A DNA stretch of 64,000 nucleotides. Source: Clostridia bacterium (GTDB lineage Bacteria; Bacillota; Clostridia; Christensenellales; Aristaeellaceae). This document shows, one piece after another, positions 1-64,000 of the stretch. The stretch's first letter is position 1; every line of letters starts with the position of its first letter. The stretch is taken from NCBI GenBank assembly GCA_017513475.1, contig JAFXFR010000027.1, positions 9,882 through 73,881 of the forward strand. Direction: 5' to 3'. The position numbers were made by a program, and so were the translations under genes. A model generated the notes under the pieces. It saw nothing but the letters and a program-made list of their open reading frames with translations, was not told the DNA's origin and searched no databases.

Positions 1-578
1 TCAATGCGGCCCTGGCCATCAACGGCGATTTCTTCTCTTCCCGCCGCGATGAGGGCTATACCGCCCGCATGGGCAAGGTGTACAAGAACGTGTGCGACGA
101 GACCTACGACGTGATGGTGCTGGACAATATGGGTGACATGCATATCATCGTGGCGCCTTCCAAGCAGGACATGATTGATTTCACGGCACAGCTGGAGGCA
201 GAGGGCCGCACCATCGTCAACGGCTACACCTTCGGCCCGGGTCTGGTCATCAACGGCGAGAAGCAGACCGGCTTTCAGAATATGAACAATGCGGCGCATA
301 GTCCGGCCCAGCGCATGTGCCTGGCGCAGATCGGCCCGCTGGAATACCTGTGCATTTCCACCGAGGGCCCGGAAGATCCCGGCTCGGTTGGTCTGACGCT
401 GGAGCAGTTTGCGGATCTGGTCGCCTCCTTTGACGGCGTGATCAATGCCTACAACCTGGACGGCGGCTCCTCCTCCACCATGGTTTTCAACAATAAGAAG
501 GTGAATGCGCCCAACAATCCCAAGCGGCGCCCGTTGAAGGACATTATCTACTTCGCCAGCGCTTATCAGCCTGATTAA
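1..578 (+). CDS. Phosphodiester glycosidase (NAGPA/DUF2233) family protein, C-terminal part; 5' end lies outside the window
   Basis: Reading frame is open to the window start (..NAALAINGDFFSSRRDEGY..). The NLDGGSSSTM motif and overall resemblance fit the phosphodiester glycosidase family. Confidence 0.65.
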   Translation, partial: NAALAINGDFFSSRRDEGYTARMGKVYKNVCDETYDVMVLDNMGDMHIIVAPSKQDMIDFTAQLEAEGRTIVNGYTFGPGLVINGEKQTGFQNMNNAAHSPAQRMCLAQIGPLEYLCISTEGPEDPGSVGLTLEQFADLVASFDGVINAYNLDGGSSSTMVFNNKKVNAPNNPKRRPLKDIIYFASAYQPD

Positions 579-588
579 GGAGTTCCCC

Positions 589-1557
589 ATGGATGATATG
601 ATGCATGTCTTGTTCAGCGTTGCCGGTCTCCCGGTAACCACCTATGCTCTGTGCGTCGTGATCGCGCTGGCGCTGGGTCTGCTGCTGCTGGCCTGGCGGC
701 AGAAGAAGCATGGCCTGCGCTGCGACACGGCGGAGATCTTCGCGCTGTTGGCGCTGCCCCTGGGCCTGATCGGTGCGCGGCTGTTCTACTGCCTGGCCCG
801 CCTGACGATGTATATGGAGATGGGCCTTGTGAGCATCCTTCGCTTCTGGGACGGCGGCTATGCCCTGTGGGGCGCTGTCGGCGGCGCGGTGATCGCGGCC
901 ATCCTGACGGCGAAGATTACGAAGCAGTCCGCACTCAAGCTGCTGGACGCGCTGTCGGCCCCGGCTGCGCTGGTGATCGCGCTGGGCCGCCTGGCCGAGC
1001 TGACCAATGGCGAGGGCAGGGGCCTGGAGGTGATCACGCCCGTATTCCAGCGCTTCCCCTTCGCGCTGTACAACGCGGATTACGAGACGTGGTTCTGGGC
1101 CATCTGCGTGTTTGAGGCGGTGGCTGCGCTGGTGATCTTCGCCATCCTGCTGGCAAAGAAGCCTGCCCGCGACGGCGAACATGCCAGGCTGTTCCTGATC
1201 CTGTACTGTGCCAGTCAGATTCTGCTGGAGGCCCTGCGCGCGGACAACTTCCTGCACTGGACGCGGGTGTTCATCCGCGTGTCCCAGCTGACGGCGGTGC
1301 TGGTGCTGGCGGGGATGATGTTCTGTGCCCTGTGGCGCTGGCGTAAGGCTTCCGCGGACGCCCGCCTGCCCAGGAAGCAGGTGATCATCAACTGGGTGAT
1401 CTTCCTCATTTGCGTGGGCGTGAGCATCTGGATGCAGTTCGCGGTGCAGAAGTCTGCGCACATTCCTGCGTGGCTGTGCTACACGGTGATGGGCGTGTGC
1501 GCTGTGGGTTTCGGCGTGACGTCCCATCGGCTGATCATGAAGAACGTCAGGGAATAA
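589..1557 (+). CDS. lgt: Prolipoprotein diacylglyceryl transferase-like membrane protein
   Basis: 322 aa and multi-TM. Has an Lgt-like FWDGGYALWGAVGG region. AAGGAG RBS lies 6 nt upstream of the ATG. Confidence 0.7.
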   Translation: MDDMMHVLFSVAGLPVTTYALCVVIALALGLLLLAWRQKKHGLRCDTAEIFALLALPLGLIGARLFYCLARLTMYMEMGLVSILRFWDGGYALWGAVGGAVIAAILTAKITKQSALKLLDALSAPAALVIALGRLAELTNGEGRGLEVITPVFQRFPFALYNADYETWFWAICVFEAVAALVIFAILLAKKPARDGEHARLFLILYCASQILLEALRADNFLHWTRVFIRVSQLTAVLVLAGMMFCALWRWRKASADARLPRKQVIINWVIFLICVGVSIWMQFAVQKSAHIPAWLCYTVMGVCAVGFGVTSHRLIMKNVRE

Positions 1558-1567
1558 GTAGATATGA

Positions 1568-1599
1568 AGAGGCCGTCCCCCAAGGGGACGGCCTCTTTG
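1568..1599. terminator. Bidirectional rho-independent terminator (lgt / cotH convergent)
   Basis: AGAGGCCGTCCCC-CAA-GGGGACGGCCTCT, a 13-bp perfect stem flanked by A/T runs. Confidence 0.8.
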
Positions 1600-1604
1600 C
1601 ATGT

Positions 1605-3008
1605 TCATTTCCAGCAGTAGTTCAGGTAGTTGAAGCGCGCGCTGAGCCAGTCGTACAGATAGTCTGCAGCCTCCTGCTGGGAGCGGCAGCGGTTCAGTTC
1701 CGGCACCAGCTCGTGATTGCCCTCGGTGATGCGGGTGGGCCACCGGTCATAGTTCCGGGTGAAATCGGCGGCGTAAACAGTCGTCAGGGTGCGGACAAAC
1801 GCCAGGGTCTGTTCCGGGAGCCCCATGGCCGTCAGCTCCGCCCAGCGCGCCTTCACCATCTCCTGGAACCAGGGCTCATCCACGAAGAGCAGCAGCCAGG
1901 GGTTGCCGGCATAGCGGGCGTAATCTCCCCAGGATGACTCGTAATCGCTGCGGATGCCAAAGGCGGAGTCAAAATCCCAGGGGGCGTGGAAGGTGAGCCT
2001 GCGGCTGCCATCCTCGCTCATGTCCAGGGACAGGTAAAAACTGGACCACCCAAGATCCGGGTTGCAGGCGATCTCGTTGAGGATGTAGGTGTCCACCAGG
2101 GAGGGGAGATCGATGACCTGCGCGACTGTATCGCGCACGGAGCTGCTCTGTGTGGGTACCAGCTCGGTATACTTGTCGTTGAAGGTGTAGTGCTTGCCTT
2201 CCTTGACGGCAGCGTAGCAGATGCGGTAGATCAGCCGTACGCAGCCGCGCAGAAAGGCGGTCTGCCGGTTGTCCTCGATGTGGCTCTTGATGGTGTAGCC
2301 GTACTGCTCGCCGGTGAGACCCATGTGGTACACCTCGAAGAAGGGATCGCTGCGGGGGAGGGCGGCCTCCTCGGTGAAGTAGGCGTCGTATTCCATGAGG
2401 TAGCCGGTGTACCGGTTGGCGTCGCCGGGCTCGTTCTCAGCGATATCCACCCGGCCGGGGTTGACCTCCTGCTGCTCGGCCAGCAGATACACGCCCCAGT
2501 ATACACCGTTGATCTCCAGATGAACGAAGCGGTAATCAGTGCAGTAGTAGCCGTCGGCCCCGAGGATGTTATGGGCCAGGAACAGGGCCGTAGCGCTGTT
2601 GAGCATGGACAGATCCTTCCACTCCGCCAGCAGCACCCAGCTCTTGTAGGGCTGGTTTTCGTTCAGCCCCAGCATGCTCTGCTTTTTGCTAAATTTGATG
2701 CGGATGGACTTCTTGGGGTAATCCAGCGTCCAGTTGCCGCGAACCTTGACCTGAGCCTTTTCATTCCGGAGGAGAACCCGCTCCCCGTCGGTGACGGTGA
2801 TGGCCGCGTCCACGTAGTCGATGCGCCCCTGCAGCTTGTCCTCGCGGACCCAGGCGGTGGCGAAACGATTGCTGTCCCCGGTGGAGATGGAGATGACCGG
2901 CATGTCCGCTGTGATCTGCGGATACCAGAGCGGGGACGCTTCCTCCGCCGTGGCGCTGCCGAAAAGGGTCAGCAGGGCGAAAAGCAGTCCTGTCAGTAGC
3001 TTTTTCAT
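1605..3008 (-). CDS. Secreted CotH kinase family protein
   Basis: 467 aa with signal peptide MKKLLTGLLFALLTLFGSATA. CotH-like blocks (VKVRGNWTL, KKSIRIKF, GVYLLAEQ). Confidence 0.7.
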   Translation of the reverse strand: MKKLLTGLLFALLTLFGSATAEEASPLWYPQITADMPVISISTGDSNRFATAWVREDKLQGRIDYVDAAITVTDGERVLLRNEKAQVKVRGNWTLDYPKKSIRIKFSKKQSMLGLNENQPYKSWVLLAEWKDLSMLNSATALFLAHNILGADGYYCTDYRFVHLEINGVYWGVYLLAEQQEVNPGRVDIAENEPGDANRYTGYLMEYDAYFTEEAALPRSDPFFEVYHMGLTGEQYGYTIKSHIEDNRQTAFLRGCVRLIYRICYAAVKEGKHYTFNDKYTELVPTQSSSVRDTVAQVIDLPSLVDTYILNEIACNPDLGWSSFYLSLDMSEDGSRRLTFHAPWDFDSAFGIRSDYESSWGDYARYAGNPWLLLFVDEPWFQEMVKARWAELTAMGLPEQTLAFVRTLTTVYAADFTRNYDRWPTRITEGNHELVPELNRCRSQQEAADYLYDWLSARFNYLNYCWK

Positions 3009-3019
3009 GATGTACCTCG

Positions 3020-3065
3020 AAAAAACGTCCGTGCGGGGGACTTCATCCCGTTGATCCGCACGGAC
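3020..3065 (-). terminator. Terminator after the GH127 gene
   Basis: 10-bp stem GTCCGTGCGG/CCGCACGGAC followed by TTTTTT on the minus strand. Confidence 0.65.
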
Positions 3066-3098
3066 AGTCTGTTTGATTCAACGACGCGTGACCTCAAA

Positions 3099-3121
3099 GC
3101 CAACTCAATCGCGAGCTGGGT
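3099..3121 (-). repeat. Short dispersed repeat directly downstream of the GH127 stop codon
   Basis: Minus strand ACCCAGCTCGCGATTGAGTTGGC shares an exact 17-mer, AGCTCGCGATTGAGTTG, with 38349-38372. Confidence 0.7.
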
Positions 3122-3136
3122 GCAGCGTCACGCTGC

Positions 3137-5194
3137 TTACTTTCTGCGGAGCCAGACGAGCATTTCGCCTTCGCCGCGATTGGCCCAGGCGTAGTAGGGG
3201 ACAAGGTGAATCTTCGCGGTCTCCTCCTTGGGGGGCTGCCAGATGGTGTAGAGGGAGTCGCTCTCCGGGGGCAGCAGACGCTTGGCGGGCACGTGGAGCT
3301 TCACGGTCTCGTGGCCGAAGGTGGTCTCGTCGAACTCCCACTCGATGCCCTCGCCGTGGTCGCCGATGTAGCGGGTGTCCACGCGCAGGAGGTGGAGGTT
3401 GTCGCCGTTGTCGGCCTGCTCGGCGCAGAAGGTTACCGGGCCGCGGCGGAAGGCCACCTTGTCCACGTCCGCGCGGACGGCGGGATTGGCGGCCAGCATC
3501 CGCACCTGCATGGGCAGGTGGAGGGTGATCATGTCACCGTCGTGCCATTCGCCGGTGATGTAGGCGTAACCGTCCTTGTAGACGGGGGCCTTGTCGCCGC
3601 AGGTGATGACGGCGTCCTGAGCCCAGTTGGGGATGCGGAAGGCCAGGGTGCCGTTCACCGCCTCGTCGCAGTGGACGGTCACGTACACATGGCCGTGCCA
3701 GGGCATGCGGGCCTTGACCTCCATCACGAGCTTCTTGCCGGCGAAGTCCTTCTCCACCTTGCCGCCCATGTAGAGGTGGGTGAAGAGGGTGTCCTCGTTC
3801 TCGGTGTAGGCGTAGGAGGCGATGGACGCCACGATGCGGGCAATGTTGGGCGGGCAGCAGGCGCACCCGAACCACTTGCGGCGGGTGGGCTGTACATGGC
3901 GCATCAGCTGATTGCGGCGGCAGGCGTCCGGCACAACGGCCAGCGGGTTGACGTAGAAGAAGCTCTTGCCGTCCAGCGCCATGCCGGAGAGGACGGTGTT
4001 GTACAGCGCCAGCTCCATCACATCGCCGTACTTGCTGTCGGGCTTGATTTGAAGCATGCGGCGGGCGAAGAAGGCCAGGCCGATGGCAGCGCAGGTCTCG
4101 GAGTAGGCGGTGTCGTTGGGCAGGTCGTAATCGTAGGTGAAGGCCTCGCCGTGGACGGTAGCGCCGATGCCGCCGGTCACGTACAGCTGCTTGTTCATGA
4201 TGTTGTCAAAGAGACGATCGCAGGCCTCCAGCAGGGAATCGTCGCCGGTCAGGCGGGCGATATCCGCCATGCCGGAGTACAGGTAGGTCGCGCGCACGGC
4301 ATGACCTGTGGCTACCTGCTGCTCACGGACGGGCGCGGCAGCCTGATGGTACTCGGAGCCCTGATTGAGGTCGCCCTTCCAGACGCGGCCTTCCTTTTCC
4401 GCGCGGGCCTTGTCCTCCAAGGAGAAGTAGCTGGGCTTCTGGCCGCGCTGATCCACAAAGAACTTGCTCAGACGCAGGTATTTCTCTTCGCCCGTCACCT
4501 CGTACAGGCGGACCAGCGCCATCTCAGCGATCTCGTGGCCGGGATAGCCCTTGCACTTGCCTTCCTCCGGGCCGAAGCGCGCCTCGATAAAGTCCGCAAA
4601 GCGGGCGGCGGCGCGCAGGAGCTTATCCTTGCCGGTGGCCTGATAATAGGCGACTGCGCCCTCCACCAGATGGCCCAGGCAGTACAGCTCGTGGTTGTCA
4701 CGCAGGTTGGTCAGCGCAGCGTCCATGCCGTTGATGATATAGTAGGTGTCCAGATAGCCGTCGGGGGTCTGGGCGGCGCAGACGACGTCAATGGCCTCGT
4801 CCGCGATCTTCTCCAGCTCCGGATCGGGATGCTGGGTCAGGCTGTAGCCGACAGCCTCGATCCACTTGGAGAAGTCCGTATCCTGGAAAACGAAGCCATA
4901 GAAGCGGCCTTCTTCCGGGTTTGCGGGATCATCGGGCAGGGCGTTGAAGCCGCGATAGGTATACTTCGGAGGAACGTACCGGACATTCTGGCGCTGCTCA
5001 GCCATCATCTTGCCGGCGGTGCGGAAATTGCGCATGCACCAGGAGGGATCTGCGCCGGGCACGCGGTCATTGAGGGCCTCCCACTGATAAGGGATGACCT
5101 CGTTGCGCACCAGCTCCATCTCCCGCTGCCAGAACGGGTCAGTAACGGTGACTTTTTTCAGATCGATGGGGGAGGAGAAAACCTGCTTGTTCAT
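3137..5194 (-). CDS. Glycoside hydrolase family 127 (DUF1680, beta-L-arabinofuranosidase-like)
   Basis: 685 aa. N-terminal VTDPFWQ block and Cys-rich WFGCACCPPNIAR motif are typical of HypBA1-type GH127. AAGGAGAGG RBS. Confidence 0.8.
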   Translation of the reverse strand: MNKQVFSSPIDLKKVTVTDPFWQREMELVRNEVIPYQWEALNDRVPGADPSWCMRNFRTAGKMMAEQRQNVRYVPPKYTYRGFNALPDDPANPEEGRFYGFVFQDTDFSKWIEAVGYSLTQHPDPELEKIADEAIDVVCAAQTPDGYLDTYYIINGMDAALTNLRDNHELYCLGHLVEGAVAYYQATGKDKLLRAAARFADFIEARFGPEEGKCKGYPGHEIAEMALVRLYEVTGEEKYLRLSKFFVDQRGQKPSYFSLEDKARAEKEGRVWKGDLNQGSEYHQAAAPVREQQVATGHAVRATYLYSGMADIARLTGDDSLLEACDRLFDNIMNKQLYVTGGIGATVHGEAFTYDYDLPNDTAYSETCAAIGLAFFARRMLQIKPDSKYGDVMELALYNTVLSGMALDGKSFFYVNPLAVVPDACRRNQLMRHVQPTRRKWFGCACCPPNIARIVASIASYAYTENEDTLFTHLYMGGKVEKDFAGKKLVMEVKARMPWHGHVYVTVHCDEAVNGTLAFRIPNWAQDAVITCGDKAPVYKDGYAYITGEWHDGDMITLHLPMQVRMLAANPAVRADVDKVAFRRGPVTFCAEQADNGDNLHLLRVDTRYIGDHGEGIEWEFDETTFGHETVKLHVPAKRLLPPESDSLYTIWQPPKEETAKIHLVPYYAWANRGEGEMLVWLRRK

Positions 5195-5233
5195 ATCGGA
5201 ACGCCTCTCCTTTTGTCGAATTACTGTACCAAT

Positions 5234-5262
5234 AGTATACAGGTTAAGCGCAGGAAATTCAA
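5234..5262 (-). promoter_or_regulatory. Sigma-A-type promoter for the GH127 gene
   Basis: Minus strand TTGAAT-17 nt-TATACT. Confidence 0.45.
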
Positions 5263-5306
5263 GGGGAAAAGTGTCGTTTTTGTTACAAAATGCACTTCGG
5301 TATTGC

Positions 5307-5336
5307 TTGACAGACGGCTGGAGAATAGGGTATCAT
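5307..5336 (+). promoter_or_regulatory. Sigma-A-type promoter for the MBL-fold gene
   Basis: TTGACA-18 nt-TATCAT. Confidence 0.5.
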
Positions 5337-5367
5337 GAAGGAGTAATTATCCACCTGGAGGAAACGG

Positions 5368-6285
5368 ATGAAGAAGCTGATCACGCTCCTGCTGATGCTG
5401 GTGATGCTGCCTGCAGCCGCATTTGCGGAGATTTTCTTTATTGAGGACGAATCCCAGCTGCCCGAGGGCTGGACGGAAAAGCCGCTGCTGCGGATCACTG
5501 CCATCGACACCGATCGTTCCGATGCGATGCTGATCCAGTGCGGCGGGGAAAATATGATGATCGATGGAGGTTCGGTGCAGTTCTACCCCCGCCTGGAGGA
5601 GCTGTTCGACGCCGAGGGCATCACAGAGTTCAAGTACCTCCTCAACACCCACCCGGACAACGATCATCTTCAGGGCCTGACCAAGATGATGAACCACCGT
5701 ATCCTCGCGGAGGACGGCAAGACGGACCTGGGCCCCAAGTACCAGATCGGCGGCTTCTGCTCTGCCGTGAAAAAGGATTATAAGAATACCAGTTACCACA
5801 AGGCTGCCGTCCGGGCGGTGGACAAGTACGGCATTCCCTATGTGCAGGTCTATCACGGCGATGTGCTGACCCTCGGCGGCGCGACGATCAACATCATCCG
5901 CTGCGATGAGAGCTGGGGCACCAATGCCCGCAGCGCCTGCACCCAGATCGTCTTCGGCGACAGCAAGGTGCTCCTCATGGGCGACTGCGACAGCCGTCCC
6001 CAGAAGTACTTCCTCAAGAATGTGGATCACAGCCTGCTGGAGTGCGATATTTTGAAGGCTGTCCACCACGGCATCAACGGCTTCGAGGAGATGTTCCTGG
6101 AAGTCGCTCAGCCGGAGTTCATCTTCATCCCCAACTTCAAAGCGCACAAGAGCATCAAGAATGGCACGAAGCGCAAGTTCGCTGAGTACAACGCTCTTTA
6201 CTCCGGCGACGGCACCGTCGTCATGGAGACCGACGGCACTGACTGGTACATCTGGCAGCTGCCCAACTGGACGAAGAAAAAGTAA
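5368..6285 (+). CDS. Secreted MBL-fold metallo-hydrolase (resembles the ComEC C-terminal beta-lactamase-like domain)
   Basis: 305 aa with signal peptide MKKLITLLLMLVMLPAAAFA. Has a THPDNDH metal-binding variant motif and a later HHG. GGAGGA RBS. Confidence 0.6.
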   Translation: MKKLITLLLMLVMLPAAAFAEIFFIEDESQLPEGWTEKPLLRITAIDTDRSDAMLIQCGGENMMIDGGSVQFYPRLEELFDAEGITEFKYLLNTHPDNDHLQGLTKMMNHRILAEDGKTDLGPKYQIGGFCSAVKKDYKNTSYHKAAVRAVDKYGIPYVQVYHGDVLTLGGATINIIRCDESWGTNARSACTQIVFGDSKVLLMGDCDSRPQKYFLKNVDHSLLECDILKAVHHGINGFEEMFLEVAQPEFIFIPNFKAHKSIKNGTKRKFAEYNALYSGDGTVVMETDGTDWYIWQLPNWTKKK

Positions 6286-6291
6286 AAAAGT

Positions 6292-6330
6292 GCGGCTCCC
6301 CGTGAAAGATGCGGGGAGCCGCTGTTTGTT
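6292..6330 (+). terminator. Terminator after the MBL-fold gene
   Basis: GCGGCTCCCCG...CGGGGAGCCGC followed by TGTTTGTT. Confidence 0.8.
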
Positions 6331-6347
6331 GTGGATGAATTGGTGAC

Positions 6348-6386
6348 AAATTCGCCGTCAGCAGACTGTAAATCGAAAGCCGGCAC
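6348..6386 (+). repeat. Dispersed intergenic repeat, copy 1 (homologous to 32382-32421)
   Basis: Core TCGCCGTC(A/G)GCAGACTG(T/A)AAATCGAAA matches at 27 of 29 positions. Weaker similarity continues for about 30 nt. Confidence 0.7.
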
Positions 6387-6423
6387 AAAAAAACTCGGGG
6401 AAATGACTTTCGTCATCTCCCCG
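6387..6423 (-). terminator. Terminator after the isomerase gene
   Basis: Minus strand CGGGGAGATGAC-GAAA-GTCATTTCCCCG followed by AGTTTTTTT. Confidence 0.8.
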
Positions 6424-6437
6424 AAGCCGTCAGGCAA

Positions 6438-7928
6438 TTATGCCCAGGGATTCTCGGTGGGGTAGGGCAGGTTCTTGGGCTGGTTGTAAGCGATATCCTG
6501 CACGCCCAGGTACTTGAAGACCTCGAACAGGGCCTTCACGCAGTGAGAGAAGGCAACCGCACCGTGGTGGGGGTAGCGCTTCTGCACCAGCACGTGACGG
6601 TAGAAGCGGTCCATCTCCTTGATGGCGAAGATGCCGATGCCGCCGAAGGACTGGGTGGCGACGGGCAGAACCTCGCCCTGAGCGATGTAGGAGCGGAGCA
6701 CGCCGTCAGAGTCGCACTGCAGGCGGTAGAAGGTGATGTCGGAAGCAGCGATGTCGCCTTCCAGGGTGCCGCGGGAGATGTCGGGCTCGGATCCTTCGGG
6801 CTCGAGCACGCGGTGCTGGATCAGCTGGTACTTGACCGCGCGGTCCTCGCACATCTTGCAGGAGGGGGTGTTGCCGCAGTGGAAGCCCATGAAGGTCTCG
6901 GTCAGGCGGTAATCGAACTTGCCGGCGATGTCCTTGTCGTAGATGTAGCCGGGCACGGAGTTGTTGATGTCCAGCAGGGTGACGGCGTCACCGGTGATGC
7001 AGGCGCCGATGTACTCGGACACAGCACCGTAGATGTCCACTTCGCAGGCGACCGGGATGCCGCGGGAAGCCAGACGGGAGTTGACGTAGCAGGGCTCGAA
7101 GCCGAACTGAGAGGGGAAGGCGGGCCAGCACTTGTCAGCGAAGACAACGTACTTGCGGGCGCCCTTGTGGTTCTCAGCCCAATCCAGCAGGGTCAGCTCA
7201 AACTGAGCCATACGCTCGCACAGGTCGGGGTAGTACTTGCCCTCGCCCATTTCGGCGGCCATGTCAGCGCAGATGGCGGGGATGCGGGGATCGTTCTTGT
7301 GCTCGCGGTAGGAGACCAGCAGATCCAGCTCGGAGTTCTCCTCGATTTCGATGCCCAGCTCGTACAGGCCCTTGATGGGGGCGTTGCAGGCGAAGAAGTC
7401 CTGGGGACGGGGGCCGAAGGTGATGACCTTCAGGTTCTTCACGCCGATGATGGCGCGGGCGATCGGCACGAACTCGGCGATCTTGTCGGCCAGCTCTTCA
7501 GCGGTGCCCACGGGGTACTCGGGGATGTAGCCCTTCAGGTGACGCATGCCCAGGTTGTAGGAGCAGTTCAGCATGCCGCAGTAGGCGTCGCCGCGGCCGT
7601 TGATCATGTCGCCATCGCCCTCAGCGGCGGCCACGAACATGCAGGGGCCGTCGAAGTACTTGGCGATCAGGGTTTCGGGGGTCTCGGGGCCGAAGTTGCC
7701 CAGGAACACCACGCAAGCGTTGCACTCATTGGCCTTGAGCTCTTCAACGGCCTTGAGCATGTCCTTTTCGTTCTCAACGGTGGTCTTGATCTCGACGATC
7801 TCGAGATTCTTCTGGCCGCACTTTTCAGCGATGGCGGCACGGCGCTTCTCGCTCAGGGTGATCGGGAAGCAGTCACGGGACACGGCCACAAGGCCGAGCT
7901 TCACAACAGGAATGTTCTGCATATCCAT
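6438..7928 (-). CDS. L-fucose/L-arabinose isomerase family protein
   Basis: N-terminal block VKLGLVAVSRDCFP and overall resemblance to Fucose_iso family sugar isomerases. Start moved to ATG 7928 (MDMQNIP), which has an AAGGAGGA RBS. The 24 upstream codons of the tracked ORF overlap the promoter. Confidence 0.7.
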   Translation of the reverse strand: MDMQNIPVVKLGLVAVSRDCFPITLSEKRRAAIAEKCGQKNLEIVEIKTTVENEKDMLKAVEELKANECNACVVFLGNFGPETPETLIAKYFDGPCMFVAAAEGDGDMINGRGDAYCGMLNCSYNLGMRHLKGYIPEYPVGTAEELADKIAEFVPIARAIIGVKNLKVITFGPRPQDFFACNAPIKGLYELGIEIEENSELDLLVSYREHKNDPRIPAICADMAAEMGEGKYYPDLCERMAQFELTLLDWAENHKGARKYVVFADKCWPAFPSQFGFEPCYVNSRLASRGIPVACEVDIYGAVSEYIGACITGDAVTLLDINNSVPGYIYDKDIAGKFDYRLTETFMGFHCGNTPSCKMCEDRAVKYQLIQHRVLEPEGSEPDISRGTLEGDIAASDITFYRLQCDSDGVLRSYIAQGEVLPVATQSFGGIGIFAIKEMDRFYRHVLVQKRYPHHGAVAFSHCVKALFEVFKYLGVQDIAYNQPKNLPYPTENPWA

Positions 7929-7971
7929 TTTCCTCCTTAAAAATGCCCAATCTGGGACATTATCTACGATA

Positions 7972-8000
7972 AGTATACCAAGTTCACGGGGATTCGTCAA
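7972..8000 (-). promoter_or_regulatory. Sigma-A-type promoter for the isomerase gene
   Basis: Minus strand TTGACG-17 nt-TATACT. Confidence 0.5.
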
Positions 8001-8039
8001 TGCAAATTATGCCGGGGAATACGCAATTTTTGCCGGGGA

Positions 8040-9296
8040 TCAATCCAGCAGCCAGTCGTTGGCGTCGGGGTAGGTGTAGGGGAGACCATTGTCGATGCAA
8101 TACTGGCGCGCGTAGGAGTCGCGACCAACGGTGATGGAGGTCAGAGCGTCGCACCAGTAAAAAGCATCATCGCCGATGGAAGTGACGCTGTCGGGGATGG
8201 TGATGGTGGTCAGGGAGTCGCAGAAGATAAACGCATCATCGCCGATGGAGGTGACGCTGTCGGGGATGGTGATGGAGGTTAGGGAACTGCAGGAGTAGAA
8301 CGCCTCATCGCCAATAATCTTGATGTCTTGGGGGATAGCATAGATTTTTGCCGTGAAAGCGCGAGGATAGCAGACCAAGGTCTTGGTGCTTTTTTCAAAC
8401 AAAACACCATCGATGGTTGCAAGCGTTGGATGATCAACAGAAACGATGATGGATGTCAGTTTGTCGCAGTGCCTAAACGGATTCCTCCCGATGGAGGTGA
8501 CGCTGTCGGGGATGGTGATGGATGTCAGTTTGCTGCAGAAGGAGAACGCCGAATCACCGATGGAAGTAACGCTGTTGGGGATGGTGATGGAGATTAGGGA
8601 CGAGCAGCCTTGGAACGCGTACTCACCGATGGAGGTGACGCTGTCGGGAATGGTGATGGAGGTCAGATTGCTGCAATTGTAGAAAGCCTTATCACCGATG
8701 GAAGTGACGCTACTGGGGATGGTGACAGAGGTTAAGTTATTACAGTAGGAGAACGCCGAAGCGCCGATAATCTTGATGCCTTGGGGGATTGCATATCTTT
8801 TGGCTTTAGAAGCGCAGGGATAGCATATCAACGTCTTGGTGCTTTTTTCAAACAGTACACCATCAATGGTTGCAAACGTTGGATGATCAATAGAAACAAT
8901 GATGGATGTCAGTTTGTCGCAGTTCGAAAACGGATTCTTCCCGATGGAGGTGACGCTGTCGGGGATGGTGATGGAGGTCAGTTTGCTGCAGATGGAGAAC
9001 GCCGAATCACCGATGGAGGTGACGCTGTTGGGGATGGTGACGGAGGTCAGCTTGCTGCAACCGTAGAACGCCTGATAACCGATGGATGTGACGCTGTGTC
9101 CGTCCAAAGTTGCCGGAATGGTAAGCTCTGTTACAGCGCGTTTATAGTCCAAATAGTCTGTAATCTCCGCCGTCCCGTCCTCCAGCAGGACATACTTGAA
9201 ATCCCCGCTGATGTACACGGTCGGCTCATCCTCTGCCGCGCTGGTCAGCATGACGGCTGCCATCAGCATGATCAATAATACCAGAAATTTCTTCAT
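8040..9296 (-). CDS. BspA/TpLRR-type leucine-rich repeat surface protein
   Basis: 418 aa with a signal peptide. Carries more than 10 copies of a 23-aa unit (LTSITIPDSVTSIGDxAFxxCxx). Contains a large internal tandem duplication. Confidence 0.8.
   Translation of the reverse strand: MKKFLVLLIMLMAAVMLTSAAEDEPTVYISGDFKYVLLEDGTAEITDYLDYKRAVTELTIPATLDGHSVTSIGYQAFYGCSKLTSVTIPNSVTSIGDSAFSICSKLTSITIPDSVTSIGKNPFSNCDKLTSIIVSIDHPTFATIDGVLFEKSTKTLICYPCASKAKRYAIPQGIKIIGASAFSYCNNLTSVTIPSSVTSIGDKAFYNCSNLTSITIPDSVTSIGEYAFQGCSSLISITIPNSVTSIGDSAFSFCSKLTSITIPDSVTSIGRNPFRHCDKLTSIIVSVDHPTLATIDGVLFEKSTKTLVCYPRAFTAKIYAIPQDIKIIGDEAFYSCSSLTSITIPDSVTSIGDDAFIFCDSLTTITIPDSVTSIGDDAFYWCDALTSITVGRDSYARQYCIDNGLPYTYPDANDWLLD
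8288..9041 (-). repeat. Internal tandem duplication (about 453-nt period) within the LRR gene, on top of a 69-nt LRR unit periodicity
   Basis: Protein segments aa 86-185 and aa 237-336 are nearly identical (ITIPNSVTSIGDSAFSxCSKLTSITIPDSVTSIG.NPF..CDKLTSIIVS.DHPT.ATIDGVLFEKSTKTL.CYP). Confidence 0.85.
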
Positions 9297-9352
9297 GTGA
9301 AACGCTCCTTTCGTGTACCTTCATGATACCATGTTGTTCCTGCCGTGGCAAG

Positions 9353-10618
9353 TTATTTCCGCATGACGCTTTCGATGTCCTCCACCGTCCGCGGGATGGC
9401 CGCCGACAGGTTCTCGCAGCCGTCCTCGGTGACCAGGCAGTTGTCCTCCAGGCGGAAGCCGATGCCCCACTCTTCGTGGTAAATGCCCACGTCCACGCAG
9501 AACACCATGCCCGGGGCGACCTTCTCGGGGCGGGCGACCACGTCGTGCACGTCGTAGCCGATGTGATGCGCGCCGCCGTGCCACATGTACTTGCCCACGT
9601 TTTCGGCCTTGTCCAGGACGCCGGCGTCCACCAGCAGGGCGGCGTTGTAGCGGCGGATCTCGCCGTCCACCTCCGCCATGGAGTAGCCGGGCCGGATGAT
9701 GTCGAACAGGTGGTTCGAGGTCTGCAGGGCGCAGTTGTACAGGAGCTTCTGCCGCTCCGTGAAGCGGCCGTTGCAGGGGAATCCGCGGCTGACGTCGGTG
9801 ATCAGGCTGTCGTGCTGGGCGCCCACGTCGTTGAGGATCATGTCGCCGTCTCGAGCCTGGCCGGTGTAGCTGTAGTAGTGGATGCAGAAATTGTTCGCGC
9901 CCGCGCTGATGATGGACGGGAAGCCGGGGCCGCAGGGGCTGTGCTGGCTCAGGGCGTAGTCGAATTCCGCCTTGTACTGGTACTCGTACATGCCGGGGCG
10001 GCTGGCCTTCATCATCGCCAGGATGCCCTCGCCGGTGACCTTCTCCGCCTCGCGGAGGGCGGCGATCTCGCAGGGCTGCTTGATCAGCCGCAGCTGCCGC
10101 AGGATAGCGTTGGCGTTCTCCACGGCGAGGTAGGGGTAGTCCGCCTGGATGCGCCGCAGCAGCTTGTGGGCGGGACGGTCGATGTCCCTGGGGCTGACGC
10201 GGAACAGGTCGAGGTAGATGTGGGCGATGTCGCTGGAGCCGGCAGAGTAATGGCCGCCGGCGCACAGGGCGTGGAGGTCCTCCTCGAAGCGTTCAACATA
10301 GCGCACGTCCTGAATGCCGGAGAGGGCCTCGGCCTCGTAGGGCTTGATGCGGCGGCCCGTCCAGCGCTCGGCCATCATGTCCGGCGGCAGGATGTAGACG
10401 CGCTCGCTGACTGCACCGGAGGCGTCCTTCACCGCCAGCAGGGCGAAATCATGGCTGTCCAGGCCGGTCAGGTAGTAAAAGTTACGCTCGGTGAAGAAGG
10501 GCCAGTACTCGTCGTTGGTTTTTCGGATGTCCTCGCCGGAGAACATAACGAGGATGGATGCGGGCTTCATCGCGGCATAAAGGCGCTCGCGGTTGCCGGT
10601 ATGGAAGGACTTGTCCAT
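9353..10618 (-). CDS. pepP: Xaa-Pro aminopeptidase (M24B family)
   Basis: 421 aa. Pita-bread fold blocks (DVGAQHDSLITDVSR, HHIGYDVHD, EEWGIGFRLED). AGGAGG RBS. Confidence 0.8.
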   Translation of the reverse strand: MDKSFHTGNRERLYAAMKPASILVMFSGEDIRKTNDEYWPFFTERNFYYLTGLDSHDFALLAVKDASGAVSERVYILPPDMMAERWTGRRIKPYEAEALSGIQDVRYVERFEEDLHALCAGGHYSAGSSDIAHIYLDLFRVSPRDIDRPAHKLLRRIQADYPYLAVENANAILRQLRLIKQPCEIAALREAEKVTGEGILAMMKASRPGMYEYQYKAEFDYALSQHSPCGPGFPSIISAGANNFCIHYYSYTGQARDGDMILNDVGAQHDSLITDVSRGFPCNGRFTERQKLLYNCALQTSNHLFDIIRPGYSMAEVDGEIRRYNAALLVDAGVLDKAENVGKYMWHGGAHHIGYDVHDVVARPEKVAPGMVFCVDVGIYHEEWGIGFRLEDNCLVTEDGCENLSAAIPRTVEDIESVMRK

Positions 10619-10703
10619 GGGAGACCTCCTGTGGAATGATGGATTTGTAATGCTTCATTGGGTCTGAGGTGTGTTGTCTTCATTATACCGCGCAGGCCTT
10701 TTC

Positions 10704-10732
10704 TTGACAATCCCCCGCCATCGGGATACAAT
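10704..10732 (+). promoter_or_regulatory. Sigma-A-type promoter for the pepE-like / LarA-like / cyclophilin operon
   Basis: TTGACA-17 nt-TACAAT. Confidence 0.55.
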
Positions 10733-10745
10733 AGACAAATACAGC

Positions 10746-11504
10746 ATGAAAGGCCGTGATGATATGGTGCTGTTCCTGACCTCCAGCCCCTGCGAGGACA
10801 ATGTCCCCGAGGGCTGCGATCTGCCCTGCATCTACTTTGAACGCAATGAGTTTGTTGCCAATCTGCGCAAATATGTCGCGCCCGGCGGACGCTTCCTGGT
10901 GATCGCAGCCTGGCCGGACGAGCATGCCCGCAACGATGATATCGCCCGCTCCTTTGCCGGATGCTTCCGGTGGCACGGCATGGGCTTTGCCGCTGTGGAC
11001 GTGCTGGACAGCCGCAATCAGGAGCGCGCGGCAGAGCTGGTCGCACAGAGCGACGTGATCCTTCTCTCCGGCGGGCATGTTCCCACGGAGAGCGCCTTCT
11101 TCAAGCAGATCGGCCTGCGGGAGCTGCTGGTCGGCTACGGAGGCGTCATCATGGGCGTATCCGCCGGCAGCATGAACGCCGCGGACACCGTTTACGTCCA
11201 GCCGGAGGAGGCAGGCGAGGCCGTCGATCCCAACTTCGTCCGCTGGACGCAGGGGCTGGGCCTGACCGACAAGAACATCCTGCCTCACTACAATCAGGTG
11301 CGCGACAACATCCTCGACGGCCTGCGCCTCTTTGAGGACGTGACCTACCCCGACAGCGTCGGGCATCCGATGTACGTGCTCATGGACGGCAGCTACATCC
11401 TCGAGGCGGAGGGGACAAGCACCCTTTACGGCGAAAGCTATCTGCTCCACAACGGCGTGATGGAATGTATCTGCCGCGAGGGCGAAAGCATCACCCTGAA
11501 CTGA
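10746..11504 (+). CDS. Peptidase E-like protein (S51 / type-1 glutamine amidotransferase-like fold)
   Basis: Has VILLSGGHV and a GVSAGSM nucleophile-elbow-like motif. Start is ambiguous (ATG 10746 or ATG 10764). The tracked start at 10671 lies upstream of the predicted promoter. Confidence 0.55.
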   Translation: MKGRDDMVLFLTSSPCEDNVPEGCDLPCIYFERNEFVANLRKYVAPGGRFLVIAAWPDEHARNDDIARSFAGCFRWHGMGFAAVDVLDSRNQERAAELVAQSDVILLSGGHVPTESAFFKQIGLRELLVGYGGVIMGVSAGSMNAADTVYVQPEEAGEAVDPNFVRWTQGLGLTDKNILPHYNQVRDNILDGLRLFEDVTYPDSVGHPMYVLMDGSYILEAEGTSTLYGESYLLHNGVMECICREGESITLN

Positions 11505-11513
11505 GGTGAACAT

Positions 11514-12782
11514 ATGGAAAAGCAATTCGATTTTGCCTACGGAAACACCACGGTCCCCATGACGGTGAAGGCCGGACGCATTGACGTGATCGAGTCTGTC
11601 ACGCCGGCGCCCATCGATGATTTGAAGGAGTCCTTCCGCCGCGCAGTGGAGGAGGACGTGATCGGCTCTGCGCCGCTCAAGGACGTGATCTCCGCCGGGG
11701 ATCAGGTCACTGTCGTCATCAGCGACATCACCCGCGCCTACATGCATCAGGAGCGCATCTGCCCGCTGATCCTGGATTACCTCCATGATGTATGCGGCGT
11801 GCCCGATCAGAACATCGTATACCTGGTGGCTGTGGGCACCCACCGCGCCCAGACGGAGGAAGAATTCGCCCGCATTGCGTCCACCTGTGTGGCACAGCGG
11901 GTTTGCATCGTCAATCACGACTGCGACGGCGAATTGGTTCGCGTGGGCGTGACCTCCCGCGGCACGGAGGTGGATGTCAATCCCCTCGTCGTGGGACGGA
12001 AGGTCATCCTGCTGGGCGGAACGGTGCATCATTTCTTCGCGGGCTACGGCGGCGGACGCAAGTCCATCCTGCCCGGCGTGGCGGGACGCGCGACCATCAT
12101 GCAGAACCACGCTCATGCGCTGGATCCCATGGCTGCCCAGCCCAATCCCCTGTGCGGCCTGGGCGTGACGCACCTGAACCCCGTCCATGAGGACATGGCG
12201 GAGGCTGCGGCGATGGTGAACCCTGTCTTCGGCATCAACATGATCGCCGACGGGCAGGGGAGGCATCTCGCCCTTCCCAGCGGTCACTGGCTGAAGGCCT
12301 GGCAGGAAAGCTGTGCTCTGGTGGACGCCTTCAACGGTGTGGACATCCCCCAAAGGGCGGATGCAGTGGTCGTCTGTGCAGGCGGCTATCCCAAGGACAT
12401 CAACCTCTACCAGAGCTGCAAGAGCCTCATCAACGGCTGCCAGGCGGTCAAACCCGGCGGCAGGCTCGTTTTCATCAGTGAATGCCGCGAGGGCGGCGGC
12501 CCGGCGGAGTTCTTCGGATGGAGCCAGTACCTGCCGGACAACACCCTTGACAGCGCATTGCGCGCCAATTTCACCGTTGCGGGCTATATCTTCTACGAGT
12601 GCGTCGCCATTGCGGACAGCGCGGAGGTGCACGTGCTCTCTGCCCTGAACCCCGCTGACCTGACCGCGATGCACATGCATCCCCATTCCGATCCGGCGGA
12701 GATTGCATCCCTGCTGGACTTCGGCGATCAGCATGTGATCGTCATGCCGCGCGGCGCGAACACGGTTCCCATGATCAAATAA
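11514..12782 (+). CDS. LarA-like (lactate racemase / DUF2088) domain protein
   Basis: 422 aa. VAVGTHRAQT and HHFFAGYGGGRKSILPG resemble the LarA His and Lys motifs that bind the nickel-pincer cofactor. Confidence 0.7.
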   Translation: MEKQFDFAYGNTTVPMTVKAGRIDVIESVTPAPIDDLKESFRRAVEEDVIGSAPLKDVISAGDQVTVVISDITRAYMHQERICPLILDYLHDVCGVPDQNIVYLVAVGTHRAQTEEEFARIASTCVAQRVCIVNHDCDGELVRVGVTSRGTEVDVNPLVVGRKVILLGGTVHHFFAGYGGGRKSILPGVAGRATIMQNHAHALDPMAAQPNPLCGLGVTHLNPVHEDMAEAAAMVNPVFGINMIADGQGRHLALPSGHWLKAWQESCALVDAFNGVDIPQRADAVVVCAGGYPKDINLYQSCKSLINGCQAVKPGGRLVFISECREGGGPAEFFGWSQYLPDNTLDSALRANFTVAGYIFYECVAIADSAEVHVLSALNPADLTAMHMHPHSDPAEIASLLDFGDQHVIVMPRGANTVPMIK

Positions 12783-12797
12783 CAGGAGGACGTCAAC

Positions 12798-13490
12798 ATG
12801 GCAAACAAGAAGCAGAGGGCCCGCGCGGCAGCGGAAGCCGCCCGCAAGGCCCAGGAACAGAAAACAGCAAAGCGCAACCTGATCCTCGTTATTGCGGCGG
12901 TGCTGGCGGTGGCGGCAGTGGCCCTGTGGGCTGTGCTGGGCGGCGACCGGAACCCCGGCGGCCGTCCTGCCGGCGATTACCTGACCGGCAAGCATTACGT
13001 GCAGATCGAGGTGCAGGACTACGGCGTCATCACTGCCGAGCTGGACGCGGATGCTGCGCCCATCACCGTGACCAATTTCGTCAACCTGGTCAACCAGGGC
13101 TTCTATGACGGATTGACCTTCCACCGCATCATCGCCGGCTTCATGATTCAGGGCGGCGATCCCCTGGGCAACGGCCTGGGCGGCTCCGATGAAAAAATCT
13201 GGGGCGAGTTCGCTGCCAACGGCTGGGATAACCCCATCAAGCATGAGCGCGGCGTGATCTCCATGGCACGCTCCAGCGCCCCCGACAGCGCCAGCAGCCA
13301 GTTCTTTATCATGCATCAGGCGGCACCCCAGCTGGACGGCTCCTATGCCGCCTTCGGCCGGGTGCTGACCGGTATGGAAGTGGTGGACGCCATCTGCCAG
13401 AATACCCCCGTTGTGGACGGCAACGGCACCGTTGCGTCCGGTCATGCGCCGGTGATCACCAGCATCAAGGTGATCGAAAAGCCCGAGTAA
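12798..13490 (+). CDS. Cyclophilin-type peptidyl-prolyl isomerase, N-terminally membrane-anchored
   Basis: FHRIIAGFMIQGGDP cyclophilin signature. Basic N-terminus followed by a TM helix (LILVIAAVLAVAAVALWAVL). Confidence 0.85.
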   Translation: MANKKQRARAAAEAARKAQEQKTAKRNLILVIAAVLAVAAVALWAVLGGDRNPGGRPAGDYLTGKHYVQIEVQDYGVITAELDADAAPITVTNFVNLVNQGFYDGLTFHRIIAGFMIQGGDPLGNGLGGSDEKIWGEFAANGWDNPIKHERGVISMARSSAPDSASSQFFIMHQAAPQLDGSYAAFGRVLTGMEVVDAICQNTPVVDGNGTVASGHAPVITSIKVIEKPE

Positions 13491-13502
13491 GGAGGAAGAA
13501 CG

Positions 13503-14198
13503 ATGCGTAAGATGCTGGTTTTGATCCTGATCCTGGCCCTGACGCTCAGCCAGGGAGCCCTTGCGGAGGACACCGAGACTGTTCTGACCAACCGTCTGGC
13601 AGAACTGGACGAGCAGATCGCAGCGACGCAGGCGACCCTGGACGATCTGAACCGCCAGCGTCAGGAGACGCTGATTGACCTGAAGCTGGAGCAGGGAGCC
13701 ACCCTGGTGCAGATCGATATCGAGGGGTACGGCACGATCATCCTGGAGCTGGATCCTGAAGCTGCGCCGATCACGGTGGCCAACTTTGTCAAGCTGGCGA
13801 AGGAGGGCTTCTATGACGGATTGACCTTCCACCGGATCATTTCCGGCTTCATGATCCAGGGCGGCGATCCCCGCGGCAACGGCACCGGCGGTTCCTCTGA
13901 GCGGATCAAGGGCGAGTTTGCTGCCAACGGCTGGATCAACCCCATCAAGCATGAGCGCGGCGTGATCTCCATGGCCCGCTCCAGCGCGCCCGACAGCGCC
14001 AGCAGCCAGTTTTTCATCATGCATCAGACTGCACCCCATCTGGACGGCCAGTATGCCGCCTTCGGTCGGGTGCTCAGCGGCATGGAGGTGGTGGACGCCA
14101 TCTGCCAGAACACGCCCGTCATTGACGGCAACGGCACCGTCCGCCCCGGGTACGCGCCGGTGATCACCAGCGTCAAGGTGCTGGAAAAGGCGGAATAA
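13503..14198 (+). CDS. Cyclophilin-type peptidyl-prolyl isomerase with signal peptide and coiled-coil linker
   Basis: FHRIISGFMIQGGDP signature. Signal peptide MRKMLVLILILALTLSQGALA. Tandem paralog of the preceding gene. Confidence 0.85.
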   Translation: MRKMLVLILILALTLSQGALAEDTETVLTNRLAELDEQIAATQATLDDLNRQRQETLIDLKLEQGATLVQIDIEGYGTIILELDPEAAPITVANFVKLAKEGFYDGLTFHRIISGFMIQGGDPRGNGTGGSSERIKGEFAANGWINPIKHERGVISMARSSAPDSASSQFFIMHQTAPHLDGQYAAFGRVLSGMEVVDAICQNTPVIDGNGTVRPGYAPVITSVKVLEKAE

Positions 14199-14210
14199 TC
14201 GCAGAAGAAA

Positions 14211-14242
14211 AGCCCCGGCCGATGCGGCCGGGACTTTTCTTG
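14211..14242 (+). terminator. Terminator after the tandem cyclophilin genes
   Basis: GC-rich hairpin CCCCGGCCG-ATG-CGGCCGGG followed by ACTTTTCTT. Confidence 0.7.
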
Positions 14243-14301
14243 TTGCAAGTTTGCAAAAAACATGGCATAATAAGGTCATTACCAACCAAGGAGGCCTGCT
14301 T

Positions 14302-14595
14302 ATGGCAACCGCCCTGTGGCTGCGCACCATCAAGCATCAGCGGATGGACAAGCAGCATGTGGAACCCTGCACAAGAGACAATCCGCAATTCGCCCTGGAG
14401 GAGGCCTGCCGCAAGCTGGATATCGGCCGTCCCATCTGGCTGGATAAGCACGAGCGGGAGTGGGAGGAGTTCGGCCAGACCCGCTTCCTGCCCGACGATT
14501 TCCTGGAGAGCGTCGATTTCCAGCGCATGGAGATCGAATTCATTGATCCGGACGCAAAAAAGAAAAAATCGACGGATTACCGCAATGCCTTTTAA
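14302..14595 (+). CDS. Hypothetical small protein (97 aa)
   Basis: ATG 14302 is preceded by an AAGGAGG RBS. A promoter-like TTGCAA-17-CATAAT lies upstream. I do not recognise a family. Confidence 0.45.
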   Translation: MATALWLRTIKHQRMDKQHVEPCTRDNPQFALEEACRKLDIGRPIWLDKHEREWEEFGQTRFLPDDFLESVDFQRMEIEFIDPDAKKKKSTDYRNAF

Positions 14596-14609
14596 TGGAG
14601 GTTATGAAT

Positions 14610-15989
14610 ATGGACAAGAAGCTCTATGACCTGATTGATTCCTACGCAGACGCATTCGCTGCGCAGCTGACCCGCTGGATCCGGGTGCCCTCTGTCAAGG
14701 ACGAGAGCGGCGCCACCGTGGCTCCCGGCGCTCCCTTTGGCGCGGAAGTCCGCAGGATGTACGATATGGCGCTGGCGGACTGCGAGGCGGAAGGCTTCGT
14801 GACCCGCGGTTTTGAGGGCTACGCACTGGATGCGACGCTCCCCGGCGAGAGCGAAGAAGCCATCGCCATGCTGGGCCACCTGGATGTGGTGCCCGCCGGT
14901 GACGGCTGGCCCATGGATCCCTTTGCTGCCGTGCGCGAGGGCGACAGGATCTACGGCCGCGGCACCAGTGACGACAAGGGTCCGTCCCTGTGCGCACTGT
15001 ACGCCATGAAAGCCATCAAGGAGGCCGGCGTGCCGCTGAAGAAGAGCATCCGCCTGATCCTGGGCTGCGACGAGGAGTCCGGCTGGGAGGATATGGCCTA
15101 CTATGCCAAGCATGTGGGCCTGCCGGAGGTGGGCTTCTCTCCCGATGCGTCCTTCCCGCTGATCAACACCGAGAAGGCCATGCTGCACATGAACTTCACC
15201 GCGCCCATGGCCAAGGACGGGCTGCAGGTGAAGCAGATGCACACCGGCGAGCGCACCAATGTCATCCCCGGCGAGTCGAAGGCTCTGCTGGAGGGCGGCG
15301 AGGAGCTGGCGGCTCAGGTCGCAGCCTATGCCGGGAAAACCGGCCTGCCCTATACTGCGGAAGTCACAGCGGACGGCGTGTGGGTCACCGCTGAGGGCAT
15401 TCCCGGCCACAGCGCTTATCCTACCGGCCGCCGCAACGCCATCGGCATGATGCTGCTCCTGTTCAAGGAGCTGGGCGTCAAGGGCGCCTTTGCCACCCTG
15501 GCGGATGCTGTTGGCATGGAAAGCCACGGCGAATCCCTGGGCTGTGCCTGTGAGGACGACGTCTCCGGCCCCCTGACCTGCAACATGGGCATCCTGCACC
15601 TGGAGAACGGCGAGATCTTCTGCACGCTGGATATGCGCGTGCCGATCACTGCTGACCTGGACAAGCTGGCCGCCAATGCCAAGGCTGCGCTGCCCGGCTT
15701 CACTGTGGTGCACGAGTCCCAGAAGGAGCCCCACCATGTTCCTGCCCAGAGCGAGTTGGTGTCGAACCTGCTGGCGGCCTACCACGAGGAGACCGGTCTG
15801 CCGGCAGAACCTCAGTCTACCGGCGGCGGCACCTATGCCAAGTGCCTCAAGCAGGGCGTGGCCTTCGGCGCGTCCTTCCCGGATGACGAGGACCTGGCCC
15901 ATCAGGCAGGCGAGTATGTCTATCTGTCCAAGATGATCACCGCTGCCAAGATCTATGCCAATGCGCTGGTGCGCCTGGCGGGCAAATAA
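14610..15989 (+). CDS. pepV: M20 family dipeptidase (PepV/Sapep-like)
   Basis: GHLDVVPAG and GRGTSDDKGP motifs. GGAGG sits 8 nt before ATG 14610. The tracked start at 14595 is too close to the RBS. Confidence 0.8.
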   Translation: MDKKLYDLIDSYADAFAAQLTRWIRVPSVKDESGATVAPGAPFGAEVRRMYDMALADCEAEGFVTRGFEGYALDATLPGESEEAIAMLGHLDVVPAGDGWPMDPFAAVREGDRIYGRGTSDDKGPSLCALYAMKAIKEAGVPLKKSIRLILGCDEESGWEDMAYYAKHVGLPEVGFSPDASFPLINTEKAMLHMNFTAPMAKDGLQVKQMHTGERTNVIPGESKALLEGGEELAAQVAAYAGKTGLPYTAEVTADGVWVTAEGIPGHSAYPTGRRNAIGMMLLLFKELGVKGAFATLADAVGMESHGESLGCACEDDVSGPLTCNMGILHLENGEIFCTLDMRVPITADLDKLAANAKAALPGFTVVHESQKEPHHVPAQSELVSNLLAAYHEETGLPAEPQSTGGGTYAKCLKQGVAFGASFPDDEDLAHQAGEYVYLSKMITAAKIYANALVRLAGK

Positions 15990-16001
15990 GGAGGACGATC
16001 C

Positions 16002-16364
16002 ATGTTCCGTTTGATCCTTGCGCTTCTGCTGATTGTGGTGGGCGTGGTCGGCATTGCCGGCGGCATCTGGGGATTCTCTCTGCAGGCCACCAGTGCGGTT
16101 CCGGCCGAGCTCCTGGGTGCGGCACAGACTGTGCTGCATTATGCGGACGATGCGGTGAGCGGTGCAGATGACAAAATCGCCCAGTGGACGGGCGGCAGCG
16201 TTACCCTCACGGGCCTGCTGAACAGCGTGACCGGCAGCGATGTGGATCTTACGAATGACAGCAGCGTGGAGATGTTTGTGATGCTCCACGCCCTGGAGGT
16301 GCTCATGGCGGGCATCATCGGCCTGGAAACCGGGCTGCTGCTGTTCAAATTCCGGCTTGGCTGA
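16002..16364 (+). CDS. Hypothetical membrane protein (120 aa)
   Basis: TM helices at the N- and C-termini. AAGGAGGA RBS. Followed by a terminator. Confidence 0.45.
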   Translation: MFRLILALLLIVVGVVGIAGGIWGFSLQATSAVPAELLGAAQTVLHYADDAVSGADDKIAQWTGGSVTLTGLLNSVTGSDVDLTNDSSVEMFVMLHALEVLMAGIIGLETGLLLFKFRLG

Positions 16365-16461
16365 AGAATGTGAAACAAGCGGCGTCAGTACGCAGGTGCT
16401 GGCGCCTTTTTGTGTGGAACGCAAAAAACCACAGGGAATACAATCGGGAAGGTTGTTTTTC

Positions 16462-16490
16462 TTGCCAATTTCCCTGTTTTGTCGTATAAT
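16462..16490 (+). promoter_or_regulatory. Sigma-A-type promoter for glf
   Basis: TTGCCA-17 nt-TATAAT. Confidence 0.55.
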
Positions 16491-16528
16491 ATAATGAATA
16501 ACGACTGGTTTGTGGAGGATTGAAGGCC

Positions 16529-17653
16529 ATGAAGTATGATTACCTGATCGTCGGCGCGGGCCTGTTCGGCTGCGTCTTTGCGCGGGAAATGACCGATGCG
16601 GGCAAGAAGTGCCTGGTCATCGATCGCCGCGACCATATCGGCGGCAATGTGTACTGCGCGGACATCGAGGGCGTGTGCGTCCACCGCTACGGCGCGCATA
16701 TCTTCCACACCGCCGACGAGGAGGTCTGGCAGTACGCACAGCGCTTCGTGACCTTCAACAACTACGTGAACTCCCCCATGGCCCGCATCGGGGATGAGAT
16801 CTACAATATGCCCTTCAACATGAACACCTTCTCGAAGCTGTGGGGTGTGAAGACCCCCGCCGAGGCCATGGCGAAGATCGCTGAGCAGACCGCGCCCTAC
16901 AAGGACATCGAGCCCGCCAACCTGGAGGAGCAGGCCCTGAAGCTCGTGGGCCGCGACATCTACGAGAAGCTGGTCAAGTCCTATACAGAGAAGCAGTGGG
17001 GCCGCAAGTGCACCGAGCTCCCGGCGTTCATCATCCGCCGATTGCCCCTGCGCTTCACCTATGACAACAACTACTTCACCCACCCCCATCAGGGCATCCC
17101 GGTGGAGGGCTACAACGCCCTGGCCGAGAAGCTCCTGGCCGGCAGTGACGTCAAGACCGGCGTGGAGTACCGCACCTTCATCGCGGAGAATCCCGACATC
17201 GCCGAAAAGACCGTCTACACCGGCGCCATCGACGAATTCTTCGATTACCAGCTGGGCCACCTGCAGTACCGCACCGTCCGCTTTGAGGATGAAATCATCG
17301 ACACCCCGAACTGGCAGGGCGTGGCCGTGGTCAACTACACCGGCGACAGCGAGGCCTTCACCCGCATCATCGAGCACAAACACTTTACCTTCATGCAGGG
17401 CCAGAACCCGTCGAAGACCGTCATCAGCCGCGAGTACCCCACCGAGTGGACCCCCGGCATGGAGCCTTACTACCCCGTGAACGACGAGCGCAACTCCGCG
17501 CTGTTCCAGCAGTACCAGGAACTGGCCAAGACCCGCCCCGATGTGATCTTCGGCGGCCGCCTGGGCAACTACCGCTACTACGACATGGATCAGGTCATCC
17601 GCGCCGCGCTGGATGCGGTGAAGGCCGAGAAAACTCCCTCAGTCATCGCCTAA
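16529..17653 (+). CDS. glf: UDP-galactopyranose mutase
   Basis: YDYLIVGAGLFG FAD-binding motif plus GGNVY and YGAHIFHT blocks, with resemblance throughout. ATG 16529 lies 10 nt after GGAGG; the tracked start at 16520 is a TTG. Confidence 0.9.
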   Translation: MKYDYLIVGAGLFGCVFAREMTDAGKKCLVIDRRDHIGGNVYCADIEGVCVHRYGAHIFHTADEEVWQYAQRFVTFNNYVNSPMARIGDEIYNMPFNMNTFSKLWGVKTPAEAMAKIAEQTAPYKDIEPANLEEQALKLVGRDIYEKLVKSYTEKQWGRKCTELPAFIIRRLPLRFTYDNNYFTHPHQGIPVEGYNALAEKLLAGSDVKTGVEYRTFIAENPDIAEKTVYTGAIDEFFDYQLGHLQYRTVRFEDEIIDTPNWQGVAVVNYTGDSEAFTRIIEHKHFTFMQGQNPSKTVISREYPTEWTPGMEPYYPVNDERNSALFQQYQELAKTRPDVIFGGRLGNYRYYDMDQVIRAALDAVKAEKTPSVIA

Positions 17654-18075
17654 AGGCGATGCCAGCTCCCTCGCCCGGAGCCCGGGTGGCGGGAGGGAGC
17701 CTTTTGGCCCGAGCATATCCCGTACCCCTCCGCAGGAGGGGGCCGCCTCTCACTACTATGCAAGTGAAGACGAGGCAGCGCGACGCGACGACTCTGTGAA
17801 CGCCGCACAAGCCGGACTCAAGTCAACTTGCGCGTTCACAGATCCGAGCCAAAGCTCGCCCAACCCAAACGCCAATCCCGTGCAAGCCGGCAGCCCGGCC
17901 GATGAGCGGCCGGACGCACACCCCCACGTGCGCATTCAGCCGCACGCGAGCGCAACGCCAAAGGAACAACGAGCCACGATCGCGAAATGGGTTTCGAAAG
18001 GGTCGAAGACCCTTCGCGGGTGGAGGGCAGCGCCCTCCCCACCGGAGGTCGTAGCCCGACTGGCCCCCCCACGCA
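17654..18075 (+). repeat. Array of short GC-rich stem-loops filling the glf / GT2 intergenic region
   Basis: Hairpins or palindromes at 17644-17661, 17664-17700, 17725-17741, 17794-17841, 17895-17913, 17927-17946, 17995-18016 and 18018-18043. Confidence 0.7.
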
Positions 18076-18090
18076 CAGGAGGAAACACAC

Positions 18091-19104
18091 ATGAAGCTGC
18101 TTTCCGTTGCCATCCCCAGCTATAATTCGTCCGCGTATATGCGGCATTGCATCGAAACCCTGATGACCGGCGGCGATGAGGTCGAGATCCTCATCGTCAA
18201 TGACGGCTCCACCAAGGATAATACCGCCGAGATCGCCGATGAGTATGCCGCGAAGTACCCAGGGCAGTGCGTCGCCGTCCATAAGGAGAACGGCGGCCAT
18301 GGCGATGCGGTCATGCATGGCCTGATGAACGCCACCGGCCTGTACTTCAAGGTGGTCGATTCCGATGACTGGGTGGACGAAGAGGCCCTCAAGAAGGTGC
18401 TGGACTTCCTGCGCGCCCACAAGGATGACGGCCTGGATATGCTCGTGGCGAACTACGTCTACGAGAAGGAGGGCGCGGCCCACAAGCATGTCGTGCGCTT
18501 CCCCAAGGCGCTGCCGGAAGGCAAGATCATCACCTGGGACGAGATCGGCCGCTTCGGCTATGGTCAGTACATGCTGATGCATACGCTGATCTACCGCCGC
18601 CAGCTGCTGCTGGACTGCGGGCTCACCCTGCCCAAGAAGACCTTCTACGTGGATAACCTCTACGCCTACAAGCCCCTCACCCATGTCAAGACCCTGGCGT
18701 ACCTGAACGTCGATCTGTACCGCTACTTCATCGGCCGCGACGACCAGAGCGTCAACGAGAAGGTCATGATCAGCCGCATTGACCAGCAAATTCGAGTAAA
18801 CAAGATGATGATCGCCGTCACGCCGCTGAGCAAGATCGAGAACGTGAAGCAGCGCAAGTACATGCGCAACTTCCTGGAAATTGTGACCTGCGTCAGCTCC
18901 ATCCTGTGCGTGAAGAGCGGCACGGAGGAGAATCTGGCCAAGAAGAAGCAGCTCTGGGCGGACATCAAGGCCGAAAACCCTGAGCTGTACAAGATCCTGC
19001 GCCGCCGTCCCCTGGGCATCGCGCTGCACCTGCCGGGTAAGGCGGGCCGCGCCATCATGATCTGGGGCTACAGCGTGGCCCAGAAGATCTTCGGCTTCAA
19101 CTGA
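18091..19104 (+). CDS. Family 2 glycosyltransferase
   Basis: SVAIPSYNS, VNDGSTKDN and VDSDDW motifs of GT2 (GT-A fold). AGGAGGAA RBS. Confidence 0.8.
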   Translation: MKLLSVAIPSYNSSAYMRHCIETLMTGGDEVEILIVNDGSTKDNTAEIADEYAAKYPGQCVAVHKENGGHGDAVMHGLMNATGLYFKVVDSDDWVDEEALKKVLDFLRAHKDDGLDMLVANYVYEKEGAAHKHVVRFPKALPEGKIITWDEIGRFGYGQYMLMHTLIYRRQLLLDCGLTLPKKTFYVDNLYAYKPLTHVKTLAYLNVDLYRYFIGRDDQSVNEKVMISRIDQQIRVNKMMIAVTPLSKIENVKQRKYMRNFLEIVTCVSSILCVKSGTEENLAKKKQLWADIKAENPELYKILRRRPLGIALHLPGKAGRAIMIWGYSVAQKIFGFN

Positions 19105-19110
19105 TGTTCC

Positions 19111-19142
19111 CATCCCTCGCAATCGCGGGGGATGTTTTGTTT
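19111..19142 (+). terminator. Terminator after the GT2 gene
   Basis: CATCCCTCGC-AAT-CGCGGGGGATG followed by TTTTGTTT. Confidence 0.7.
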
Positions 19143-19171
19143 GCGGCAGATGTAAAACTTCCGCAAATGCA

Positions 19172-19200
19172 TTGACGCAGCGCCATCCATCTGTCATAAT
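19172..19200 (+). promoter_or_regulatory. Sigma-A-type promoter for the 19231 gene
   Basis: TTGACG-17 nt-CATAAT. Confidence 0.5.
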
Positions 19201-19230
19201 GGATACGAATAACCGAAAGGACGTGAATCA

Positions 19231-19680
19231 ATGAAACGTTATGTTGTGATGGCCATTGTCGCGCTGGCGCTGGTGGCGGCGATCCTGCTGGGCGCGATGC
19301 TGCTGAAGAAGGATGAAGCTGCGGACGCTCCGGATTGTCTGAACGGCTTTATGAAGGGCTGGTCCATCAATTATATCGATAACATGCTTTCTTCCTGCGC
19401 GCCCTCCTGGAAGGCGCAGCAGAGAAACCCGGAGCTGCGGATCTTCCAGCTGATGGCCAACCGTACGGCCAACGCATGGTTCATCGGCAAGCCTGAGCAG
19501 GATGGTGACGCCCTCGTTTACCCGGTGGATGTGCAGCTGCGGCACAACAACATCCTGCAGGAGGGCTGGCAGCGCTTCAGCCTGCGGGTGGTGACGGAAA
19601 ACGGCAGGCAGTACGTCATCCCTGAGGGAATTGCGGCGGGCGAGCCGGTCAAGGCCCCAAAGAACTATGTGACGAAGTGA
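19231..19680 (+). CDS. Hypothetical membrane-anchored protein (149 aa)
   Basis: N-terminal TM helix. Promoter TTGACG-17-CATAAT upstream and a terminator downstream. Confidence 0.45.
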   Translation: MKRYVVMAIVALALVAAILLGAMLLKKDEAADAPDCLNGFMKGWSINYIDNMLSSCAPSWKAQQRNPELRIFQLMANRTANAWFIGKPEQDGDALVYPVDVQLRHNNILQEGWQRFSLRVVTENGRQYVIPEGIAAGEPVKAPKNYVTK

Positions 19681-19690
19681 AGGCCCTCAT

Positions 19691-19721
19691 GCCCGGAGAA
19701 CGCCTTCTCCGGGCCTTTCTC
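19691..19721 (+). terminator. Terminator after the 19231 gene
   Basis: GCCCGGAGAA-CGCC-TTCTCCGGGC followed by CTTTCT. Confidence 0.65.
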
Positions 19722-19755
19722 ATGCTCCGGACGCAGGAATTTCCTCATTTCGCCC

Positions 19756-19784
19756 CTTCCATTTCCGCGTGATCTATGATATAC
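19756..19784 (+). promoter_or_regulatory. Promoter for the ABC-F gene; implies a 5' leader of about 150 nt
   Basis: TTCCAT-17 nt-TATACT. Confidence 0.4.
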
Positions 19785-19876
19785 TAACCTTGTATGTGCC
19801 TATGCAAATAACGGCCTGAACCGAGGTCGGGCATTTGCCCGACTAACGCCGGTCATTAAGCGGGTCGAAGACCCCA

Positions 19877-19912
19877 ATGACCAAGTGTAGCCAGCGCTGC
19901 CAAGGGCAGTGA
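19877..19912 (+). promoter_or_regulatory. Candidate 11-codon leader ORF (MTKCSQRCQGQ) in the ABC-F 5' leader
   Basis: The ATG lies 3 nt after a copy of the GGGTCGAAGACCC motif. The TGA stop overlaps an ATG (TGATG) that is in frame with the ABC-F ORF. Confidence 0.3.
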
Positions 19913-19941
19913 TGGCCGAGAGATATAAAGGAGTACAGCCC

Positions 19942-21540
19942 ATGGTTACAGTCAGCAATGTTTCCCTGACCTTCGGCGGTCAGAAGCTTTTCGCGGGTGC
20001 GGACCTGAAGTTCATGCCCGGCAACTGCTACGGCGTCATCGGCGCCAACGGTGCGGGCAAGTCTACCTTCCTGCGCATCCTCTCCGGCGAGCTGGAGCCC
20101 ACCACCGGCTCCGTCACCTACCCTGCCGATCAGCGTATGTCCACCCTGAAGCAGGATCAGTTCAAGTACGACGCCTACACGGTGCTGGACACCGTCATCA
20201 TGGGCAACCAGCGCCTGTACGACATCATGCAGGAGAAGGACGCCCTGTACGCCAAGCCTGATTTCTCCGACGCGGACGGCGAGCGCGCTGCCGAGCTGGA
20301 GGGCGAATTCGCCGAGATGGACGGCTGGAACGCCGAGTCCGACGCGGCCACCCTGCTGACCGGCCTGGGTATCCCCGCTGAGATGCATTACAGCATCATG
20401 GGCGACCTGAAGGGCGGCGAAAAGGTGAAGGTGCTGCTGGCTCAGGCCCTGTTTGGCAACCCCGACATCCTGCTGCTGGACGAGCCCACCAACAACCTGG
20501 ACAACAAGTCCGTTGCCTGGCTGGAGGACTTCCTGATGGAGTTCCCCGGCACGCTGATCGTCGTCTCCCATGACCGCTGGTTCCTGAATAACATCTGCAC
20601 CCACATCGTCGATATCGACTTCAACCAGGTCAAGCTGTACGTGGGCAACTACGACTTCTGGTACGAGTCCTCCAAGATGATGCAGGCCCTGATGAAGGAC
20701 CAGAAGAAGCGCCGCGACGACAAGATCAAGGAGCTGCGCGACTTCATCCAGCGCTTCAGCGCGAACAAGTCCAAGGCCAAGCAGGCGACCTCCCGCCGCA
20801 AGCTGCTGGATCAGCTGACCATCGAGCAGATGCCCGCGTCCTCCCGCCGCTACCCCTGGGTGCACTTCAATCCCGACCGCGAGGCCGGCAAGGACATCCT
20901 GAACGTGCAGAACATCAGCTACACCCAGGACGGTGTGCAGCTGCTGAAGGATGTTTCCTTCCTGGTGACCAAGGGCCAGAAGATCGCCATCGTCGGCTCC
21001 AACGAGCAGGCGCAGACCGCCCTGTTCAAGATCCTCAACGAGGAGATCCAGCCCGATACCGGCACCATCAAGTACGGCGTGACGATTTCGACCTCCTACT
21101 TCCCCAAGGATAACAGCGCCTTCTTCGACGGCTGCCCGCTGAACATGATCGACTGGTTCGCCCAGTACTGCCCGGACATGCTCGAATCCGAGAAGCGCGA
21201 CCTGCTGGGCCGCATGCTCTTCCGCGGCGACGACGTGTACAAGATGGTCAATGTCCTCTCCGGCGGCGAAAAGGTGCGCTGCATGCTCTCCCGCATGATG
21301 CTTTCCGGCGCGAACTTCCTCATGCTGGATCAGCCCACCAACCACCTGGACCTGGAGTCCATCACCGCGGTCAACAACGCGCTGATCAACTTCCCCGGAA
21401 ACGTGATCTTCACCAGCCAGGACCATCAGTTCGTGACCACCATCGCCGACCGCATCATTGAGATCAAGGAGGACGGCACCATCGCCGACTACCTGTGCAG
21501 CTATGAGGATTACCTCGAGCGCATCAAGAACGAGCGGTAA
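19942..21540 (+). CDS. ABC-F family ATPase (YbiT-like) with a degenerate second ATP site
   Basis: Two ABC cassettes joined by a basic linker, with no TM domain. NBD1 is canonical (GANGAGKST, LLLDEPTNNLD). NBD2 has GSNEQAQT, LMLDQPTNHLD and SQDH. AAAGGAG RBS precedes ATG 19942 (MVTVSNVSLTFG). Confidence 0.85.
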   Translation: MVTVSNVSLTFGGQKLFAGADLKFMPGNCYGVIGANGAGKSTFLRILSGELEPTTGSVTYPADQRMSTLKQDQFKYDAYTVLDTVIMGNQRLYDIMQEKDALYAKPDFSDADGERAAELEGEFAEMDGWNAESDAATLLTGLGIPAEMHYSIMGDLKGGEKVKVLLAQALFGNPDILLLDEPTNNLDNKSVAWLEDFLMEFPGTLIVVSHDRWFLNNICTHIVDIDFNQVKLYVGNYDFWYESSKMMQALMKDQKKRRDDKIKELRDFIQRFSANKSKAKQATSRRKLLDQLTIEQMPASSRRYPWVHFNPDREAGKDILNVQNISYTQDGVQLLKDVSFLVTKGQKIAIVGSNEQAQTALFKILNEEIQPDTGTIKYGVTISTSYFPKDNSAFFDGCPLNMIDWFAQYCPDMLESEKRDLLGRMLFRGDDVYKMVNVLSGGEKVRCMLSRMMLSGANFLMLDQPTNHLDLESITAVNNALINFPGNVIFTSQDHQFVTTIADRIIEIKEDGTIADYLCSYEDYLERIKNER

Positions 21541-21553
21541 TTGCGCAATAAGC

Positions 21554-21584
21554 AAGGGCTCTCCCATTCGGGAGAGCCCTTTTG
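21554..21584. terminator. Bidirectional terminator (ABC-F / comEC convergent)
   Basis: AAGGGCTCTCCC-ATTC-GGGAGAGCCCTT followed by TTG. Confidence 0.8.
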
Positions 21585-21600
21585 CGTGGGTGCATTGGCT

Positions 21601-23886
21601 TTATTCCTTCACCGTCTCCACTGTAAACTCCCCATCCCCGAGGAAGCGGATGATGATCCCGCCGTGCTGCCGGGTGCTGTAGAAGGGAATGTCACCGGCG
21701 AGCTCCTTTGCGTGCAGCTCGCGGCTTTCCAGGCGGTTACTCTGGAGCAGGATCTGCGGAGCGGCGGCAGTCAGCAGCTCCGGCGTACAGGAGAGCTTGC
21801 TGCCGTGATGGGGAAGCTTCAGGATGTCGGCGGGCAGGACGGCATAGGGAATGTAATCGCTGGGCAGATCGCCGGGGAGGAGCATCGTTACCCCGGCGAT
21901 ATCTGCCAGCAGGACGAGGTTCACGTCATTGGCGTCGTGGGGCGGGAAGACACGGCCCTGTTCCGGCCAGAGCACGGTCAGGCAGCCGCTGGGCAAGGGC
22001 AGCACATCGCCCCGGGCGAGATAGCGGATCTCCGTGCCGGATTGGCGGAGCGCATCGATCACCGGCAGAACTTCCTCGTCGATCATGGGCGTTTCTGCGC
22101 CCCAGGGCAGATAGCAGACGGCTACGGGAACGCCGTTGTCCAGCAGGGCCTGCGCACCGCTGCCGTGATCGGTGTGCAGGTGGGTGATGATCAGGACTTC
22201 CACGGATTGCCTGCGCTGATGCAGGTAATTGGCGACGGCGCACCCGTCCTCGCCGGAATCGATCACCACGGTGACGTCCTTGTCCTGCAGGACTGCACCG
22301 TCCCCGTTGCCCACGCTGAACTGGGTATAGGTGACGGCGTGTTGCGGCAGAGGCAGCAGGATCAGGGCGGTCAGCACACACCCCAGAAGCAGGAGCGTTC
22401 GGCGATGACGCTGCAGCTTGCGGGGAACCATCCCGGACAGGCCGAAGAGCAGCAGCGTCCACCCCACAAGGGTAAACAGATCTGCCTGGCGCGTCCACAG
22501 GATGGTGCCGCCCAGGCCGGACAGCCGGCGAACTGCCGTCAGCAGAAGCTGCGTCGCACCGTCGGCCAGGAAGCCCATGGCTGTGCTGACGCCCGGGAAG
22601 GGCAGCGCAGCCAGCGTCATCCAGTAAAGGGTGATGAGTGCGCCGGCCAGAGCGGCAATGCCTATATTCAGAGGGACGGAGAGCAGCGGTAGCTCGCCGA
22701 ACCAGTACAGCTGGGGCGCCAGTACGCCGATCTGGGCCCCCAGTGCGGCGGAAAAGGCGTTCCATACACGCTGCGCGAGCCTGCTTTTGAAGCTGAACCG
22801 GCGGCTGAGCCATGGGTGGATCAGAATCAGCCCCAGCATGGCGCCGTAGGTCAGCTGGAAGGACGCGCTGGTGAGCTGCACCGGGTTGAAGATCAGCTGC
22901 AGCAGGGCTGTAATGCACAGAAGATGCACGGGCAGCAGCTGCCGGTGCCGCAGCCTGGCGTATTCCCGCCACAGCAGCAGCGCTACAGCTCTCACCACAG
23001 GCGCCTTGCCGCCCACCAGCAGGCAGTATCCGCCCAGCAGCAGCGTCTCGGCGGCCAGCCGCCAGCCCGGACGCAGGGGGAGGGGCTTCATCAGCAGGAG
23101 CAGCAGCCCGGCCAGCACGCCTGCGTGGAAGCCGGAGATACTCAGGATATGGGCGATGCCCAGCTCATGGAAGGCGGCGCGCTCATCCTCGGGGATGAAA
23201 TCCCCGGTCCCCAGCAGCATTGCGGCAGCGTAACCGCCGCTGTCCTCGCCCATGACGGCCATCAGGCGCAGACTCAGATCATGCCGCAGACCGGCCGTAC
23301 AGCCTGCCAGGGAGAAATGCTGCTCGGCAGGGGAGAGGCCGTCCCGGCCGAACAGCCCGATATGAACGCCGCGCTGCAGCAGGTATTCGCGGAAATCGAA
23401 GCCGCCGGGGTTTTCTGCGCCGGAGGGATGATACACCCGGGCGGTCAGCTCCACCTGTGCACCGGGCACAAGCCAGTCCGGCGGGAGCTCCTCCTCTGCC
23501 AGGTAGAAGGTCCAGTAGGCGTCCGGCCCAGGCGTACCGTTGAGCGTCACGTCGGCAAGGATGGTCTGCACCTGTCCGCCTTCTTCCCAGACCACTGTCT
23601 GGGCCACAGTGCCGCGGATGAGGTAATCGCCCTCCGGCGGCAGCGTGGGATGATAGCCGAACCAGCCGGCGCCTGTGCCCAGGGTTGCCGCGGCCAGCAT
23701 GATGACCCCGGCGCGCCGCCATGTCTGCGCAATGGAGGCCGCCAGGAGCGTCAGCAGCAGAAGCACCAGTGCCGGAAAAAGGCTGTCGGCAATTCTTCCA
23801 AGCAGGATACCGCACATAAAGAACAGCGTCCCCAACGGAAGCTGCCATGCTTCATGCATGAACCTGCTCCGGGTGACGCTGATCAT
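21601..23886 (-). CDS. comEC: DNA internalization competence protein ComEC/Rec2
   Basis: 761 aa. Polytopic competence domain followed by a C-terminal MBL domain (LIITHLHTDHGSG ... LKLPHHGS). Confidence 0.85.
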   Translation of the reverse strand: MISVTRSRFMHEAWQLPLGTLFFMCGILLGRIADSLFPALVLLLLTLLAASIAQTWRRAGVIMLAAATLGTGAGWFGYHPTLPPEGDYLIRGTVAQTVVWEEGGQVQTILADVTLNGTPGPDAYWTFYLAEEELPPDWLVPGAQVELTARVYHPSGAENPGGFDFREYLLQRGVHIGLFGRDGLSPAEQHFSLAGCTAGLRHDLSLRLMAVMGEDSGGYAAAMLLGTGDFIPEDERAAFHELGIAHILSISGFHAGVLAGLLLLLMKPLPLRPGWRLAAETLLLGGYCLLVGGKAPVVRAVALLLWREYARLRHRQLLPVHLLCITALLQLIFNPVQLTSASFQLTYGAMLGLILIHPWLSRRFSFKSRLAQRVWNAFSAALGAQIGVLAPQLYWFGELPLLSVPLNIGIAALAGALITLYWMTLAALPFPGVSTAMGFLADGATQLLLTAVRRLSGLGGTILWTRQADLFTLVGWTLLLFGLSGMVPRKLQRHRRTLLLLGCVLTALILLPLPQHAVTYTQFSVGNGDGAVLQDKDVTVVIDSGEDGCAVANYLHQRRQSVEVLIITHLHTDHGSGAQALLDNGVPVAVCYLPWGAETPMIDEEVLPVIDALRQSGTEIRYLARGDVLPLPSGCLTVLWPEQGRVFPPHDANDVNLVLLADIAGVTMLLPGDLPSDYIPYAVLPADILKLPHHGSKLSCTPELLTAAAPQILLQSNRLESRELHAKELAGDIPFYSTRQHGGIIIRFLGDGEFTVETVKE

Positions 23887-23904
23887 CAGGGAGTCCTCTT
23901 TCGC

Positions 23905-25896
23905 TTATTCGGTGATGAAAACCTCTACGCCCATTGGGGCGATCGTACCGTTCCAGGCGCTGCCGTTCCAGGGGGCGTAGCCTGCCGGGATGGCAATGTC
24001 CTGTGCGCTTTCGTTGTGGTTGAGGAGGAAAAGCCAGGTCTTGCCGTCCTTTGTGCGGCGGACGGCCTCCACGCCGTGGGGCGTTGCCATCAGCGGAGCG
24101 ATATTTGCCTCATCGCAGAGCTCCGTGATGAACTTGTCCGCCAGCGCATCGCTCATGGTGGTGCCGACATACCAGGTCAGGCCCTGGCCGTACTGGTTGC
24201 GGGTGATGGCGGGCGTGCCGGCGTAGAAGTCGTGGGCATAGACGGCTGCGGGCTCGGCGGTGGAGGCGCTCAGCACATCGCACCACTGGGTGCACTTGTA
24301 GTCTTTGCCGTCCCAGCGGACAAGGCCGTCACAGTCCCTGAGACAGTCATATTCGTCTACCGTCACGCCGGTCAGGGCGGCGAAACGCACGGGCACGGGG
24401 CCGTCGGTGTGGCAGAGGTTGGTGGCGTCCTTGATGCCGCTGCGCCAGGTGACGACCAGACGGCCGCCCTTTTCCACATAAGCGCGGAGCTTGTCCAGGT
24501 GCGTTTCCGTCATCAGGAACTGCAGCGGCGCGATGACCGCCTTGTATGCGGAGAAGTCATCCTCCTCGCTCACAAACTCCACCGGGATGTTCCGGCGGTG
24601 GAGGGCCTTGTAGTATGTAGCCAGATGCTGCATATAGCGGTGATGGGGATGGTGAGGCTGGATATCGATGGCCCGCTCCTGGTCGTAGGAGCGCAGGATG
24701 GCGACCTCCGCCCGGGGCATGGAGCCGGCAATTTCCTTCAGCAGGGGAGTATAGCGCTTCATCAGCGCGCTGATTTCCGCGTGATAGCGGCCGGGGACGC
24801 CGCTGTGGGGCAGGATGCCGTGCCAGTACTGCTCCGTGCCCATCGCGCAGGAGCGCCAGCGGAAGAAGACGATCGTATCCGCGCCGTGGGCGACGCTCTG
24901 CATGGCCCACAGAGGGATCTGCCCGGGCTTGGGCGCGCGTCCCAGCACATCCCAGCCGGTGATGCCGCTCTGCTGCTCCATCACCCAGAAGGGCTTGTGT
25001 TTCACCGAGCGGATGAAGTCCAGCTCGGCAGCGTGCCAGTCCGCGCGGTACTCGTTGTGACGGGCATGGAAGTGACCGCCGGGATACTGGTCGTGAGAGG
25101 CAAAATCCAGCTGCTTGCCCAGGTCGTAATAGCTGGGCTTGCTGCTGAAACCCATCAGGTTGTGGGTAATCCACTTATCCGGCGCTGCGGCGCGCAGGAT
25201 GTCGGCCTGGAACTGGTGGAACTCACAGATCAGGTCGGAGGTGAAGCGCTTCCAGTCCAGCTCGTGGGAGGGGTTCACGCCCCAGGCGGCGGTGATCTTC
25301 GGTGCAGGGATGCAGGTGAAATCATCATACCCCTGACTCCAGAAGGCCGTACCCCAGGCGCGGTTGAGCTCGTCGATGGTATGGTACTTGTCCTTCAGCC
25401 AACCCTGAAAACGGTCGCGGCAGTGATCGCAGTAGCACAGATCGCCGTGACTGTTGCCCAGCTCGTTGTCCACCTGCCAGCCGACGACGGCGGGATTCCT
25501 GGCGTAATGGGCCGCGAAAGCCGTCACATACCGGCGGATGTGTTCCCGGTAGGTCGGGTTGGACTGGCAGTCGTGGTGGCGGCTGCCGAAGAAACGCTGA
25601 TGACCGTGCCAGTCGGTGGGCTGGATCCCGGGATCTTGGTCGATGATCCACTTGGGCGGGGCTGCGGTGGGCGTGCCGAGGATCACGTCGATACCCTGTT
25701 CCGCCAGGATTTCGATGGCCTCATCCAGCTCCTCAAAGTGGAATTCGCCCTCGCGCGGCTCGAATTTCTGCCAGGAGAATTCCGCCATGCGGACGACCTG
25801 GATGCCCATATCGCGCATCATCTGCGCATCGATGGCCCAGCGCTCCTTCGGCCAGTGTTCGGGATAGTAATCCACGCCGAACTGGTAGCTCTTCAT
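23905..25896 (-). CDS. GH42 beta-galactosidase
   Basis: VDYYPEHW, VDNELGN and the CYCDHC zinc cluster are typical of GH42. Start placed at ATG 25896 (MKSYQFG), which has a GGAGGAAAA RBS. Confidence 0.85.
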   Translation of the reverse strand: MKSYQFGVDYYPEHWPKERWAIDAQMMRDMGIQVVRMAEFSWQKFEPREGEFHFEELDEAIEILAEQGIDVILGTPTAAPPKWIIDQDPGIQPTDWHGHQRFFGSRHHDCQSNPTYREHIRRYVTAFAAHYARNPAVVGWQVDNELGNSHGDLCYCDHCRDRFQGWLKDKYHTIDELNRAWGTAFWSQGYDDFTCIPAPKITAAWGVNPSHELDWKRFTSDLICEFHQFQADILRAAAPDKWITHNLMGFSSKPSYYDLGKQLDFASHDQYPGGHFHARHNEYRADWHAAELDFIRSVKHKPFWVMEQQSGITGWDVLGRAPKPGQIPLWAMQSVAHGADTIVFFRWRSCAMGTEQYWHGILPHSGVPGRYHAEISALMKRYTPLLKEIAGSMPRAEVAILRSYDQERAIDIQPHHPHHRYMQHLATYYKALHRRNIPVEFVSEEDDFSAYKAVIAPLQFLMTETHLDKLRAYVEKGGRLVVTWRSGIKDATNLCHTDGPVPVRFAALTGVTVDEYDCLRDCDGLVRWDGKDYKCTQWCDVLSASTAEPAAVYAHDFYAGTPAITRNQYGQGLTWYVGTTMSDALADKFITELCDEANIAPLMATPHGVEAVRRTKDGKTWLFLLNHNESAQDIAIPAGYAPWNGSAWNGTIAPMGVEVFITE

Positions 25897-25965
25897 GCAC
25901 TTTTCCTCCGTGGAATTGGTAGGACTATTGTAGCATATTTCGCGGGGTAAGTAAAGGGAAGGCAA

Positions 25966-26001
25966 GCAAAACGGCGATGAGCATATCCTGTGCCCATCGC
26001 C
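25966..26001 (-). terminator. Terminator after asnA
   Basis: Minus strand GGCGATGGGC...GCTCATCGCC followed by GTTTTGC. Confidence 0.6.
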
Positions 26002-26020
26002 GTGAATATGTAGTTTGAAT

Positions 26021-27028
26021 TTACAGCAGTGTAACGCCTGCCTCGCGGCACTTGCGGATGGTGTCGGCGTCCCAGATGGTGGACTGCACCTCGCCGATGT
26101 GAGCCTTACCCAGCAGCAACATGCACAGCCGGCTCTGGCCGATGCCGCCGCCGATGGTCAGGGGCAGCTCGCCCTCCAGCAGCATGCGGTGATACTGCAG
26201 CTCTCTGCGGTCGTCGCAGCCGGAGATGGTCAGCTGCTGATCAAGGGTCTCGGAGTCCACGCGGATGCCCATCGAAGACAGCTCGATTGCGCAGTTCAGC
26301 GTGTCGCACCAGTAGAGCAGGTCGCCGTTGAGGGTCCAGTCATCGTAGTCAGGAGCGCGGCCGTCGTGGCGTTCGCCGTTGGAGAGCTTGTGGCCGATCT
26401 GCATCAGGAAGGTCACCGGGTGCTCCTTCACGAAGAGGTTCTCGCGCTCCTTGGGGGTCTTGTCCGGGTACAGCTGCAGGAGAGCCTCGGAGGTGATGAA
26501 GGTGACATGATCGTCCAGCTGGGTGTTCAGCTTGGGGTAGCGCCCGTTGACGATCAGCGACGCGTCATAAATGCAGCGCACGATGTCGCGTACAGTGTCC
26601 TTGAGGGTGTGGAGGTTGCGCATGTCGCGGGTGATGACCTTCTCCCAGTCCCACTGGTCGACGTAGATGGAGTGGAGGTTATCCAGCTCCTCGTCGCGGC
26701 GGATGGCGTTCATGTCGGTGTAGATGCCCTTGCCCGGCCAGATGTCATAGCGATACAGGGCCATGCGCTTCCACTTGGCCAGGGAGTGCACCACCACCGC
26801 GTCCTTCCCGGCGGCGGGGATGTCGAAGGAAACAGGGCGTTCGACGCCGTTCAGGTCGTCGTTCAGGCCGCTGGAGGGCTCGACGAACAAGGGCGCAGAC
26901 ACGCGCTTCAAATTCAGCGCCTGCGCCAGGTGATCCTGGAAGGTGCGCTTGATCAGGCTGATGGCAGCCTGGGTTTCGTACAGGGAAAGCTTCGGCTGAT
27001 AGCCGGCGGGGATGTGGGTCTTGTTCAG
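26021..27028 (-). CDS. asnA: Aspartate--ammonia ligase
   Basis: The IPAGYQPKLSLYETQAAISLIKRTF N-terminus and overall AsnA resemblance support the call. I place the start at CTG 27028, 9 nt after an AAGGGGG SD. The in-frame ATG 27067 has no SD and sits inside the predicted -10 box. Confidence 0.8.
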   Translation of the reverse strand: MNKTHIPAGYQPKLSLYETQAAISLIKRTFQDHLAQALNLKRVSAPLFVEPSSGLNDDLNGVERPVSFDIPAAGKDAVVVHSLAKWKRMALYRYDIWPGKGIYTDMNAIRRDEELDNLHSIYVDQWDWEKVITRDMRNLHTLKDTVRDIVRCIYDASLIVNGRYPKLNTQLDDHVTFITSEALLQLYPDKTPKERENLFVKEHPVTFLMQIGHKLSNGERHDGRAPDYDDWTLNGDLLYWCDTLNCAIELSSMGIRVDSETLDQQLTISGCDDRRELQYHRMLLEGELPLTIGGGIGQSRLCMLLLGKAHIGEVQSTIWDADTIRKCREAGVTLL

Positions 27029-27048
27029 GGTCTTCGACCCCCTTTTCA
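27026..27048 (-). promoter_or_regulatory. asnA translation-initiation module: SD plus GGGTC-GAA-GACCC mini-hairpin plus CTG
   Basis: Minus strand GAAAAGGGGGTCGAAGACCCTG. It is nearly identical to the metA module. Confidence 0.5.
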
Positions 27049-27062
27049 ATAAATTCTTCTCT

Positions 27063-27091
27063 ATCATAGCACAGGATGGGGCGGAAGGGAA
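27063..27091 (-). promoter_or_regulatory. Extended -10 promoter for asnA
   Basis: Minus strand TTCCCT-17 nt-(TGC)TATGAT. The -10 box contains the in-frame ATG 27067. Confidence 0.4.
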
Positions 27092-27124
27092 GTTTTCTGT
27101 TTGTATTTTTGAAAAGGGAAGCGC

Positions 27125-27153
27125 TTGCATCGGACCATGCTGTGTGATATGAT
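27125..27153 (+). promoter_or_regulatory. Sigma-A-type promoter for the XRE-family regulator
   Basis: TTGCAT-17 nt-TATGAT. Confidence 0.45.
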
Positions 27154-27172
27154 TTTTGTCAGCGGATTTCCA

Positions 27173-27211
27173 CTCAACCGATGGTTGATTCCGCCTCCCT
27201 CAACCGTTGGT
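27173..27211 (+). promoter_or_regulatory. Two direct repeats CTCAACCG(A/T)TGGT in the XRE regulator leader (candidate operator)
   Basis: Copies at 27173-27185 and 27199-27211 are 12/13 identical, and each contains a small dyad (AACC..GGTT). Confidence 0.3.
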
Positions 27212-27265
27212 GTGTGGATTCCTGTTCTCCGGTCCGCTATGCTGAAAGCGAAAGGAGGTCCTACG

Positions 27266-27877
27266 ATGGATCAGATGAAAATCGGTAGATTCATTGCCGA
27301 GCGCAGAAAGAGGGTTAGCCTGACCCAGCTGCAGCTGGCAGAGAAACTGGGCATAACTGACAGGGCAGTATCCAAGTGGGAGACCGGCAAGGCGATGCCG
27401 GATGTTTCCATTATGCTGGAACTGTGCGGCGTACTGGAAATCAGCGTGAATGATTTGTTGTGTGGGGAGGTTGTTGGAATGGAGGATTACAGCAAAAAGC
27501 TGGAAAACAATCTGCTTGATATGATCCGTCAGAAGGAACAGGCGGACAAGCGATTGCTGTTTCTGGAAACCGTTGTCGGGATCTCGGCGACGGTCATTAT
27601 GTTCGCATTGGTGCTTCTTGCGACCTTTGTGCAGATGGCGAGCTGGCTGCGGGTTGCTTTGTTGGCGCTTGGGTTTGCGCTGTTTTTTGCCGGCTGCTTC
27701 TATGCGCTGCGGATTGAGCAGGTGGCAGGTTACTTTGCATGCAAAGAATGCGGGCACAGATATGTGCCGACATATAAGGCGGTTAACATGGCGCCGCAAA
27801 TGTTCGGAATCCGGTATATGAAATGTCCGGAATGTGGCAAGAAGTCCTGGCAGAAGAAAGTTCTGAGCAGGGAATAA
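27266..27877 (+). CDS. XRE-family HTH regulator with two TM helices and a C-terminal CxxC..CxxC zinc ribbon
   Basis: LTQLQLAEKLGITDRAVSKWETG HTH, hydrophobic helices at about aa 95-150, and CKECG...CPECG. GAAAGGAGG RBS precedes ATG 27266. Confidence 0.7.
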   Translation: MDQMKIGRFIAERRKRVSLTQLQLAEKLGITDRAVSKWETGKAMPDVSIMLELCGVLEISVNDLLCGEVVGMEDYSKKLENNLLDMIRQKEQADKRLLFLETVVGISATVIMFALVLLATFVQMASWLRVALLALGFALFFAGCFYALRIEQVAGYFACKECGHRYVPTYKAVNMAPQMFGIRYMKCPECGKKSWQKKVLSRE

Positions 27878-27901
27878 GGTAACGCATCATCAAACGTGAA
27901 A

Positions 27902-27938
27902 ACCCTCTGCATGTTATATGCAGAGGGTTGCTTGTTTA
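27902..27938. terminator. Bidirectional terminator (XRE regulator / PHP gene convergent)
   Basis: AACCCTCTGCAT-GTTAT-ATGCAGAGGGTT, a 12-bp perfect stem followed by GCTTGTTT. Confidence 0.8.
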
Positions 27939-28712
27939 CTTCAGCCAGTCCATCGGCAGCTCCACAAACTCCTCCTGCTCATTGAGCCAGTAGGAGGGGA
28001 TCAGCGGCTCCACGGTGGGGTCGCTGCCGAAGCGGTCTTCGGGGACGATCAGCGTGTGGGGCTGCTTCTGCAGAATATGCTGCACCCATTCTTCGGCGGA
28101 GGCAAACGGTTTGTCCAGCCCTACGCCGTAGAGCACGCTGCCCGCGTGGGACTTGTGGTTGTCCGAGCCCGCGATGGTGTAGATGCCCCGCGCCTTGCAG
28201 TATTGGGCGGCGTAGGCGTCCTGGGCGGGGGTGTTGCCGGCGTTGGCGACCTCGATGCCGTCAGCGTACAGGTCGCACACATGGATGGCGCTCAGGTACC
28301 CGCGCATGCGGAAGGGGTGGGCCTGGATCATGCAGCCGCCGGCGGCGCGGATGTTTTCGTAGGTCTCCTTGCGCGTCCAGCGCTCGATTTCCGGGTGATC
28401 CATCAGATACTGCTTGTCCACGCCGTAGATGAGGTACTCATCGCCCTGGAAGTTCTGCTCGATGCCGAAGAATACGTCCAGGCCGATCTTTTGCCCTTCG
28501 TTCCAGGCGTCTTCGAAGCCGGAGCAGTAGTGGTCGATGCGGTCCTTCCAGCTGCCGGTGCGGGGCGCAGCGGTGTTGCCGCCAAAGAAATGATCGGTGA
28601 TGAAGATGCCCTGATAGCCCCGCTCTTTGTAAAACCGGGCGTGCTCCGCGCCGGTGGAGGTGCCGCAGGCGCTGCCCTGGCAGGTATGCATATGGGTTTC
28701 GTACAGATACAT
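27936..28712 (-). CDS. PHP-domain phosphoesterase
   Basis: The YETHMHT N-terminal His motif and later His/Asp residues are typical of the PHP family. GGGAGG RBS precedes ATG 28712. Confidence 0.65.
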   Translation of the reverse strand: MYLYETHMHTCQGSACGTSTGAEHARFYKERGYQGIFITDHFFGGNTAAPRTGSWKDRIDHYCSGFEDAWNEGQKIGLDVFFGIEQNFQGDEYLIYGVDKQYLMDHPEIERWTRKETYENIRAAGGCMIQAHPFRMRGYLSAIHVCDLYADGIEVANAGNTPAQDAYAAQYCKARGIYTIAGSDNHKSHAGSVLYGVGLDKPFASAEEWVQHILQKQPHTLIVPEDRFGSDPTVEPLIPSYWLNEQEEFVELPMDWLK

Positions 28713-28786
28713 GGGATGGCCTCCCGTTGTCCATGATTTGTTGCTTTCAGTATACCTTATTTCGGGACGAATTGGCAAGTGCAATC

Positions 28787-28815
28787 TTGACAATTCCTTC
28801 CGGCCCTGCTATTAT
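28787..28815 (+). promoter_or_regulatory. Sigma-A-type promoter for the 28853 gene
   Basis: TTGACA-17 nt-TATTAT. Confidence 0.5.
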
Positions 28816-28852
28816 CAGAATACAAATTGTGTTGTGCTGAAGGTGTGATTGA

Positions 28853-29347
28853 ATGGCAGGATGGATCATCGCCGGTGCTGCGGTACTGGTGGCGGCGCTG
28901 TATCTGCTCAGAAAAAAGCTGGTTGTCCGTCAGCAGCGGGACGCTGTGCTGATGGAACGCATGCGCTCCTCCCAGATGTACGGGCGGCTGTACCCCGTAC
29001 TTGTCAAATGCCGGGAGTGCTGCGTGGAGAGGATCCTCATCCGCCCGGAGGAGGACCGCATCATCCTGTACAAGCCCATGAACCGGGAATACCGCTTCGA
29101 CTTTGAGGCGCACGGCCTGGATCCTGTGGATCGTCCGGCAGCGCTCAAGGCTCTCAGCCAGGCCATCGCCCTGGATGTGCCTGCATTGGCCGACCCGGCA
29201 AAGTATTACTTCTCCACCCATTCCGCTCCACGGGACGGCGGCGGCAATTACCACTGGTATGAATACGCCGTCCAGGTGGATTACAAGGACAGAATGCTCC
29301 GTGCGTGGTCTGATCAGCCGGAGCCCCAGGATGGAATCATTCGATAA
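28853..29347 (+). CDS. Hypothetical protein with an N-terminal TM helix (164 aa)
   Basis: ORF with its own TTGACA-17-TATTAT promoter and a GAAGGTG RBS. I do not recognise a family. Confidence 0.4.
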   Translation: MAGWIIAGAAVLVAALYLLRKKLVVRQQRDAVLMERMRSSQMYGRLYPVLVKCRECCVERILIRPEEDRIILYKPMNREYRFDFEAHGLDPVDRPAALKALSQAIALDVPALADPAKYYFSTHSAPRDGGGNYHWYEYAVQVDYKDRMLRAWSDQPEPQDGIIR

Positions 29348-29416
29348 GGCAGGAATTACATGCTGCCTGTCGAATCATGTCAGTAGATCCAAGAATATGA
29401 TAGGAGGTACAAACCT

Positions 29417-30067
29417 ATGCAGATCCTTTCCGTTTTTGATGAAGCGTTCCGTCCCTATGGCCGCGTGGTCGAGGGCTACCCCGTGGAGGGTATCCTGAAG
29501 GCCCTGGCTGAGACCCCTTGCACTGACGCTGTGGTCTACGAGCCCCGCATCGAGGCCCTGCACCAGGCTGAGAACGCCGAGGAGATCGGCACGGCGCTCT
29601 TTGGCGGCATGCCCTTCCAGTTCGGCTTCTGCAACGGCGTGAACACCAAGCTCAACTGCCTGGAGTGGCACCGTGATTCCGAGTTCAACCTGGGCACCGA
29701 GGACTTCATCCTGCTGATCGCCAAGCAGGAGGAGATCGTTGACGGCAAGCTGGATACCAGCAAGGTCAAGGCCTTCAAGGCGCCCGCCGGCGTGCTGGTG
29801 GAGTGCTACGCCACGACCCTGCACTACGCTCCCTGCTCTGCCAAGCTGGGCCAGGGCTTCCGCGTGCTGATCGGTCTGCCGCTGAACACCAACACCGATT
29901 ACCGTCCCGGCGATGCCAGCGGGGCTCCCGCCGGCGCCAACGTGATGGACAAGATGCTGTGGGCCCGCAACAAGTGGCTGATCGCCCATCCCGAGACCAG
30001 CGAGGCGGCTCAGGGCGCCTGGGTCGGCCTGGAAGGCGCGAACATCGATATCGCTGCCGACATCTGA
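29417..30067 (+). CDS. DUF4867-like protein
   Basis: 216 aa. Resembles DUF4867 proteins (cupin / ureidoglycolate-lyase-like). AGGAGG RBS. Confidence 0.55.
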   Translation: MQILSVFDEAFRPYGRVVEGYPVEGILKALAETPCTDAVVYEPRIEALHQAENAEEIGTALFGGMPFQFGFCNGVNTKLNCLEWHRDSEFNLGTEDFILLIAKQEEIVDGKLDTSKVKAFKAPAGVLVECYATTLHYAPCSAKLGQGFRVLIGLPLNTNTDYRPGDASGAPAGANVMDKMLWARNKWLIAHPETSEAAQGAWVGLEGANIDIAADI

Positions 30068-30076
30068 GGAATCCCC

Positions 30077-30105
30077 AAAGAGAGGCTTTCGGGCCTCTCT
30101 TTTTA
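30077..30105 (+). terminator. Terminator after the DUF4867 gene
   Basis: AGAGAGGC-TTTCGG-GCCTCTCT followed by TTTT. Confidence 0.75.
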
Positions 30106-30112
30106 TGTTTCC

Positions 30113-30141
30113 CTTGCTTTTTGTCATCAGACGCGCTATAA
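30113..30141 (+). promoter_or_regulatory. Sigma-A-type promoter for rplI
   Basis: TTGCTT-17 nt-TATAAT. Confidence 0.5.
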
Positions 30142-30188
30142 TATACGGTGACATATTATATCAACCGAAATCAGGAGGATTTTGAGAT

Positions 30189-30641
30189 ATGAAGGTTATT
30201 CTGCTGCAGGACGTCAAGGGCGTCGGCAAGAAGGACACCATCGTGAATGCTGCGGACGGTTATGCCCGCAATTTCCTCTTCCCGCAGAAGCTGGCTGTGG
30301 AGGCGACTCCCGGCGCGATGAAGGGTATCGAGAAGATGCGCAAGGCTGAGGCTGACCGCGAGGCGGAGCGTCGCGCTCAGGCGACCGAGACGGCTGGCAA
30401 GCTGCGCGGCCAGAAGGTCAACATGCAGGTGAAGTGCGGCTCTCAGGGCCGTCTGTACGGCTCCATCACCAGCGCTGAAGTGGCCGCGGAGCTGGAGAAG
30501 CAGCACGGCGTGAAGATCGACAAGCGCGACATCAAGTGTGAGAATATCCGTGTGGTGGGCGATGTGGAGATCGAAGTCCGCGTGTACAAGGATATCAATG
30601 CGAAGATGACCGTCCACGTGGAGCCCATCCCGGCCAAGTAA
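30189..30641 (+). CDS. rplI: 50S ribosomal protein L9
   Basis: The [16 protein letters not shown]... N-terminus is typical of bL9. AGGAGGA RBS. Confidence 0.9.
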
Positions 30642-30985
30642 CAACGGACGGGACAAAAAAGGGTTAAGGGGCGATTGCCCCTTACGGGGTCCAGGGCCGC
30701 GGAGGCCCTGGCCGTCGGAGACCTCCGTCCGCAGACGGAAGAAATCCGCACGCGCCTTTCGCGGAATCTTTGATTCCGCCGAAACAGCTCACCCAGCCCC
30801 AAAGGAACAGACCATAGCACACAAATAATCCGATGCAGCGTAGAGATGCTGGTTTCCACCTCATCACCCGCTGCGGCGGGAGCTTCCCCTCAAGGGGAAG
30901 CCAAGGAACGCCCTCAGTCAGCCGCAAGCGGCTGCCAGCTCCTGCCACCCGGGCTCCGGGCTCGGGGAGAGAGCCTTTGGAACGA
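30642..30985 (+). repeat. Array of short GC-rich stem-loops filling the rplI / dnaB intergenic region
   Basis: Hairpins at 30666-30683, 30691-30711, 30724-30739, 30761-30779, 30868-30881, 30883-30900, 30919-30934 and 30939-30974. Confidence 0.7.
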
Positions 30986-31000
30986 AGGAGGTGAACGAAG

Positions 31001-32362
31001 ATGTCCGAGTACCAGGGCGTGACGCCGCCCAATAGCGTCGAAGCGGAGCAGAGCGTCCTTGGCGCAATGCTGCAGGACAGCAACGCCGTCCTCCAGGCCG
31101 CAGAATCCCTCCTGCCGGAGGATTTCTACCAGCCCCAGCACAAGGAGATCTTCGACGCGATGATCGCCCTCCACCGGGAGCAGAAGCCCATTGACTTCAT
31201 CACGCTGGACAGCGAATTGTCCCGGCGCGGCACCCTTGAAGGCGCGGGCGGTTCCCAGTACCTGCTGCGCCTGGTGCAGTATGTGCCCACGGCGGCCAAC
31301 GTCAAAGCGTATATCAGCATCGTGGCGGAAAAGTCCACGCTGCGAAAGCTCATCAAGGCCTCCCAGGAGATCGCGCAGGAGTGTTATTCCCAGCAGAATC
31401 CCCTGCAGGAGACCCTCGGCCATGCGGAAAAGGCCATTTTCGATATCGTGATGAACCGCGCGTCCGGCGAGGCTTTGAAGCCCATCAAGGACGTGCTGTA
31501 CAATACCTACGCCAGCATTGAGGAGCTGGCCAAGCTCAATGGGCGCATCGCCGGCGTGCCGTCGGGCTTCTCTGCGCTGGATCAGCTGCTGACCGGCTTC
31601 CACGGCGGCGAGCTGATCATCCTGGGCGCGCGCCCCTCCATGGGCAAGACCTCGCTGGCGATGAACATGGCCGGTTATGCGGCGCTGTACGGCGGCAAGT
31701 CCGTGGCGGTGTTCTCGCTGGAAATGCCCCGCGAACAGATCGCTCTGCGTCTGCTCTGCTCGGACGCGAAGGTCAACATGCAGCGCGTCCGCCAGGGCAC
31801 GCTGACGGGCGATGACTGGATGCGCCTGGCGCGCTCCATCGGCCCGATGTCCAACAGCCGCATCTTTATCGACGATACTGCGGGTATCACGCCCACCCAG
31901 CTGCGCTCCCGCTGCCGCCGCCTGATGATGGACAAGGGCCTTGACCTGATCGTGGTGGACTACCTGGGCCTGATGCATTCCGACGGCAAGGTGGAAAGCC
32001 GCCAGCTGGAGGTTTCCGAAATCAGCCGCCAGCTCAAGGCCATCGCGCTGGAGCTGAAGGTGCCGCTGATCGCCTGCGCCCAGCTGTCCCGCGCCAACGC
32101 CAACCGTGAAAACAAGCGTCCCGCGCTGACCGACCTGCGCGATTCCGGCTCCATCGAGCAGGACGCCGACGTGGTTATGTTCATCCACCGCGAGGGGTAC
32201 TACGATCCCGAGTGCGAGGAGAAGAACGTGGGCGAGATCATCGTGCAGAAGCAGAGAAACGGCCCGCTGGGCACGATCAAGGTGGCCTGGCTGAGCGAGT
32301 ACACGACCTACGCCAACCTGGCTCCCGAAGCCGGCGGCGGCAACGCGGACGCGCCCTACTAA
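31001..32362 (+). CDS. dnaB: Replicative DNA helicase DnaB
   Basis: PPNSVEAEQSVLGAML N-terminal motif, Walker A GARPSMGKTS, and DLRDSGSIEQDAD. Confidence 0.95.
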   Translation: MSEYQGVTPPNSVEAEQSVLGAMLQDSNAVLQAAESLLPEDFYQPQHKEIFDAMIALHREQKPIDFITLDSELSRRGTLEGAGGSQYLLRLVQYVPTAANVKAYISIVAEKSTLRKLIKASQEIAQECYSQQNPLQETLGHAEKAIFDIVMNRASGEALKPIKDVLYNTYASIEELAKLNGRIAGVPSGFSALDQLLTGFHGGELIILGARPSMGKTSLAMNMAGYAALYGGKSVAVFSLEMPREQIALRLLCSDAKVNMQRVRQGTLTGDDWMRLARSIGPMSNSRIFIDDTAGITPTQLRSRCRRLMMDKGLDLIVVDYLGLMHSDGKVESRQLEVSEISRQLKAIALELKVPLIACAQLSRANANRENKRPALTDLRDSGSIEQDADVVMFIHREGYYDPECEEKNVGEIIVQKQRNGPLGTIKVAWLSEYTTYANLAPEAGGGNADAPY

Positions 32363-32381
32363 CCTGTTGAGGCGGGGAATG

Positions 32382-32549
32382 TAACTCGCCGTCGGCAGAC
32401 TGAAAATCGAAAATCGGCGACATGTGCGGCGATTTTCGTGCGATTCCATCAGGAATCGCTTCCTTACACGAATGAACGGTCGGGAGGAGCGTAAGCTCCG
32501 ACCAGTGAATGAGTGCAGTACTCGCCAAAGTGCCATTAGCACTTTGGCG
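32382..32549 (+). repeat. Dispersed repeat copy plus four stem-loops in the dnaB / yhaM intergenic region
   Basis: 32382-32421 is homologous to 6348-6386. Hairpins at 32409-32437, 32440-32459, 32478-32503 (GTAA loop) and 32523-32549 (11-bp perfect stem). Confidence 0.7.
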
Positions 32550-32565
32550 AATCCCGGAGGGATAT

Positions 32566-33515
32566 ATGGATTTCACCATCAGCATGCTGGAAACGGGCAT
32601 GCGTTATGAGGGCTTCCTGCTGGTGCGCAGCGCTGATCAGCGCGAGGGCAAGACCGGCGGCAAGTACCTGGATATGAACCTGACCGACAAGACCGGCGAG
32701 GTCAACTGCAAGCTGTGGGACGGCACCGTTCCCCCGCCGCCCCAGGGCAGCGTGGTGAAGGTCCGCGGCCTGTGCATGAGTACAACGGCCGCAAGCAGCT
32801 GCGCATCGAGAAGATGCGCCTGGCGGTGGATTCCGACGGCGTTGATCTCTCCCTGCTGGTGCCCTGCGCGCCGGAAACGCCCGACGCCTACCGTGCCCGC
32901 ATCGAGTACACCATCGAGTGCTTCCAGTCCGAGGATCTGAAGAAGATCGTGCGGGAGATGCTGCGGCTGGCGGGCGATAAGCTGGAATGGTTCCCGGCGG
33001 CTCAGCGCCTTCATCATGCGGAGCGCACGGGCCTTCTGCACCACACCTGCTCCATGCTCAACACCGCCGAGCACATCATCCAGGCGTACCCCTTCCTCCA
33101 CGGCGATCTGCTCAGGGCGGGCGTGATCCTTCACGACCTCTCCAAGATCACCGAGATGAAGAGCGACGAGCTGGGCAATGTGACGGACTACACCCGCGAG
33201 GGCCTTCTCCTGGGCCACCTGGTGATGGGCGTGGCCAAGCTACATGAGGCAGCGCAGAACGTGGGCGTCACGGGCGAGATCGTGGTGCTGCTGGAGCACA
33301 TGATCATCAGCCACCACGGCATCCCGGAGTACGGCAGCCCCAAGCCGCCAATGTTCCCCGAGGCCGAGGTGCTCAACTGGATCGACACCCTGGACGCCCG
33401 AATGAACGAGATGGAGGGCATCATGGCCCGTGTCCCGGCCGGCGCGTTCTCCGAGAAGATCTGGAGCCTTGACCGGCGGATGTATCATCCCCACTACGAG
33501 GATGACGCCGAATAA
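32566..33515 (+). pseudogene. yhaM: 3'-5' exoribonuclease YhaM (OB-fold plus HD domain), interrupted by a frameshift near 32768-32772
   Basis: The OB-fold part (MDFTISML..VVKVRGL) is in frame 1. The remainder (VHEYNGRKQLRIEKMRLA ... HD domain HDLSK..ISHHG) continues in frame 3. The pattern fits a 1-nt deletion or a sequencing error. Confidence 0.7.
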
Positions 33516-33588
33516 GTTGGCATGTTGCGGAAGCAATTCCGCTTCAGGATCGTTATATAGGTGAATCCAATATTTGGAGGTAAGAACC

Positions 33589-34356
33589 ATGAAGAAACGG
33601 TTGATGCTTGCTCTGCTGCTGATCCTGTGCGCTGTGCTGCTGGCCAGCTGCGGCGAAGGAAAGCGCTACGAGGTGAAGAGCAACAATAACGGCGGCACCC
33701 AGACTCAGCAGACCCCCGCTGAGACTGCCATCCCGGAGGAGGAGCCCTGGGAGGCCCCCGAACTGCCCACCCAGGCGCCCGTGACGCCCACGCCCGCGCC
33801 CACCGTCCGCAGCGAGTATGCCGGTGCGACGCCTGTCGTCGTGGATCCCATTGACAAGCCCACCCCGACTGCCGTTCCCAAGCTGGCGGTGACCTATACG
33901 ACCTATGACGCCATCAAGCTGGGCCTGAGCTTCGAGGGCCCTGCCGGCTGGATCATGGATGATTCCGCTGCGAATGTCTTTATCATCCAGAACCCCAATG
34001 CCCGCATCGATTACCCCGCCACCCTGACGCTGCGTGCGGAGAAGGTCCCCAATGACTATACCACTGCCGATATGAAGACGGTGGTCAAGCGTCTGCTGAA
34101 TGACATTGGTGCTGCCGGCTTTGAGGACTATGATCCCTCCAACACCGATACCCGCAGCCTGCTGGGTAAGACGGGCGTGTACGCCAACTACACCGGCACG
34201 CTGAACGATGGCCGCCAGGTTTCCGGCCGTATCCATGTGGTATGTGTGGACCGCGTGCTGTACACCATTCACCTGACTGCCCCCAAGGCCCAGTGGAATG
34301 ACTACAAGGAAATGGTCTACGATCACATGCGTGATACGCTGACCATCACCAAGTAA
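33589..34356 (+). CDS. Hypothetical lipoprotein
   Basis: Lipobox LLASC follows MKKRLMLALLLILCAVL, then a Pro/Thr-rich linker. GGAGG RBS. Confidence 0.55.
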   Translation: MKKRLMLALLLILCAVLLASCGEGKRYEVKSNNNGGTQTQQTPAETAIPEEEPWEAPELPTQAPVTPTPAPTVRSEYAGATPVVVDPIDKPTPTAVPKLAVTYTTYDAIKLGLSFEGPAGWIMDDSAANVFIIQNPNARIDYPATLTLRAEKVPNDYTTADMKTVVKRLLNDIGAAGFEDYDPSNTDTRSLLGKTGVYANYTGTLNDGRQVSGRIHVVCVDRVLYTIHLTAPKAQWNDYKEMVYDHMRDTLTITK

Positions 34357-34419
34357 GCCGAATGCACATCATTGCCCGGGGTGTACTATGCCCCGGGCAG
34401 CTTTTTATGGAGGAATCCC

Positions 34420-34875
34420 ATGAGCAAACGCGAAGAACAGGCGGCTGCCAACTTCCTGGCGGGCTGCAACTGTGCCCAGGCGGTGCTGATGGCCTATGCG
34501 GATGTGCTGGGCCTGACCCGGGAGCAGGCAGCCATGGTTGCTGTGGGCCATGGCGGCGGCATGGGCCGGCTGAGGCTGCACTGCGGCGCTTTTTCTGCGG
34601 CGGTGATGCTTGCAGGCGCCCTTGAGGGCCCGGACGGCGCAGAAAAGGAGCATCGCCCCCAAACCTACGCCCGGGTGCAGGAGATCCACCGGCAGTTTGA
34701 GGAGGCGAATGGAACGATCTCCTGCGCGGAGCTGCTGGGTAAAGCCGGCGTCCCGGAAAACCCCACTCCGGAGGAGCGTACGCCGGAATATTACCGCAAG
34801 CGCCCCTGTGAGCGGGTGATCCGCAGCGCGTGCCGGATCATTGATGCAATGCTGGAGGAAAAGAACCATGCGTGA
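34420..34875 (+). CDS. C_GCAxxG_C_C family protein
   Basis: The AGCNCAQAVLMAY motif and later Cys residues are typical of the family. GGAGGA RBS precedes ATG 34420. Confidence 0.6.
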   Translation: MSKREEQAAANFLAGCNCAQAVLMAYADVLGLTREQAAMVAVGHGGGMGRLRLHCGAFSAAVMLAGALEGPDGAEKEHRPQTYARVQEIHRQFEEANGTISCAELLGKAGVPENPTPEERTPEYYRKRPCERVIRSACRIIDAMLEEKNHA

Positions 34876-35350
34876 AAAAATGGCGATGAAGACCCATACC
34901 CTGTCCGTCGCGCTGACAGCGGGGTGGCCCATGGCGCTGGCGCTGCTGGTGGTGGGCGGCGTGATTCTGGCAGTGCTGCCCTTCCGCCTGGCGTGGCAGC
35001 TGCTGGCGGTACTTGCCGTCATGCTCCTGCTGACCTTCCTGTGGTGCATGAAGCTGTATCTGGGCACCTATGTGTTCCTGCCGGCAACGGAGTACAAGGG
35101 TGCGCGGATCATCGCCAACCTGGGCCGCAGCAACGAGATTGAGATCACCGGCGTGCTGGCGGGGGAGATCATCGTCAAGCAGGGCCCGATGGAGAAGCTC
35201 TGCGGTACCTGTCACATCCGTCAGAAGGGTACGCTGATCTACCTGCGCGGCGTGCGCGAGCCCGAGATCGTACGGAACTGGGTGGAGGCCAACTTCCCCA
35301 AGGAACGCAGATCTGCTCCGGTCAAGGGCAAGAAGCGCAGGCAGCCCTGA
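34868..35350 (+). CDS. Membrane protein with a bacterial PH (bPH_2/YdbS-like) domain
   Basis: Two TM helices followed by a small beta-rich domain. The start overlaps the end of the previous gene. The family call is tentative. Confidence 0.45.
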   Translation: MREKMAMKTHTLSVALTAGWPMALALLVVGGVILAVLPFRLAWQLLAVLAVMLLLTFLWCMKLYLGTYVFLPATEYKGARIIANLGRSNEIEITGVLAGEIIVKQGPMEKLCGTCHIRQKGTLIYLRGVREPEIVRNWVEANFPKERRSAPVKGKKRRQP

Positions 35351-35393
35351 TTGACATTTGAGACGCTCAAATGTGGTTTTCAGTCAAAAAAGG

Positions 35394-35422
35394 TTGAAAA
35401 AACGGACCGGACGTGGCATGAT
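35394..35422 (+). promoter_or_regulatory. Promoter for the small membrane protein / Zn-ribbon pair
   Basis: TTGAAA-17 nt-CATGAT, following a hairpin at 35354-35380. Confidence 0.45.
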
Positions 35423-35449
35423 GTATCTGTCACGAAGGGAGTGTACATC

Positions 35450-35668
35450 ATGAAGAAGAGATTGTGGTTTTCTGCCGGCCTGTATGTGTTCTGCTGCCTG
35501 ATCTGGGCGGCAAACTTCTTCATCCACTGGCATCAGGATGGCATGATCGAGTTCAGCACGGCGCTGTTCGGCGTGGCATCGGTGATGTTTGCGATCGCGG
35601 CGGCGGGCAGCATTCTTGCGCTGATCCGCTATTACAGGAATACCGAAGAGAACAAGGAGGCTGGCTGA
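35450..35668 (+). CDS. Small two-TM membrane protein (72 aa)
   Basis: GAAGGGAG RBS. Own promoter TTGAAA-17-CATGAT. Confidence 0.4.
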   Translation: MKKRLWFSAGLYVFCCLIWAANFFIHWHQDGMIEFSTALFGVASVMFAIAAAGSILALIRYYRNTEENKEAG

Positions 35669-35669
35669 T

Positions 35670-35885
35670 ATGGGAACCCGTCCGTATGTGTGTGTCAAGT
35701 GCGGCTGCCAGGATTATGAGGCTGATCAGTTCCAGGCGACAGGCGGCAATTTCGCCAAGCTGTTTGATATTCAGAACAAGAAGTTCGTGACTGTCACCTG
35801 CACCCAGTGCGGGTATACCGAGCTGTACAAGCAGCCGGAAAACACGGGCATGAACGTGCTGGATTTCCTGTTCGGCAATGGGTAA
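35670..35885 (+). CDS. Zinc-ribbon protein (DUF2082-like)
   Basis: CVKCGC ... CTQCGYTELY four-Cys ribbon. AAGGAGG RBS; start lies 1 nt after the previous stop. Confidence 0.6.
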   Translation: MGTRPYVCVKCGCQDYEADQFQATGGNFAKLFDIQNKKFVTVTCTQCGYTELYKQPENTGMNVLDFLFGNG

Positions 35886-35888
35886 ATA

Positions 35889-35920
35889 AACGCGGAAGGA
35901 GTTGCTCCTTCCGCGTTTTT
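35889..35920. terminator. Bidirectional terminator (Zn-ribbon gene / ybaK-like convergent)
   Basis: ACGCGGAAGGAG-TTG-CTCCTTCCGCGT followed by TTTT. Confidence 0.8.
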
Positions 35921-35924
35921 CGAT

Positions 35925-36413
35925 TCAGATGAAAATCGGCTCATGCGCCAGCGCGGGTACGACCTGCTCGAAGAACACATGCTGGTCGAACCGCACGGTG
36001 GCGGTGTTGTCGCAGGGGTGGAAGGCGATGCGGCCCTCCTGCATCACGTCCCTGTCGAAGGCCAGGCGGATGCGCTGCTCCGTATCAAACCACAGCCCCA
36101 GCGGCGACAGGCTGCCGGGCTCCAGGCGGAGCATACCATGCAGGCATTCGGCCGGCGCGAAGGACAAACGCGATGAGCCAAGCCGTTTCGATACATCCCC
36201 CGTGCGGAAGGGTTTTTCCGGTACGGTGACGTAAAGGTAGAAGACTGTCTTCGGCGTGTTGCACAGCAGCAGGTTCTTGCAGAAGGTGACGTCCGGCGCG
36301 GCATAGGGCAGGGCCAGGCAATCCGCCATGGTGTGGGCGGCGGCATGCTCGTGGTATTCGTGGGGGATGCCAAGCTCGCGGATGCGGGCCATGATGGCTT
36401 CTTTGGTGGACAT
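35925..36413 (-). CDS. YbaK/ProX-type aminoacyl-tRNA editing domain protein
   Basis: 162 aa. Resembles the YbaK/EbsC family (FCKNLLL.., GSLSPLGL). Its AAGGAG RBS overlaps the end of the upstream HAD gene. Confidence 0.7.
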   Translation of the reverse strand: MSTKEAIMARIRELGIPHEYHEHAAAHTMADCLALPYAAPDVTFCKNLLLCNTPKTVFYLYVTVPEKPFRTGDVSKRLGSSRLSFAPAECLHGMLRLEPGSLSPLGLWFDTEQRIRLAFDRDVMQEGRIAFHPCDNTATVRFDQHVFFEQVVPALAHEPIFI

Positions 36414-36422
36414 GGATGCTCC

Positions 36423-37148
36423 TTAATCCAGCGCGTCAATGAGCTCGCGCCAGTGGTGGATGTGCAGATGCTCGCCGGGGATGGTCAGCCCAGCGTTTTT
36501 TCGGGCGAAGCCGTTGGGGATGGACGTCTCCTCGTACCAGACGGGGAAGATGCCGGCGGCCTGTGCACCGAGGACGTCCGCTTCGACCTGGTCGCCGCAA
36601 AACCAAACGTCCTCCGGTGGCAGCCCGGCCTTGGCCAGCGCGGCACGGAAGATCAGCGGATCGGGCTTGCGTACGCCGTAGTCGCTGGAGGCGATGACGA
36701 ACTCAAAGGCATGCTCCGGCAGCAGGCGCTGCAGCCTGTCCGCGAGGGCCTCGCCTGACCAGCCGAGGTTGCTGATCACGCCCGTGCGGATGCCGCGGGC
36801 ACGCAGCTGGGCCAGCATGTCAGCAGCGCCGGGCATGAGTTCGCCGGGGCAGGCGGCTGTCCAAAGCAGCTTTTCCAGCTCGTTCAGCGGCAGGGTGAAG
36901 GTCAGGCCGAGCAGATCGTATTTCAAACGGAGATACTGGTGTTCATGCAGCTCCCAACCGCTGTGGCGGCAGTCCCGGGCGGACAGGAACAGCTCCGTGC
37001 CCAGCCGGGCGGCTTCTTCCGGCGTGACCTGACGGGGATTGTCCTTCACAAGGGTAAATACAGCCATTTCGCCGCGCAGGAAGTCTGCATCCGGCTCCCA
37101 TGCCAGCGTGTGGGCATAGTCAAACAGGATCATCTTCGGCTTGCGCAT
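36423..37148 (-). CDS. HAD-superfamily hydrolase
   Basis: MILFDYAHTL (motif I variant) and FCGDQVEADVLGA (motif IV). Start placed at ATG 37148. Confidence 0.65.
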   Translation of the reverse strand: MRKPKMILFDYAHTLAWEPDADFLRGEMAVFTLVKDNPRQVTPEEAARLGTELFLSARDCRHSGWELHEHQYLRLKYDLLGLTFTLPLNELEKLLWTAACPGELMPGAADMLAQLRARGIRTGVISNLGWSGEALADRLQRLLPEHAFEFVIASSDYGVRKPDPLIFRAALAKAGLPPEDVWFCGDQVEADVLGAQAAGIFPVWYEETSIPNGFARKNAGLTIPGEHLHIHHWRELIDALD

Positions 37149-37271
37149 GCAAATCCACCCCTTCAATTTGCGAAAAAGAACGTATTTGGATAAATTTCTT
37201 GTGGAAATGAAGCTGTACACATGATATAATAAATCCAACAGCTCCGAAAATCAAGTGAGGAGGCAAATGAG

Positions 37272-38348
37272 ATGAAGAGAAGAATCGGCATTCTGACCAG
37301 CGGCGGCGATTGCCCCGGCCTGAACGCTGCCATCCGCGGTGTGACCCGCGCGGCTTATGAAATGTTTGATGCGGAGATCGTGGGCATCCACGACGGCTAC
37401 CGCGGCCTGATCGAAGGTGATTATCAGGCCATGAAGCGCAGCGATTTCTCCGGCATCCTGACCCTGGGCGGCACCATCCTGGGCACGGCCCGCACGCCCT
37501 TCCGCGATATGCGCAAGATCGGTGAGGACAAGGTCGATAAGGTTGCCGCGATGAAGAAGACCTACAAGGATCTGAAGCTGGACTGCCTGGTCACCCTGGG
37601 CGGCAACGGCACCCACAAGACCGCCAACCTGCTCAGCCAGGAGGGCCTGAACGTCATCGGTCTGCCCAAGACCATCGATAATGACATCTACGGCACCGAC
37701 TTCACCTTCGGCTTCCACACTGCGCTGGACATCGCCACCGATGTCATCGACCGCTGCCATACCACCGCTGCCAGCCATGGCCGCTGCATCGTCGTGGAGA
37801 TTATGGGCAACAAGGCGGGCTGGCTGACGCTGTACTCCGGCGTGGCCGGCGGCGCGGACGCTATCCTCATTCCCGAGATCCCCTATGACATCAAGAAAGT
37901 CGCGAAGGTCGTGGAAAGCCGCGCCAAGTCCAACAAGGGCTTCACCATCCTTGCCGTGGCCGAGGGCGCCATGGACAAGGAAGAAGCCAAGATGAAGAAG
38001 AAGGAGCGCGAGGCCAAGCGTGCCGCTGAGCATTTCTCCGCCAGCGCTTATGTGGCCCAGCAGCTGCGCGAGCTGGTGGGTGTGGAGGCCCGCAATGTCG
38101 TGCCCGGCCACATCCAGCGCGGCGGCAGCCCCAATGCCTATGACCGTGTGCTTTCGACCCAGTTCGGCGTGCACGCGGCGGAGCTCATCCGTGACGGCGT
38201 GTTCGGCGTGACCGTGGCCCTCAAGGGTAACGAGATCACACACAACAAGCTGGCGGACATCGCCGGTGTGCCCAAGCTGGTGCCGGAAGATGACCGCATG
38301 GTCAAGACTGCCAAGAACATGGGCATCATCTTTGGTGACGAGGACTGA
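37272..38348 (+). CDS. pfkA: 6-phosphofructokinase
   Basis: GILTSGGDCPGLNAAIRG, PKTIDNDI and MGNKAGW motifs. GAGGAGG RBS. Confidence 0.9.
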   Translation: MKRRIGILTSGGDCPGLNAAIRGVTRAAYEMFDAEIVGIHDGYRGLIEGDYQAMKRSDFSGILTLGGTILGTARTPFRDMRKIGEDKVDKVAAMKKTYKDLKLDCLVTLGGNGTHKTANLLSQEGLNVIGLPKTIDNDIYGTDFTFGFHTALDIATDVIDRCHTTAASHGRCIVVEIMGNKAGWLTLYSGVAGGADAILIPEIPYDIKKVAKVVESRAKSNKGFTILAVAEGAMDKEEAKMKKKEREAKRAAEHFSASAYVAQQLRELVGVEARNVVPGHIQRGGSPNAYDRVLSTQFGVHAAELIRDGVFGVTVALKGNEITHNKLADIAGVPKLVPEDDRMVKTAKNMGIIFGDED

Positions 38349-38372
38349 GCCCAAGCTCGCGATTGAGTTGAC
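38349..38372 (+). repeat. Short dispersed repeat directly downstream of the pfkA stop codon
   Basis: GCCCAAGCTCGCGATTGAGTTGAC shares an exact 17-mer with the minus strand of 3099-3121. Confidence 0.7.
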
Positions 38373-38484
38373 TGCGATCCCATGGACCTGCCGCGGGTTT
38401 GTCGGGCAGGGGCTCATGGCTGGTTTTTGCGTCCTCGTGGCCCGGACTGCATGACTGTGCATATATGAAATCAGGGAGAATCTC

Positions 38485-39015
38485 ATGACCTACGCTGAAA
38501 TGTTTCTGGCGCTGCAGCCCGGCTTCTTTGAGAAGCCCTACATCGCCTCCCTGCCGGAGGACGAGATATTCGTGGAGCAGATCATCGACCTGCACACCTG
38601 GCAGCCGGGCGAACCGGTGTCCTGCCCGGAGCACATCACCTTCGGGTACTATCAGGGAGATATCGAAACCCTGCAGGCCGCTGTCCGCGAGGTGGAGGAC
38701 GACTGGGTACAGTGGTTCGGAAAAAGCGATCATGTTTTCTGCGCTTTTGACGGCGACAAGGTGGTCAGCTTCTGCCTGCTGGATTCCTTCGGCGAGGCAG
38801 ATGGCAAGAAGGTCGGCGCACCGGGCTGCGTGGGCACCGTCCCTGCATACCGCAAGCAGGGCATCGGATTACGGATGATCCAGCTGGCCACGGACATCCT
38901 CAAGCGGGATGGCTACGACCTGAGCTGGATCCATTACACCGCCGTGGGTCACTGGTACGCCAGGCTGGGCTACAAGACGGTTGTTCGCTGGAATAGCAAG
39001 GGTATCGTGGAATAA
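38485..39015 (+). CDS. GNAT family N-acetyltransferase
   Basis: Acetyl-CoA-binding R/Q-x-x-G-x-G motif (YRKQGIGLRM). 176 aa. Confidence 0.6.
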   Translation: MTYAEMFLALQPGFFEKPYIASLPEDEIFVEQIIDLHTWQPGEPVSCPEHITFGYYQGDIETLQAAVREVEDDWVQWFGKSDHVFCAFDGDKVVSFCLLDSFGEADGKKVGAPGCVGTVPAYRKQGIGLRMIQLATDILKRDGYDLSWIHYTAVGHWYARLGYKTVVRWNSKGIVE

Positions 39016-39017
39016 TT

Positions 39018-39057
39018 GAAAACCCTGCCGTTGCGATGCGCATCAGCAGGTTTTTTT
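39018..39057. terminator. Bidirectional terminator (GNAT / Card1-like convergent)
   Basis: AAAACCCTGC...GCAGG followed by TTTTTTT, with an inner palindrome GATGCGCATC. Confidence 0.7.
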
Positions 39058-39063
39058 GTATGC

Positions 39064-40251
39064 TTATTTGCGTCCGGTGCGCAGGGTTTTGCCCTCCCAG
39101 GCGAAGTGCCCGCGGAGCCCCTCCCGGTCAAACTGACGAAGATCCACCAGATGGACTCCCATTTCGTCGCAGCGGGCGCGGATATTATCCAGCTTTTCGT
39201 TTGCTTTGGGCATGCACAGCAGTACGGTCTGGGTATGTGCCGAGCCCAGACGATCGCCCAGCACATTCAGCTCGGCAACGGCCTTCAGATCCGGTGCGCA
39301 GGTCTTGCAGGAGACGATCATCAATCCCATGCCGGTGGTAGCGACCACATCCAGCTCGTTGATGATCTTCTCATTGTCCCACTTGACCACGCAGGAGAGT
39401 TGCACGTCATCGAAGGCGCCGCAGGAACGCAGGGCATCCCAGGCAGCGATCTCCAGCCATACGCCGAAATCACACAGGCAGTCCTTGATCTGCTCGCTGG
39501 CGAAGGTGACCCAAATTCCCTCATCACAGGCTTCCGCCTTGGTGAGGGCTCCTTCCTTGAGCAGGGTTGTCAGCAGCTTGCCCTTGCCGAGGGAAACGCC
39601 GTGTTCGCGGCAGTTGGCATTGTCCAGGAGGATAGTGACAGCGTGATCCTCTGCGCGGGAGGCACATTGCTGGAAACAGGTGGTGTGCTGCGTCCACTGG
39701 CGGGGGTGCTTCTTTTGAATGCCCAGCAGCCGGTGGGCCATGTCGACCAGAGGCGCCTTGAGATCGGCAGGAGTCAGACGGCCGAAGCGATCCAGTGTGG
39801 CATTGTTGAGAAGAAGACGCTGTGCCACCGTGAAGGAGCCGCCGCTGGCTTTGACTTCTTCGCCGGAGGGCAGGGCAATGTACCTGCCGTCCCGCGTTCT
39901 GGTATAGAGGCGGCAGGGTGTTTTGCCATAGGCCACGCCTGCGGAAAAGAGCATGACGTCGTTGCCGCCGGTGAGCTCAATGGCGTACTCTCCCAAATCG
40001 TCCCGATGAGCCTGCACCCAGGCCATCATGTGATTCACATCCAGCCGCTCCAGCCTTTCCATGCGCACATTGCATCTCAGACCAATGCGATTGAACATCT
40101 GCGCCAATTCCTTGCGCTCTTCCTTGGGATCCGCCAGATCATAATAAAAAAACACGATGGTCTTGGGATGCAGATGCCACGCGCCGGTCACATTGGTGAT
40201 GGGCTCACGCTGATCGTAAAGCTCCAGCAGGGTATCAACGGTAGGTGCCAT
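39064..40251 (-). CDS. Card1/Can2-like protein: N-terminal CARF-like Rossmann domain plus C-terminal PD-(D/E)xK (DUF1887) nuclease domain
   Basis: The C-terminal pattern GVWLEIAAWDAL...NELDVVATTGMGLMIVSCKT matches the GGWFEEY...NELDV...ECK pattern of Card1. The N-terminal ELTGGNDVM matches the CARF ITGGTK position. It has its own extended -10 promoter and terminator. Start placed at ATG 40251 (GGAAGGG RBS). Confidence 0.6.
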   Translation of the reverse strand: MAPTVDTLLELYDQREPITNVTGAWHLHPKTIVFFYYDLADPKEERKELAQMFNRIGLRCNVRMERLERLDVNHMMAWVQAHRDDLGEYAIELTGGNDVMLFSAGVAYGKTPCRLYTRTRDGRYIALPSGEEVKASGGSFTVAQRLLLNNATLDRFGRLTPADLKAPLVDMAHRLLGIQKKHPRQWTQHTTCFQQCASRAEDHAVTILLDNANCREHGVSLGKGKLLTTLLKEGALTKAEACDEGIWVTFASEQIKDCLCDFGVWLEIAAWDALRSCGAFDDVQLSCVVKWDNEKIINELDVVATTGMGLMIVSCKTCAPDLKAVAELNVLGDRLGSAHTQTVLLCMPKANEKLDNIRARCDEMGVHLVDLRQFDREGLRGHFAWEGKTLRTGRK

Positions 40252-40289
40252 GGATATCAGCCCTTCCACAGGAATTTGCTTGTATCCAA

Positions 40290-40318
40290 CAGTATAGCAT
40301 GTTTGATTCGATTCCGCA
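40290..40318 (-). promoter_or_regulatory. Promoter for the Card1-like gene
   Basis: Minus strand TTGCGG-17 nt-(TGC)TATACT, an extended -10. It lies downstream of the SASP terminator hairpin. Confidence 0.45.
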
Positions 40319-40379
40319 AGAAGGCTCCGCCGGCGTTGATACGCCAACGGAGCCTGTGTTTCTCGGTAGTATGACGGGA

Positions 40380-40661
40380 TTACTTGCCGGCCATGCCGCG
40401 CTCGGCCTGCTCGATCAGGCGCTTGACCATGTAGCCGCCGATATACCCGGCCTGACGGGAGGGCAGGTCGCCGTTGTAGCCCTTCTTCAGGTTGATGCCC
40501 AGCTCGCCGGCGATCTCATACTTCATGTTGTCCAGCGCCTGACGGGCTTCGGGCACCACGACGCGGCTCTGGTTGCTGTTGCTGGAAGCGTTCCCCTGCT
40601 GGAACTGATTCTGCTGGTTCTGCATGGGGGTCGGATTGGTGTTGTTGATGTTGTTATACAT
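40380..40661 (-). CDS. Alpha/beta-type small acid-soluble spore protein with an N/Q-rich N-terminal extension
   Basis: The VPEARQALDNMKYEIAGELGI...GGYMVKRLIEQAE block is typical of SASPs. AAGGAGGA RBS. Confidence 0.85.
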   Translation of the reverse strand: MYNNINNTNPTPMQNQQNQFQQGNASSNSNQSRVVVPEARQALDNMKYEIAGELGINLKKGYNGDLPSRQAGYIGGYMVKRLIEQAERGMAGK

Positions 40662-40681
40662 GGGTGTGATCCTCCTTATAA

Positions 40682-40897
40682 TCAGTGGTTGGCCATGCCG
40701 CGTTCGGCCTGCTCGATCAATCGCTTGACCATGTAGCCGCCCACATAGCCGTTTTCACGGGCGGACAGGTTACCCTTGTAGGCCTGCTGATAGTCCACGC
40801 CCAGCTCGCGGGCGATCTCATACTTCATGTTGTTCAGCGCGCCGCGGGCCTCAGGGACCATCTGGGACTTGGAGCTCTTGCTGCTCATGCGTTTCAC
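40682..40897 (-). CDS. Alpha/beta-type small acid-soluble spore protein
   Basis: VPEARGALNNMKYEIARELGV...GGYMVKRLIEQAE. AAGGAGGAGG RBS. Confidence 0.85.
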   Translation of the reverse strand: MKRMSSKSSKSQMVPEARGALNNMKYEIARELGVDYQQAYKGNLSARENGYVGGYMVKRLIEQAERGMANH

Positions 40898-41146
40898 CTC
40901 CTCCTTGTCTTCTTGTCAGGTATTTTGCGCAGCGGACGGCAAGATACACTGGCAATCCGTTGTAGCGGTGGAAGTCTGTTCCGGAGGACAACAAAAAGGA
41001 GCGCCATCCCGCCAGCGCTCCATGGATGATGTGCACTTGCCGGCCATGGCTGTCACGCAAAGCGGTCAGCCACGCTGCCGGGCGGGATGCTGCCGGGCCT
41101 GACTGAAACCTGGGCGCTGCGGGACGGCGGATGGCTGCTGCTGCCG

Positions 41147-41175
41147 CAAAAAACCTGCGTCCTGTGTCGGACGCA
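41147..41175 (-). terminator. Terminator after the YlaJ-like gene
   Basis: Minus strand CTGCGTCC-GACAC-AGGACGCAG followed by GTTTTTT. Confidence 0.75.
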
Positions 41176-41208
41176 GTCCAGGGTCAGTCTACGCGCGGGC
41201 TGCGGGGA

Positions 41209-41820
41209 TTATGCGTTCACGCCGTTGATTTTGCGGATGATGGCATCCAGATCGCTTTCCAGGGCGGCCATGTCGGACATGGTGTCCAGCCGGTCGCCCA
41301 GGGCTTCGATGGCGTCGCGGATATCCGCATCCGCTGTGATGGCTACAGTGGTTATGCCGGAGATCACGCTGTCGATGCGCTCCTTGATGATCTTGCGCAG
41401 CCGGTCGTCCAGACCTGCCTGATACTGGTCGTCAAATTCGATGCCGACGGCAGCTTTGCGTCCGGCGATGACGACCTCAGCATCTTCCACCTCGCTGAGG
41501 CGCTCCAGCTCATCCTCGATATCCTCGATTACGCGACGGGCCTTGTCCATGCTGGTGACGCCGGTAGATTCCGGGATGACGGTGCTGTCCGGCAGGGTTC
41601 CGGTACCGTCGTTGGCGCCGTCCATGCCGTCCATCATCCCGTCGATGATCCCGGTTGCCTGGGGCAGTACGGTGGTCACGTTGGGGGACGTGGTGGCCTG
41701 CATGGTGGGCATGGGGTCGCTGGTAGCGCTGGACATGTCGTTCTTAGATCTGCAGCTGCCCAGCGTCAGCACCAGGGACAGCACGCAGAGGGTCATAAGG
41801 GTCTTGTTCATGTGTTTCAC
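41209..41820 (-). CDS. YhcN/YlaJ family sporulation lipoprotein
   Basis: Lipobox LTLGSC. The C-terminal block (VEDAEVVIAGRKAAVGIEFD...) is typical of YlaJ/YhcN. Confidence 0.65.
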   Translation of the reverse strand: MKHMNKTLMTLCVLSLVLTLGSCRSKNDMSSATSDPMPTMQATTSPNVTTVLPQATGIIDGMMDGMDGANDGTGTLPDSTVIPESTGVTSMDKARRVIEDIEDELERLSEVEDAEVVIAGRKAAVGIEFDDQYQAGLDDRLRKIIKERIDSVISGITTVAITADADIRDAIEALGDRLDTMSDMAALESDLDAIIRKINGVNA

Positions 41821-41946
41821 CTCCTCGCGGGATATTGTGTGCAGCCTGCGCGGCAGTCAATCATGAAAAATTTACAGTTTGCCGCCTTGTTTTCGCGCAG
41901 AAATGCAGTATAATAAAGGGGAGACTATTTGACGGAGGATGCAAGT

Positions 41947-42630
41947 ATGGCAGGTTTGGTGGAACAGCTGCTGTCCCTGGCGCTGGCAGGCACGATGATG
42001 ATCTCAACGGGCCTGGATACCGCAGCACCGCACAATGATATTGAGGGCGTGCTGTTCCTGCAGAACAGGCAGTGGCGTGCCGGCTCTGCATACATCCCCG
42101 AGCTGCGCCGGGCCAACATGACCGGCAAGGTGCGCGAAATGCGTGATGACGCTGCCACGGCCCTGGAGGAAATGGCGGCTGACTGCAAGGCCGAAACGGG
42201 CGAGATCATCGTGTCGGTCAGCGGATACCGCAGCTATCAGACCCAGGCGACCATTTATCAGCGCAAGGTGCAGAAGGTGGGCTCCAAGGCCCGGGCGGAT
42301 AAGTATGTGGCCCGGCCCGGCGCATCTGAGCATCAGCTGGGTCTGGCAATGGATCTGGGCTGGGATGATTACCAAGGCTGCAGCGACAAATTCCCCCGAT
42401 CCAAGGCCGGCAAATGGGTGACGGAGAATTGCTGGAGGTACGGATTCATCCTCCGTTATCAGGCCGGCTGGGAGGACGTAACCGGTTATCAGAAGGAAGA
42501 ATGGCATTTCCGCTATGTGGGCAAGGAGCATGCCAAGGCCATCTACGAGAATGAGATGCCGCTGGAAACCTATCTGATCCTGCTGCGTCAGGAAGTGCTG
42601 ATGGATATTGTGTTGGGGGTTATTGAATGA
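41947..42630 (+). CDS. M15B (VanY-like) D-alanyl-D-alanine carboxypeptidase family protein
   Basis: The SGYRSYQTQ...PGASEHQLGLAMDL and WHFRYVG motifs are the Zn ligands of VanY/M15. GGAGG sits 8 nt before ATG 41947; the tracked start at 41929 is a TTG. Confidence 0.75.
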   Translation: MAGLVEQLLSLALAGTMMISTGLDTAAPHNDIEGVLFLQNRQWRAGSAYIPELRRANMTGKVREMRDDAATALEEMAADCKAETGEIIVSVSGYRSYQTQATIYQRKVQKVGSKARADKYVARPGASEHQLGLAMDLGWDDYQGCSDKFPRSKAGKWVTENCWRYGFILRYQAGWEDVTGYQKEEWHFRYVGKEHAKAIYENEMPLETYLILLRQEVLMDIVLGVIE

Positions 42631-43481
42631 AAACGATGCTGCGCGTGCTATGCGCTCTGCTGGCGATGCTGACGATGCTTCCCGCCGCGGCGGAGGAGGC
42701 CGACTGGCTTTTTGCAGATATCAATCCGGAATTTGTGGCCGTTTATGATGACGTGGCCTGGAATTTCCCCGTGGATATTATGGACATGGACCCGGAGCTT
42801 ATCATCCTTGTCAATAAAAGTATGTTCCTGGGGAAGGACTACGAGCCCAAGGGGCTGGTAAAAATGAAGTCCCTCAAGCTGGACAAGCAGGGCAATAACC
42901 AGAACGGCGGCGTGCGTCAGGTGGACGGGACCTGGCAGCTGCGCGAGGAATGCGCCAAGGCGCTGGTCGCCCTGTGCGACGCTGCCCGCGCCGACGGCCA
43001 TGATCTGTACCTCAAAAGCGGCTACCGCTCCTACTATAAGCAGGCCGTCATGTACGAGAACCGCTACAAGAAGTACGGCTACGACGACGGCTGGGTCACC
43101 AAGCCCGGCGCCAGCGATCATCAGACGGGTCTGGGCTGCGATGTGGTGCCCCGAGGCTGGACTGACCGCGGCATGAACGAGGACATGGCGGACGAGCCCG
43201 AGATCCAGTGGATGGCCGAGCACTGCCATGAGTTCGGCTTCATCATCCGTTATCCCAAGGATAAGCAGGACATCACCAAAATCAACTACGAGCCCTGGCA
43301 TCTGCGCTATGTGGGCGTTCCCGTGGCAACCTACATCATGGAGAACGACCTGTGCCTGGAGGAGTTCTATGAGCAGCTGATGGTGGCGGTGGAGGAATTC
43401 ATCGCTGCCGGCGGCAAGGAAAGCCTGGTGGAGGGCTTTATCCATACCTCTGCAGAAGACCGTTATTCCCATTACAAGTGA
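42627..43481 (+). CDS. M15B (VanY-like) D-alanyl-D-alanine carboxypeptidase family protein with signal peptide
   Basis: SGYRSYYKQ...PGASDHQTGLGCDV and WHLRYVG. Overlaps the previous gene by 4 nt. Confidence 0.75.
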   Translation: MKTMLRVLCALLAMLTMLPAAAEEADWLFADINPEFVAVYDDVAWNFPVDIMDMDPELIILVNKSMFLGKDYEPKGLVKMKSLKLDKQGNNQNGGVRQVDGTWQLREECAKALVALCDAARADGHDLYLKSGYRSYYKQAVMYENRYKKYGYDDGWVTKPGASDHQTGLGCDVVPRGWTDRGMNEDMADEPEIQWMAEHCHEFGFIIRYPKDKQDITKINYEPWHLRYVGVPVATYIMENDLCLEEFYEQLMVAVEEFIAAGGKESLVEGFIHTSAEDRYSHYK

Positions 43482-43487
43482 TGCATG

Positions 43488-43522
43488 CAAAAAAGCGGCT
43501 GCTGGATGCAGCCGCTTTTTTT
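43488..43522. terminator. Bidirectional terminator (VanY-like / SH3 protein convergent)
   Basis: AAAAAAGCGGCTGC-TGGAT-GCAGCCGCTTTTTTT. Confidence 0.85.
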
Positions 43523-43543
43523 GTACCGGAAGGGACGGCGGAA

Positions 43544-44521
43544 TCAGCCGTTGCCCTCCCACAGGTCGTCCATGCGGATGTAACCGTATTCCTCGGTATC
43601 CGTCAGCCAGACGTGGTAGAAATCCTCTGCCACACCCATGACGCAGAAGACAGGCCCGTATTCCCCGGTGGATTCGGTGAAGGCGCCGGATGTACGGGGC
43701 TCTGCATAGACGCGGTATGTGCCCAGGTCCTCCTTCCAGGTGAGCCACGGGCCGGCGTAGTCCACCGTGTCCATGGCCTCGCCAAAGGTCAGATACTTGG
43801 TCATCATCCAGCCATCCTGCCCACAGACGGTCACGGCACACCAGTCCTCGCCGTATTCGCGGATACGGACCGGCGTGCGGTTGTAATACTTGCCGAAAGA
43901 GACGGCGTCCGGATCGGGGCTGGCGCGCAGGTGGAGGCGATCTGCCGGGTCAGGATTGTTCACCACAGCCCAGCCGGTACGCTCCAGGTGGGAAAGGGCT
44001 TCTGACTCGGTCTTGGGCAGGGTTGTCCAGTCGATGACGGAGATATCCGACCAGGGGTGATCGCCGAGATAACCCTCGTACTCGTACAGACCGTCGTAGA
44101 TGAGATGCTTCTTCAGGAAGATCATGCCGCCGTCATCGGGCATGACCATGCTCACGCCCCAGGTGCCGTCGGCGTAGGGCTCGATGCTGACGCAGTCGTA
44201 GTATTTCGGGCTGGGGATGCCCAGAGAATGGGTGAAGTTCTCCACGCCCAGAATGGTGCCTTCCGGCAGGGGCGTGCTTTCGGTGAAGAGCCACGTTCCA
44301 TCCGCGCCACGGACGCCGCCGACGAAAACCAGCGCTCCGTCGCCGCGCTTCAGCAGCAAACGGAGTACGTCGCCGTCGTCAATGCCCTCCACATAAGTGT
44401 GGCCGGGGAGCAGTTCCGCGATCATGGTCGGATCAGCGGGATTGGCGGGTTCGGAGGCCAGGGCAATGCCGGCCGTCATCATTAGTACAAGCAACAGGGT
44501 GAACAGTCTGCGCATACGCAA
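43544..44521 (-). CDS. Secreted protein with C-terminal SH3b-like repeats
   Basis: Signal peptide. Two SH3-like segments (LHLRASPDPDAVSFGKYYNRTPVRI.. and YRVYAEPRTSG..). AAGGAGG RBS. Confidence 0.45.
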   Translation of the reverse strand: MRMRRLFTLLLVLMMTAGIALASEPANPADPTMIAELLPGHTYVEGIDDGDVLRLLLKRGDGALVFVGGVRGADGTWLFTESTPLPEGTILGVENFTHSLGIPSPKYYDCVSIEPYADGTWGVSMVMPDDGGMIFLKKHLIYDGLYEYEGYLGDHPWSDISVIDWTTLPKTESEALSHLERTGWAVVNNPDPADRLHLRASPDPDAVSFGKYYNRTPVRIREYGEDWCAVTVCGQDGWMMTKYLTFGEAMDTVDYAGPWLTWKEDLGTYRVYAEPRTSGAFTESTGEYGPVFCVMGVAEDFYHVWLTDTEEYGYIRMDDLWEGNG

Positions 44522-44613
44522 TACCTCCTTGATGGATTACACCTAAATAACGTTTGAAACAGGGAAAACCTTCCTGCAAAATAGAATTTCAAGAAAAATC
44601 GCATTAGACCTAC

Positions 44614-44637
44614 TTTGACTATTGACTTTCTTTGACC
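44614..44637 (+). promoter_or_regulatory. CtsR-operator-like heptad direct repeats overlapping the hsp20 -35 box
   Basis: TTTGACT-A-TTGACT-TTC-TTTGACC. The last 17 nt match the reverse complement of the CtsR consensus (A/GGTCAAA-NAN-A/GGTCAAA) at 13 of 14 positions. Confidence 0.45.
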
Positions 44638-44650
44638 TTTGTGTTAGAAT
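44622..44650 (+). promoter_or_regulatory. Sigma-A-type promoter for hsp20
   Basis: TTGACT-17 nt-TAGAAT. Confidence 0.5.
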
Positions 44651-44758
44651 GTGACCGTGATGAAGAAAGGAAACAAAAAAGAAGACACCCGTTGGCAACA
44701 GGTCGGCCGCTGAAACTGATAACGCAGCGGCAGGAGAATGAAGGAGGAACTGAAAAAT

Positions 44759-45235
44759 ATGATGTATTACAATTACAACCGCCCCGAAATGGTGCACCGC
44801 ATGAACCAGCTCAACCGGATGATGCGCACGATGTGTGCACAGTCCCGATCTTGCGGTCCGCGCCCGCCTATGGGCCTCCCCGTGGATGTGAAGAAGACGG
44901 ATGACGCCTACATCCTGACTGCAGCGCTTCCCGGCGTGAAGCTGGACGCCATCACCATCACCGTGGAAAACGACGTGCTGACCATTGCGGCAGAGCTGCC
45001 ACGCATTCCCCGGGAGGAGCTGGCAAGCTACATCATCCATGAACGGGTACACCGCCCGCATCAGGTGGAGCGCAGTTTCCGCCTGGAGGGAGTCGATCAG
45101 GCAGCCATCACCGCTGATGCGGCGGACGGCATTCTGACTGTCACCCTGCCCAGGGAAACGCCCGAGGAGGGCAAGGGACCGCGCCGCATTGCCATCGGCG
45201 GCCGCGTCCCCGCGGTAGAGGCCCCGGCAGAGTAA
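44759..45235 (+). CDS. Hsp20/alpha-crystallin small heat-shock protein
   Basis: Alpha-crystallin domain (VDVKKTDDAYILTAALPGVK...DGILTVTLPR). AAGGAGGA RBS precedes ATG 44759. Confidence 0.85.
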   Translation: MMYYNYNRPEMVHRMNQLNRMMRTMCAQSRSCGPRPPMGLPVDVKKTDDAYILTAALPGVKLDAITITVENDVLTIAAELPRIPREELASYIIHERVHRPHQVERSFRLEGVDQAAITADAADGILTVTLPRETPEEGKGPRRIAIGGRVPAVEAPAE

Positions 45236-45247
45236 TTCCCGCAAAAG

Positions 45248-45280
45248 GAAAGCTCCCTGCGTTGTGCAGGGAGCTTTTTC
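45248..45280. terminator. Bidirectional terminator (hsp20 / amidohydrolase convergent)
   Basis: AAAGCTCCCTGC-GTTG-TGCAGGGAGCTTTTT. Confidence 0.85.
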
Positions 45281-45285
45281 ATGTG

Positions 45286-46440
45286 TTACAGAACGTTCCG
45301 GCCGTTGACGAAAACCATCTTTGCACGGGCCTGAATATCCTTCAGGGGATCGCCGCACCAAAGCACAAAATCCGCATCCTTGCCCGCTTCCAGGGAGCCG
45401 ACGCGATCCGCGATGCCCGCGACCGTCGCCGGCGTGATGGTAATGGCGCGCCAGGCTGCATCCTCCGCCATGCCTTCGCGCACCGCAAGCCCGGCGCACA
45501 GGGACAGGTAGTTGAGCGGAATGACCGGCGCATCGGTGATGATGCACACGTCCAGGCCGGCGTTGGCCAGGATGCCGGGGGTCTCAAAGGACTTCTCCTT
45601 CAGCTCGAACTTGCTCTTGGAGCCGAAGCTCGGACCGACCAGCACGGGCTTGCCGGCCTCGACCAGCTTGTCCACGATCAGATGACCCTCGGTGACGTGG
45701 TCAAGGGTCATGTCCACGTTGAATTCCCGGCATACCCGCAGCACGGTGAGGATGTCATCCGCGCGGTGGGCGTGGGCCTTGAGGGGGATCTCCCGGTTGA
45801 TGACCGGCAGCATGGCTTCCATCTGGAAATCGAAGGGGCGTGCCTTGTTTTCAGCGTCGGCCAGGGCGATGTCGGCGGCGTACTTCTTGGCTTTGGCAAG
45901 GGTCGCGCGCAGAAGCGCAGCAATGGCCATGCGGGTCACCGGGGTCTTCTTGCCCTGCTGACCGTAGCAGCCCTTGGGGTTCTCGCCCATGGCGATCTTC
46001 ATGGCGACGGCCTCGCGGAGGATCATGTCATCCACATTGTCGCCGTGGAGCTTGATGGCGGTGAAGGTGCCGCCGATGACATTGGCGCTGCCGGGGCCGG
46101 TGCAGGCAGTGGTCACACCGCCGGCCAGAGCCACGCGGAAGGCCTCGTCCCGGGGATTGATGGCGTCGATGGCGCGCATCTCGGGGGTGACGGGCGCGGA
46201 AACCTCGTTGTAGTCCGCGCCCTCCCAGCGGACGGCTTCTTCGTGCAGGCCGATGTGGGTGTGAGCGTCAATGAAGCCGGGACAGACCAGCGCGCCCTCT
46301 GCGTCGATGATCTCGCAGCCCTCCGGCGCATTTACGGTTTTACCGATGGAGACGATCTTGCCGCCGTCGATAAGCATCTCGCCGCAGGGGATGTCGGGGG
46401 AAGTGATGGGCTTCAGATGAGCGTTGATGATGTGCAGCAT
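45286..46440 (-). CDS. Amidohydrolase family protein
   Basis: PGFIDAHTHIG metal-binding motif, and a C-terminal GSLEAGKDADFVLW typical of amidohydrolase_1. Confidence 0.75.
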   Translation of the reverse strand: MLHIINAHLKPITSPDIPCGEMLIDGGKIVSIGKTVNAPEGCEIIDAEGALVCPGFIDAHTHIGLHEEAVRWEGADYNEVSAPVTPEMRAIDAINPRDEAFRVALAGGVTTACTGPGSANVIGGTFTAIKLHGDNVDDMILREAVAMKIAMGENPKGCYGQQGKKTPVTRMAIAALLRATLAKAKKYAADIALADAENKARPFDFQMEAMLPVINREIPLKAHAHRADDILTVLRVCREFNVDMTLDHVTEGHLIVDKLVEAGKPVLVGPSFGSKSKFELKEKSFETPGILANAGLDVCIITDAPVIPLNYLSLCAGLAVREGMAEDAAWRAITITPATVAGIADRVGSLEAGKDADFVLWCGDPLKDIQARAKMVFVNGRNVL

Positions 46441-46458
46441 AGGTGTACTCCCTTCAAG

Positions 46459-46490
46459 TTACTTCTTCTCGTCCCGGATCCGCGCGGGCA
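46459..46490 (-). repeat. Orphan copy of the last 32 nt of metA, including a stop codon
   Basis: 30 of 32 positions match 46629-46660. On the minus strand it reads ..PARIRDEKK-stop, versus PAWIRDEKK-stop at the real metA end. Confidence 0.85.
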
Positions 46491-46628
46491 GCAGCGTGCC
46501 GCTGCATCCGGCTCGCGATGGAGTCGTCCGCTCCTGTCCGGCTGAGCGCGCGAGGATTGTGTATGGTCATGCAGTCGTCTTGCCGCGCTCGCAGTCGCGC
46601 GGACTACCAGGTTGCGTGAGGATGATGG

Positions 46629-46660
46629 TCACTTCTTCTCGTCCCGGATCCACGCGGGCA
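46629..46660 (-). repeat. Functional 3' end of metA, duplicated 170 bp downstream
   Basis: Direct repeat partner of 46459-46490. Confidence 0.85.
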
Positions 46661-47597
46661 TGTGGTCGTCCATCAGCACCACGCCGACCTTGTTCAGGTC
46701 GTAGGGCGTCGCCTGGTAGACGAAGTAGTTCAGCCAGTTGCAGTACAGCAGGTTCGCGCTGGAACGCCAGGTGCAGACGGGCTCCCTGGTGTCGTCGTCA
46801 TCGGGGAAGTAGTTGACGGGGATATCCGGGTTGATGCCGGCCTTCACGTCGCGGGTGTACTCGTTCAGGAGGGTGTCTGCGTCATACTCCGAGTGGCCGG
46901 TGATGAAGATCTGCCGTCCGCCGTGGGTGGAGATGGCGTACACACCGGCCTCGTCGGATTCGGCGAGGATCTTCAGCTCCGGGCGGGCGAGGATATCCGC
47001 CTCATCCACCGTGGTGTAGCGGGACTGGGGCACCATGAAGGTGTCGTCAAAGCCGCGGAAGAGGATGCTGCCCTTGTGCACGACCCTGTGGCGGTATACG
47101 CCGGAGAGCTTCCTGGGCAGGGGCTTCTTGGGGATGCCCCAGTGATAGTACAAGCCCGCCTGCGCGCCCCAGCAGATGTGGAAGGTGGAGGTCACGTGGG
47201 TCTTTGTCCACTCGAAGATCGTGCACAGCTCCTCCCAGTAGTCGACCTCCTCGAAGGGCAGCTGCTCCACCGGCGCGCCGGTGATGACCATGCCGTCATA
47301 GGTGTTGTCGCGCACCTGGTCGAAGGTCTTGTAGAAGGCCAGCATGTGCTCGGCAGAGGTGTTCTTGCTGACGTGGGATTCCACCATCAGCAGGTCCATC
47401 TCCACCTGCAGGGGCGTGTTGCCCAGCAGGCGCGCCAGCTGGGTCTCCGTGGCGATCTTGGTGGGCATCAGGTTCAGCAGCAGGATCTTCAGCGGGCGGA
47501 TGTCCTGGGTGACGGCGCGGTCGGCGGCCATCACGAAGATGTTCTCACTGCGCAGCTTCGCGGCAGCGGGCAGGTCATTGGGGATCTTGATCGGCAA
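46629..47597 (-). CDS. metA: Homoserine O-acyltransferase (MetA family)
   Basis: The [12 protein letters not shown]-terminus and resemblance throughout support the call. The start codon is TTG at 47597. Confidence 0.9.
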
Positions 47598-47617
47598 GGT
47601 CTTCGACCTCTTTTCTA
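47595..47617 (-). promoter_or_regulatory. metA translation-initiation module: SD plus AGGTC-GAA-GACCT mini-hairpin plus TTG
   Basis: Minus strand GAAAAGAGGTCGAAGACCTTG. It is nearly identical to the asnA module. Confidence 0.55.
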
Positions 47618-47631
47618 TGATTTATTGGGGA

Positions 47632-49992
47632 TCAACTAAGGATGGCGCGGGCGATCTCGACGGAGGCCTTGGCGTCTTTGGCATAATGGCAGCCGAGATG
47701 CTCTGCGTAGTCCGGGGTGACCACTGCGCCGCCCAGCATCATGGCCGGGGGATGGGGCAGCTTGTTCAGCTGGCGGACGGTCTCCTCCATCGCGGGGAGG
47801 GTGGTGGTCATCAGCGCGGACAGGCCCACCAGGCAGACGTCCTCACGGAGGGTCGCTTCCACGATGGTCTCCGGCGGCACGTCGCGGCCCAGGTCGATGA
47901 TCTGGTAGCCGTAATTGCTCATCACCGTCTTGACGATGTTCTTGCCAATGTCGTGGATGTCGCCCTTCACGGTGGCGATGATCACCTTGCCTTTGCGGAC
48001 GGCGTCGCCTTCGCCCATGCTTTCCTGGATGACGGCGAACACCGCCTGAGCCGCCTGCGCCGCGGAAAGAAGCTGGGGCAGGAAGGCGCGTCCGGCCTCG
48101 TAGTCCGCGCCGACCTTGTCCAGCGCGGGGATGAGGACGTTTTCCACCAGCTCCAGGCCGGTGGAGGAGGCAATGGCCTCGCGGGCCAGCCGGGATGCAT
48201 CGCCCTTCAGGCCGCGGACGATGGCCTCCTCCAGTGTCATCGCGGAGGGGGCGGCCGGTGCAGCAGCGGGTGCTGCCGCATTGGCGAAGCGATCCACATA
48301 AACGCGGCAGCCTGCGTCCTCTCCGGAGAGAACGCGGTGGGCGGCGATGGCGTCCATCATGTCCGTCAAATTGGGGTTGATGATGGGCAGCGTCAGGCCG
48401 GCAGCCATGGCCTGGGTGAGGAAGGTGCGGGCCATCAGCGGGCGGTTGGGCAGCCCGAAGGAAATGTTCGATACGCCCAGCACCGTGGGGAGGTGCAATT
48501 CCTCCGTCACCCGGCGGACGGCGTCCAGCGTGGCGCGGGCCTGATCCTGCTGGGCGGAGACCGTCAGCGTCAGGCAGTCGATCCACAGGTTCTCCCGGGT
48601 GATGCCGTGGCTTTCCGCGGCGGCAAGGATGCGCTTTGCAATGGCGATGCGCTCGTCAGCGGTCCTGGGCAGGCCGGTTTCGTCCAGCGTCAGGCCCACG
48701 ACGGCCGCGCCGTATTTCTTCACGATGGGCAGGATGCGGGCGAGGACCTTCTCATCCCCGTTGACGGAGTTGACCGCCGCCTTGCCGCAGTACACCCGCA
48801 GGCCCGCCTCCAACGCGTCGGGGTTGGTGGAGTCCAGCATCAGGGGAAGATTGGTGGCCTCCTGGAGCTTGCGCACCACCAGGGGCAGCATGGCGGCCTC
48901 CTCCACGCCGGGGTAGCCGACGTTGACATCGAGGATGTCCGCGCCTGCGTCCTCCTGCTGGATGGCCATGTCCACAATGTAGTCCATGTCGCCCGCCAGC
49001 AGCGCCTGCTGGAAGCGCTTCTTGCCGGTGGGGTTGATGCGCTCGCCGATGACCCGCACGCCGTCAATGGTGACGGCCTTCGTGGCGGTGCAGACCATGC
49101 TCGTGCGGTGGATTTCCCGCTGACCGGGGGTCATGTCCTTCACGCGCTCATGCAGGGCGCGGATGTAGTCCGGATTGGTGCCGCAGCAGCCGCCGATAAC
49201 GGACACACCCGCCGCGACGGCCTCTGCCATGGCTTCGGCGAAATCGGCTGGGGAGAGATCGTAGTGGCCGTCCACTGGGTCGGGCAGGCCCGCGTTGGGC
49301 TTGGCGATCACCGGCAAATGGGTATTCGCGCAGATCTCCCGCAGGATGGGCAGCAGCTGCTTGGGGCCCAGGGAGCAGTTCACGCCGATGGCGTCCGCGC
49401 CCAGGCCCGTCAGTGTCGCGGCCATCGAAGCCGCCGTGCACCCGGTGAAGGTACGTCCGCTTTCATCAAAGCTCATGGTGACCAGCACGGGCAGATCGCT
49501 GTTCTCCTTCGCTGCGATGAGGGCGGCGCGGGCCTCCTGCAGGTCGGTCATGGTCTCGATGACGATGCAATCCGCCCCGGCCTTCACGCCCGCACGGACG
49601 ATCTCGGCGAACATGTCCACCGCAGCCTCAAAGGGGAGCGTCCCCAGGGGTTCCAGCAGCTCGCCCAGGGGACCGACGTCCAGCGCCACCCGGGCTCCGG
49701 GTGCTATCCGGGCGGAGGAGTCCTCGCAGGCCTTCTTCGCCGCGGCGATGGAGGCCATGACGACCTCCTCCACCGAAACGCCCAGCTTTTGCAGCTTGCG
49801 GCGGTTCGCGCCGAAGGTGTTGGCATAGACGATATCCGAGCCTGCCTCAATGTACTGGCGGTGGATGGCGGTGAGCATATCCGGTTTGTTCAGGGCCACC
49901 AGCTCCGGCAGCTCGCCGGGTTGGAGCCCTGCGCGCTGGAGCATGGTGCCCATCGCGCCGTCCAGGAAGGTGAGTTTTTTCGTGTCAAACAT
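47632..49992 (-). CDS. metH: Methionine synthase core (Hcy-binding, pterin-binding and B12-binding domains; lacks the reactivation domain)
   Basis: Has an Hcy S-methyltransferase N-terminus, a pterin-binding region and the DxHxxG B12 motif (GDIHDIGKN). Start is ATG 49992, or alternatively GTG 50004. Confidence 0.85.
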   Translation of the reverse strand: MFDTKKLTFLDGAMGTMLQRAGLQPGELPELVALNKPDMLTAIHRQYIEAGSDIVYANTFGANRRKLQKLGVSVEEVVMASIAAAKKACEDSSARIAPGARVALDVGPLGELLEPLGTLPFEAAVDMFAEIVRAGVKAGADCIVIETMTDLQEARAALIAAKENSDLPVLVTMSFDESGRTFTGCTAASMAATLTGLGADAIGVNCSLGPKQLLPILREICANTHLPVIAKPNAGLPDPVDGHYDLSPADFAEAMAEAVAAGVSVIGGCCGTNPDYIRALHERVKDMTPGQREIHRTSMVCTATKAVTIDGVRVIGERINPTGKKRFQQALLAGDMDYIVDMAIQQEDAGADILDVNVGYPGVEEAAMLPLVVRKLQEATNLPLMLDSTNPDALEAGLRVYCGKAAVNSVNGDEKVLARILPIVKKYGAAVVGLTLDETGLPRTADERIAIAKRILAAAESHGITRENLWIDCLTLTVSAQQDQARATLDAVRRVTEELHLPTVLGVSNISFGLPNRPLMARTFLTQAMAAGLTLPIINPNLTDMMDAIAAHRVLSGEDAGCRVYVDRFANAAAPAAAPAAPSAMTLEEAIVRGLKGDASRLAREAIASSTGLELVENVLIPALDKVGADYEAGRAFLPQLLSAAQAAQAVFAVIQESMGEGDAVRKGKVIIATVKGDIHDIGKNIVKTVMSNYGYQIIDLGRDVPPETIVEATLREDVCLVGLSALMTTTLPAMEETVRQLNKLPHPPAMMLGGAVVTPDYAEHLGCHYAKDAKASVEIARAILS

Positions 49993-50605
49993 GGCAGGTG
50001 GCACCAGCCTTTCTGTATGGACAGGTCTTGTTCAGCGCGCAATGGGCGCAGCCGCGCACGCGGGCAGGCTGCGGCGCATCGGCAATGCCGACGATGGCGC
50101 TGACGCTCTTTTGCGGGGTCATCATCAGGGTATCGGTGACCGCCACGCCGATGCGGCCGGCCCCGGCAGATTCCAGCAATCGGGGCTGCACGTCCAGCGG
50201 CAGATCGCCATAGCCGGGGGAGAAGCGGTCGGTCAGGTGCTTGCCGGGGAAGCGGGCGCGGATGGCGTTCTCCGCCGCATCGCAGCCGGCTTCCACATAT
50301 ACGCTGCCCAGCGCGTCCAGCATGACGGCGCGGGCCATATCGCGGGCGGAAAGCTGCCGCATCCACCGGTCGAATTCCGCGCCGAGGGTGCATACCAGCA
50401 CGGCGGATCGCGGGCAGTCCGCGAGCATCCGCTGGGCCAGCTGGCCGGGCAGCGCGAGTTCGGCTGTATCCGTCAGCGCCCAGGTGAAGCGCGGCGTGAT
50501 GCGGCTTTGCAGCTCTTCCGCCAGGGCGGTGAGGCCGGTGAGCAGGGCCGCGTCAGGGCTTTGTGCGCCCAAATAGCGCAGAGCTTCCTGCATGTTCAGC
50601 TCCAT
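49985..50605 (-). CDS. Methionine synthase activation (AdoMet-binding) domain protein
   Basis: About 206 aa. Resembles the stand-alone Met_synt_B12 activation domain. GGGAGG RBS precedes ATG 50605. Overlaps the metH start. Confidence 0.65.
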   Translation of the reverse strand: MELNMQEALRYLGAQSPDAALLTGLTALAEELQSRITPRFTWALTDTAELALPGQLAQRMLADCPRSAVLVCTLGAEFDRWMRQLSARDMARAVMLDALGSVYVEAGCDAAENAIRARFPGKHLTDRFSPGYGDLPLDVQPRLLESAGAGRIGVAVTDTLMMTPQKSVSAIVGIADAPQPARVRGCAHCALNKTCPYRKAGATCHV

Positions 50606-50635
50606 GTGCCTGCCTCCCTTGCGCGTATTGCTAAC

Positions 50636-50664
50636 ATTATACATGGTTGCGGAGGATTTGTACA
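50636..50664 (-). promoter_or_regulatory. Promoter for the met operon (activation domain gene, metH, metA, amidohydrolase)
   Basis: Minus strand TGTACA-17 nt-TATAAT. The leader is only about 30 nt, which leaves no room for a riboswitch. Confidence 0.45.
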
Positions 50665-50701
50665 GTTTTCTTGGTGTACGAAAAAACCGCGCAAGGCGGT
50701 C

Positions 50702-51142
50702 TTACCAGTTGCAGGGCTTTTTGCCATTACGGACGCGTTCACGGTTGGGGTGGAAGGACCACTCCATCATACCGAGGAGGATGATGCAGCCGCCGCAGAC
50801 CAGGATGTAGCTGAAAAATATGCGAGAGATCCACTTACCGTCTGCCAGAAGAGCCCCCACAATTACCGGCAGAAACAGCGCGTGCAACGTGAGGTTCATC
50901 CCGCGTAGTACTTGGACGATGAAGGTTGCCTTGATGACCTTGCGTTCCAGCTTGCTGTACTTGTCGCGCACATAGCGGGGTGCGTCCAGCAACAGCCAGC
51001 GCCGTCCCAAAGGTACTTCTGCTTTGTAGCGTTTGCTGGCCTTGGCGGACTGATGGCTGCGAACCTCACAACCGAAGAGAGAACGGCAGATCAGCAGCAT
51101 CAGCAGGGCACCGAGGATAGCGCCAATGGGTGAAACGTTCAT
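50702..51142 (-). CDS. Hypothetical membrane protein (146 aa)
   Basis: AAGGAGGAA RBS. Its ATG overlaps the stop of the upstream nucleotidyltransferase gene (ATGA). Has 3-4 hydrophobic helices. Confidence 0.45.
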   Translation of the reverse strand: MNVSPIGAILGALLMLLICRSLFGCEVRSHQSAKASKRYKAEVPLGRRWLLLDAPRYVRDKYSKLERKVIKATFIVQVLRGMNLTLHALFLPVIVGALLADGKWISRIFFSYILVCGGCIILLGMMEWSFHPNRERVRNGKKPCNW

Positions 51143-51933
51143 GGTGTTCCTCCTTGATATTCCTGCATCCCCAGCGCCTTCTCCAGCAGCGCCGCGAAGG
51201 ACTGGATGGCCTCCGTCAGGCCCTCGGCGTAGGCGAGGACGCCTTCGTCCCGGATCAGCTCCGGCTGGCGGCGCACCGTCAGCGCCATGGAGAGCTCCGC
51301 CGGGCAGGGGCAGACGCGCTCGTCCAGCGCCCACTGGGCCGCGGCGGTCTTGGTGATGGGGCGGCCGTTCACCAGCACATACATACACCGGGCGATATCC
51401 AGCAGCCACCCGTAGGCATAGATGCTCCGCGCGCCCCGGCCATGCTCGCGGATGGTGTGGGTATGATCGGCGATGGCGGCTGTGATCTGGGCATAATCCG
51501 GCATTTCGATATGGCGGCGCACGTCCTTGCCCAGCAGGAGGTGGCCTGTCTGTAAAAGCGACATGCGGTCAAAGGCGGAGAAGGCATGGCTGGTCTTGAT
51601 GCGCTCGCCGGTGGTGCCCCAGTAGACCACGCGGGTCTCGCCGCCGGTGAGGAAGCTGCCCAGGTCGAGCATGCCGCCCTCAAAGAGGCGGTAATGGGGC
51701 GTATCCGGGTCGCGGGAGGCAAGGGCTTGGCGGAGCGTCACCAGTGCGGAGGCTTGCGCCTCCGTGATGGGCTCCCGGGTCAGCACCAGCAGGTCGATAT
51801 CGCTCCAGCCGGGGTGGTAATCCTCCGCCGTCACGGAGCCGTAGAGGTAGATGGAAGGCTGCGCATCCGCCAATATGCGGGCGATGCTCACGGCCATGGT
51901 GTTGATGGCCAGGCGCAGACGGGGTTCAAGCAT
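51139..51933 (-). CDS. Pol-beta-type nucleotidyltransferase with DUF4111-like C-terminal domain (aminoglycoside adenylyltransferase-like)
   Basis: IYLYGSVTAEDYHPGWSDIDLLVL matches the G-S...D-x-D motif of ANT(3'')/AadA-like enzymes. GGGAGG RBS. Confidence 0.6.
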   Translation of the reverse strand: MLEPRLRLAINTMAVSIARILADAQPSIYLYGSVTAEDYHPGWSDIDLLVLTREPITEAQASALVTLRQALASRDPDTPHYRLFEGGMLDLGSFLTGGETRVVYWGTTGERIKTSHAFSAFDRMSLLQTGHLLLGKDVRRHIEMPDYAQITAAIADHTHTIREHGRGARSIYAYGWLLDIARCMYVLVNGRPITKTAAAQWALDERVCPCPAELSMALTVRRQPELIRDEGVLAYAEGLTEAIQSFAALLEKALGMQEYQGGTP

Positions 51934-51947
51934 GCTTCATCCTCCCG

Positions 51948-52745
51948 TCAAAACAGCGCGATGAATTGCTGCCAGGCATTGCCGAGGTGCTCCCAATGGA
52001 CGGTCTTGCCCATCAGGTATTCCAGGCCGATCAGCAGCACCAGATGCGCCGGATAGATGGCGTAGCCGGCCCACTTCGGCAGACGTACCTGCCCGGGAAT
52101 GGTCCACAGCATCAGCGGCAGGGACAGCAGCGCCATGCCCTGCATCCGCAGAAAGGGGGAGAGCATCATGCCCAGCCTGGTGCGGGTAAATCCGGTCAGG
52201 CTCAGCCCGAACAGGCTGCCCAGCGTGTAGGAGCTGCTGCCCCAGTACAGGCAGAAGGCCACCATCACCGCAGCGATACCCGGGCGGGAGTCCTTTACGG
52301 CCCACAGCAGCAGGATCAGCAGTACGCCCTTCCAGCCGTAGTCCACATCCAGCAGCCAGGCCAGGGCGAGGGCAACCACCGGCGCCCAGATGTGGCTGCA
52401 GTACTTTTTCTCCCGCAGTCCCCAAAGGCCAAGCAGCGCCACCAGCAGCGTCAGGAAGATGTTGAAGTCGTTCCAGGGGTGATGGAGCGCAACCATGTAC
52501 AGCGGCTGGGAGATCAGGCCGATCAGGCCGATTCGCAGGATGTACCTGGGGAAGCAACGGGTATTTGCTGCGCCCACCACCATGCACCAGCAGTACAGCG
52601 GGAAGGCAATGCGCCCCAGAACACGCAGATCCGGCAGGTCGGGGAAGCACATCTTGCCAGCGTGATCAAGGAACATAAACAGCAGTGCGATCAGCTTCAG
52701 CAGGCTGGTATTCGTGTTGCCTGCGATGGATGCTTTTTGTGTCAT
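51948..52745 (-). CDS. TraX family membrane protein
   Basis: The LLKLIALLFMFLDHAGK N-terminal block and polytopic profile are typical of TraX. GAGGTG RBS precedes ATG 52745. Confidence 0.7.
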   Translation of the reverse strand: MTQKASIAGNTNTSLLKLIALLFMFLDHAGKMCFPDLPDLRVLGRIAFPLYCWCMVVGAANTRCFPRYILRIGLIGLISQPLYMVALHHPWNDFNIFLTLLVALLGLWGLREKKYCSHIWAPVVALALAWLLDVDYGWKGVLLILLLWAVKDSRPGIAAVMVAFCLYWGSSSYTLGSLFGLSLTGFTRTRLGMMLSPFLRMQGMALLSLPLMLWTIPGQVRLPKWAGYAIYPAHLVLLIGLEYLMGKTVHWEHLGNAWQQFIALF

Positions 52746-52775
52746 AGCGGCACCTCGAAGGGATGAATATGGGAT

Positions 52776-52804
52776 AGTATACAGCAAAACCGGGCGCGAA
52801 GCAA
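52776..52804 (-). promoter_or_regulatory. Promoter for the TraX / nucleotidyltransferase / membrane protein operon
   Basis: Minus strand TTGCTT-17 nt-TATACT. Confidence 0.45.
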
Positions 52805-52846
52805 GCGATGCAGAAAAAAGGGGCCGCCTTGAGCAGCCCCATGGAG

Positions 52847-55348
52847 TTATTGCAGATTGTACACGCTGCGGATGCGCAGGTTTTCCGCCTTGCCGCGCAG
52901 AACGCGGATGCGCTTTTCGCCTGCGTTCATGTCGAAGGCGTTGTCGGAGAGAAGCATGTCCGCGTCGTCGGACTCAATCCACACCTGCCGTGCGAAGGAG
53001 GAGGCGCGGACGATGATCTCGTCGCCGTCGGCGGTCACTTCCAGCTGCGGGTCGAGGAAGTCGAAGTGTTTGGGCGCGCAGAAGATCGCTGTGCCCTCAC
53101 TGACGACTGCTCCACTGACCGTGAAGTCGAAGCTGACGTAGTGCCCGGTGAGGGTCGCGTCATCGAAGACCAGCTTGTCCAGCCACAACGCGGACAGCGC
53201 AGGCACGGTGACCTCCATGCTGCCCTCGCGGACGATGGCGGAATTGCCAGCGGGGCTCCCGCCCGCCGTGCGCAGCGCCCAGTGGACGGTGCCGGTCACA
53301 TCCTGCATGGTCTCGTTGGCCACGTTCAGGCGGACGGAGCGCTCGATGGGTGCGGTGCGGTACTCGTTGATCTTCGGATTCTGGCTCAGCTCGCCCTCCT
53401 CCTCGGCGGAGATCATGACGGGCGCAAAGAACCGCTTTGCCGCGTAGTGCAGGGCCTTCCAGCGGCCGAAGTAGTCGATGGACGACCAGCTTGCCACGGG
53501 CCAGCAGTCGTTGAGCTGCCAGATGATCGCGCCCATGCAGCGGCCGCGGTTGCGCCGCCAGTGCTCCACGCCGTAGCGGATGGCCTCCGCCTGCAGGAGC
53601 TGGGAAGCATAGAACAGGTCGTCAAAGCTGGTGGGATACTTGAAGGTCTGGGCCAGGTAGGCCATGATCTTGCCGTTGGCGGCGCCGTTGCGCTGGTGGC
53701 GCTCCATGATGCGGGAGAAAATGTTGCGGTCGCCGGGCTCGGTGAAGGACTCGACGGTTTTGAGGCAGGGGAAGGACTGGAAGCCGAACTCGCTGGCGTA
53801 GCGGAAGAAGAACTTGCGGTACTCGGTGAAGGGCTTCTCGCCGTGCCAGACGTCCCAGTAATGCACGTCGCCGCGGTTGAAGTCGTTGGCATTGTCGAAG
53901 TCGCCGCCGGAGGAGGGGGACGCCGGCCACCAGAAGGTATCCGGCGCATGCTGCCTGACAAGGCGGGGCAGGAGGTACTCGAACATCTTCACATAGTCGG
54001 TGACATGGCGGCGGTTCTTGGGGGAAAAGCCGTTGCTGCCGTGGACGAGGCTGTCGTTGGCATAGCCCATGAACATCTCCATCTCATTGTTGCCGCAGAT
54101 GAGCGCCAGCGAGGCATGGTGGTGCAGCCGCTGCACGTTTTGCCGGGTCTCCACGCAGATGGAGGCTTCAAAATCCTCCGTCAGGTCGTAGAAGGCGCAG
54201 GCGTACATCAGGTCCTGCCAGACGAGAAGACCAAGTTCATCGCAGATATCGTAGAAGAAATCGTCCGGGTAGTATCCGCCGCCCCAGATGCGCACGGTGT
54301 TCATGTTGGCAAGGGCAGCGTCCTCCAGCAGACGGCGGGTGCGCTCGGGGGTGACGCGGGCGAGGATGTTGTCCTCAGGGATGTAGTCCGCGCCCATGGC
54401 GAAGATCTTGACCCCATTGACAATGTGGCAGAATTCCTCGCCCCACTGATCCTTCTCCCGGCTGACGGAGAGGGTGCGCAGGCCGATGCGGCGGGTGTAG
54501 GTATCCACCACCACGCCGTCCACGATTGCGCGGACTTCCACCGTGTACAGAGGCTGGTCGCCGTAGCCGCGGGGCCACCAGAGCTGGGGATCAGGAATGG
54601 CGAGCGTATGCACTTCGGCGTCGTCGGGGAGCATTTTCGAGGTGATCACCGTGCCGTCGGGGGCGGTGATGACGGCCTGCCATTCGGGGCAGATATCCTC
54701 GTCCCGCTGGCGGATCCAGGGGCGCAGACCAACCTCCACGCGGCCATCCTCGTGATGCACCTGGCGGAAGTCCACCGTGGTGATGACGGCCTCTTCCCAG
54801 CAGCGCAGGTAAATGGGCCGCCACACGCCCGCGTCGGGCAGACGGGGGCCCCAGTCCCAGCCGAACATGCAGTGGGCCTTGCGCAGGTGGCGGAAGCCGG
54901 GGGTCGCATCGGAGGACTCCCAACCGGGAGCGCGCTCGGCCGCCTCGGCGCAGTAGTTGATCGGGCTGCGGAAGATGATGCGCAGCTCGTTCTCGCCCTC
55001 GTGCAGCAGGGACTTCACGTCCCACTCCCAGGTGATGTGCATGTTGTCCGCATGGCCGATGGGCGTGCCGTTGAGGAACACGTCCGCCAGGGTGTCAAGG
55101 CCTTCGCAGATCAGCTCCACCCGGGAGGGAAGCTCCTGCGGCGCGGGGAAGGAACACACATATTCCCAGTCCTTCTTCATCAGGTCGAAGAAGGCAAACT
55201 CGTTGTCGCGGTAAAAGGGATCGGGCATGGTGCCGTCGGCCATGAGGTCGGCATAAACGCTGCCGGGGACATGGGCCTCGTGCCAGATATCGCTGCCAAG
55301 CTCATGCATACGCCACATCGCAGCGGACAGGTCAATCAGCTTTTTCAT
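52847..55348 (-). CDS. GH2 beta-mannosidase
   Basis: The MFGWDWGP motif and GH2 architecture support the call. Start at ATG 55348 (MKKLIDLS), which has an AAGGAG RBS. Confidence 0.8.
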   Translation of the reverse strand: MKKLIDLSAAMWRMHELGSDIWHEAHVPGSVYADLMADGTMPDPFYRDNEFAFFDLMKKDWEYVCSFPAPQELPSRVELICEGLDTLADVFLNGTPIGHADNMHITWEWDVKSLLHEGENELRIIFRSPINYCAEAAERAPGWESSDATPGFRHLRKAHCMFGWDWGPRLPDAGVWRPIYLRCWEEAVITTVDFRQVHHEDGRVEVGLRPWIRQRDEDICPEWQAVITAPDGTVITSKMLPDDAEVHTLAIPDPQLWWPRGYGDQPLYTVEVRAIVDGVVVDTYTRRIGLRTLSVSREKDQWGEEFCHIVNGVKIFAMGADYIPEDNILARVTPERTRRLLEDAALANMNTVRIWGGGYYPDDFFYDICDELGLLVWQDLMYACAFYDLTEDFEASICVETRQNVQRLHHHASLALICGNNEMEMFMGYANDSLVHGSNGFSPKNRRHVTDYVKMFEYLLPRLVRQHAPDTFWWPASPSSGGDFDNANDFNRGDVHYWDVWHGEKPFTEYRKFFFRYASEFGFQSFPCLKTVESFTEPGDRNIFSRIMERHQRNGAANGKIMAYLAQTFKYPTSFDDLFYASQLLQAEAIRYGVEHWRRNRGRCMGAIIWQLNDCWPVASWSSIDYFGRWKALHYAAKRFFAPVMISAEEEGELSQNPKINEYRTAPIERSVRLNVANETMQDVTGTVHWALRTAGGSPAGNSAIVREGSMEVTVPALSALWLDKLVFDDATLTGHYVSFDFTVSGAVVSEGTAIFCAPKHFDFLDPQLEVTADGDEIIVRASSFARQVWIESDDADMLLSDNAFDMNAGEKRIRVLRGKAENLRIRSVYNLQ

Positions 55349-55379
55349 TTGCAACGCTCCTTGTGGAGTGGTTTTCTGT

Positions 55380-55408
55380 ATGATAGCATAACCGCTGGCA
55401 GGTGTCAA
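55380..55408 (-). promoter_or_regulatory. Promoter for the GH2 gene
   Basis: Minus strand TTGACA-17 nt-(TGC)TATCAT. Confidence 0.55.
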
Positions 55409-55414
55409 CGCATG

Positions 55415-55441
55415 AAAAAAGGCTCCCCGAGGCGGGGAGCT
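55415..55441 (-). terminator. Terminator after the second LRR gene (part of a repeat module)
   Basis: Minus strand AGCTCCCCGCCTCGGGGAGCC followed by TTTTTT. Confidence 0.75.
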
Positions 55442-55463
55442 GTCGCTGCAAGGTGACTGAGGG
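55421..55463 (-). repeat. Terminator-associated repeat module (CCCTCAGTCA plus two hairpins)
   Basis: Minus strand CCCCTCAGTCACCTTGCAGCGACAGCTCCCCGCCTCGGGGAGCC. The CCCTCAGTCA-plus-hairpin submodule recurs at 30911-30934. Confidence 0.6.
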
Positions 55464-55474
55464 GTTGCAGGGCC

Positions 55475-57139
55475 TCATTCCTCGTCGCCCCACCAACGAT
55501 ACCCGACGCGGGCTTCGTACTCTTCGGCGGTCTCGAAGTGAGTGGAATCGCTGGCGACGATGACGGACGTTTCATCATAAAAGAAAGCGCCGCGCTGTAT
55601 CAGCTCCACCGATGCCGGAATCACAACAGGCTCCGTGATGACCACGCAGAAAGCCTCTGTTTCGATTACACGCAGGCTCTCGGGCAGGGTGAGATGGCCG
55701 AGTTCCCAGTCGTAAAACGCAAAGGAGCCGATCTCCTCTACGCCCTCCGGGATGACTACGTTCTGTCCCCACTCGGTGCCCCAGTTTTCCATGCTGCTGG
55801 AACCGATGCGGCGGACGGCGGGGATGGGCTTATCCGCGCACTGCGGCGTGGTGAAGAGGAGCGTATCCGTCTGCTTGTCGATGAGGAAGCCATCACGCAT
55901 TTCGTAACGCGGATTTCCTTCCGCAACGATGAACTCGGCGTGCACATGGTCGAAGCAGCCCTCCGGGATATCCGTCAGGCTGGCGGGAAAGTAAATCGCA
56001 TCCGCATTGTGGCAGCACCAGAATGCATCGTCAGACAGCCACTTCACGCCTTCGGGGATGACGAGGGCGAAGCTGTGTTCATAATACATTTCATAGGTAT
56101 TCAGCGCGTTGTCGGCGATGCCGATAACCGGCTGTCCGCCCAGTTCGGAGGGAAGTGTGATAACCCGCGGCACCCCATCGCCGTAGCCGTTGTAGTTCCA
56201 GTTGGTGATGACAGCGCCTTCATCGGTCAGCTCGTACTCGAACAGGTCAAGGGTGTATTCCTCCAGCAGGGAGTCGTCACCGGTGCGCTCGACGTATTCG
56301 AAGTAGGTCTCCAGCTGACCGTAGCCGTGGAAGAAAAGCTCCACCTCCGGGTCAAAGGCGTCCCAAGCCACAAAGGTGCACGTTGCGGGGATATCCACCT
56401 TTGTCAGCGGGCAGAGGTAAAACGCCCAGCTGCCGATGCTTTTGACGCTCGCCGGGATGGTGATCTCAGTGATATCGTTGCAGCTCAGCATCAGGTGGGG
56501 AATGCTGGTGAGGCCCGGAGGCAGCTTGATTTCGGTCAGGGAGGTGCAGTTGAAGGCGCCTGCGCCGATCTCCGTCACGCCAGCGGGGATGGTTACGCCG
56601 GTCACGTCCACACAGTCGTAGAACACTCCAGCGCCGATGGAAGTCAGTGTGTCCGGCAGGATGATGTGACCCTCGGCGTGCCAGTTTTTCAGGCATTCGT
56701 CCCCCAGACGAGTGACGGCGGGAAGGGGCTTCTCTGCTGCGGAGGGCGACGCATGCAGCAGCGTGTTCGTCCGTGCATCAATAAGGAAACCATCTTTGTT
56801 GGTGAAGTGCGGGTTGTTGGGATGGAGAACGATCTCCGTGCCGTAACCGAACTCGCCTTCTGGAAGCATTGTCATCGTTGCGGGTATCTCGATGGTATAT
56901 ACGATATACTCATGCCACATCGCGGATTCAGCGATACCCACCACTGGCGCGCCACCCAGCGTTTCTGGGATAGTGAGGCGTTCCATTACGCCGTCGGGGA
57001 AGGCGTAGTCGGTAATCACCGCGCCCTCATCCGTCAGCACATACGAAAAATCACCCTCGGTGAAGACCTCCGCCTCCTCCGCGAATGCCGCGCCCATCGT
57101 GCACAGCGCCATCAGTAATATAGCCAGCAGCTTTCTCAT
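55475..57139 (-). CDS. BspA-type leucine-rich repeat surface protein (two-module)
   Basis: Signal peptide MRKLLAILLMALCTMGAAFA. Two similar modules each begin with ..Y.LTDEGAVIT.. and continue into LRR-like units. Confidence 0.7.
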   Translation of the reverse strand: MRKLLAILLMALCTMGAAFAEEAEVFTEGDFSYVLTDEGAVITDYAFPDGVMERLTIPETLGGAPVVGIAESAMWHEYIVYTIEIPATMTMLPEGEFGYGTEIVLHPNNPHFTNKDGFLIDARTNTLLHASPSAAEKPLPAVTRLGDECLKNWHAEGHIILPDTLTSIGAGVFYDCVDVTGVTIPAGVTEIGAGAFNCTSLTEIKLPPGLTSIPHLMLSCNDITEITIPASVKSIGSWAFYLCPLTKVDIPATCTFVAWDAFDPEVELFFHGYGQLETYFEYVERTGDDSLLEEYTLDLFEYELTDEGAVITNWNYNGYGDGVPRVITLPSELGGQPVIGIADNALNTYEMYYEHSFALVIPEGVKWLSDDAFWCCHNADAIYFPASLTDIPEGCFDHVHAEFIVAEGNPRYEMRDGFLIDKQTDTLLFTTPQCADKPIPAVRRIGSSSMENWGTEWGQNVVIPEGVEEIGSFAFYDWELGHLTLPESLRVIETEAFCVVITEPVVIPASVELIQRGAFFYDETSVIVASDSTHFETAEEYEARVGYRWWGDEE

Positions 57140-57283
57140 AAAAAGACCGCCTTTCATGCGTGTATCTACATACATAACGCACGAGGCGGCCAAAATATTT
57201 CATATTTTTGCTATTTGTTTTGTGCAGCGTAGCGGACGATTCCGGCAACGGCCAGGCTGGGCGAGGAAAGGGGGCGAAGCCTT

Positions 57284-58630
57284 TCACTTGCCTACGCAGA
57301 ACATGCCGAACACCCGGTCCAGCAGACGCTCCTCGACCTCGTCGCCGGTGATTTCGGCCAGGGCCAGCTGGGCGGCTTGCAGGTCGATGGAGGCCATGTC
57401 CACCGAGAGGGCGCGGGCGGTTTCCGCGGCCTGGCGCAGGTGACGCGCGGCGCGGCGGGCAGCTTCCACATGGCGGGGCTGGGTGAGGGCCAGATTGTCG
57501 CTGACGGCGGCCTGCTCGGCAAGGAAGGCCTTCAGCGGCGCGAGGGTCGCTTCGTCCGCCGCGGAGACGGTGAGGATGGGCGCATCAAGCAGCGCGGTCA
57601 CGTCGGCAGAAGACAGCACGGGGGACAAGTCCGCCTTGTTCAGCACGATCAGCACGTTGCGGCCCTGCAGTTCGGCAAGGAGGGCGCGGTCATCCGCGTC
57701 CAGGGGGCGGCTCTGGTCAAAGACGGCCAGGACAAGGTCGGCGTCCTCCATGGCGCGGCGGGCGCGTGCCACGCCCAGCTGCTCCACCGGGTCGTCGGTG
57801 GCGTGAAGGCCGGCGGTGTCCGTCAGGTGGATGACGCTGCCGCCCAGAATGAGATCGCCCTGCACCATGTCGCGGGTGGTGCCGGGGATGGGCGTGACGA
57901 TGGCGCGCTCCTCGCCCAGCAGGGCGTTGAGCAGGCTCGACTTGCCCACGTTGGGCTGGCCGCAGAGGGCCACGCGCAGGCCGGATTGCAGGATTCGCGC
58001 CGCCCGCTCGTCACAGGCGGAATCGATCTGTGCGGCGAGGGCTTCCGTGCGGGGGAGCATATCAGCGGCGGCCTCGGATTCGTCGATCTCCTCGGGGTAG
58101 TCGATGCAGGCCGCCACGCCTGCCTGGATGGCGTAGAGCTCGTCCGCGGCCTTGCGGATGAAGCTCGACGCGCCGCCCTTGAGCTGGCGCATTGCCGCGC
58201 GGTGGGATTGATCGCCCTGGGCCGCGATGAGGTTCATGACGGCCTCCGCCTGGGAAAGGTCGATGCGCCCGTTCAGGAACGCCCGCCGGGTGAATTCGCC
58301 GGGAGCAGCCAGCTCCGCGCCGTGACGCAGGCAGAGTTCCAGCACCCGCTGAGCGATGTATCCGCCGCCGTGGAGCTGGATCTCCGCCACATCCTCGCGG
58401 GTGTAGGAGCGGGGCGCGCGCATGAGGACGGCCATGCACTCATCCACGGTGGAATCGCCGTCATAGACATGCCCGTAGGTCAGCATATGGCTGGGGGGCG
58501 TCGCCCCTTTTTTTGCGGGCTGAAACACTTCATAGAGGATGCGCTCTGCTTCGGGGCCGCTCAGGCGGACGATGGCCACGCCGCCCTGTCCGGGAGCGGT
58601 GGCGATGGCCGCAATCGTTGATGTATTCAT
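57284..58630 (-). CDS. mnmE: tRNA modification GTPase MnmE
   Basis: N-terminal IAAIATAPGQGGVAIVRLSG, G1 motif GQPNVGKSSLLNAL, and C-terminal FCVGK. Confidence 0.9.
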   Translation of the reverse strand: MNTSTIAAIATAPGQGGVAIVRLSGPEAERILYEVFQPAKKGATPPSHMLTYGHVYDGDSTVDECMAVLMRAPRSYTREDVAEIQLHGGGYIAQRVLELCLRHGAELAAPGEFTRRAFLNGRIDLSQAEAVMNLIAAQGDQSHRAAMRQLKGGASSFIRKAADELYAIQAGVAACIDYPEEIDESEAAADMLPRTEALAAQIDSACDERAARILQSGLRVALCGQPNVGKSSLLNALLGEERAIVTPIPGTTRDMVQGDLILGGSVIHLTDTAGLHATDDPVEQLGVARARRAMEDADLVLAVFDQSRPLDADDRALLAELQGRNVLIVLNKADLSPVLSSADVTALLDAPILTVSAADEATLAPLKAFLAEQAAVSDNLALTQPRHVEAARRAARHLRQAAETARALSVDMASIDLQAAQLALAEITGDEVEERLLDRVFGMFCVGK

Positions 58631-59484
58631 AAGGACTTCTCCATGTTGTACCAGTATTCTTCGGAGGGGATCGCCTCCGGCCAGGGGAAAGTGCGGTCGG
58701 CGGCCTTCCAGGCGGATTCATCCGCAAGGGTGAGGCCCATGCCTGCCGCGACGGTGCTGACGTGCCGGATGAGCTGCATTGCGCCCTGGGGTTCTGCCGT
58801 GTGCATGACGTGCAGCACCGCGCGGCTCAGCTCCGGCGCAATGAGGGCCGCGCCGGTGGCAATGAAGGCCCGCGCAACGTCGTTCACGTCATAATGGGCG
58901 GTGTGGTGGGTGACCTCCGTGCCGTCCAGCACAAGGAAGGGCGCGAGGCCGGGCTCGCCATATTCCGTGGAGCCGGGCGGCAGCTCCCGCATGCCGGTGC
59001 TGCCGGGGTTGACGCCGCGTCTGCCGCAGTGCGTCACGTCCCAGGGGGTGTGGTTGTGCCCGGAAAGCAGCAGCGTCACCTCACCGGGCAGCGCGTCCAG
59101 CAGGTCCGGCACCTCCGGCGGCTGCACCAGATGATAGGGATCCCCCGGTGTGCCGTGGGTGAAGAGGACGCTGCCTCTGCGCAGATCCGTGGGCAGGCGC
59201 AGGTCAATGCCGCGCATCTGCTCCGCCGCCCAGCGCATCAGCCGCCAGTTGTAGCCGTCGAACTCTGCATCCGCCGGACGGGTCAGGCGCTCCTCGTGGT
59301 TGCCCAGCAGCATGAACGCGCCCAGATCCACCAGCCGGTCATGCACCGCGCGGCTCTGGGGGCCGAAGTTGACGTGATCCCCCAGGGACACGATGCCCGC
59401 GCATTTTTGCGCCGCCGGATGGGCCAGCACGGCTTCCAGCGCAGGCAGATTGCCGTGAATATCAGCCAGGACAAGGGTGGACAT
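58627..59484 (-). CDS. Metallophosphoesterase
   Basis: LADIHGN, GDHVNFG and GNHE motifs. GAAAGGAGG RBS precedes ATG 59484. Its stop overlaps the mnmE start (ATGA). Confidence 0.7.
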   Translation of the reverse strand: MSTLVLADIHGNLPALEAVLAHPAAQKCAGIVSLGDHVNFGPQSRAVHDRLVDLGAFMLLGNHEERLTRPADAEFDGYNWRLMRWAAEQMRGIDLRLPTDLRRGSVLFTHGTPGDPYHLVQPPEVPDLLDALPGEVTLLLSGHNHTPWDVTHCGRRGVNPGSTGMRELPPGSTEYGEPGLAPFLVLDGTEVTHHTAHYDVNDVARAFIATGAALIAPELSRAVLHVMHTAEPQGAMQLIRHVSTVAAGMGLTLADESAWKAADRTFPWPEAIPSEEYWYNMEKSL

Positions 59485-59580
59485 GGGCGCGCCTCCTTTC
59501 GGGGATTCGCTACCATTATAGCATGCGCACCGGAGAAGCGCAATCAAAAAAGGCCCCCCCATGAGCGGAGGGGCCAGGGG

Positions 59581-59817
59581 TCAGTAGGTCATGGCGCGGT
59601 CAGAGTCGGCGGCGCCGTCGGTGGTGGGGTCGATCACTACGCCCAGGGCGGTCAGGAGCGTCAGCAGCGTCTGCAGCAGGGACAGCAGCCAGTCCTCCGA
59701 CAGGGGCGGGACAAATTCCACCATCGCCAGCAGGTCGTAGACGAAGCTGACGATCAGCGCCAGCACCGAGGCCAGCCAGGTCTTGTTGCGCAGGCGGACC
59801 TTCCAGTTGATTTTCAT
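59581..59817 (-). CDS. Phage holin (phi-LC3-like)
   Basis: 78 aa. The MKINWKVRLRNKTWL N-terminus followed by TM helices is typical of this holin family. It is the last gene of the phage block. Confidence 0.65.
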   Translation of the reverse strand: MKINWKVRLRNKTWLASVLALIVSFVYDLLAMVEFVPPLSEDWLLSLLQTLLTLLTALGVVIDPTTDGAADSDRAMTY

Positions 59818-59821
59818 GGGA

Positions 59822-60046
59822 TCATTCCTTTCTCGCGGCTTTCAGGTCGCGAATGTCGTGCTCGGCTTCATCCATGCGGCCCTCCAGGCGGAAGGTGCGC
59901 TCGATCACCTGATTGTGGCGGTTGACCTGCTTCTCCAGCTGAGCCAGGCGGTACTGGGTCAGCCGGGAGGAGGCGATCACGCCCGCGCAGCTGCCGATGA
60001 GGGTGCATGCGCCGGAAATGATGGCGACGATGATGGCTTCCGTCAT
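59822..60046 (-). CDS. Phage small membrane protein (N-terminal TM plus coiled coil), lysis-cassette associated
   Basis: 74 aa. Located between the endolysin and the holin. ATGA overlap with the endolysin stop. Confidence 0.4.
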   Translation of the reverse strand: MTEAIIVAIISGACTLIGSCAGVIASSRLTQYRLAQLEKQVNRHNQVIERTFRLEGRMDEAEHDIRDLKAARKE

Positions 60047-60720
60047 CCGGGCATCACCTCCCGGCAGACCTCCTCCAGCTTGCCCCAGGTGAGCGGCCCG
60101 ACGACGCCGTCCCGGACCAGGTCATGAGTGGCCTGGAAGGACTTGACGCACTCCAGGGTGATGCGCCCGAAGACGCCGTCGATGGCCAGATCGTACCCGG
60201 CGGAGCGCAGGCAGCGCTGCAGGACGCGCACGGCCTCGCCGCGGTCGCCCCGGCGGAGCAAACCGCGCTCGTCTGCCGGGATGGCGGGGATGGAGTCGGC
60301 AGGCTGTTCGGCGGCTGCCAGCACGCCCCAGTACTTCCAGCGGCCGATCTTGCGGTCTGCCTTGACCTTCATGCCCTCGGTGGAGGCATGGACGATGCGC
60401 AGCGGGCTGACGCTGGTGACCAGGCCGATGTGGCAGAAGTCGCCCTCGTCGTCGCTGAATTTGGCAGGGGTGTCGGGCTTCCACTTGAACACCGCCATGC
60501 CGGGGCGCAGGTCGCGGACGGTGTCGATGGGGCCCTTTTCCCGCAGATGCCTGCGCCAGATGGTGTTGCTGCCGTGATAGATGCGCTGGCCCTGCAGCCG
60601 GTAGGCCCTGACGAACATGCCGGAGCAGTCGATGCCCCGCTGGTCGTTGGTGCCGGGGGTCTTGTAGGGCCAGCCGAGGCAGTCCTCAAAGTCGGAAATC
60701 AGTTTATCAATGTTGATCAT
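60043..60720 (-). CDS. Phage endolysin: NlpC/P60 peptidase plus PG_binding_1 domain
   Basis: Catalytic Cys in GIDCSGMF and His in FCHIGLV. The C-terminal LRRGDRGEAVRVLQRCL...DGVFG...LTWGKL is typical of a peptidoglycan-binding domain. Start at ATG 60720 (GAGGT RBS). Confidence 0.75.
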   Translation of the reverse strand: MINIDKLISDFEDCLGWPYKTPGTNDQRGIDCSGMFVRAYRLQGQRIYHGSNTIWRRHLREKGPIDTVRDLRPGMAVFKWKPDTPAKFSDDEGDFCHIGLVTSVSPLRIVHASTEGMKVKADRKIGRWKYWGVLAAAEQPADSIPAIPADERGLLRRGDRGEAVRVLQRCLRSAGYDLAIDGVFGRITLECVKSFQATHDLVRDGVVGPLTWGKLEEVCREVMPG

Positions 60721-60728
60721 AGCGTACC

Positions 60729-62147
60729 TCAGGTGGTGGTTTTTTCGATGACGGTCATGGTGACGGTGGAGGTCACGCCGACGCTGTCGGAGGCGGAGGA
60801 GCCATAGGGGAGGAAGCTGACGGCATGCTGCCCCTTGGCGATGGAGCCGAGCTCGTCGCGCTTCAAATAGGGCATAAGGCTGAAGGCGCCGGGCTTCCAT
60901 TCGTCATCCGCCGGGGCGTTGCCGTCCACCCGCACGTCGCGGATGGTCGCGCCCGCAGGCACGAAGAAGGTGACGCGGGCGTCCAGCAGGGCAGCCCAAT
61001 CCTCCACGCTGAAGTAGTGCACCACCGGCGCGGTATAGGTGCCGTGGGCGTAGTTGCGCTCCTCCACCGTGGTGACGGTGCCGCCCAGCAGCTTCCCGGC
61101 GGTGACAAGGCGCACCAGCTCGGCCACCTCGTCCTCCTCGGACTGCTGCTTCATGCGGTTGGAGAGGGTCACAACGGCCTGACCGGGTGCGCCGTATACG
61201 TCCTGCTTGTCGATGGCGACGATGCGGTGCTGCACGGTCAGGCCCATGTCCGGCAGGCAGAGGCGGCACATCCGACCCACGCGGAAGCAGTCGATGCTTT
61301 CGCCCGTGGCGGCGGACAGGTCCGCGGCGGTGAGGACGGTGGTGATCTCCGGCTCACTGTGGCGGGACAGGTACATCTCCGCCACGGACTGCAGCGTGGG
61401 CACGTCGAAGATCAGGTCATCCTGGAAGGTGCGGCTGATGAGGCCCAGCTCCTGCACAGCGGCGGATTCGAGGTGGTCGCTGCCGGTGAGGGGCACCAGG
61501 GTGATGCGCCCCGTATCGACCTCCGCGCCGAAGGGATACACGCGGGTGCACAGGCGGCTGCCATCCACCTGATGGCGGACGCTGCCCACGTTGCGGCACA
61601 GGCGGCCCTCGCAGAAGGGCGTGTCCGTCAGGGCGCGGATGTGCAGCTGCCAGGGCATGGCGGACTGATCGAAGTCCAGCGCGTAGCCTTCGGGGAGCAT
61701 GCCCAGAAGGGCGTTCAGCGCGTCGAGGAGGCTGGCGTACTCCGTGGCGAAGATGACGGTGAGGTCATCGGGGGTCTCCACGTCGCCGGGGGCCCACATG
61801 GGAATGGTCTGGCAGTCCAGCAGCCGGGCGAGGGCCTCTGCCACGCTGTCCATGAAGCCCTGGGCAGGGATGACGCTGTCGCCCAGGGTGCAAAGGCCGT
61901 GGGTGAGCTTCACCCGGCGGGCATGGGTTTCATCGGTCTCCACCGCCGTGACGCGGAAGACGCCGACGCTGCCCTGCTCGTCGTAGAGCTCCACCAGGTC
62001 GCGCAGGGCGATCTCCGGGGCGTCCGGCGGGAGCAGCATTTCCGCGGTGGACAGCCCGGACAGCGCCAGATGCAGCGAGAGCTTCACCGGCAGCAGTCGT
62101 GCTTTCTCCCGCTGGGCTGCATCCAGAAGGCGGGGCAGGCGGATCAT
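60729..62147 (-). CDS. Phage tail protein (Tal / Gp37-like minor structural protein)
   Basis: 472 aa. Lies immediately downstream of, and overlapping (ATGA), the Dit-like gene and upstream of the lysis cassette. The family call rests on position and general resemblance. Confidence 0.5.
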   Translation of the reverse strand: MIRLPRLLDAAQREKARLLPVKLSLHLALSGLSTAEMLLPPDAPEIALRDLVELYDEQGSVGVFRVTAVETDETHARRVKLTHGLCTLGDSVIPAQGFMDSVAEALARLLDCQTIPMWAPGDVETPDDLTVIFATEYASLLDALNALLGMLPEGYALDFDQSAMPWQLHIRALTDTPFCEGRLCRNVGSVRHQVDGSRLCTRVYPFGAEVDTGRITLVPLTGSDHLESAAVQELGLISRTFQDDLIFDVPTLQSVAEMYLSRHSEPEITTVLTAADLSAATGESIDCFRVGRMCRLCLPDMGLTVQHRIVAIDKQDVYGAPGQAVVTLSNRMKQQSEEDEVAELVRLVTAGKLLGGTVTTVEERNYAHGTYTAPVVHYFSVEDWAALLDARVTFFVPAGATIRDVRVDGNAPADDEWKPGAFSLMPYLKRDELGSIAKGQHAVSFLPYGSSASDSVGVTSTVTMTVIEKTTT

Positions 62148-62899
62148 GCGTACCGCCCCCTTGCCTTCCAGAGGGCCTCCATGGGCTGGAGGGCCGTTGC
62201 CTGCACGCGGCTGGTTTCCCCGCAGGGAGCCAGCAGCAGGTCATCGCTGCCGGCAGTACGCTTGGCCAGGATGCTCTCGCCGCTGATGACGGCGCTCAGC
62301 AGACCGTCCCCGGCCTCCACATAGCACTTGCCGCCTGCGGGCAGACGGATGTCCTCAAAGATGAGCCAGGTCGTGCCGCACTGCAGGCTCAGGCGGGTCA
62401 CGGGTTCGGAGCCGGTATTGGTTACGGTAACGCTCACCGGAGCTTCCCCTGCTGTGCCGGGAACAGTGAAGACGGATGCGCCGGAGGTGGTGAGAAATGT
62501 GGCCTCGGCGTCTTCCCAATAGGGGCAGCGGGCGGTGATGAATGTGAGCGTCAGCGGCTCTGTCCAGTCCTCGGCGGACATGGAAGGAAACTCGCTGCAC
62601 ACCACCGCCAGCCGCTGGCCGGGCCGGTCGGAGACGGTCAGCATGCCGCCCTTGGCAGCCCAGGTCTGTACGTTCTGCATGGCAGCGCGGCGCAGCCGGG
62701 GCTGCTCCTCCTGGATGGCGAAGGTGACGCGGACAGTAAGGCTCTCCCGGACGGGGCGGATCTGCTGTCCGCCCCGGGGAAGGAGAAAACGGTCAAGGCG
62801 CAGAAGGGGCGTGTCCTCACGGATATCCAGGATGCAGATGCGGTCATCCAGGGAAGCCAGGGACACGCCGTCCAGTGCGCAGGTGTACTTTGTGGTCAT
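62144..62899 (-). CDS. Phage distal tail protein (Dit, Sipho_tail-like)
   Basis: 251 aa. Resembles siphovirus Dit proteins in the N-terminal region and in length. AAAGGAGG RBS. Confidence 0.5.
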   Translation of the reverse strand: MTTKYTCALDGVSLASLDDRICILDIREDTPLLRLDRFLLPRGGQQIRPVRESLTVRVTFAIQEEQPRLRRAAMQNVQTWAAKGGMLTVSDRPGQRLAVVCSEFPSMSAEDWTEPLTLTFITARCPYWEDAEATFLTTSGASVFTVPGTAGEAPVSVTVTNTGSEPVTRLSLQCGTTWLIFEDIRLPAGGKCYVEAGDGLLSAVISGESILAKRTAGSDDLLLAPCGETSRVQATALQPMEALWKARGRYA

Positions 62900-62911
62900 G
62901 GTCAGCCTCCT

Positions 62912-63280
62912 TTATGTGGACGGAAAGAAGCGCAGCGTCCAGCGGGACTGGGCGCCCAGCAGTACCCCGTCCTGCAGGCAGCGGACGGGGCCGTCGCCGG
63001 TGAGGGTGATCGCGCCGGTTTCGACGGTCAGCCATGCGCCGCGAGGGGGCAGCAGACGGTGGAGTGCGTCCAGCTTTGCAAGGCGCTCGGTATGCGCTGA
63101 GCTGCTGCGGCTCCACACCGTCAGGGTGAGGCTGCCGGCGGAGACCGGCGTCAGGGGCGCGGCGATCTCAGCGGTGACGTAGGGGAAAGCGGCGCCCTCG
63201 GGGACGCAGTCCGCCTGGTACACGGGGATCGTCAGCCGGCTCAGGTGATCGGTCAGGGCAGAGAAGATGTGGCTCAGCAC
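62912..63280 (-). CDS. Phage neck/tail-completion-like protein (DUF3168-like)
   Basis: 122 aa. GTG start overlaps the upstream stop. The call rests on its position after the head-tail adaptor and its size. Confidence 0.35.
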   Translation of the reverse strand: MLSHIFSALTDHLSRLTIPVYQADCVPEGAAFPYVTAEIAAPLTPVSAGSLTLTVWSRSSSAHTERLAKLDALHRLLPPRGAWLTVETGAITLTGDGPVRCLQDGVLLGAQSRWTLRFFPST

Positions 63281-63618
63281 GGGATCACCACCCTTTCCAC
63301 GTTCACCTGGGCAAAGCGCAGGCCGGAAAATGCCGGAGCACGCATGCTGTCCGTACGGCTGGAAACGCGGTAGACGGCCTTATCCTTTTCCCTGCAGATG
63401 TAATCGCCTGGGGAGAGGGTCACGTCGTATTCGTGCAAGAGCACCGGCTCCTCCCGAAGGGCTGGCTGACCGCCGTGAGCAGGGCTGTCCCCGGCGGTGA
63501 AGGTCAGTACGCCCCGGAAGGACAGGCACTCCGCATAGGCAGCGATCTCGCCGCCCAGGCCGTCGGGCGTGGACTGCCTCTCCAGGAGCGTGAAGGGTTC
63601 AAACCACTTTTCGATCAT
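63274..63618 (-). CDS. Phage head-tail adaptor / head closure protein
   Basis: 114 aa. Resembles the Phage_H_T_join family (...VLLHEYDVTLSPGDYI...AVYRV..). ATGA overlap with the upstream gene. Confidence 0.5.
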   Translation of the reverse strand: MIEKWFEPFTLLERQSTPDGLGGEIAAYAECLSFRGVLTFTAGDSPAHGGQPALREEPVLLHEYDVTLSPGDYICREKDKAVYRVSSRTDSMRAPAFSGLRFAQVNVERVVIPC

Positions 63619-64000
63619 AGCGTCACCTCTGCAAACATGCGGCGGTAAGGGGCGAGGGCGGGAGCGAAGGCCTCCTGCCAGGTGATGGCGCGGCGGGAAA
63701 CGCTGTACTCGCCCAGCTTCTCGCCGGTGACGGCTGGATCGGGGCTGGCGGCGGCCCAGCAGGCGATATCTCCGCACAGGCGGATGAAATCGGCGGGGGG
63801 ATTGAGACGGTATACCGTGCCGGTCCAGCTCGTGTCGCCCAGATCGGGGATGCCGCCCTTCTCATCCAGCTGGTAGACGCCACAAGGAGCGTCTCCCCCG
63901 GCAACTGCGATCCACATGCCGGGATGGAATCCGTCGGAGGGGGTCAGCGTGCCGTCTGCATGGGTCCAGGCTGCGGAAATGGAATCGCGAATGAAGTGAT
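63615..64000 (-). CDS. Phage protein with a gp6-like head-tail connector C-terminus; 5' end lies outside the window
   Basis: The frame stays open upstream of the tracked Met to the window edge. The C-terminus (..GEKLGEYSVSRRAITWQEAFAPALAPYRRM) resembles gp6-type connectors. Confidence 0.4.
   Translation of the reverse strand, partial: HFIRDSISAAWTHADGTLTPSDGFHPGMWIAVAGGDAPCGVYQLDEKGGIPDLGDTSWTGTVYRLNPPADFIRLCGDIACWAAASPDPAVTGEKLGEYSVSRRAITWQEAFAPALAPYRRMFAEVTL

Follow-up and report, generated by a model that had tools for sequence, protein, structure and literature searches.

A chromosomal orphan of the Can2/Card1 nuclease family in a Clostridia bacterium, with an intact predicted nuclease site and an acidic CARF pocket that departs from the cA4-binding motif

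The window, meaning the whole 64-kb stretch of DNA analysed here, carries a gene whose product is a CARF plus PD-(D/E)xK member of the Can2/Card1 (Crf4, DUF1887) family. The gene lies outside any local CRISPR or cyclase system; it is chromosomal, vertically inherited, self-contained, and under purifying selection. The best explanation of these observations, regarded here as probable, is that this orphan from a distinct clade of the family is a ligand-gated stress or defence nuclease with an activator other than cyclic tetra-adenylate (cA4).

An earlier note, made from the sequence of the window, had proposed a Card1/Can2-type CARF nuclease, and this identity is supported by HMM, profile, and predicted fold. 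Pfam family PF09002 (Card1_endonuc) matched the product with E=2.2e-12 and 47 bits (cut-off 26.4), and the PADLOC model CARF4--CARF_PDDEXK aligned residues 6-373 with model positions 2-370 of 397 (E=1e-24). In a profile search of the PDB, Can2 (7bdv) was matched over its full length with E=3e-10; of VC1899, to which the product is 17% identical, the profile covered the nuclease half alone (E=2.5e-8). The AF2 model of the product has pLDDT of 91.3 and pTM of 0.88. VC1899 (1xmx) was recognized by Foldseek as the most similar structure, with E=3.6e-21 and TM-scores of 0.74/0.77, followed by SthCan2 (7bdv, TM 0.70/0.77), Cdn1, Card1, and Can1. The E-values for 1xmx, 7bdv, 9u49, and 6xl1 ranged from 1e-15 to 1e-21, and the TM-scores against VC1899, Can2, and Card1 from 0.65 to 0.77. 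The PF09002/CARF and structure comparisons that the earlier note had suggested gave significant matches both ways, far above chance. All three strings that it had quoted (ELTGGNDVM, GVWLEIAAWDAL, and NELDVVATTGMGLMIVSCKT) were found in the translation, and its product length of 396 aa is corrected to 395 aa. The coordinates of the gene, its domains, and the neighbouring features are given in Table 1. The middle domain of the product is the counterpart of the INS domain of Can2 (PMC10783487).

Table 1. Features of the Can2/Card1-like gene and its immediate surroundings in the window.
Feature	Position	Strand	Basis or remark
Can2/Card1-like (Crf4, DUF1887) gene	39064..40251	-	395 codons and TAA stop; start ATG at 40251, stop at 39066-39064
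CARF domain (about aa 1-135)	39847..40251	-	AF2 secondary structure, profile alignment to Can2 7bdv, conservation
Middle insertion/linker domain (about aa 136-255), mixed helices and short strands	39487..39846	-	AF2 secondary structure
PD-(D/E)xK nuclease domain (about aa 256-395)	39067..39486	-	Pfam match at residues 263-368, conservation
Hairpin between the convergent GNAT and Can2-like genes, probable bidirectional intrinsic terminator	39024..39050	both	
GC-rich 15-bp hairpin directly after the upstream SASP gene	40322..40355	-	-34.3 kcal/mol, z = -5.3
Candidate promoter TTGCGG, 17-nt spacer, TGcTATACT (extended -10)	40291..40319	-	By-eye reading
Convergent GNAT acetyltransferase gene, not operonic with the Can2-like gene	38485..39015	+	
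Two alpha/beta-type SASP genes upstream	40380..40897	-	Pfam PF00269 in L089

The Can2-like gene appears monocistronic, as noted earlier, with a hairpin on either side. The downstream hairpin folds on both strands, with -17.7 kcal/mol on the minus strand (z = -3.9) and -15.5 kcal/mol on the plus strand (z = -2.1), and is bordered by A7 and T-tracts on either side, which fits the bidirectional terminator that had been proposed. The upstream hairpin is a probable terminator of the SASP genes that would isolate the Can2-like transcript. A Shine-Dalgarno-like GGAAGGG was found 9-15 nt 5' of the start codon. The extended -10 promoter of the earlier note is plausible as a candidate: the element TGcTATACT is seen by eye at 40299-40291 with TTGCGG 17 nt 5' of it, but it lies below the threshold of the sigma-70 consensus scan, which reported no promoter on the strand of this gene. 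No convincing match to a sigmaG-type promoter was found by eye. A YhcN gene, another spore-related neighbour, is also present in the window.

No CRISPR array was found in the 64-kb window. The sole repeat family, at 8130-9104, consists of 69-nt (23-aa) repeats coding for part of a BspA-type LRR protein, and it was rejected as a CRISPR array. The Rfam search of the window gave no match. By Pfam annotation and scans, no cas genes were identified among about 55 of its genes, which have housekeeping functions only, and there are no homologs of the Cmr, CorA, and TraG-like proteins of the CRISPR-linked locus L008 described below. The gene is neither within nor adjacent to a type III locus in the 64 kb. 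A nucleotidyltransferase gene at 51139-51933 (NTP_transf_2) was considered as a cyclase and rejected; its product is ANT(3'')/(9)-like, and not a CD-NTase or mCpol. The absence of cas10, CRISPR repeats, ring nuclease, and CD-NTase reported from the first reading of the sequence is confirmed within the window.

The predicted nuclease site is rewired and yet complete. Its positions are E267 (helix 264-276), E299 and D301 (strand 296-306), S314-C-K316 (strand 309-316), and E327 (helix 322-334), with E267, E299, D301, and K316 as the predicted catalytic set. Ser314 is aligned with Glu291 of Can2, and the pattern GGWFEEY...NELDV...ECK claimed earlier needs correction in its last element, which is SCK instead of ECK. 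The published family motif is E-ExD-(E/S)CK (PMC10783487), and the product satisfies it as E267-E299xD301-S314CK316. Residues E267, E299, D301, S314, C315, and K316 do not vary among the 83 locus homologs, nor among 125 sequences representing clusters at 50% identity. As to the D/E/K triad, whose loss was considered earlier as a possible sign against the assignment, it is lost in name only: the change from Glu to Ser is both published and invariant, and gives no sign of inactivation. Position 327, on the helix after beta3, is likewise Glu in all 83 locus homologs, whereas 112 of the 125 cluster representatives have Glu and 11 have Lys; Lys is found at this position in VC1899 and DbCan2 (VC1899 and 8bao in the profile alignment).

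Serine at this place has precedents. In the sites of the restriction endonucleases Cfr10I and NgoMIV, PD...SxK...E, Ser stands for the beta3 acid and a conserved Glu lies on the following helix. The Glu is at +13 from the Ser in the window protein and at +16 in Cfr10I/NgoMIV, a likeness of sequence pattern. TbrCan2, a clade 1 Can2 of type III-D (PDB 8Q3Y-8Q44), has Ser356 at the position of the ExK glutamate and is active, Mn-dependent, and cA4-gated, its active site being completed by residues of the following helix (PMC10783487). Its motif is E-ExD-SxTTS-K, in which the beta3 lysine is lost and Lys369 is supplied from the helix, whereas the window protein keeps K316; at the same helix offset of +13, TbrCan2 has Lys369 and the window protein Glu327. 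According to the literature consulted, the analogous Glu on the TbrCan2 helix, Glu372, lies too far from the metal. TbrCan2 also keeps the cA4-binding CARF motif, which the window protein does not have. The geometry of Ser314 and Glu327 can be proposed here from alignment and secondary structure, and is to be taken as predicted.

The CARF half also departs from the known enzymes. Contacts of Can2 with cA4 are Ser19, Thr42, Lys99, and Tyr118 in SthCan2 numbering (PMC7969007), and the motif NxTGGTK is described in the literature consulted as "conserved in all clades". The product has a beta1 loop TLLELYD13..P17..N20 and a beta4 loop E92-L-T-G95-G96-N-D98, followed by Y116 and by a basic patch of R118 and K/R119. 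In the profile alignment to Can2, D13 corresponds to S19, D98 to K99, and Y116 to Y118, and the Asn of NxTGGTK is replaced by Glu92; in Can2, Ser19, Lys99, and this Asn hold the phosphates of cA4. Thr42 probably has its counterpart in Asp38, at the end of beta2, with the position (37 or 38) depending on a movable alignment gap. Of the NxTGGTK motif and the cA4 contacts, only Tyr118 (as Tyr116) and the GG pair are retained. The loop ELTGGND differs from NxTGGTK at the first, sixth, and last positions, and the canonical CARF motif is not reproduced. In an alignment of 73 sequences (A3), D13 is present in 72, D/E92 and D/E98 in all 73, and E/D38 in 62. The sensing of cA3, cA4, or cA6 that had been implied is doubtful, since the beta1 serine and the NxTGGTK lysine that bind cA4 in Can2 are missing, and the product probably senses something other than the usual cyclic tetra-adenylate. 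For this pocket, shape and charge are predicted from alignment and secondary structure. The predicted pocket residues D13, N20, GG, D/E92, and D/E98 are as invariant as the catalytic ones, as would be expected if binding is a conserved function.

Knowledge of orphan CARF proteins goes back to 2004, when the structure of VC1899 of Vibrio cholerae (PDB 1XMX), the founding member of DUF1887/PF09002, was solved. VC1899 has the same CARF plus PD-(D/E)xK architecture as the window protein and is likewise an orphan unlinked to type III CRISPR. It has acids at the positions of Can2 Ser19 and Thr42 (Asp9 and Asp34), as has the window protein (Asp13 and Asp38, the alignment gap at Thr42 being ambiguous), and the absence of CRISPR linkage together with an acidic, predicted non-cA4 pocket is common to the two. 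The differences are ECK, Arg96 at the position of Lys99, and Val at that of Tyr118 in VC1899, against SCK, Asp98, and Tyr116 in the window clade; VC1899 moreover has Lys at the position of Glu327, and its host belongs to a different phylum. The window clade is much larger. VC1899 showed weak RNase activity that was not regulated by cA4 (PMC7969007), and no ligand or role for it was found assigned in the literature searched. Genes of PF09002 unlinked to CRISPR were noted already in 2014 (PMC4012209). With VC1899 and these genes as precedents, the orphan state is not against established biology, although the earlier note had called the context unusual. The cA4-activated ancillary nucleases of type III systems (SthCan2 7BDV, TresuCard1 6WXW-6XL1, Cdn1 9U49) have the same fold and architecture and share with the window protein E-ExD-(E/S)CK, the GG loop, and the pocket Asn and Tyr at the same positions. 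In the window clade, however, the lysine of NxTGGTK and the serine of beta1 have given way to acids, the glutamate of ExK has become Ser, and hardly any member is linked to cas genes.

This clade, defined by the signature [Y/F]D...N, (D/E)xxGGx(D/E), SCK, comprises 675 clusters at E<=1e-30. It is common in gut and rumen Clostridia, and about 170 sampled loci are in housekeeping contexts without cas genes. Neither a CRISPR array nor a homolog of L008 Cmr or CorA was found in 80 genome and 80 metagenome loci; detection in these about 160 loci was by CRISPR-repeat finding and L008-derived profiles, which a divergent Csm-type Cas10 might escape. Eight Pfam-annotated contexts argue against such a missed Cas10, and no cas genes were found in those of L005/6, L089, L093, L094, L095, and L176. 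All-against-all clustering of ORFs from 83 loci revealed no conserved partner gene and no neighbour family present in more than 13 of the 83, those that recur being housekeeping genes. The top neighbour clusters (ABC ATPase, response regulator, thioredoxin-like, peptidase) are each lineage-specific. No homolog was found in IMG/VR, INPHARED phages, or PLSDB plasmids, so a mobile or viral origin has no match there.

The gene order SASP-SASP-gene-GNAT-PFK-HAD-YbaK is kept in L009 (93% identity) and L011 (75%). In L001, the GNAT side is kept and the SASP adjacency is lost, with a mobile element inserted. GNAT is the only neighbour that adjoins the Can2-like gene in all close relatives; the conservation of the GNAT/Card1-like/SASP neighbourhood, raised in the earlier note, is therefore true of its GNAT side, but on the SASP side is limited to the window, L009, and L011. 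The SASP adjacency, which had seemed curious, is absent from about 170 other loci. It represents synteny by descent and gives no evidence of a functional link; a link to SASP or sporulation genes was dropped, as such neighbours occur only in the three closest lineages. The dN/dS of the Can2-like gene is 0.08 against L009, 0.125 against L001, and 0.19 against L011, and that of the neighbouring GNAT, HAD, and YbaK genes is 0.11-0.16.

Three relatives are associated with CRISPR loci or parts of them. Locus L008 has the order Cas10b (GGDD), Cmr3-6, 286-aa protein, TraG-like ATPase, CorA, 175-aa protein, Can2-like gene, and Cas6. Its Can2-like protein, P0051, is 48% identical to the window protein. 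Its CorA was identified by PADLOC with E=2.3e-54, and its Cas10b is HD-less with GGDD present and has PDB 9lq5 as the best match. The 175-aa and 286-aa proteins have no Pfam, PADLOC, or PDB sequence match, the former being DEDDh-like by motifs seen by eye only, and no SAM-AMP-degrading enzyme (NrN, DEDD, lyase) was confirmed in L008. The P0051 subclade gave nothing in the JGI metagenome scan, and the CorA protein had no match in the viral scan. L092 is a decayed copy of the type III-B locus seen in L008, around an intact Can2-like homolog, and in L177 all that is left is the Can2-like gene together with a TraG-like ATPase and a protein of 287 aa. With CorA, GGDD Cas10b, and Cmr3-6, L008 resembles the CorA-type type III-B (SAM-AMP) loci of B. 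fragilis and C. botulinum; the window, in contrast, has no CorA or Cmr genes and no co-location of the kind seen for SAM-AMP effectors. CorA is the signature of the SAM-AMP pathway (PMC12669027). The clade probably arose from a gene that was ancillary to type III-B loci of the CorA type: one relative still lies within such a locus, another in its decayed copy, and a third keeps the cassette only. The presence of a clade member within a type III-B locus makes the acidic pocket compatible with CRISPR signalling of some kind.

An ordinary Can2 activated by cA4 (or cA6) and serving in trans a type III CRISPR-Cas system elsewhere in the genome is quite unlikely, even though the genome is seen here through a 64-kb window only. 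Family membership and fold would agree with it, as would P0051 encoded within a type III-B locus, and Tyr116 (Can2 Tyr118), the GG loop, and the basic patch of R118 and K/R119 are conserved. But NxTGGTK is missing, acids occupy two, and probably three, of the four positions that contact cA4 (D13, D98, and probably D38), and cA4 does not regulate VC1899, whose pocket is similarly acidic. Linkage to cas genes was seen in none of about 170 loci beyond the L008/L092 lineage, and the CRISPR-linked member itself lies beside CorA, the marker of SAM-AMP and not of cyclic oligoadenylate signalling (PMC12669027). That the gene is a functionless remnant, decaying since its type III locus was lost, is hardly credible. 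The decay of L092 around an intact homolog and the GC3 of the window gene (0.70, below the 0.8-0.9 of its neighbours) are what could be cited for it. Pseudogene status is rejected by dN/dS, which is 0.08-0.27; furthermore, hundreds of clusters still have the ORF at full length, the catalytic and pocket residues show no variation even in homologs of about 25% identity, and synteny persists between species-level lineages.

The gene could also code for a ligand-independent cellular nuclease of repair, recombination, or sporulation-related DNA/RNA turnover, with the CARF domain only as a dimerisation scaffold or as metal or metabolite sensor and with no defence role. This is unlikely. It would accord with a gene order that is stable and specific to each lineage, the presence of PolA, RecO, RecJ, DnaD/DnaI-like, and PFK genes among the neighbours, a dN/dS resembling that of the neighbours, the lack of homologs in the plasmid and phage searches, the spore-related genes found nearby in two lineages (SASP and YhcN for the window, GerM for L093), and the weak, cA4-unregulated RNase activity of VC1899. 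The predicted pocket, however, is as invariant as the catalytic site, a non-specific nuclease with its own promoter would be toxic if it were not gated, some relatives belong to a type III-B locus or to the cassette with the TraG-like ATPase, and spore-gene adjacency is missing from about 170 loci.

The preferred reading, a ligand-gated nuclease with an activator other than cA4, may be outlined by analogy with solved relatives. The protein would act as a homodimer, and a small ligand would bind in the composite CARF pocket. Binding would close both nuclease domains into a metal-dependent active state, which might cut ssDNA or ssRNA, or nick dsDNA; ligand gating and nuclease activity are here extrapolated from proteins only 10-17% identical. 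As to the ligand, the whole clade may have switched from cyclic oligoadenylate to SAM-AMP, which is made by the Cas10 of CorA-type type III-B systems, or to another cationic or metal-bridged signal. This is a doubtful proposal, to which the acidic pocket and the L008 context lead.

The literature searched revealed no SAM-AMP receptor of CARF type, and a 2025 classification calls components of the CorA-type pathway "not thoroughly characterized". If the ligand switch is true, the clade would supply the SAM-AMP pathway with its first receptor of CARF type; its nucleases would in some lineages partner the TraG/VirD4-like ATPase and the 287-aa protein, and the hundreds of chromosomal orphan copies in gut Clostridia, the window gene among them, would have been kept either to act in trans as effectors or, standing alone, to sense a related metabolite of host or phage origin. 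The acidic pocket, the intact predicted nuclease site, and the CorA-type relatives together offer a testable handle on what orphans sense. Activation by SAM-AMP or by another signal that is not cA4, if found, would mean a second effector class in SAM-AMP signalling or a new CARF ligand, and plain activation by cA4 in trans would mean that the published rules of Can2 contacts with cA4 are not predictive. For this clade, the annotation of every PF09002 protein as a cyclic oligoadenylate-activated CRISPR ancillary nuclease would be wrong as to context and possibly also as to chemistry.

The Can2-like gene of the window encodes a protein of 395 aa, one residue shorter than previously claimed, and all sequence strings quoted in the earlier note are present in its translated ORF. 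The Can2/Card1 architecture (family also named Crf4 or DUF1887) is secure, as Pfam, PADLOC, PDB profile, AlphaFold2 and Foldseek results all bear out the claimed CARF-nuclease type. PF09002 (Card1_endonuc) matched residues 263-368 (E=2.2e-12), the PADLOC profile CARF4--CARF_PDDEXK aligned to residues 6-373 (E=1e-24), and NCBIfam has no model for the protein. Can2 7bdv was matched in PDB by the single sequence (E=1.5e-4) and, over its full length, by the family profile (E=3e-10), which also matched VC1899 and DbCan2. An alignment of 73 sequences gave an AlphaFold2 model with pLDDT 91.3 and pTM 0.88. Compared with PDB in Foldseek, this model matched VC1899 (E=3.6e-21, TM 0.74/0.77) and SthCan2 (TM 0.70/0.77), with DbCan2, Cdn1, Card1, TbrCan2, Can1, and then CARF-only proteins as further matches.

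In the alignment to SthCan2, E299/D301 correspond to Can2 E276/D278 and K316 to K293, and Ser314 stands at the position of Glu291, so the ECK pattern reported earlier has to be corrected. The serine does not indicate inactivation of the nuclease, because the published family motif is "E-ExD-(E/S)CK" and TbrCan2, which likewise has a serine (Ser356) there, is an active Mn-dependent, cA4-gated nuclease (Jungfer et al., PMC10783487). No substitution of E267, E299, D301, S314, or K316 occurs among 83 distinct homologs, nor among 125 sequences that represent 50%-identity clusters. Glu327 is on the helix that follows beta3 in the AlphaFold2 model, and its position is E in 112 and K in 11 of the 125 representatives; VC1899 and DbCan2 have Lys there in the profile alignment. 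As Ser and Glu replace the beta3 Glu and helix Lys of canonical enzymes, the predicted nuclease site would be rewired yet complete.

The window has G+C content of 61.6%. Neither a CRISPR array nor homologs of the Cmr, CorA, or TraG-like proteins of locus L008, a type III-B locus with a relative of the gene, were found in the 64 kb, in agreement with the reported lack of a CRISPR or cyclase partner. The window's only repeat family, 69-nt repeats coding for part of a BspA-type LRR protein, was rejected as a CRISPR-type array. The sole nucleotidyltransferase, rejected as a cyclase, is ANT-like; it is not called a resistance gene, since it scores far below NCBIfam cut-offs. No Rfam match was obtained at gathering thresholds. 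The 20 kb around the gene code for MetH, MetA, amidohydrolase, HSP20, two VanY, YhcN/YlaJ, two SASPs, GNAT, PFK, HAD hydrolase, YbaK, YhaM-like protein, DnaB, and L9; elsewhere there are glycosidases, peptidases, ComEC, AsnA, MnmE, and similar genes, and prophage-tail genes towards the window end. Strong hairpins on both sides of the gene support the monocistronic unit proposed earlier; the extended -10 element of the proposed promoter is seen by eye, but a consensus scan gave it no score.

The order SASP-SASP-gene-GNAT-PFK-HAD-YbaK is conserved in loci L009 (93% identity) and L011 (75%), while L001 (80%) retains only the GNAT side, its SASP side being replaced by a mobile element of about 6 kb that codes for an HTH regulator, a DnaG-like Zn-ribbon protein, a DUF5906 primase, a Mob_Pre relaxase, and a large serine recombinase. 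The dN/dS of the gene (0.08-0.19) is in the range of GNAT, HAD, and YbaK (PFK and DnaB about 0.05). The gene is under purifying selection and vertically inherited. Its GC3 of 0.70, against 0.80-0.93 in most neighbours, would fit either an older acquisition by horizontal transfer or low expression. SASP adjacency, noted earlier as curious, is confined to close lineages and therefore carries no functional weight. A 47%-identical orphan relative has GerM (Germane) domain genes on both sides, a second spore-related neighbourhood beside the SASP and YhcN genes of the window; this is probably a coincidence in spore-formers.

A word-indexed search recovered 55 full-length homologs (44-100% identity), or 212 with a profile, and an exhaustive HMM search gave 3405 clusters with E<=1e-3, of which 1824 have E<=1e-10 and 675 have E<=1e-30. 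The 80 loci from GTDB species representatives are nearly all from uncultured gut or rumen Clostridia (Christensenellales, Oscillospiraceae, Lachnospiraceae, Blautia), with a Christensenellales MAG as the closest relative (93% identity). In these and in 80 further loci from metagenomes (160 in all), neither CRISPR arrays nor homologs of the L008 Cmr/CorA proteins were found. Each neighbour family is common to at most 13 of 83 loci, the shared ones being housekeeping genes, and Pfam-annotated contexts (L005/6, L093, L094, L095, L176) independently agree that there is no CRISPR/cas link. No homologs were found in phage, plasmid, or IMG/VR collections.

Relative P0051 (48% identity) is coded inside the type III-B locus L008, in the order Cas10b (514 aa, GGDD, no HD), Cmr3, Cmr4, Cmr5, Cmr6, 286-aa protein, TraG/VirD4-like ATPase, CorA-like protein (PADLOC E=2.3e-54), 175-aa protein, Can2-like protein, and then Cas6 on the opposite strand. 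The locus of P0050 (L092) is a decayed copy with Cmr4 inverted, Cas6 fragmented, and a 40-aa CorA remnant; the 286-aa protein, TraG-like ATPase, 175-aa protein, and Can2-like gene are retained. With P0042 (67% identity; L177), only the 287-aa protein, the ATPase, and, after a 21-nt gap, the Can2-like gene remain. None of these partners is in the window. The unknown protein of 286/287 aa, the ATPase of roughly 510 aa, and the Can2-like protein form a cassette that recurs in three lineages, with an intact type III-B and CorA locus, a decayed one, and none, respectively. The 286/287-aa protein has a degenerate P-loop-like APGCGVTT, and PADLOC matched no system to the cassette save for a weak mad8 match. 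The 175-aa protein has DEDDh-exonuclease-like motifs by eye (FVLDVESDG ... HNPLYD), in which it would resemble the DEDD-type phosphodiesterases for SAM-AMP found in CorA loci; Pfam, PADLOC, and PDB sequences gave no support.

Features of the window and of the loci of relatives
Feature	Position	Strand	Remark
Can2-like ORF	39064..40251	minus	ATG at 40251, TAA at 39064-39066, 395 aa
BspA-type LRR protein 1	8040-9296	minus	ten 69-nt (23-aa) repeats, signal-peptide-like N-terminus
BspA-type LRR protein 2	55475-57193	minus	
ANT(3'')/(9)-like nucleotidyltransferase and adjoining TraX-family protein	51139-52787	minus	far below NCBIfam cut-offs
Prophage-like block, window end	60043-63777	minus	with several small unknown ORFs
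PG_binding_1 protein in block	60043-60900	minus	
Prophage_tail PF06605 in block	60729-62147	minus	
Mobile element	L001:3889-9871 (also L002, L003)		directly upstream of Can2-like gene
Orphan relative with GerM genes	L093:2176-6118		
Cassette	L008:5108-11182; L092:2063-6549; L177:7582-11194		
175-aa protein	L008:9456-9983		between CorA and Can2-like gene

Can1 and Can2 share four conserved contacts to cA4, namely Ser19, Thr42, Lys99, and Tyr118 (Zhu et al., PMC7969007), and the NxTGGTK motif is common to all seven clades of Can2 (Jungfer et al., PMC10783487). The string ELTGGNDVM, reported earlier at the position of the CARF ITGGTK loop, is present, but the loop departs from NxTGGTK as E92-L-T-G-G-N-D98. 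By alignment, Asp13 takes the place of Ser19, Asp98 that of Lys99, and Tyr116 that of Tyr118; Asp38 follows beta2, an acid being at this position in 62 of 73 aligned sequences. Among the 125 representatives, D13 and D/E92 are each present in about 95% and D/E98 in 86%. The hallmark of nucleotide-binding CARF domains is a K/R that follows strand 4, and families without it "might bind distinct ligands" (Makarova et al. 2014, PMC4012209). Judged from these residues, the activator of this clade is probably other than cA4, and a canonical effector that responds to cA4 and acts in trans, for which Tyr116 and the type III-B relative could be cited, is quite unlikely. Among effectors of SAM-AMP, only CorA has been characterised (PMC10600005, PMC11229360, PMC12669027), and it was called "a signature of this pathway" in a recent classification (PMC12669027); no CARF receptor for SAM-AMP was reported in the literature searched. 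SAM-AMP is attractive because of the CorA context and an acidic pocket suited to a sulfonium/amino-group ligand, and it is kept as a rather unlikely candidate because there are only one intact and one decayed locus.

A ligand-independent cellular nuclease, to be set against the conserved acidic pocket, is unlikely, and a decaying relic is hardly credible beside the invariant nuclease residues and the low dN/dS. The closest precedent is VC1899, also an orphan with an acidic pocket and, to our knowledge, still uncharacterised after 20 years. The observation of the earlier note is confirmed with two motif corrections, and its interpretation is partly supported. In the best-supported reading, the protein would be a Can2-type nuclease gated by a ligand, from a distinct clade whose members are mostly orphans.
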